DNA from: a virus
Lineage: Monodnaviria; Loebvirae; Hofneiviricota; Faserviricetes; Tubulavirales
Reading direction: 5' to 3' (one strand)
Virus record (IMG/VR): IMGVR_UViG_2529293044_000013
Length of the DNA: 4,509 nt
Shown: positions 1-4,509 of the stretch, one piece after another
How the letters are laid out: each line of letters starts with the position of its first letter
Position numbering within the stretch: position 1 is the stretch's first letter
Notes under the pieces: generated by a model
Database searches by the model: none
Told to the model about the DNA's origin: nothing
The model's input: only the letters and a program-made list of their open reading frames with translations
Made by a program: the position numbers and the translations under genes

Positions 1-399
<399 letters not shown>

Positions 400-416
400 A
401 ATTCACCACCTGATTA

Positions 417-2012
<1,596 letters not shown>

Positions 2013-2016
2013 TTCA

Positions 2017-2187
2017 TCACCAGTAAAAACTAAATGGTTTTACAATTCGACGGAAATCCTGATCGGCTTTTTCAAGAATAACTGAAACAACATATTCTTC
2101 AATGGTTGTATTTTTATTGTAAATAATTCTTTCTATCTGCTCGACAGTGTATTCTGGCAATTTAACTTTAAATTCTTGAGTAGACAT
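2017..2187 (-). CDS. Unlisted small ORF, 56 aa, hydrophilic, function unknown; stop overlaps the RBS region of the pIII-like gene
   Basis: Hand translation of the minus strand: ATG at 2187..2185 preceded by GAGG (tttgtGAGGttttATG). Product [56 protein letters not shown], stop TGA at 2019..2017, 5 nt before the pIII ATG. Below the apparent length cutoff of the ORF track. Confidence 0.4.
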
Positions 2188-2277
2188 AAAACCTCACAAA
2201 TTAGATTTAAAGCCAATGACGCAACATAACCCACAAAGGGAACCAAACATCATAAAAATAAAATCAAACATAAATAT

Positions 2278-2305
2278 CCAAAAAAAGGGCGGAATATCCG
2301 CCCTT
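2278..2305 (-). terminator. Rho-independent terminator directly downstream of the major-coat-like gene
   Basis: Plus strand aaaaaaaGGGCGGaatatCCGCCCtt. On the minus-strand RNA this is an 8-bp GC-rich stem (AAGGGCGG / CCGCCCUU) with a 5-nt loop, followed by a run of U (seven A on the plus strand at 2280-2286). The major-coat stop is at 2322-2324. Confidence 0.75.
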
Positions 2306-2321
2306 CCTCATAAAAAACAAC

Positions 2322-2570
2322 TCAGATACTTCTGATGGCTCCCCATACTTTACGAACGCCAGCAAAAGTCAGATAAACTGTAACTCCTGCAACACCGATA
2401 GAAAGAATAACAGCAGAAACAGAAGACATATCAATACTGTTAGTCAATGATGAAAAATCGACTGTACCAGCAAAAGACGGAGATACAGCAAGAGCAGAAG
2501 CAGCGGAAAAAGATAAAGCTGCAACTTTCTTATCAACACCCTTAAAAAAATTGGTCATTTTTGCAAACAT
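2322..2570 (-). CDS. Major coat protein (pVIII-like), 82-aa precursor
   Basis: Start chosen at the ATG at 2570..2568 because AAGGAG lies ~9 nt upstream (ttaatAAGGAGactttaattATG); the track ORF 2322..2630 is a 5' over-extension. Product MFAKMTNFFKGVDKKVAALSFSAASALAVSPSFA / GTVDFSSLTNSIDMSSVSAVILSIGVAGVTVYLTFAGVRKVWGAIRSI: signal-like leader, then ~48 aa with acidic N-terminus, hydrophobic core and basic C-terminus, the classic inovirus major coat layout. Followed by the intrinsic terminator. Confidence 0.75.
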   Translation of the reverse strand: MFAKMTNFFKGVDKKVAALSFSAASALAVSPSFAGTVDFSSLTNSIDMSSVSAVILSIGVAGVTVYLTFAGVRKVWGAIRSI

Positions 2571-2572
2571 AA

Positions 2573-2746
2573 TTAAAGTCTCCTTATTAAACTCCAAATT
2601 GTGGAAATAATCATGCCAAGAAAAAAACAAAATACTGGCAGTGAAAATCCCGTTAAAAACGCCGAGGAATAAATCCCCGACACATCAGGTATCCCCACGC
2701 AAATAGCATTAATTTGCGTGGAAACTGAATCCGAATTAACAGACAT
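2573..2746 (-). CDS. Unlisted small ORF, 57 aa, small membrane protein; candidate minor coat protein (pVII/pIX-like position)
   Basis: Hand translation: ATG at 2746..2744, 4 nt after the TAG stop of the upstream gene; stop TAA at 2575..2573, 2 nt before the major-coat ATG. Product MSVNSDSVSTQINAICVGIPDVSGIYSSAFLTGFSLPVFCFFLGMIISTIWSLIRRL: acidic/polar N-terminus, ~20-residue hydrophobic segment, basic C-terminus. Weak RBS. Contains the 10-bp inverted repeat at 2695..2721. Confidence 0.4.
   Translation of the reverse strand: MSVNSDSVSTQINAICVGIPDVSGIYSSAFLTGFSLPVFCFFLGMIISTIWSLIRRL
2695..2721. other. Perfect 10-bp inverted repeat with 7-nt loop (potential RNA/DNA hairpin)
   Basis: ccacgcaaat (2695-2704), agcatta (loop), atttgcgtgg (2712-2721); the arms are exact reverse complements. 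No U-tract follows on either strand, so it is not a canonical intrinsic terminator. Confidence 0.5.
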
Positions 2747-2750
2747 AAAA

Positions 2751-4509
<1,759 letters not shown>

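Follow-up and report, generated by a model that had tools for sequence, protein, structure and literature searches.

On the minus strand of the DNA analyzed here, a stretch of 4,509 nt to which we refer as the window, lies an inovirus prophage, and within this prophage a 56-codon open reading frame, here referred to as ORF56, is found between the major coat protein gene and the gene for a pIII-like adsorption protein (gIII). The question raised by this locus is whether ORF56 is a gene at all and, if so, what a small protein encoded at such a position might do. Filamentous prophages alter the behavior and virulence of enteric bacteria, and to our knowledge the setting of low minor-virion and export protein output is poorly understood outside the Ff phages. 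The features of the element, in the order in which the minus strand is read, are as follows.

3096 to 4199, minus strand: Rep_trans replication gene
Gene V position: gene for a protein of 111 aa, phrog_14411
Between the gene at the gene V position and the coat gene: hydrophobic ORF of 57 aa
2322 to 2570, minus strand: major coat protein gene, 82 aa (phrog_2186 virion structural protein, E = 2.9e-14)
2278 to 2306, minus strand: intrinsic terminator 3' of the coat gene (inverted repeat I5), left boundary of the divergent cassette described below
2194 to 2271, minus strand: orf25, an unannotated hydrophobic gene of 25 codons (MFDFIFMMFGSLCGLCCVIGFKSNL), first cistron after the terminator
2192 to 2196, minus strand: orf25/ORF56 junction, where the orf25 stop TGA (2196-2194) overlaps GAGG (2195-2192)
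2017 to 2187, minus strand: ORF56, ATG start, 56 aa, RefSeq WP_000107046.1 family (ORF call and PGAP annotation in E. coli AST20)
2017 to 2021, minus strand: GGTGA, with the ORF56 stop inside the likely gIII Shine-Dalgarno sequence
417 to 2012, minus strand: gene for the pIII-like adsorption protein, 531 aa (ORF plus phrog_7187/phrog_3942 matches in its C-terminal part)
After the pIII-like gene: DUF2523 (pVI-like) gene

The coat protein also has a weak Pfam Phage_Coat_B match, and the pIII-like protein has a signal peptide, a linker of Gly/Thr/Ser repeats, and an anchor domain at its C terminus that is conserved, its identity being backed by synteny with the DUF2523, Zot, and secretin genes. 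The end of an IS100 element (IS21 family), which starts at ~4166 (window about 4166-4509), substitutes for the first ~127 nt of the Rep gene. In E. coli AST20, the same element is present intact and in tandem and continues into the genes for Zot (pI) and the secretin. Relative to the AST20 copy, 1301 bp are missing from the window at 258|259, a deletion that takes out the 3' end of the pVI gene, the entire Zot/pI gene, and the 5' end of the secretin gene, and judged from this deletion, the window copy is a decaying prophage.

An earlier, sequence-only reading of the window had proposed a 56-aa ORF at 2017 to 2187, and the ORF listing puts one exactly there, with its ATG at 2187-2185 and its TGA stop at 2019-2017. 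The ORF was also described as unlisted, which is incorrect, as PGAP already calls it as a hypothetical protein (WP_000107046.1). The description of the product as hydrophilic and charged was accurate: the protein has 9 acidic and 8 basic residues, and inspection of its sequence revealed neither a hydrophobic stretch nor a signal peptide. A length of 56 codons is no more than expected by chance, the same window having ~12 nongenic ORFs of at least 56 aa. However, ORF56 is a genuine gene, and it is the comparative evidence and a confident fold prediction, not length, that establish this.

A word-indexed search with ORF56 returned near-identical E. coli proteins only, an exhaustive HMMER (phmmer) search through 1.84 billion representatives yielded one more protein, of 63 aa and with 44% identity, and a profile search added 18 further second-type clusters, all from E. 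coli or gut metagenomes. The resulting alignment, A2, holds 22 sequences (21 protein clusters and the window copy) of 56 to 64 aa, which fall into two allelic types, with the window belonging to type 1. The homology search that the sequence-only reading had called for thus brought up only these two E. coli types, beyond one repeat protein of 1840 aa, P0006, that we rejected as a homologue since the repeats had inflated its E-value. When the single ORF56 protein was used to search Pfam, NCBIfam, PADLOC, and the PDB sequences, nothing meaningful was obtained, and matches to HTH_40, RFC lid, Pox_VLTF3, and GRAM (E-values of 0.01 to 0.15) were rejected as noise.

The reading frame is open in all 10 distinct haplotypes from the loci and in all 22 sequences of A2, and its slot between the coat-gene terminator and gIII is constant in every carrier locus. 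Type-1 DNA is present in 27 of 5,426 complete E. coli genomes and in no species-representative genome of any other species; likewise, no ORF56 homologue was found in the species-representative genomes. The expectation that the frame would be conserved among related phages therefore holds for close E. coli relatives and fails for every more distant relative examined, and on these grounds ORF56 is an accessory rather than a core inovirus gene.

Between the two types, 44% of the ORF56 nucleotides differ, while the length is equal up to F54, and pN is 0.37 compared with a pS of 0.72 (Nei-Gojobori; pS is saturated). Length and hydrophobic pattern are retained at 43% identity, and the most conserved part of the protein is its C-terminal extension, in which D-F-R-x-[IV]-V-K-P-F-S-F is kept despite synonymous changes at most codons, including agt/tct for Ser53. 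Within types, pN/pS is ~1, with ~9 nonsynonymous and 2 synonymous events, all in residues 1 to 41 and none in the tail (residues 42 to 54). This distribution suggests that the N-terminal domain is loosely constrained or fast evolving or, alternatively, that many copies reside in decaying prophages like that of the window.

What kind of protein is encoded was addressed by structure prediction, which divides ORF56 into two parts.

2065 to 2178, minus strand: residues 4 to 41, predicted ribbon-helix-helix (RHH) domain with strand EFKVKLP, helix A at ~12-25, an N26-x-T28 turn, and helix B from residue 29
2026 to 2064, minus strand: residues 42 to 54, C-terminal extension D-x-D-F-R-x-[IV]-V-K-P-F-S-F, invariant columns in alignment A2

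With the 22-sequence alignment, which holds only two sequence types, AF2 produced a best model with a pLDDT of 81, comprising an extended N terminus and helices at residues 12-25 and 29-49; the other four of the five models were lower, at 57 to 74. A single-sequence model (pLDDT of 60) was too weak and was left out of the fold searches. DSSP assigned no strand in the monomer model, as expected for a single-chain prediction. When the best model was compared with the PDB using Foldseek, the top matches were almost only RHH proteins (probability of 0.9 to 0.99 and target-normalized TM of up to 0.85), namely, StnY, KacA, Arc, TacA1, AmrZ, CopA, CopG, the PutA DNA-binding domain, pRN1 ORF56, AtaR, ParD, and NikA, at structural E-values of just 0.06 to 1, as expected for so small a domain. 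In the viral structure library BFVD, Arc-type and CopG repressors were matched.

At the sequence level, no statistically significant match to any RHH family was obtained with Pfam, PHROG, or a profile search of the PDB, and what was seen pointed in the same direction. The phrog_582 family, "Arc-like repressor," was matched by 19 of the 22 members over residues 2 to 42 (best E-value of 0.0056), and phrog_876, "transcriptional repressor," by 20 of the 22, the PHROG E-values for the family being 0.005 to 0.08. The PDB profile search aligned residues 2 to 42 with the RHH domain of KacA (E-value of 1.1). Among the Pfam RHH families, only RelB-like was matched at an E-value of ≤10 (0.15, in 4 members), the remaining Pfam matches being weak and unrelated, and there was no match to DUF1778 or ParD. 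The β-α-α topology over ~40 to 45 residues and the characteristic helix packing of RHH proteins are both present in the predicted fold. In the strand, as read from the alignment, hydrophobic residues alternate with polar or basic ones (E5-F6-K7-V8-K9-L10 in type 1 and E5-I6-R/K7-L8-Q9-I10 in type 2), and just before helix B, N26 and T28 are invariant across A2, forming N-x-T rather than the usual G-x-S/T; a T27A variant within this turn occurs at two loci, L009 and L010. Since these individually weak lines of evidence agree, we consider it highly probable that the ORF56 protein has an RHH fold, and by this model ORF56 represents a new sequence family with a well-known fold, located where such a gene is unusual but where its presence can be explained.

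This prediction bears on the two functions that had been guessed for ORF56, regulatory or chaperone like: the predicted RHH fold favors the former and leaves the latter the poorer guess. In arc-ant, copG-repB, and antitoxin-toxin operons, a small RHH gene is located directly upstream of a dosage-sensitive gene and feeds back on the transcription that the two share. Similar to Arc of phage P22 and CopG of plasmid pMV158, ORF56 falls among proteins of 45 to 56 aa with a β-α-α RHH fold (predicted in the case of ORF56), and it is immediately upstream of another gene in the same operon, as in arc-ant and copG-repB, where the downstream gene is dose limited. Unlike Arc and CopG, ORF56 has no significant sequence similarity to such proteins, no accompanying noncoding DNA, and no promoter or operator that we could find; its downstream gene encodes a virion adsorption protein and not a regulator or replication protein, and it carries a conserved C-terminal extension. 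RHH accessory genes have been described in filamentous phages, namely, the PfiA antitoxin of Pf4 and the omega-like ORF13 of Pseudomonas phage PMBT54 (PMC13048266; PMC10534721). ORF56 would likewise be a small RHH accessory gene of a filamentous phage; however, PfiA and ORF13 are found in accessory or maintenance regions and ORF56 between the coat gene and gIII, and no relationship to either protein was detected by exhaustive HMMER searching. No such gene is mentioned in the reviews of YpfPhi/CUS-1 or in the UPphi paper, and in the literature that we retrieved there is no description of this E. coli phage group or of an RHH gene at this position.

The reading that we prefer, to which we assign about an even chance, is that ORF56 is an accessory gene of one E. 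coli inovirus prophage lineage and encodes an RHH-fold repressor that is fed by a chain of translation running from orf25 through ORF56 to gIII. The first ~41 residues would form the RHH fold of Arc, CopG, and antitoxin DNA-binding domains, with helix B running on into the conserved tail. The protein would dimerize, and the two-stranded β-ribbon (E5, K7/R7, K9/Q9) would enter the major groove of DNA, allowing ORF56 to act as a transcriptional repressor; by analogy with arc-ant, copG-repB, and antitoxin-toxin operons, a small RHH gene just ahead of a dosage-sensitive gene might feed back on their shared transcription, and the tail may mediate dimer-dimer cooperativity or partner binding. From dimerization and DNA binding to the operator and the regulatory logic, these steps are inferred.

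As for an operator, none was found near ORF56, the short repeats around the gene being weak and free of any convincing repeated motif. A cluster of TTTATG at 2185-2314 was considered as an operator and rejected, as it is explained by ATG codons behind T runs and the total count is not above expectation. ORF56 carriers have at least three unrelated replication modules, with a Rep_trans protein, a 666-aa Phage_GPA protein, or a 411-aa Rep protein, and what they have in common is the block that begins with the 57-aa ORF and ends with the secretin gene; ORF56 thus travels with the structural module. Being combined with replication and regulation modules of several unrelated kinds, ORF56 is not likely to take part in the main lysogeny switch. 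The failure to find an operator or promoter, the lack of kinship with the divergently transcribed 70-aa putative repressor of the phage itself, and the loose within-type constraint on the N-terminal domain all caution against taking the repressor reading too far.

The invariant tail and the antitoxin-like nature of the best structural matches keep alive a different use of the same fold, in which the RHH domain is mainly a dimerization scaffold and the C-terminal extension, as the functional part, binds and modulates a conserved phage or host protein, for example, some host factor or the ATPase domain that pI/Zot has in the cytoplasm, with DNA binding being secondary or absent. Such an antitoxin-like, partner-binding adaptor is in our view unlikely, though it deserves to be taken seriously. 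In contrast to type II toxin-antitoxin systems, where the cognate toxin gene is adjacent, ORF56 is flanked by the pIII-like gene, the product of which is exported, and by a gene for a 25-aa peptide. Unlike the RHH antitoxins TacA/KacA (DUF1778) and ParD, it has no toxin gene next to it or in the examined phage parts: Pfam shows no toxin domain in the scanned phage ORFs (window and locus L001), and PADLOC gave no match. Furthermore, compared with the C-terminal extensions of TacA, KacA, and ParD, the ORF56 tail is only ~13 residues long, in a protein with no match to the corresponding Pfam families, and it matches no known motif, P0006 as its sole outside match being a repeat-inflated chance hit.

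How the proposed repressor might be produced is suggested by the immediate surroundings of the gene. The coat-gene terminator that had been postulated upstream of ORF56 is well supported: the minus strand carries GGGCGGA-ata-TCCGCCC followed by T7 at ~2280-2305, the element folds at -18.9 kcal/mol (z = -4.3, with none of 200 shuffles folding as well), and it is also kept in type 2. ORF56 is not the first gene after this terminator, as had been assumed; the conserved 25-codon orf25 (2271..2194) comes before it. The interval 2188 to 2278, which had been suggested for promoter mapping, is almost fully taken up by orf25 coding sequence, and no sense-strand sigma-70 consensus was found between the terminator and ORF56 in either type. 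The GAGG noted as a plausible ribosome binding site does sit 4 nt upstream of the ORF56 ATG, at 2195-2192, but it is not free standing, since the orf25 TGA overlaps it; type 2 has TGAG-ttttt-ATG at this junction, with only a weak Shine-Dalgarno sequence. The noncoding DNA around ORF56 amounts to 6 nt upstream and 4 nt downstream, which leaves no room for a private promoter or operator beside the gene. Because of these narrow flanks, transcripts running past the coat-gene terminator are the most likely source of ORF56, with ribosomes being passed from orf25 to ORF56 and on to gIII, and its output would then be low, like that of minor virion proteins. A three-cistron relay on transcripts reading through the terminator is, we infer, the simplest reading of this arrangement.

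At the downstream end, the ORF56 stop overlaps the likely gIII Shine-Dalgarno sequence (GGTGA, 2021-2017), as had been proposed, and the spacer to the pIII-like ATG (2012-2010) is 4 nt (tgaa) rather than the 5 nt originally given. In every variant, the ORF56 stop is found from 4 nt before to 14 nt after the gIII start, and three forms of the junction occur: the 4-nt spacer in type 1 and, in type 2, either a stop and start that overlap as GTGA or an ORF56 that ends 14 nt inside gIII. The closeness of stop and start expected of a translationally coupled pair is therefore present and conserved among variants, and the proposed coupling of ORF56 and gIII gains from this, since a tight juxtaposition kept in three forms fits termination-reinitiation. 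RNA structures that would mask the gIII start were no better than those of shuffled sequence (z of +0.2 to +0.8), and the coupling, if real, would therefore act by proximity.

In type 2, changes in the length of T and G runs just before the gIII GTG shift the ORF56 frame (L002 905-937, L004 10160-10183, and L013 about 1000-1026), and the C-terminal ends of type-2 ORF56 vary accordingly among GG, GR, GRLL, GGWS, WGWS, and GGGREIK, with differing stop/start overlaps. The type-2 G run is likely to be the gIII Shine-Dalgarno sequence as well.

Whether this juxtaposition is all that ORF56 is kept for can be judged in part from related phages. A tiny gene of 22 to 31 codons, homologous to orf25, directly follows the coat-gene terminator and borders on or overlaps gIII at ~28 related loci with a parsable gIII region. 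These loci were gathered via Zot (31 to 46% identical) from annotated phages and from species-representative genomes, and they come from Klebsiella, Scandinavium, Brenneria, Phytobacter, Arsenophonus, Haemophilus, Mannheimia, Rodentibacter, Glaesserella, and Actinobacillus, as well as Y. pestis (YpfPhi) and a few more distant MAGs; the consensus is xxWxxxFFxWGxLCAxAVIxGLxG, and examples are L002 662-739, L023 6086-6160, L024 6391-6465, and L038 2432-2554, among others. The phages of the YpfPhi/CUS-1 group and the Haemophilus/Pasteurellaceae prophages share with the E. coli lineage the order coat gene, terminator, tiny gene (orf24), gIII, DUF2523 gene, Zot gene, and secretin gene, but unlike that lineage, to which ORF56 is specific, they have no ORF between the tiny gene and gIII. 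Indeed, no ORF occupies this place at any of the ~28 loci, and ORF56 is also absent from three deposited genomes that share the module. With no such ORF in any relative, the comparison indicates that ORF56 is a lineage-specific insertion into an older orf24-gIII junction, placed between two genes that abut or overlap in all related phages.

A role purely as a translational relay, in which ORF56 is kept so that ribosomes reinitiate at gIII and set pIII output while the peptide has little or no function, would account for the three distinct forms of the conserved stop/start juxtaposition, for an own Shine-Dalgarno sequence that is merely weak in type 2, and for the within-type pN/pS of ~1. Nevertheless, we regard it as improbable, because related phages couple orf24 straight to gIII without ORF56 and because the tail is conserved as protein, at the amino acid level through synonymous changes. 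The retention of length and hydrophobic pattern across the diverged types, the specific fold given by AF2 (pLDDT of 81), and a gIII start that is not masked by structure also speak against a mere relay.

Returning to the repressor reading, its relation to pIII is shaped by the way in which the locus is inherited. Sliding-window identity between the window and L002 outlined the following region.

700 to 2320, minus strand: divergent cassette comprising orf25, ORF56, and the pIII N-terminal domains and linker

Within the cassette, types 1 and 2 are mostly 50 to 70% identical, with a few 50-nt windows at 78 to 86%, compared with 94 to 100% in the flanks, that is, up to the terminator and again through the pIII C-terminal domain. 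Across the terminator, per-gene pS changes from 0.11-0.12 upstream to 0.60-0.73 inside the cassette. Since both the drop in identity and the jump in pS span orf25, ORF56, and the N-terminal half of pIII, ORF56 and the host-range part of pIII are inherited together as a single cassette. This places a predicted DNA-binding-type protein in the putative translation chain that feeds the adsorption protein, inherited in one block with the host-range domain. It is conceivable, though we would give it little credence, that orf25, ORF56, and the receptor-binding half of pIII form an exchangeable cassette with the RHH protein as a cassette-specific regulator matched to adsorption specificity. Such a regulator might keep the output of pIII and of the late operon at a fixed level, or it might repress a host gene, for example, that of the phage's receptor, leading to type-specific superinfection exclusion; if so, the host-range determinant of a filamentous phage would have a transcription factor built into it and passed on with it. 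More generally, should ORF56 prove to control the late operon or a host gene, phage production or superinfection immunity in E. coli inoviruses could be manipulated through it in a simple way.

The position of ORF56 inside the structural gene block, beside gIII and linked to the pIII N-terminal cassette, is also what might be expected of a minor virion or morphogenesis protein of the pVII/pIX type, but this is very improbable. Minor coat proteins have a membrane-spanning segment and are present across related inoviruses, and ORF56 shows neither property: it lacks a hydrophobic segment and a signal peptide, it is missing from ~28 related inoviruses in which the module is otherwise present, and its predicted fold is a cytoplasmic DNA-binding fold. 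The neighboring orf25 fits the minor-coat profile far better. Its type-2 counterpart at the same place is MWEFIFMMYGSLCGLCCVMGFKSNM; between types, pN is 0.14 and pS is 0.73, with 9 codons differing synonymously and 5 differences that are conservative, and within types there are synonymous changes only, a pattern that points to strong purifying selection. We therefore regard the tiny hydrophobic gene as a candidate for a pVII/pIX-like minor coat or assembly peptide. It is unannotated in the records that we checked, and its recognition may help the annotation of inoviruses, including YpfPhi of Y. pestis, and may be a more widely useful by-product of this work than ORF56 itself.

That ORF56 is a chance ORF without a product is barely credible, and the comparative data have in effect already refuted it. 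An AT-rich window such as this one does yield many ORFs of similar length by chance, and PGAP gave no annotation in at least one genome (L025), but this ORF is open and conserved in two deeply diverged types with pN below pS, keeps a fixed position and a start codon (ATG or GTG), and has a confident fold model.

Three further observations concern other parts of the element. The pIII linker (window ~780-990, minus strand) is a long peptide repeat of the (GT)n/(GSGT)n type encoded by near-perfect DNA repeats, and its length differs between copies as well as between types, pIII being encoded by 1596 nt in the window and by 1650 nt in AST20. The apparent recombination boundaries of the mosaic are the terminator and this Gly/Thr repeat linker.

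At the usual repressor position, a divergently transcribed gene for 66 to 70 aa is present (L001 11982-12194, plus strand; L006 445-645, minus strand). Its product has an RHH-like sequence pattern and no Pfam match, and the gene faces repeated GCGCATGCG motifs upstream of the Rep operon. Paralogy of ORF56 with this putative 70-aa repressor was rejected (hhalign probability of 0.1).

Finally, a GC-rich stretch of 143 nt (L001 12327-12469, minus strand; L006 60-202; L020 4824-4959) folds no better than its shuffles (z of 0.82) and is 92 to 93% conserved between phages with otherwise unrelated replication modules; it may be coding or an element related to the origin or to packaging.

What the first reader, a model, noticed from the sequence alone, without database searches (positions are those of the whole stretch)
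2573..2746. Unlisted 57-aa small membrane-protein ORF between the ssDNA-binding-like gene and the major coat gene
Missed by the ORF track, presumably because of its size. It is tightly packed between its neighbours (4 nt after the upstream stop, ending 2 nt before the major-coat ATG, whose AAGGAG RBS lies inside its 3' end). Its polar, hydrophobic, basic layout is what small inovirus virion-cap proteins (pVII/pIX) look like, and those are normally encoded just upstream of the major coat gene.
Basis: partly seen in the sequence, partly recalled or inferred. Interest (0 to 1): 0.45.

Follow-up and report, generated by a model that had tools for sequence, protein, structure and literature searches.

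The report
Unannotated small membrane gene in filamentous prophage
The 57-codon reading frame is a real, conserved gene for a one-helix membrane protein at the head of the virion-gene block of an E. coli filamentous prophage, most likely a minor cap protein of the phage particle, and standard annotation misses it.

Summary
A 57-codon ORF lies on the minus strand at 2573-2746. It starts 4 nt after the upstream stop and ends 2 nt before the coat ATG, whose AAGGAG sits in its last codons.

It is a real gene.
- It is 174 nt with no net indel in the best match of all 27 complete E. coli genomes that carry it; RefSeq annotates it in none.
- It is intact in 23 of 24 other contigs.
- Among 13 haplotypes, 15 of 22 variants are synonymous (P about 5e-5).
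- Three unrelated replication modules join just before its ATG, and a different coat module joins just after its stop.

The predicted product has an acidic N-tail, one 32-residue helix and a C-terminal RRL.

It has no detectable sequence relatives and does not match the Ff pVII Pfam model. However, 69 of 74 related coat loci, including Y. pestis YpfPhi, carry a 38-100 aa ORF with the same C-terminal helix and basic tail in the same slot (hhalign 73%). All members are named hypothetical.

A cap-protein role is the best reading but remains inferred. A conserved, unannotated 25-aa ORF just after the coat gene (2194-2271) may be its partner.

The window's own prophage is defective: zot is deleted and IS100 interrupts rep.

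The parts
2573..2746 (-). 57-codon ORF (s57). Predicted single-pass inner-membrane protein with an acidic N-tail (1-26), a helix (25-56) and a C-terminal RRL.
   Evidence: ORF, translation, hydropathy. (AF2: helix 25-56, pLDDT 78-96 over residues 31-57). (intact in other contigs; 174 nt in 27 genomes). (15 synonymous, 7 non-synonymous, P=5e-5).
2747..2753 (-). Junction with the upstream gene: TAG stop (2753-2751) plus a 4-nt spacer before the s57 ATG. There is no good Shine-Dalgarno at normal spacing, so this is a likely site of translational coupling. It is also the recombination joint with alternative replication modules.
   Evidence: stop-to-ATG spacing is 3-6 nt in all three upstream contexts; homology of one group of genomes ends at window 2752.
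2580..2585 (-). AAGGAG ribosome-binding site of the major coat gene, embedded in s57 codons 54-56.
   Evidence: sequence context. It is retained in L005, where a different coat gene follows.
2322..2570 (-). Major coat protein gene (82 aa precursor).
   Evidence: phrog_2186 virion structural protein, 2.9e-14. (weak Phage_Coat_B match). (PGAP CDS of 249 nt).
2751..3086 (-). Upstream 111-aa gene in the ssDNA-binding-protein position. It belongs to the Rep_trans replication module.
   Evidence: phrog_14411, unknown function. (always paired with the Rep_trans gene).
2695..2721 (.). Perfect 10-bp inverted repeat with a 7-nt loop inside s57 codons 9-18. It extends to about 13 pairs in RNA. Function unknown.
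   Evidence: I1. (RNA fold of 2560-2770 minus strand: z=-3.3, 0 of 200 shuffles as stable).
2285..2305 (-). GC-rich 9-bp hairpin followed by a T-run on the coding strand: a terminator-like element after the coat gene.
   Evidence: (I2) and the sequence. It is read by eye as a terminator; the scan did not list it.
2194..2271 (-). Second unannotated mini-ORF (s25), 25 aa, MFDFIFMMFGSLCGLCCVIGFKSNL. Candidate partner cap protein.
   Evidence: ORF. (conserved consensus M.xW(D/E)LxxFxLGxLCGLVVVxGLN in relatives with Zot 33-43% identical). (found downstream of 55 of 74 coat loci).

Best explanation
s57 is a translated gene, the first gene of the virion-structural block of an E. coli inovirus prophage. 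That block runs s57, coat, 25-aa ORF, 56-aa ORF, pIII-like, pVI (DUF2523), Zot, secretin.

Shown:
- It is under purifying selection as a protein.
- It is kept as a discrete unit through module exchange.
- It is predicted to be a single long helix with an acidic N-tail and a basic C-terminus.

Inferred mechanism:
- It inserts into the inner membrane N-out, C-in without a signal peptide.
- It is made in small amounts by translational coupling to the upstream gene. It has no usable Shine-Dalgarno, while the coat gene has AAGGAG.
- It acts as a minor capsid protein of the assembly-initiating (distal) tip, the functional counterpart of Ff pVII and/or pIX. Its RRL end would face the DNA, its helix would pack with the first coat layers, and its 24-residue polar N-tail would be exposed at the tip.
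- The conserved 25-aa ORF after the coat gene is the likely second cap subunit.
- It is probably a shortened member of an uncharacterised family (38-100 aa, phrog_3679-like) that fills the same slot in YpfPhi-like phages.
For: Real gene:
- 174 nt, ATG to TAA, with no indel in 27 of 28 copies fetched, covering 23 of 24 distinct contigs plus the window, and 174 nt in the best match of all 27 complete E. coli genomes.
- 22 variants in 13 haplotypes: 15 synonymous, 7 non-synonymous, none disruptive. Random placement predicts 16.0 +/- 2.1 non-synonymous, P=5e-5.
- pN/pS is 0.14 in frame, against 0.67 and 0.81 in the other forward frames.
- 20 protein variants are all 57 aa, with residues 27-42 invariant.

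Discrete module:
- Three replication modules (Rep_trans + 111 aa; Phage_GPA + 141 aa; G2P_X_C + gene V-like + 76 aa) all end 3-6 nt before its ATG.
- In L005 a coat only about 44-54% identical, with a diverged pIII/pVI/Zot set, starts directly after its stop.

Shape:
- AF2 predicts a helix at 25-56 with pLDDT 78-96 over residues 31-57.
- The charge pattern is -2 / 0 / +2. This matches the description of pVII and pIX as small, hydrophobic, lacking a signal sequence, forming a single helix, with positive C-termini facing the DNA (Conners 2023, PMC10175506).

Slot conservation:
- 69 of 74 coat loci in relatives (Zot 32-56% identical) have an ORF of this family immediately upstream of the coat gene. 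Hosts include Y. pestis (YpfPhi), Haemophilus, Klebsiella, Photorhabdus and another E. coli prophage.
- Sizes run from 38 to 100 aa.
- The s57 profile aligns end to end with the family's C-terminal helix and tail: hhalign 73%, E=3e-5.
- hmmsearch gives 8-9 bits, against 0.9-1.2 +/- 2 for segment-preserving shuffles (38-49 of 5000 reach it). Other small membrane proteins score 2.5 bits or less.

Precedent: CTXphi psh, upstream of cep, is listed among the phage structural proteins (PMC3545932).
Against: - There is no direct evidence of translation or of presence in virions.
- It matches neither the pVII Pfam model nor any PDB chain. An exhaustive phmmer search of 1.84 billion representatives finds only its own cluster.
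- The link to the slot family is weak (8-9 bits, 73% probability) and rests on a transmembrane segment, which is prone to spurious similarity.
- s57 lacks the family's N-terminal Cys-pair beta-hairpin.
- It is nearly twice the size of pVII or pIX.
- In L005 it travels with the replication module and sits next to a much diverged coat. That is unexpected for a subunit that must pack against the coat.
- One isolate-derived contig carries a T7-to-T6 frameshift that truncates it at residue 44. A few read-assembly variants are fused to the coat frame.
- A small membrane protein of the Pf4 core genome (PfsE) is a superinfection-exclusion factor.
- The family is named only 'hypothetical' or 'unknown function' in every source.
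Confidence: 0.55

Rival explanations
1. s57 is a real small inner-membrane protein but is not a virion component. It would be an accessory factor acting on the host, for example superinfection exclusion or interference with a pilus or secretion machine, as PfsE does in Pf4.
For: PfsE (PA0721) is a 30-residue inner-membrane protein of the Pf4 core genome. It blocks type IV pili by binding PilC (PMC8764522). s57 has no homology to any proven capsid protein. It recombines independently of the coat gene in L005. Its N-terminal part is the most variable region.
Against: Accessory genes are usually patchy. Here the slot is filled by the same family in 69 of 74 related coat loci across several bacterial families, which points to a core function. 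Without s57 and s25 the phage has no candidate for the distal cap, which Ff-type assembly requires. The charge layout predicts N-out, C-in, the reverse of the N-in orientation proposed for PfsE. The YAWGW motif of PfsE is absent, by inspection of the sequence.
Confidence: 0.22
2. s57 is a membrane-embedded assembly helper that works with the Zot ATPase and secretin export machine, or chaperones coat insertion, but is not incorporated into particles.
For: It is conserved at the head of the morphogenesis block. It is predicted to be an inner-membrane protein. It tolerates pairing with two Zot/coat sets only 80% (Zot) and about 44-54% (coat) identical.
Against: No known inovirus has a helper of this kind encoded in this slot; this rests on established knowledge of Ff genetics, not on a test here. 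The C-terminal basic tail directly after the helix is the hallmark of DNA-facing capsid subunits.
Confidence: 0.13
3. The ORF is not translated. The region is conserved for a nucleic-acid function, such as the 10-bp hairpin acting as a packaging, replication or RNA-stability signal, or as a spacer carrying the coat RBS.
For: A perfect 10-bp inverted repeat lies inside the ORF. The RNA folds better than all 200 shuffles, z=-3.3. No good Shine-Dalgarno precedes the ATG. RefSeq does not annotate it. The antisense frame that shares wobble positions also shows a low pN/pS of 0.17.
Against: Variation is concentrated at third codon positions (14 of 22) and is mainly synonymous, P=5e-5. There are no indels or stops over 174 nt in 27 of 28 copies. 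The start and stop codons are preserved next to four different neighbouring sequences. The antisense strand has no ORF of 25 aa or more across 2573-2746 in the window. No Rfam family matches. Distant relatives keep a protein of the same design in this slot, with unrelated DNA sequence.
Confidence: 0.04

Closest known systems
Ff (f1/fd/M13) minor capsid proteins pVII (33 aa, Pfam PF19978 Inovirus_G7P_2) and pIX (32 aa)
   Same: Encoded between the ssDNA-binding-position gene and the major coat gene. No signal peptide. One hydrophobic helix of about 32 residues. Acidic N-terminus and basic C-terminus. Its start codon lies a few nt after the upstream stop with no usable RBS, as for f1 gene VII, which is translationally coupled to gene V (the f1 detail is my own knowledge and was not checked here).
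   Different: No sequence similarity. It is 57 aa rather than 32-33, with an extra polar N-tail of about 24 residues. There is a single ORF upstream of the coat gene; the second mini-ORF lies downstream of the coat. Virion location is unproven.
Uncharacterised ORF family directly upstream of the coat gene in YpfPhi-like inoviruses (phrog_3679-like; for example the 83-aa ORF of Y. pestis YpfPhi at L086:3400-3651 and E. coli P0072, 74 aa)
   Same: Identical genomic slot. A C-terminal helix of about 32-34 residues followed by a K/R-rich tail at the extreme C-terminus. Profile similarity confined to that part (hhalign 73%; empirical p about 0.01). Short members of 38-39 aa show that the N-domain is dispensable.
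   Different: Typical members are 65-100 aa and carry an N-terminal two-Cys beta-hairpin (AF2 strands 6-14 and 19-27), which s57 lacks. phmmer does not connect them. The family has no assigned function. The YpfPhi review assigns modules only to YPO2274-YPO2280 and does not discuss this ORF (PMC4266046).
CTXphi Psh (gene psh, immediately upstream of the coat gene cep)
   Same: A small ORF at the head of the core (structural) region, in the order psh-cep-orfU-ace-zot. It is listed as a phage structural protein (PMC3545932).
   Different: Sequence similarity was not tested, because the psh sequence was not retrieved. CTXphi lacks its own secretin. The structural role of Psh is also largely by assignment.
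Pf4 PfsE (PA0721)
   Same: A very small inner-membrane protein encoded in the core genome of an inovirus.
   Different: PfsE is 30 aa, has a YAWGW motif, is proposed to have its N-terminus in the cytoplasm, and acts in superinfection exclusion through PilC. s57 has none of these sequence features and has the opposite predicted topology.

Membership tests
Ff pVII / pIX (G7P, G9P) minor capsid proteins | Sequence match to the family model (Pfam PF19978 Inovirus_G7P_2 or a related model) | tested here: not met
   The Pfam scan of s57 at E<=1 returns only a sub-threshold VCA0040-like hit. The positive control, f1 pVII, scores 1.3e-21 on PF19978. No PDB chain matches, and the PDB includes the f1 tip structures.
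Ff pVII / pIX (G7P, G9P) minor capsid proteins | About 32-33 aa, no signal sequence, a single alpha-helix | tested here: inconclusive
   A single confident helix at 25-56 and no signal-peptide-like N-terminus are consistent. However, the protein is 57 aa with an extra 24-residue tail.
Ff pVII / pIX (G7P, G9P) minor capsid proteins | Negative N-terminus and positive C-terminus that faces the DNA | tested here: met
   Residues 1-26 have net charge -2, there is no charge in 27-54, and the C-terminal RRL gives +2.
Ff pVII / pIX (G7P, G9P) minor capsid proteins | Encoded between gene V and gene VIII | tested here: met
   It fills the gap between the 111-aa gene and the coat gene. In type-C relatives it follows a true gene V-like (PF02303) gene plus a 76-aa ORF.
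Ff pVII / pIX (G7P, G9P) minor capsid proteins | Five copies at the distal tip; required to initiate assembly on the packaging signal | not testable with these tools
   This needs virion proteomics, immunogold labelling and genetics.
Slot family upstream of the coat gene in YpfPhi-like inoviruses (alignments A3/A6, phrog_3679-like) | Located immediately upstream of the major coat gene in a Zot/DUF2523/secretin inovirus | tested here: met
   The family occupies this slot in 69 of 74 coat loci.
Slot family upstream of the coat gene in YpfPhi-like inoviruses (alignments A3/A6, phrog_3679-like) | Profile-level similarity of the C-terminal helix plus basic tail | tested here: inconclusive
   hhalign gives 41.6% against A3 and 73%, E=3e-5, against A6. 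hmmsearch gives 8.0-8.8 bits; 38-49 of 5000 segment-preserving shuffles reach this. s57 has no significant PHROG hit; phrog_969 scores E=0.14.
Slot family upstream of the coat gene in YpfPhi-like inoviruses (alignments A3/A6, phrog_3679-like) | N-terminal two-cysteine beta-hairpin domain | tested here: not met
   s57 has one Cys in its N-tail and one in the helix. The family has a nearly invariant Cys pair and predicted strands at 6-14 and 19-27. The 38-39 aa members also lack this domain.
PfsE-type superinfection-exclusion peptides (Pf phages) | About 30 aa with a conserved aromatic YAWGW motif, N-terminus in the cytoplasm | tested here: not met
   The motif is absent from the s57 sequence. 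The positive-inside rule predicts the C-terminus in the cytoplasm. Binding to a host target is not testable here.

The most novel reading that the evidence does not exclude
The YpfPhi-like clade of inoviruses, including this E. coli prophage, builds its distal virion cap from two unrecognised proteins that flank the coat gene. One is the upstream family to which s57 would belong: a conserved C-terminal helix carrying a swappable N-terminal ectodomain, ranging from none through a 24-residue tail to a disulfide-closed beta-hairpin. The other is a 24-27 aa mini-protein just downstream of the coat gene, which no database models. The variable ectodomain would be displayed at the tip that leaves the cell first and could have a function of its own, such as gating the secretin or contacting host or cell surfaces.
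Probability: 0.3. Interest if true: 0.5.

Novelty: new member of a known kind. Interest (0 to 1): 0.35.

Why it matters
Practical points:
- RefSeq leaves this gene unannotated in the best match of every one of the 27 complete E. coli genomes that carry it.
- The 25-aa ORF after the coat gene has no family model in Pfam, PHROGs or NCBIfam.
- Gene inventories of this prophage group, which includes the plague-associated YpfPhi, therefore appear to lack the small capsid genes.

Biological points:
- Filamentous phage assembly needs a distal cap, yet outside Ff and close relatives the cap proteins are unknown.
- A conserved candidate pair flanking the coat gene is easy to test.

The finding is not surprising. 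Small hydrophobic ORFs next to the coat gene are expected in inoviruses, and the function remains inferred.

Tried and rejected
1. Direct homology searches for s57 found nothing informative.
- The word-indexed search found only two near-identical clusters.
- The exhaustive phmmer search of 1.84 billion representatives found only its own cluster plus a repetitive 411-aa false hit.
- tblastn and blastn against GenBank phages found nothing for s57, the coat or the region.
- Pfam, PHROGs, NCBIfam and the PDB gave no significant match. Rfam gave none.

2. The first genome-contig scan, with a two-sequence Zot alignment, found nothing because its patterns were too specific. A broader Zot alignment worked.

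3. Antisense gene. A 70-aa antisense ORF is called in some type-C loci, and the wobble-sharing antisense frame has pN/pS 0.17. In the window, however, no ORF of 25 aa or more spans the region on the plus strand. Rejected.

4. Programmed -1 frameshift into the coat frame.
- The T7 run at ORF nt 120-126 forms a U_UUU_UUU heptamer, the coat gene is in the -1 frame, and that frame is open upstream to the TTG at 2630 (ORF nt 117).
- 141-aa s57-coat fusions exist in databases.
- These fusions are DNA-level homopolymer indels in read assemblies.
- In relatives, the frame relation between the slot ORF and the coat gene is not conserved: -1 in L086 and L034, 0 in L042, +1 in L045 (coordinates). Rejected as unsupported.

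5. Hairpin as an intrinsic terminator. No T-run follows it on either strand. Its role is left open.

6. A fold search with a single-helix model would be meaningless and was not run.

Full report
**Context**

All genes of interest in the window lie on the minus strand and form an inovirus prophage. In order they are:
- a Rep_trans replication gene (3096-4199);
- a 111-aa gene in the ssDNA-binding position (2751-3086);
- the 57-codon ORF of the finding, here called s57 (2573-2746);
- the major coat gene (2322-2570; phrog_2186, 2.9e-14);
- a terminator-like hairpin (2285-2305);
- a 25-aa hydrophobic ORF (2194-2271);
- a 56-aa soluble ORF (2017-2187);
- a 531-aa pIII-like gene (417-2012);
- the start of a DUF2523 (pVI) gene.

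The closest DNA is in E. coli chromosomes (99.6% to strain AST20). There the intact element continues with Zot and a secretin and can be tandemly duplicated. GenBank phage records match only the IS100 at the right end of the window.

The window's own copy is defective.
- Positions 1-258 align inside the secretin gene and 259 onward inside pVI. This implies a 1301-bp deletion that removes zot.
- IS100 cuts the 5' end of rep near 4166-4200.
- s57 here is nevertheless identical to the copies in intact prophages.

**The observation**

Every stated detail is correct.
- The ATG is at 2746, 4 nt after the upstream TAG.
- The TAA is at 2575-2573, followed by 2 nt and then the coat ATG at 2570.
- AAGGAG lies at 2585-2580, inside the last codons.
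- The product has a polar acidic N-tail (net -2), 28 uncharged hydrophobic residues and a C-terminal RRL.
- Its 19-residue hydropathy maximum is 2.17, equal to that of f1 pVII.
- AlphaFold2 predicts one long helix at residues 25-56 (pLDDT 78-96 over residues 31-57) and an ill-defined N-tail.
- An ORF that fills the inter-gene gap end to end arises in about 1% of shuffles.

**Is it a gene?**

*Integrity.*
- In the best match of each of the 27 complete E. coli genomes that carry it, the match is exactly 174 nt.
- Among 24 further distinct contigs from isolates, metagenomes and IMG/VR, 23 have an intact ATG-to-TAA frame without indels.
- The exception has a T7-to-T6 change in a homopolymer that truncates the product at residue 44.
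- A few read-assembly variants have indels in T-runs that fuse it to the coat frame.

*Substitution pattern.*
- Across 13 nucleotide haplotypes there are 22 distinct variants: 14 at third codon positions, 15 synonymous, 7 non-synonymous and none disruptive.
- Random placement predicts 16.0 +/- 2.1 non-synonymous changes (P=5e-5).
- pN/pS is 0.14 in frame, against 0.67 and 0.81 in the other forward frames.
- The antisense frame that shares wobble positions also looks constrained (0.17), as expected from codon geometry, but it is not open in the window.
- Twenty protein variants are all 57 aa, with residues 27-42 invariant and changes mostly in the N-tail.

*Modularity.*
- Three unrelated replication modules end 3-6 nt before the s57 ATG: Rep_trans + 111 aa; Phage_GPA + 141 aa; and Ff-like G2P + gene V-like + 76 aa.
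- In contig L005 a different structural module begins immediately after the s57 stop. Its coat is about 44-54% identical, its Zot is 80% identical, and it has no 56-aa ORF.
- The ORF therefore behaves as a discrete cassette bounded by recombination joints at its own start and stop codons.

Conservation is thus not explained by the internal hairpin alone. PGAP never annotates s57, whereas the gene calls attached to ENA and Logan assemblies do include it.

**What is it related to?**

By sequence it is an orphan. The exhaustive phmmer search of 1.84 billion cluster representatives returns only its own cluster. No Pfam, PHROG, NCBIfam or PDB match is significant. It does not match the pVII model PF19978, which f1 pVII hits at 1.3e-21.

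Synteny is more informative. Zot was used as an anchor to fetch relatives (Zot 32-56% identical) from IMG/VR and from named genomes. The named hosts were Y. pestis (the tandem YpfPhi prophage), Haemophilus, Klebsiella michiganensis, Photorhabdus, Xenorhabdus, Brenneria, Arsenophonus and others.
- In 69 of 74 coat loci, the ORF directly upstream of the coat gene belongs to one family.
- Members are 38-100 aa. They usually have an N-terminal two-cysteine segment, and always a C-terminal hydrophobic helix followed by a K/R-rich tail.
- AF2 on an E. coli member (P0072, 74 aa) gives a beta-hairpin (strands 6-14 and 19-27) plus a helix at 40-73.
- P0072 sits in exactly the s57 slot of another E. coli inovirus.
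- The family corresponds to phrog_3679 ('unknown function'), and every source names it 'hypothetical protein'.

The s57 profile aligns end to end with the family's helix and tail.
- hhalign gives 41.6% against 14 members and 73% (E=3e-5) against 49 members.
- hmmsearch gives 8-9 bits, against about 1 +/- 2 for shuffles that preserve the polar and hydrophobic segments (p about 0.01).
- The coat, s25, f1 pVII, pIX and pVIII, and the Pf3 coat all score 2.5 bits or less.
- By eye, the common s57 variant has GIDSSAF where family members have IDYS/IDYA before the helix.

I read s57 as a probable shortened member, and certainly the positional equivalent, of this family. The homology is not proven.

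**Function**

In Ff, the distal 'round' tip is made of five copies each of pVII (33 aa) and pIX (32 aa). Both lack signal sequences and form single helices. Their positive C-termini face the DNA and are thought to engage the packaging hairpin. The N-terminus of pVII is negatively charged and exposed, which is why fusions there are tolerated (Conners et al. 2023, PMC10175506). Their genes lie between gene V and gene VIII (for example the fs2/VFJ table).

s57 shares the slot, the lack of a signal peptide, the helix length and the charge polarity. Its weak initiation context directly after an upstream stop resembles f1 gene VII, which depends on coupling to gene V (my own knowledge, not checked here). 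Such a context would suit a protein needed in a few copies, next to a coat gene with a strong AAGGAG. CTXphi has an analogous gene, psh, ahead of cep, listed as structural (PMC3545932).

The element has clear pVIII, pIII, pVI, pI and pIV equivalents but no other cap candidates, except for the 25-aa ORF just after the coat gene.
- That ORF is conserved across the whole clade, with consensus M.xW(D/E)LxxFxLGxLCGLVVVxGLN.
- It is unmodelled by PHROGs and NCBIfam and matches no PDB chain.
- s57 and this mini-protein would make up the two missing virion subunits.

I therefore commit to the cap-protein model at about 55%. That the gene is real and encodes a membrane protein I put at about 95%.

**Rivals**
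- A host-directed accessory membrane protein, as shown for Pf4 PfsE, at about 22%. The near-universal occupancy of the slot and the opposite predicted topology argue against it.
- A non-incorporated assembly helper, at about 13%.
- A non-coding element, at about 4%. The substitution pattern and the protein-level conservation of the slot with unrelated DNA argue against it.

**Caveats**
- Nucleotide diversity among s57 copies is low (at least 94.8% identity), so the selection test rests on 22 variants.
- Sampled contigs are not phylogenetically independent.
- Similarity between transmembrane segments is notoriously unspecific.
- The 10-bp hairpin inside the ORF, and the unusually stable RNA fold (z=-3.3), remain unexplained. 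They may add nucleic-acid-level constraint.

**Verdict**

This is an ordinary but genuine and systematically unannotated small inovirus gene. It is a new member of a known kind, and interest is modest.

Noticed in passing
window 2194-2271 (-): Unannotated 25-aa hydrophobic ORF (MFDFIFMMFGSLCGLCCVIGFKSNL) between the coat terminator and the 56-aa ORF. It is conserved in sequence and position in relatives with Zot only 33-43% identical (consensus M.xW(D/E)LxxFxLGxLCGLVVVxGLN), where it usually overlaps the start of the pIII-like gene. No PHROG, NCBIfam or PDB match.
   Followed up: partly
window 258/259: Compared with intact E. coli prophages, the window has a 1301-bp deletion. It joins the secretin gene (29 N-terminal codons lost) to the middle of pVII's neighbour pVI (DUF2523) and removes all of zot. 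The listed 89-aa ORF at 130-399 is therefore a pVI fragment running into out-of-frame sequence.
   Followed up: yes
window ~4166-4509: An IS100 (IS21 family) copy, 99.4% identical to annotated IS100 elements, interrupts the 5' end of the Rep_trans gene. About 42 N-terminal codons of rep are missing relative to L001.
   Followed up: partly
window 2695-2721 and 2661-2681: A perfect 10-bp inverted repeat and a second 8-bp stem lie inside the ORF. RNA of 2560-2770 (minus strand) folds better than all 200 shuffles, z=-3.3. The variants at ORF nt 43, 73 and 81 keep pairing as G-U wobble. No terminator tail follows and Rfam has no match. Function unknown.
   Followed up: partly
window 2621-2627 (T7 run, ORF nt 120-126): This homopolymer is a hot spot for indels. 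One IMG/VR isolate contig has T6, which truncates s57 at residue 44. Read-assembly proteins P0023 and P0025 have 1-nt indels in T-runs that fuse s57 to the coat frame, giving 141 aa. These could be sequencing errors or real variants.
   Followed up: partly
window 2747-2753 and 2571-2575; loci L002, L005, L006, L008: The phage family is a mosaic. Three unrelated replication modules, one carrying an IS110-family transposase, join a few nt before the s57 ATG. A diverged coat/pIII/pVI/Zot/secretin module joins right after its stop in L005.
   Followed up: yes
window 2017-2187 (-): A 56-aa acidic, non-membrane ORF lies between the 25-aa ORF and the pIII-like gene. PGAP annotates it as hypothetical. 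It occurs as a diverged version of 60-63 aa (37-46% identical) in other loci and is absent from L005 and the distant relatives. No family match.
   Followed up: partly
window ~780-960 (-), within the pIII-like gene: A long Gly-Thr/Gly-Ser repeat linker is encoded by tandem 12-18 nt units. The gene varies in length between copies, from 531 to 605 aa, and there is a 54-nt gap against L001.
   Followed up: no
L003:1501-1960 and L004:1523-1765: The coat gene itself carries indels in some complete genomes. A 1-nt indel in strain JNE070796 leaves the coat unannotated there. Several RIVM strains have an in-frame 6-nt deletion at the N-terminus (MF-MTNFF).
   Followed up: no
L001 (E. coli AST20) and L086/L087 (Y. 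pestis NCTC5923): The prophages occur as tandem copies in both hosts. The Y. pestis element is YpfPhi, whose published module map does not mention the 83-aa ORF upstream of the coat gene.
   Followed up: partly

What the first reader, a model, noticed from the sequence alone, without database searches (positions are those of the whole stretch)
2695..2721. Perfect 10-bp stem hairpin in the ssDNA-binding-gene to coat-gene junction
A perfect 10-bp inverted repeat with a 7-nt loop is unlikely by chance in this window. It is not followed by a U-tract, so it is not a simple terminator. It lies inside the candidate 57-aa ORF. In an ssDNA phage it could be a DNA hairpin in the packaged strand (packaging or replication signal), an RNA processing or stability element, or a protein operator.
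Basis: seen in the sequence. Interest (0 to 1): 0.35.

Follow-up and report, generated by a model that had tools for sequence, protein, structure and literature searches.

The report
Hairpin inside inovirus minor-coat gene
A real, perfectly paired 10-bp hairpin sits inside a small membrane-protein gene between the DNA-binding and major-coat genes of an E. coli filamentous prophage; it most likely tunes translation of that gene on the mRNA, but its function could not be proven because all known relatives are nearly identical.

Summary
Arms 2695-2704 and 2712-2721 pair perfectly around a 7-nt loop, with no U-tract on either strand. They lie in codons 9-18 of a 57-aa ORF (2746-2573, minus strand) between a gV-position gene and the g8 coat gene of an E. 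coli inovirus prophage.

It is moderately unlikely by chance: 4.5% of shuffled windows contain such a stem. Codon choice gives stronger evidence. The three wobble positions of each arm pair with each other, using rare codons. Synonymous recoding reaches the native hairpin energy in 0.2% of trials. All of ORF57 is unusually structured (z -4.5 against shuffles).

Covariation cannot be tested. ORF57 has no homologue below 93% identity. The 16 DNA variants show only one-sided changes, mostly Watson-Crick to G·U, and the stem is no more conserved than its surroundings.

The ORF57-g8 cassette is joined to three different Rep families and at least four gV-position genes. That excludes a Rep origin or a gV operator. 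Long hairpins downstream of gIV are better Ff-type packaging-signal candidates.

Best reading (about 0.4): an mRNA hairpin that modulates translation of a coupled, SD-less minor-coat gene, like the f1 gene VII/IX hairpin. Rivals are chance and a short Xanthomonas-type packaging signal inside a coding region. Interest is modest.

The parts
2695..2721 (-). Core hairpin: perfect 10-bp stem (CCACGCAAAT / ATTTGCGTGG) with a 7-nt loop (UAAUGCU on the coding strand). It covers codons 9-18 of ORF57.
2685..2728 (-). Extended RNA hairpin: 13 contiguous pairs (including 2 G·U), a 3-nt bulge, then 4 more pairs. It is the consensus structure of 15 variants.
2573..2746 (-). ORF57, a 57-aa protein with a C-terminal transmembrane segment and an RRL tail, in the position of the pVII/pIX-like minor coat genes. 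It is under purifying selection (pN/pS 0.22). The whole ORF folds into about 5 hairpins (RNA z -4.5).
2661..2681 (-). Second hairpin of the array (8 pairs, 5-nt loop).
2603..2651 (-). Third predicted, imperfect helix of the array. It encloses the T7 run.
2574..2596 (-). Last hairpin of the array. Most of the g8 Shine-Dalgarno sequence (AAGGAG, 2585-2580) lies in its loop.
2681..2683 (-). In-frame GUG (codon 22), 8-11 nt after the hairpin. GTG becomes ATG in some relatives. Possible internal start (speculative).
2692..2696 (-). GGGGA, a moderate SD-like motif 8 nt upstream of GUG22. It is base-paired in the extended stem.
2751..3086 (-). gV-position gene (111 aa, phrog_14411). Its stop codon lies 4 nt before the ORF57 AUG. 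This is the last gene of the replication module, and the mosaic boundary lies between it and ORF57.
2322..2570 (-). g8 major coat gene (82 aa, phrog_2186). Its AUG lies 2 nt after the ORF57 stop and is preceded by a strong SD.
2285..2305 (-). Hairpin followed by a T-run, the intrinsic terminator after g8. It marks the 3' end of the conserved cassette.

Best explanation
The hairpin is a cis-acting structure of the phage mRNA, which has the same sense as the packaged strand. It lies at nucleotides +26 to +52 of ORF57, or +19 to +62 with its G·U-containing extension. ORF57 is the small minor-coat-type gene wedged between the two most highly expressed genes, gV and g8.

ORF57 has no properly spaced Shine-Dalgarno sequence in any module context. 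Its AUG always lies 3-5 nt after the stop codon of the upstream gene. It is therefore probably translated by termination-reinitiation coupling, as f1 and IKe gene VII is.

I propose that the hairpin, with the four weaker hairpins that follow, sets how many ribosomes enter or traverse ORF57, and most likely limits them. It would also keep the in-frame GUG22 and its GGGGA motif masked unless an upstream ribosome opens the stem. This is the logic of the f1 gene VII hairpin that masks the gene IX start.

Shown: the hairpin exists; codon choice favours it; every variant keeps it; it is linked to ORF57-g8 and not to any replication module; and the coupling geometry is present. Inferred: that it acts on RNA rather than ssDNA, that its effect is on translation, and the direction of that effect.
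For: A perfect stem is present. RNA fold z is -3.2 locally and -4.5 for the whole ORF, with 0 of 200 shuffles as stable. The 116 nt downstream of the hairpin still give z -2.6.

Synonymous recoding with the phage's own codon usage reaches the native hairpin energy in 0.22% of 5000 trials and the native local MFE in 0.34%. None of 1000 recodings reaches the whole-ORF MFE. ORF57 is the most extreme of 20 coding windows of 174 nt in this phage (z -3.5; the others range from -2.5 to +1.9).

The arms use rare codons: TCC 9%, GTG 14%, GGG 9%, ACG 23%. The third-codon positions of the two arms pair with each other (sequence).

All 16 natural variants keep the hairpin as the local MFE structure (-19.9 to -26.4 kcal/mol). 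Of 7 substitution types in the extended stem, 5 interconvert Watson-Crick and G·U pairs, which RNA tolerates and DNA tolerates less well. 99.2% of cells are paired.

The ORF57 AUG lies 3-5 nt after the upstream stop codon in every module combination, and no SD is at working distance. ORF57 is a real coding gene (pN/pS 0.22).

Precedent: a hairpin inside f1 gene VII ends just upstream of gene IX and makes its translation depend on coupling (Blumer et al. 1987, as summarised in PMC12548453). The corresponding M13 hairpin is seen.
Against: There are no compensatory double changes, so covariation has no power. The stem is not more conserved than the rest of ORF57: 3 of 20 core-stem columns vary, against 18 of 140 columns outside the extended stem. 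Two variants weaken it (A·C in L031, G/G in L020).

The whole ORF57-g8 cassette is 93-98% identical among relatives, so conservation of the hairpin is uninformative.

The hairpin does not cover the ORF57 start or the g8 SD and start. A direct masking role therefore exists only for the hypothetical GUG22 start.

The analogous segments are not unusually structured in M13 (z +0.8) and only weakly so in the E24377A-type phage (z -1.8), so this is not a general inovirus feature.

The statistics were computed after the hairpin had been picked out. There is no Rfam family match.
Confidence: 0.4

Rival explanations
1. It is a fortuitous palindrome. The hairpin is a by-product of the amino-acid sequence and drift in a young, nearly clonal gene cassette, and has no function of its own.
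For: 4.5% of shuffled windows contain a perfect 10-bp stem, and the feature was selected after the fact. No covariation is seen. The stem varies as much as its surroundings. One-sided changes break pairs in two variants. ORF57 has no homologues outside a clade at least 93% identical, so long-term preservation cannot be shown.
Against: Given the protein sequence, only 0.2-0.3% of synonymous recodings fold as well. Rare codons are used at exactly the paired wobble positions. The whole ORF is the structural outlier of the phage. The position between gV and g8 is where Ff phages carry translational-control structure.
Confidence: 0.27
2. It is a packaging signal: a short DNA hairpin on the packaged single strand. 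It would be recognised by the assembly proteins (ORF57 and g1) and carried inside the tip-protein gene, so that the morphogenesis module stays self-sufficient when it recombines with different replication modules.
For: In Xanthomonas integrative inoviruses the packaging signal is a 20-26-nt hairpin (7-8-bp stem, 6-10-nt loop) that lies inside coding regions and interacts genetically with gVII and gI (bioRxiv 10.1101/2023.12.30.573655 and 10.1101/2024.03.19.585677).

Here the hairpin is 27 nt, forms in ssDNA (z -3.6), and is co-inherited with g1-g6-g3-g8-ORF57 at about 97% identity while the Rep and gV-position genes differ. It ranks 4th or 5th among ssDNA hairpins in two full prophages.
Against: Both complete prophage types examined have a much longer hairpin about 250-340 nt downstream of gIV. 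One is a hairpin of roughly two dozen pairs (14 perfect pairs plus an 87%-complementary extension) at L001 12699-12760. The other has 35-nt arms at L037 5753-5832. This is the Ff/IKe packaging-signal position, and these phages encode gIV as Ff does.

The Xanthomonas stem consensus GGX(A/-)CCG(C/T)G is absent (sequence). In most relatives the loop-closing pair is G·T, and the extension relies on G·T pairs, which are poor in DNA.
Confidence: 0.13
3. It is an mRNA processing or stability element. The hairpin would act as a barrier to exonucleases or to RNase E, or as a protective 5' stem after cleavage, and so set the relative abundance of the gV and g8 message segments.
For: A strong, conserved local RNA structure lies between two genes that need different expression levels. 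An AU-rich single-stranded stretch (GAUUCAGUUU) lies just 5' of the stem. From my own knowledge, Ff mRNAs are shaped by RNase E-dependent processing upstream of gene V and gene VIII (Steege laboratory work; not re-read here).
Against: No promoter-like site is near the hairpin that would place it at a primary 5' end. g8 lies downstream and shares the 3' terminator, so a 3' barrier here would favour gV rather than g8. The stem is too short for RNase III. There are no RNA-end data.
Confidence: 0.12
4. It is a double-stranded DNA binding site: an operator for a phage regulator, a Rep origin, or a recombinase core site with a 10-7-10 palindrome.
For: The 10-7-10 dyad symmetry is typical of dimeric binding sites.
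Against: No second copy or half-site enrichment exists anywhere in the phage genome, and the pattern occurs in no other viral contigs.

The hairpin is invariant next to three Rep families (PF02486, PF05840, PF05155), at least four gV-position proteins and variable or absent ORF56, so no module-specific protein can be its partner. The operator-like repeats of the repressor/Rep promoter region have a different sequence (I3 and I16). By inspection the arms do not match dif in the correct orientation.
Confidence: 0.04

Closest known systems
Phage f1/M13 gene VII hairpin that masks the gene IX initiation site (Blumer, Ivey & Steege 1987; the RNA-unfolding model of translational coupling, reviewed in PMC12548453)
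   Same: It is a local mRNA hairpin inside the coding sequence of a tiny minor-coat gene between gene V and gene VIII. The small gene has a defective, SD-less start placed a few nt after the upstream stop codon. [quoted passage not shown]
   Different: Here there is one 57-aa ORF instead of genes VII and IX, and the masked start is hypothetical. The stem is perfect and short (10 bp), whereas the f1 stem is long and imperfect. The ORF57 protein has no detectable similarity to pVII/pIX-like proteins of a sister phage. The M13 segment is not unusually structured overall (z +0.8).
[quoted passage not shown]
   Same: It is a short DNA hairpin of similar size (20-26 nt against 27 nt; loop 6-10 nt against 7 nt), located inside a coding region of an integrative inovirus. 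It has genetic links to gVII and gI.
   Different: The stem consensus GGX(A/-)CCG(C/T)G and the conserved loop T and C are not present. The stem here is half AT. The Xanthomonas phages lack gIV and gIX, whereas this phage has gIV and long IG hairpins in the Ff packaging-signal position.
Ff/IKe packaging signal (a long imperfect hairpin in the intergenic region after gene IV)
   Same: It is a hairpin on the packaged strand of an E. coli inovirus.
   Different: The Ff packaging signal is 54-78 nt, non-coding and directly downstream of gIV (legend of Figure 3F). The feature here is 27 nt, coding, and five genes away from gIV. Other hairpins in these prophages fit the Ff description better.
Rho-independent terminator
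   Same: It has a stem-loop with a GC-containing base.
   Different: It has no U-tract on either strand and the scan does not call it. The true terminator of the operon is at 2285-2305.

Membership tests
Ff-type translational-coupling hairpin (f1 gene VII/IX) | The hairpin lies within the coding sequence of a small minor-coat gene between gV and gVIII. | tested here: met
   It lies in codons 9-18 of ORF57, which is flanked by the gV-position gene and g8.
Ff-type translational-coupling hairpin (f1 gene VII/IX) | The hairpin ends just upstream of, and occludes, the initiation region of the next cistron. | tested here: inconclusive
   The g8 start is 125 nt downstream and its SD is not in this stem. 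Only a hypothetical in-frame GUG22 with a paired GGGGA fits. V22M (GTG to ATG) occurs in two sequence backgrounds.
Ff-type translational-coupling hairpin (f1 gene VII/IX) | The small gene has a defective start, with stop and start codons close enough for coupling. | tested here: met
   The upstream stop codon is 3-5 nt before the ORF57 AUG in all module contexts. No SD is at working distance. The ORF57 stop is 2 nt before the g8 AUG.
Ff-type translational-coupling hairpin (f1 gene VII/IX) | Downstream translation depends on upstream translation opening the stem. | not testable with these tools
   This needs reporter fusions with stop-codon and stem mutants.
Xanthomonas-type short packaging signal | A 20-26-nt DNA hairpin with a 7-8-bp GC-rich stem and a 6-10-nt loop, which may lie in a coding region. 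| tested here: inconclusive
   The feature is 27 nt with a 10-bp stem (5 G-C pairs) and a 7-nt loop, in a coding region. Size and location fit, but the stem is not GC-rich.
Xanthomonas-type short packaging signal | Stem consensus GGX(A/-)CCG(C/T)G and conserved T and C in the loop. | tested here: not met
   The sequence CCACGCAAAT-TAATGCT-ATTTGCGTGG contains no CCG(C/T)G on either strand.
Xanthomonas-type short packaging signal | It supports encapsidation of a replicon in trans. | not testable with these tools
   This needs a transducing-particle assay.
Ff-type packaging signal | A long imperfect hairpin (about 54-78 nt) in the non-coding region just after gIV. | tested here: not met
   The feature is 27 nt and coding. 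Long IG hairpins exist elsewhere, at L001 12699-12760 and L037 5753-5832.
Rolling-circle plus-strand origin (Rep nick-site hairpin) | It is specific to, and co-inherited with, its Rep protein. | tested here: not met
   The same hairpin occurs with Rep_trans, Phage_GPA and G2P_X_C replication modules.
Intrinsic terminator | A stem-loop followed by a U-tract. | tested here: not met
Curated RNA families (Rfam 15) | A match to any covariance model. | tested here: not met
   There are 0 matches at E<=1 in the whole window.

The most novel reading that the evidence does not exclude
The hairpin is the phage's packaging signal, or part of it, embedded in the gene for the tip protein that recognises it. 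The g1-to-ORF57 morphogenesis module would then be a self-contained, portable unit that can be joined to unrelated replication and integration modules (Rep_trans with integration near dif, Phage_GPA with an IS110-type recombinase, G2P). A second unexcluded reading is that ORF57 is a nested gene pair: a 57-aa protein and a 36-aa protein made from GUG22, with the hairpin gating the internal start. That would supply the two tip proteins from one ORF.
Probability: 0.13. Interest if true: 0.6.

Novelty: new member of a known kind. Interest (0 to 1): 0.3.

Why it matters
If the hairpin is functional, it shows how a mosaic E. coli inovirus keeps expression of an assembly-initiating minor coat protein under cis control that travels with the gene. 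Alternatively, it shows that the phage's packaging specificity travels with the gene. Either way the control would persist whichever replication module the cassette lands next to.

It also points to ORF57, which NCBI's PGAP annotation omits in the three complete-genome records inspected, as a real and conserved gene. The practical value is modest: better annotation of these prophages and a defined target for synonymous-mutation experiments.

Tried and rejected
**Covariation**
- I gathered every relative I could find: the E. coli complete genomes, IMG/VR, metagenomes, GTDB species representatives, protein-cluster look-ups and encoding contigs.
- Only 16 unique ORF57 DNA variants emerged, all at least 93% identical. 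There are no double changes, so the count of structure pairs has no power.

**Homology searches**
- The INPHARED phage collection gave no DNA or protein match for ORF57 or g8.
- Rfam gave nothing.
- PHROGs and Pfam gave no family for ORF57.

**Readings rejected**
- Terminator: no U-tract.
- Promoter for g8 at or near the hairpin: none found by the scan or by eye.
- Repeated operator: no other copies.
- Rep origin, gV operator or ORF56 operator: excluded by module swapping.
- dif/XerCD-like core site: the arms do not match dif in the correct orientation (inspection).
- Recombination breakpoint: the mosaic boundary is at the ORF57 ATG, 25 nt from the stem, not at the stem.
- Similarity of ORF57 to the g7-like and g9-like proteins of the E24377A-type phage: none.

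- A first control run of the recoding test timed out and was repeated with fewer replicates.
- NZ_CP028768 is not in the collection.

Full report
**Context**

The window is part of a filamentous (inovirus) prophage of E. coli with its genes on the minus strand.

| Coordinates | Feature | Evidence |
|---|---|---|
| from 3096 to about 4160 | Rep_trans replication protein | |
| 3086-2751 | 111-aa gene in the gV position (phrog_14411) | |
| 2746-2573 | 57-aa ORF with no family match (ORF57) | |
| 2570-2322 | g8 major coat gene (phrog_2186) | |
| 2285-2305 | intrinsic terminator | |
| 2187-2017 | 56-aa ORF (ORF56) | |
| 2012-417 | g3-like gene | |
| 399-130 | g6-like gene | |

- The Rep gene is cut at about 4161 by an IS100 insertion, and the rest of the window (about 4161-4509) is IS100.
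- Forty complete E. coli genomes carry related prophages, often in tandem.
- An intact copy (L001, strain AST20) continues with g1 (Zot domain), gIV (secretin), an intergenic region of about 840 nt, an oppositely oriented small gene, and a 398-aa Rep.
- PGAP does not annotate ORF57 in that record.

**Observation**

The inverted repeat is exactly as described: arms 2695-2704 and 2712-2721, 10 of 10 complementary, with a 7-nt loop. No U-tract follows on either strand. It covers codons 9-18 of ORF57.

- Dinucleotide-preserving shuffles give at least one perfect 10-bp stem (loop 3-12) in 4.5% of windows.
- The local fold is -19.8 kcal/mol as RNA (z -3.2) and -10.5 kcal/mol as DNA (z -3.6).
- In RNA the stem extends through G·U pairs to 13 contiguous pairs, then a 3-nt bulge and 4 more pairs (2728-2685).

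**Is ORF57 a gene?**

Yes, most probably.

- It fills the gV-g8 gap exactly. Its AUG lies 4 nt after the gV stop, and its UAA lies 2 nt before the g8 AUG.
- It ends in a transmembrane segment plus RRL, like pVII/pIX-type tip proteins.
- Among 15 unique full-length DNA variants, pN/pS is 0.22. The value is similar in the N-terminal part (0.29) and the C-terminal part (0.18).
- It is an orphan. Only two 90% protein clusters exist, both at least 93% identical. A HMMER scan of 1.84 billion representatives adds only one weak (E 7e-06), multi-stretch match to a 411-aa protein that I took to be spurious and did not examine further.

**Comparative evidence**

I collected every relative available. This gave 16 unique ORF57 sequences.

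- All 16 keep the hairpin as the local MFE structure.
- Changes in the extended stem are all one-sided:
  - A-U to G·U at the loop-closing pair, where most relatives carry G;
  - C-G to U·G;
  - U·G to C-G;
  - U·G to U-A;
  - A-U to G·U in the outer helix.
- Two changes break a pair: A·C in L031 and G/G in L020.
- There are no compensatory double changes, and the shuffle control has no power.
- The stem is not more conserved than the rest of the ORF. 3 of 20 core-stem columns vary, against 18 of 140 columns outside the extended stem.
- The whole ORF57-g8 cassette is 93-98% identical even in phages whose g3 and ORF56 are only 50-80% identical.

Conservation therefore neither supports nor refutes function.

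**Codon-level evidence**

The register is such that the third-codon positions of the 5' arm (TCC, ACG, CAA) pair with the third-codon positions of the 3' arm (GTG, TGC, ATT). Three of the ten pairs are therefore free to be chosen synonymously.

- The codons used are rare in this phage: TCC 9%, GTG 14%, GGG 9%, ACG 23%.
- Recoding ORF57 synonymously with the phage's codon usage reaches the native hairpin energy in 0.22% of 5000 trials and the native local MFE in 0.34%. It never reaches the whole-ORF MFE in 1000 trials.
- In the same test on 20 coding windows of 174 nt across the phage, ORF57 is the outlier. Its z is -3.5, and the others range from -2.5 to +1.9.
- Against dinucleotide shuffles the whole ORF has z -4.5 as RNA (0 of 200) and -4.0 as DNA.
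- The 116 nt downstream of the hairpin still give z -2.6.

The hairpin is therefore the strongest member of an array of about five hairpins that fills ORF57. This is the main argument that it is more than chance. The caveat is that the tests were made after the feature had been picked out.

**What the mosaic structure excludes**

The identical cassette is found downstream of several different replication modules:

- Rep_trans plus the 111-aa protein;
- Phage_GPA plus a 141-aa protein;
- G2P_X_C plus Phage_DNA_bind proteins (116 or 123 aa);
- G2P_X_C plus a 106-aa protein.

The boundary lies exactly at the ORF57 AUG.

- A Rep-specific origin or a gV-specific operator cannot sit in the cassette.
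- ORF56 downstream also varies or is absent, so it is not a partner either.
- The arm sequence occurs nowhere else in the phage.
- The palindrome occurs in no other viral contigs.
- No promoter-like site is nearby.

**Packaging signal?**

Two preprints show that Xanthomonas integrative inoviruses use 20-26-nt hairpins inside coding regions as packaging signals. Those signals interact genetically with gVII and gI. This reading therefore deserves weight. Two observations favour it:

- The hairpin is co-inherited with g1-ORF57 at about 97% identity.
- The Rep and gV-position genes of the two phage types share no detectable DNA similarity.

Three observations argue against it:

- Both complete prophage types I examined encode a secretin annotated with the same protein accession.
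- Both types also carry a far longer hairpin about 250-340 nt downstream of that gene, which is the Ff/IKe packaging-signal position.
  - L001 has a 14-bp perfect stem plus an extension at 12699-12760.
  - L037 has 35-nt arms at 5753-5832.
- The Xanthomonas consensus is absent, and much of the extended stem relies on G·U pairs.

I give this reading about 0.13.

**Best explanation**

ORF57 lacks a usable SD in every context, and its AUG always lies 3-5 nt after the upstream stop codon. This is the geometry of the f1/IKe gene V-VII junction, where a defective start is made functional by coupling. In f1, a hairpin inside gene VII ends just upstream of gene IX and makes its translation depend on ribosomes opening the stem (the M13 fold is).

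Here the stem ends 8-11 nt upstream of an in-frame GUG (codon 22). The GGGGA motif of that GUG is paired in the extended stem. Codon 22 is GTG or ATG in all variants, and V22M occurs in two backgrounds.

I therefore favour an mRNA structure that modulates, and probably limits, ribosome traffic through this minor-coat gene and masks the internal start region. My confidence is about 0.4. The RNA level, the translational effect and its direction are all inferred. A processing or stability role (0.12) and pure chance (0.27) remain live alternatives.

**Verdict**

The feature is real and correctly described. It is probably functional and probably acts on RNA. It is a new member of a known kind of element in the gV-gVIII block of filamentous phages. 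Comparative proof is impossible at present, so interest is modest.

Noticed in passing
window 4161-4509 (IS100); Rep ORF from 3096 to about 4160: An IS100 (IS21-family) element interrupts the Rep gene. About 43 N-terminal codons are missing compared with the intact 398-aa Rep of L001, so this prophage copy is probably replication-defective. A perfect 10-bp inverted repeat at 4229-4249 lies in the IS100 end.
   Followed up: partly
window 2747-2760; loci L006, L009, L010, L016, L020, L026, L031: A sharp mosaic boundary lies exactly at the ORF57 AUG. The ORF57-g8-terminator cassette is 93-98% identical in phages that carry three different Rep families and at least four different gV-position genes, and whose g3 and ORF56 are only 50-80% identical.
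   Followed up: yes
window 2621-2627 (T7 run in ORF57): Homopolymer-length variants occur in several assemblies (P0003 and P0005, both 141 aa; T6 in L008/L015). They fuse the N-terminal part of ORF57 to the g8 reading frame, which is open for many codons upstream of the g8 AUG. Sequencing error and real slippage were not distinguished.
   Followed up: partly
L037 13533-14498 and 5753-5832 (E. coli AST85, NZ_AP043644.1): A sister prophage with the same morphogenesis genes carries a Phage_GPA-type Rep and an IS110-family recombinase gene. It is inserted between ybiB and hcxB rather than near dif. It has an 80-nt hairpin with 35-nt arms (94% complementary) downstream of gIV, a good Ff-type packaging-signal candidate.
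   Followed up: partly
L001 12699-12760, also present in L002 (E24377A): A long hairpin (14-bp perfect GC-rich stem plus an 87%-complementary extension, followed by a T-run) lies about 280 nt downstream of gIV. It is shared by phages with different structural modules but the same Rep_trans module. It is a candidate terminator and/or packaging signal.
   Followed up: partly
window 788-971: An 18-nt tandem repeat, 10.2 copies at 96% identity, lies inside the g3-like gene. It encodes a Gly-Thr/Gly-Ser linker, and its length varies among relatives.
   Followed up: no
window 2017-2187 (minus strand): The 56-aa ORF between g8 and g3 looks ribbon-helix-helix-like by eye (a beta-strand FKVKLPE followed by two helices). 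It has only a weak HTH_40 Pfam hit, and it is replaced by unrelated 63-64-aa ORFs or is absent in relatives.
   Followed up: no
window 2753-2774: A perfect 8-bp hairpin (ATTTATCC/GGATAAAT, 6-nt loop) spans the gV stop codon just upstream of the ORF57 AUG. It belongs to the replication module and is not present in relatives with other gV-position genes.
   Followed up: no
L002 6877-6990 (E24377A): The sister phage with the same Rep/gV module has an unannotated 33-aa pVII-like ORF (MLTTEFFVLILFGAVPVLIFSLAFIGGVITGRR), followed by an annotated 52-aa ORF, in place of ORF57. It has no comparable hairpin.
   Followed up: partly
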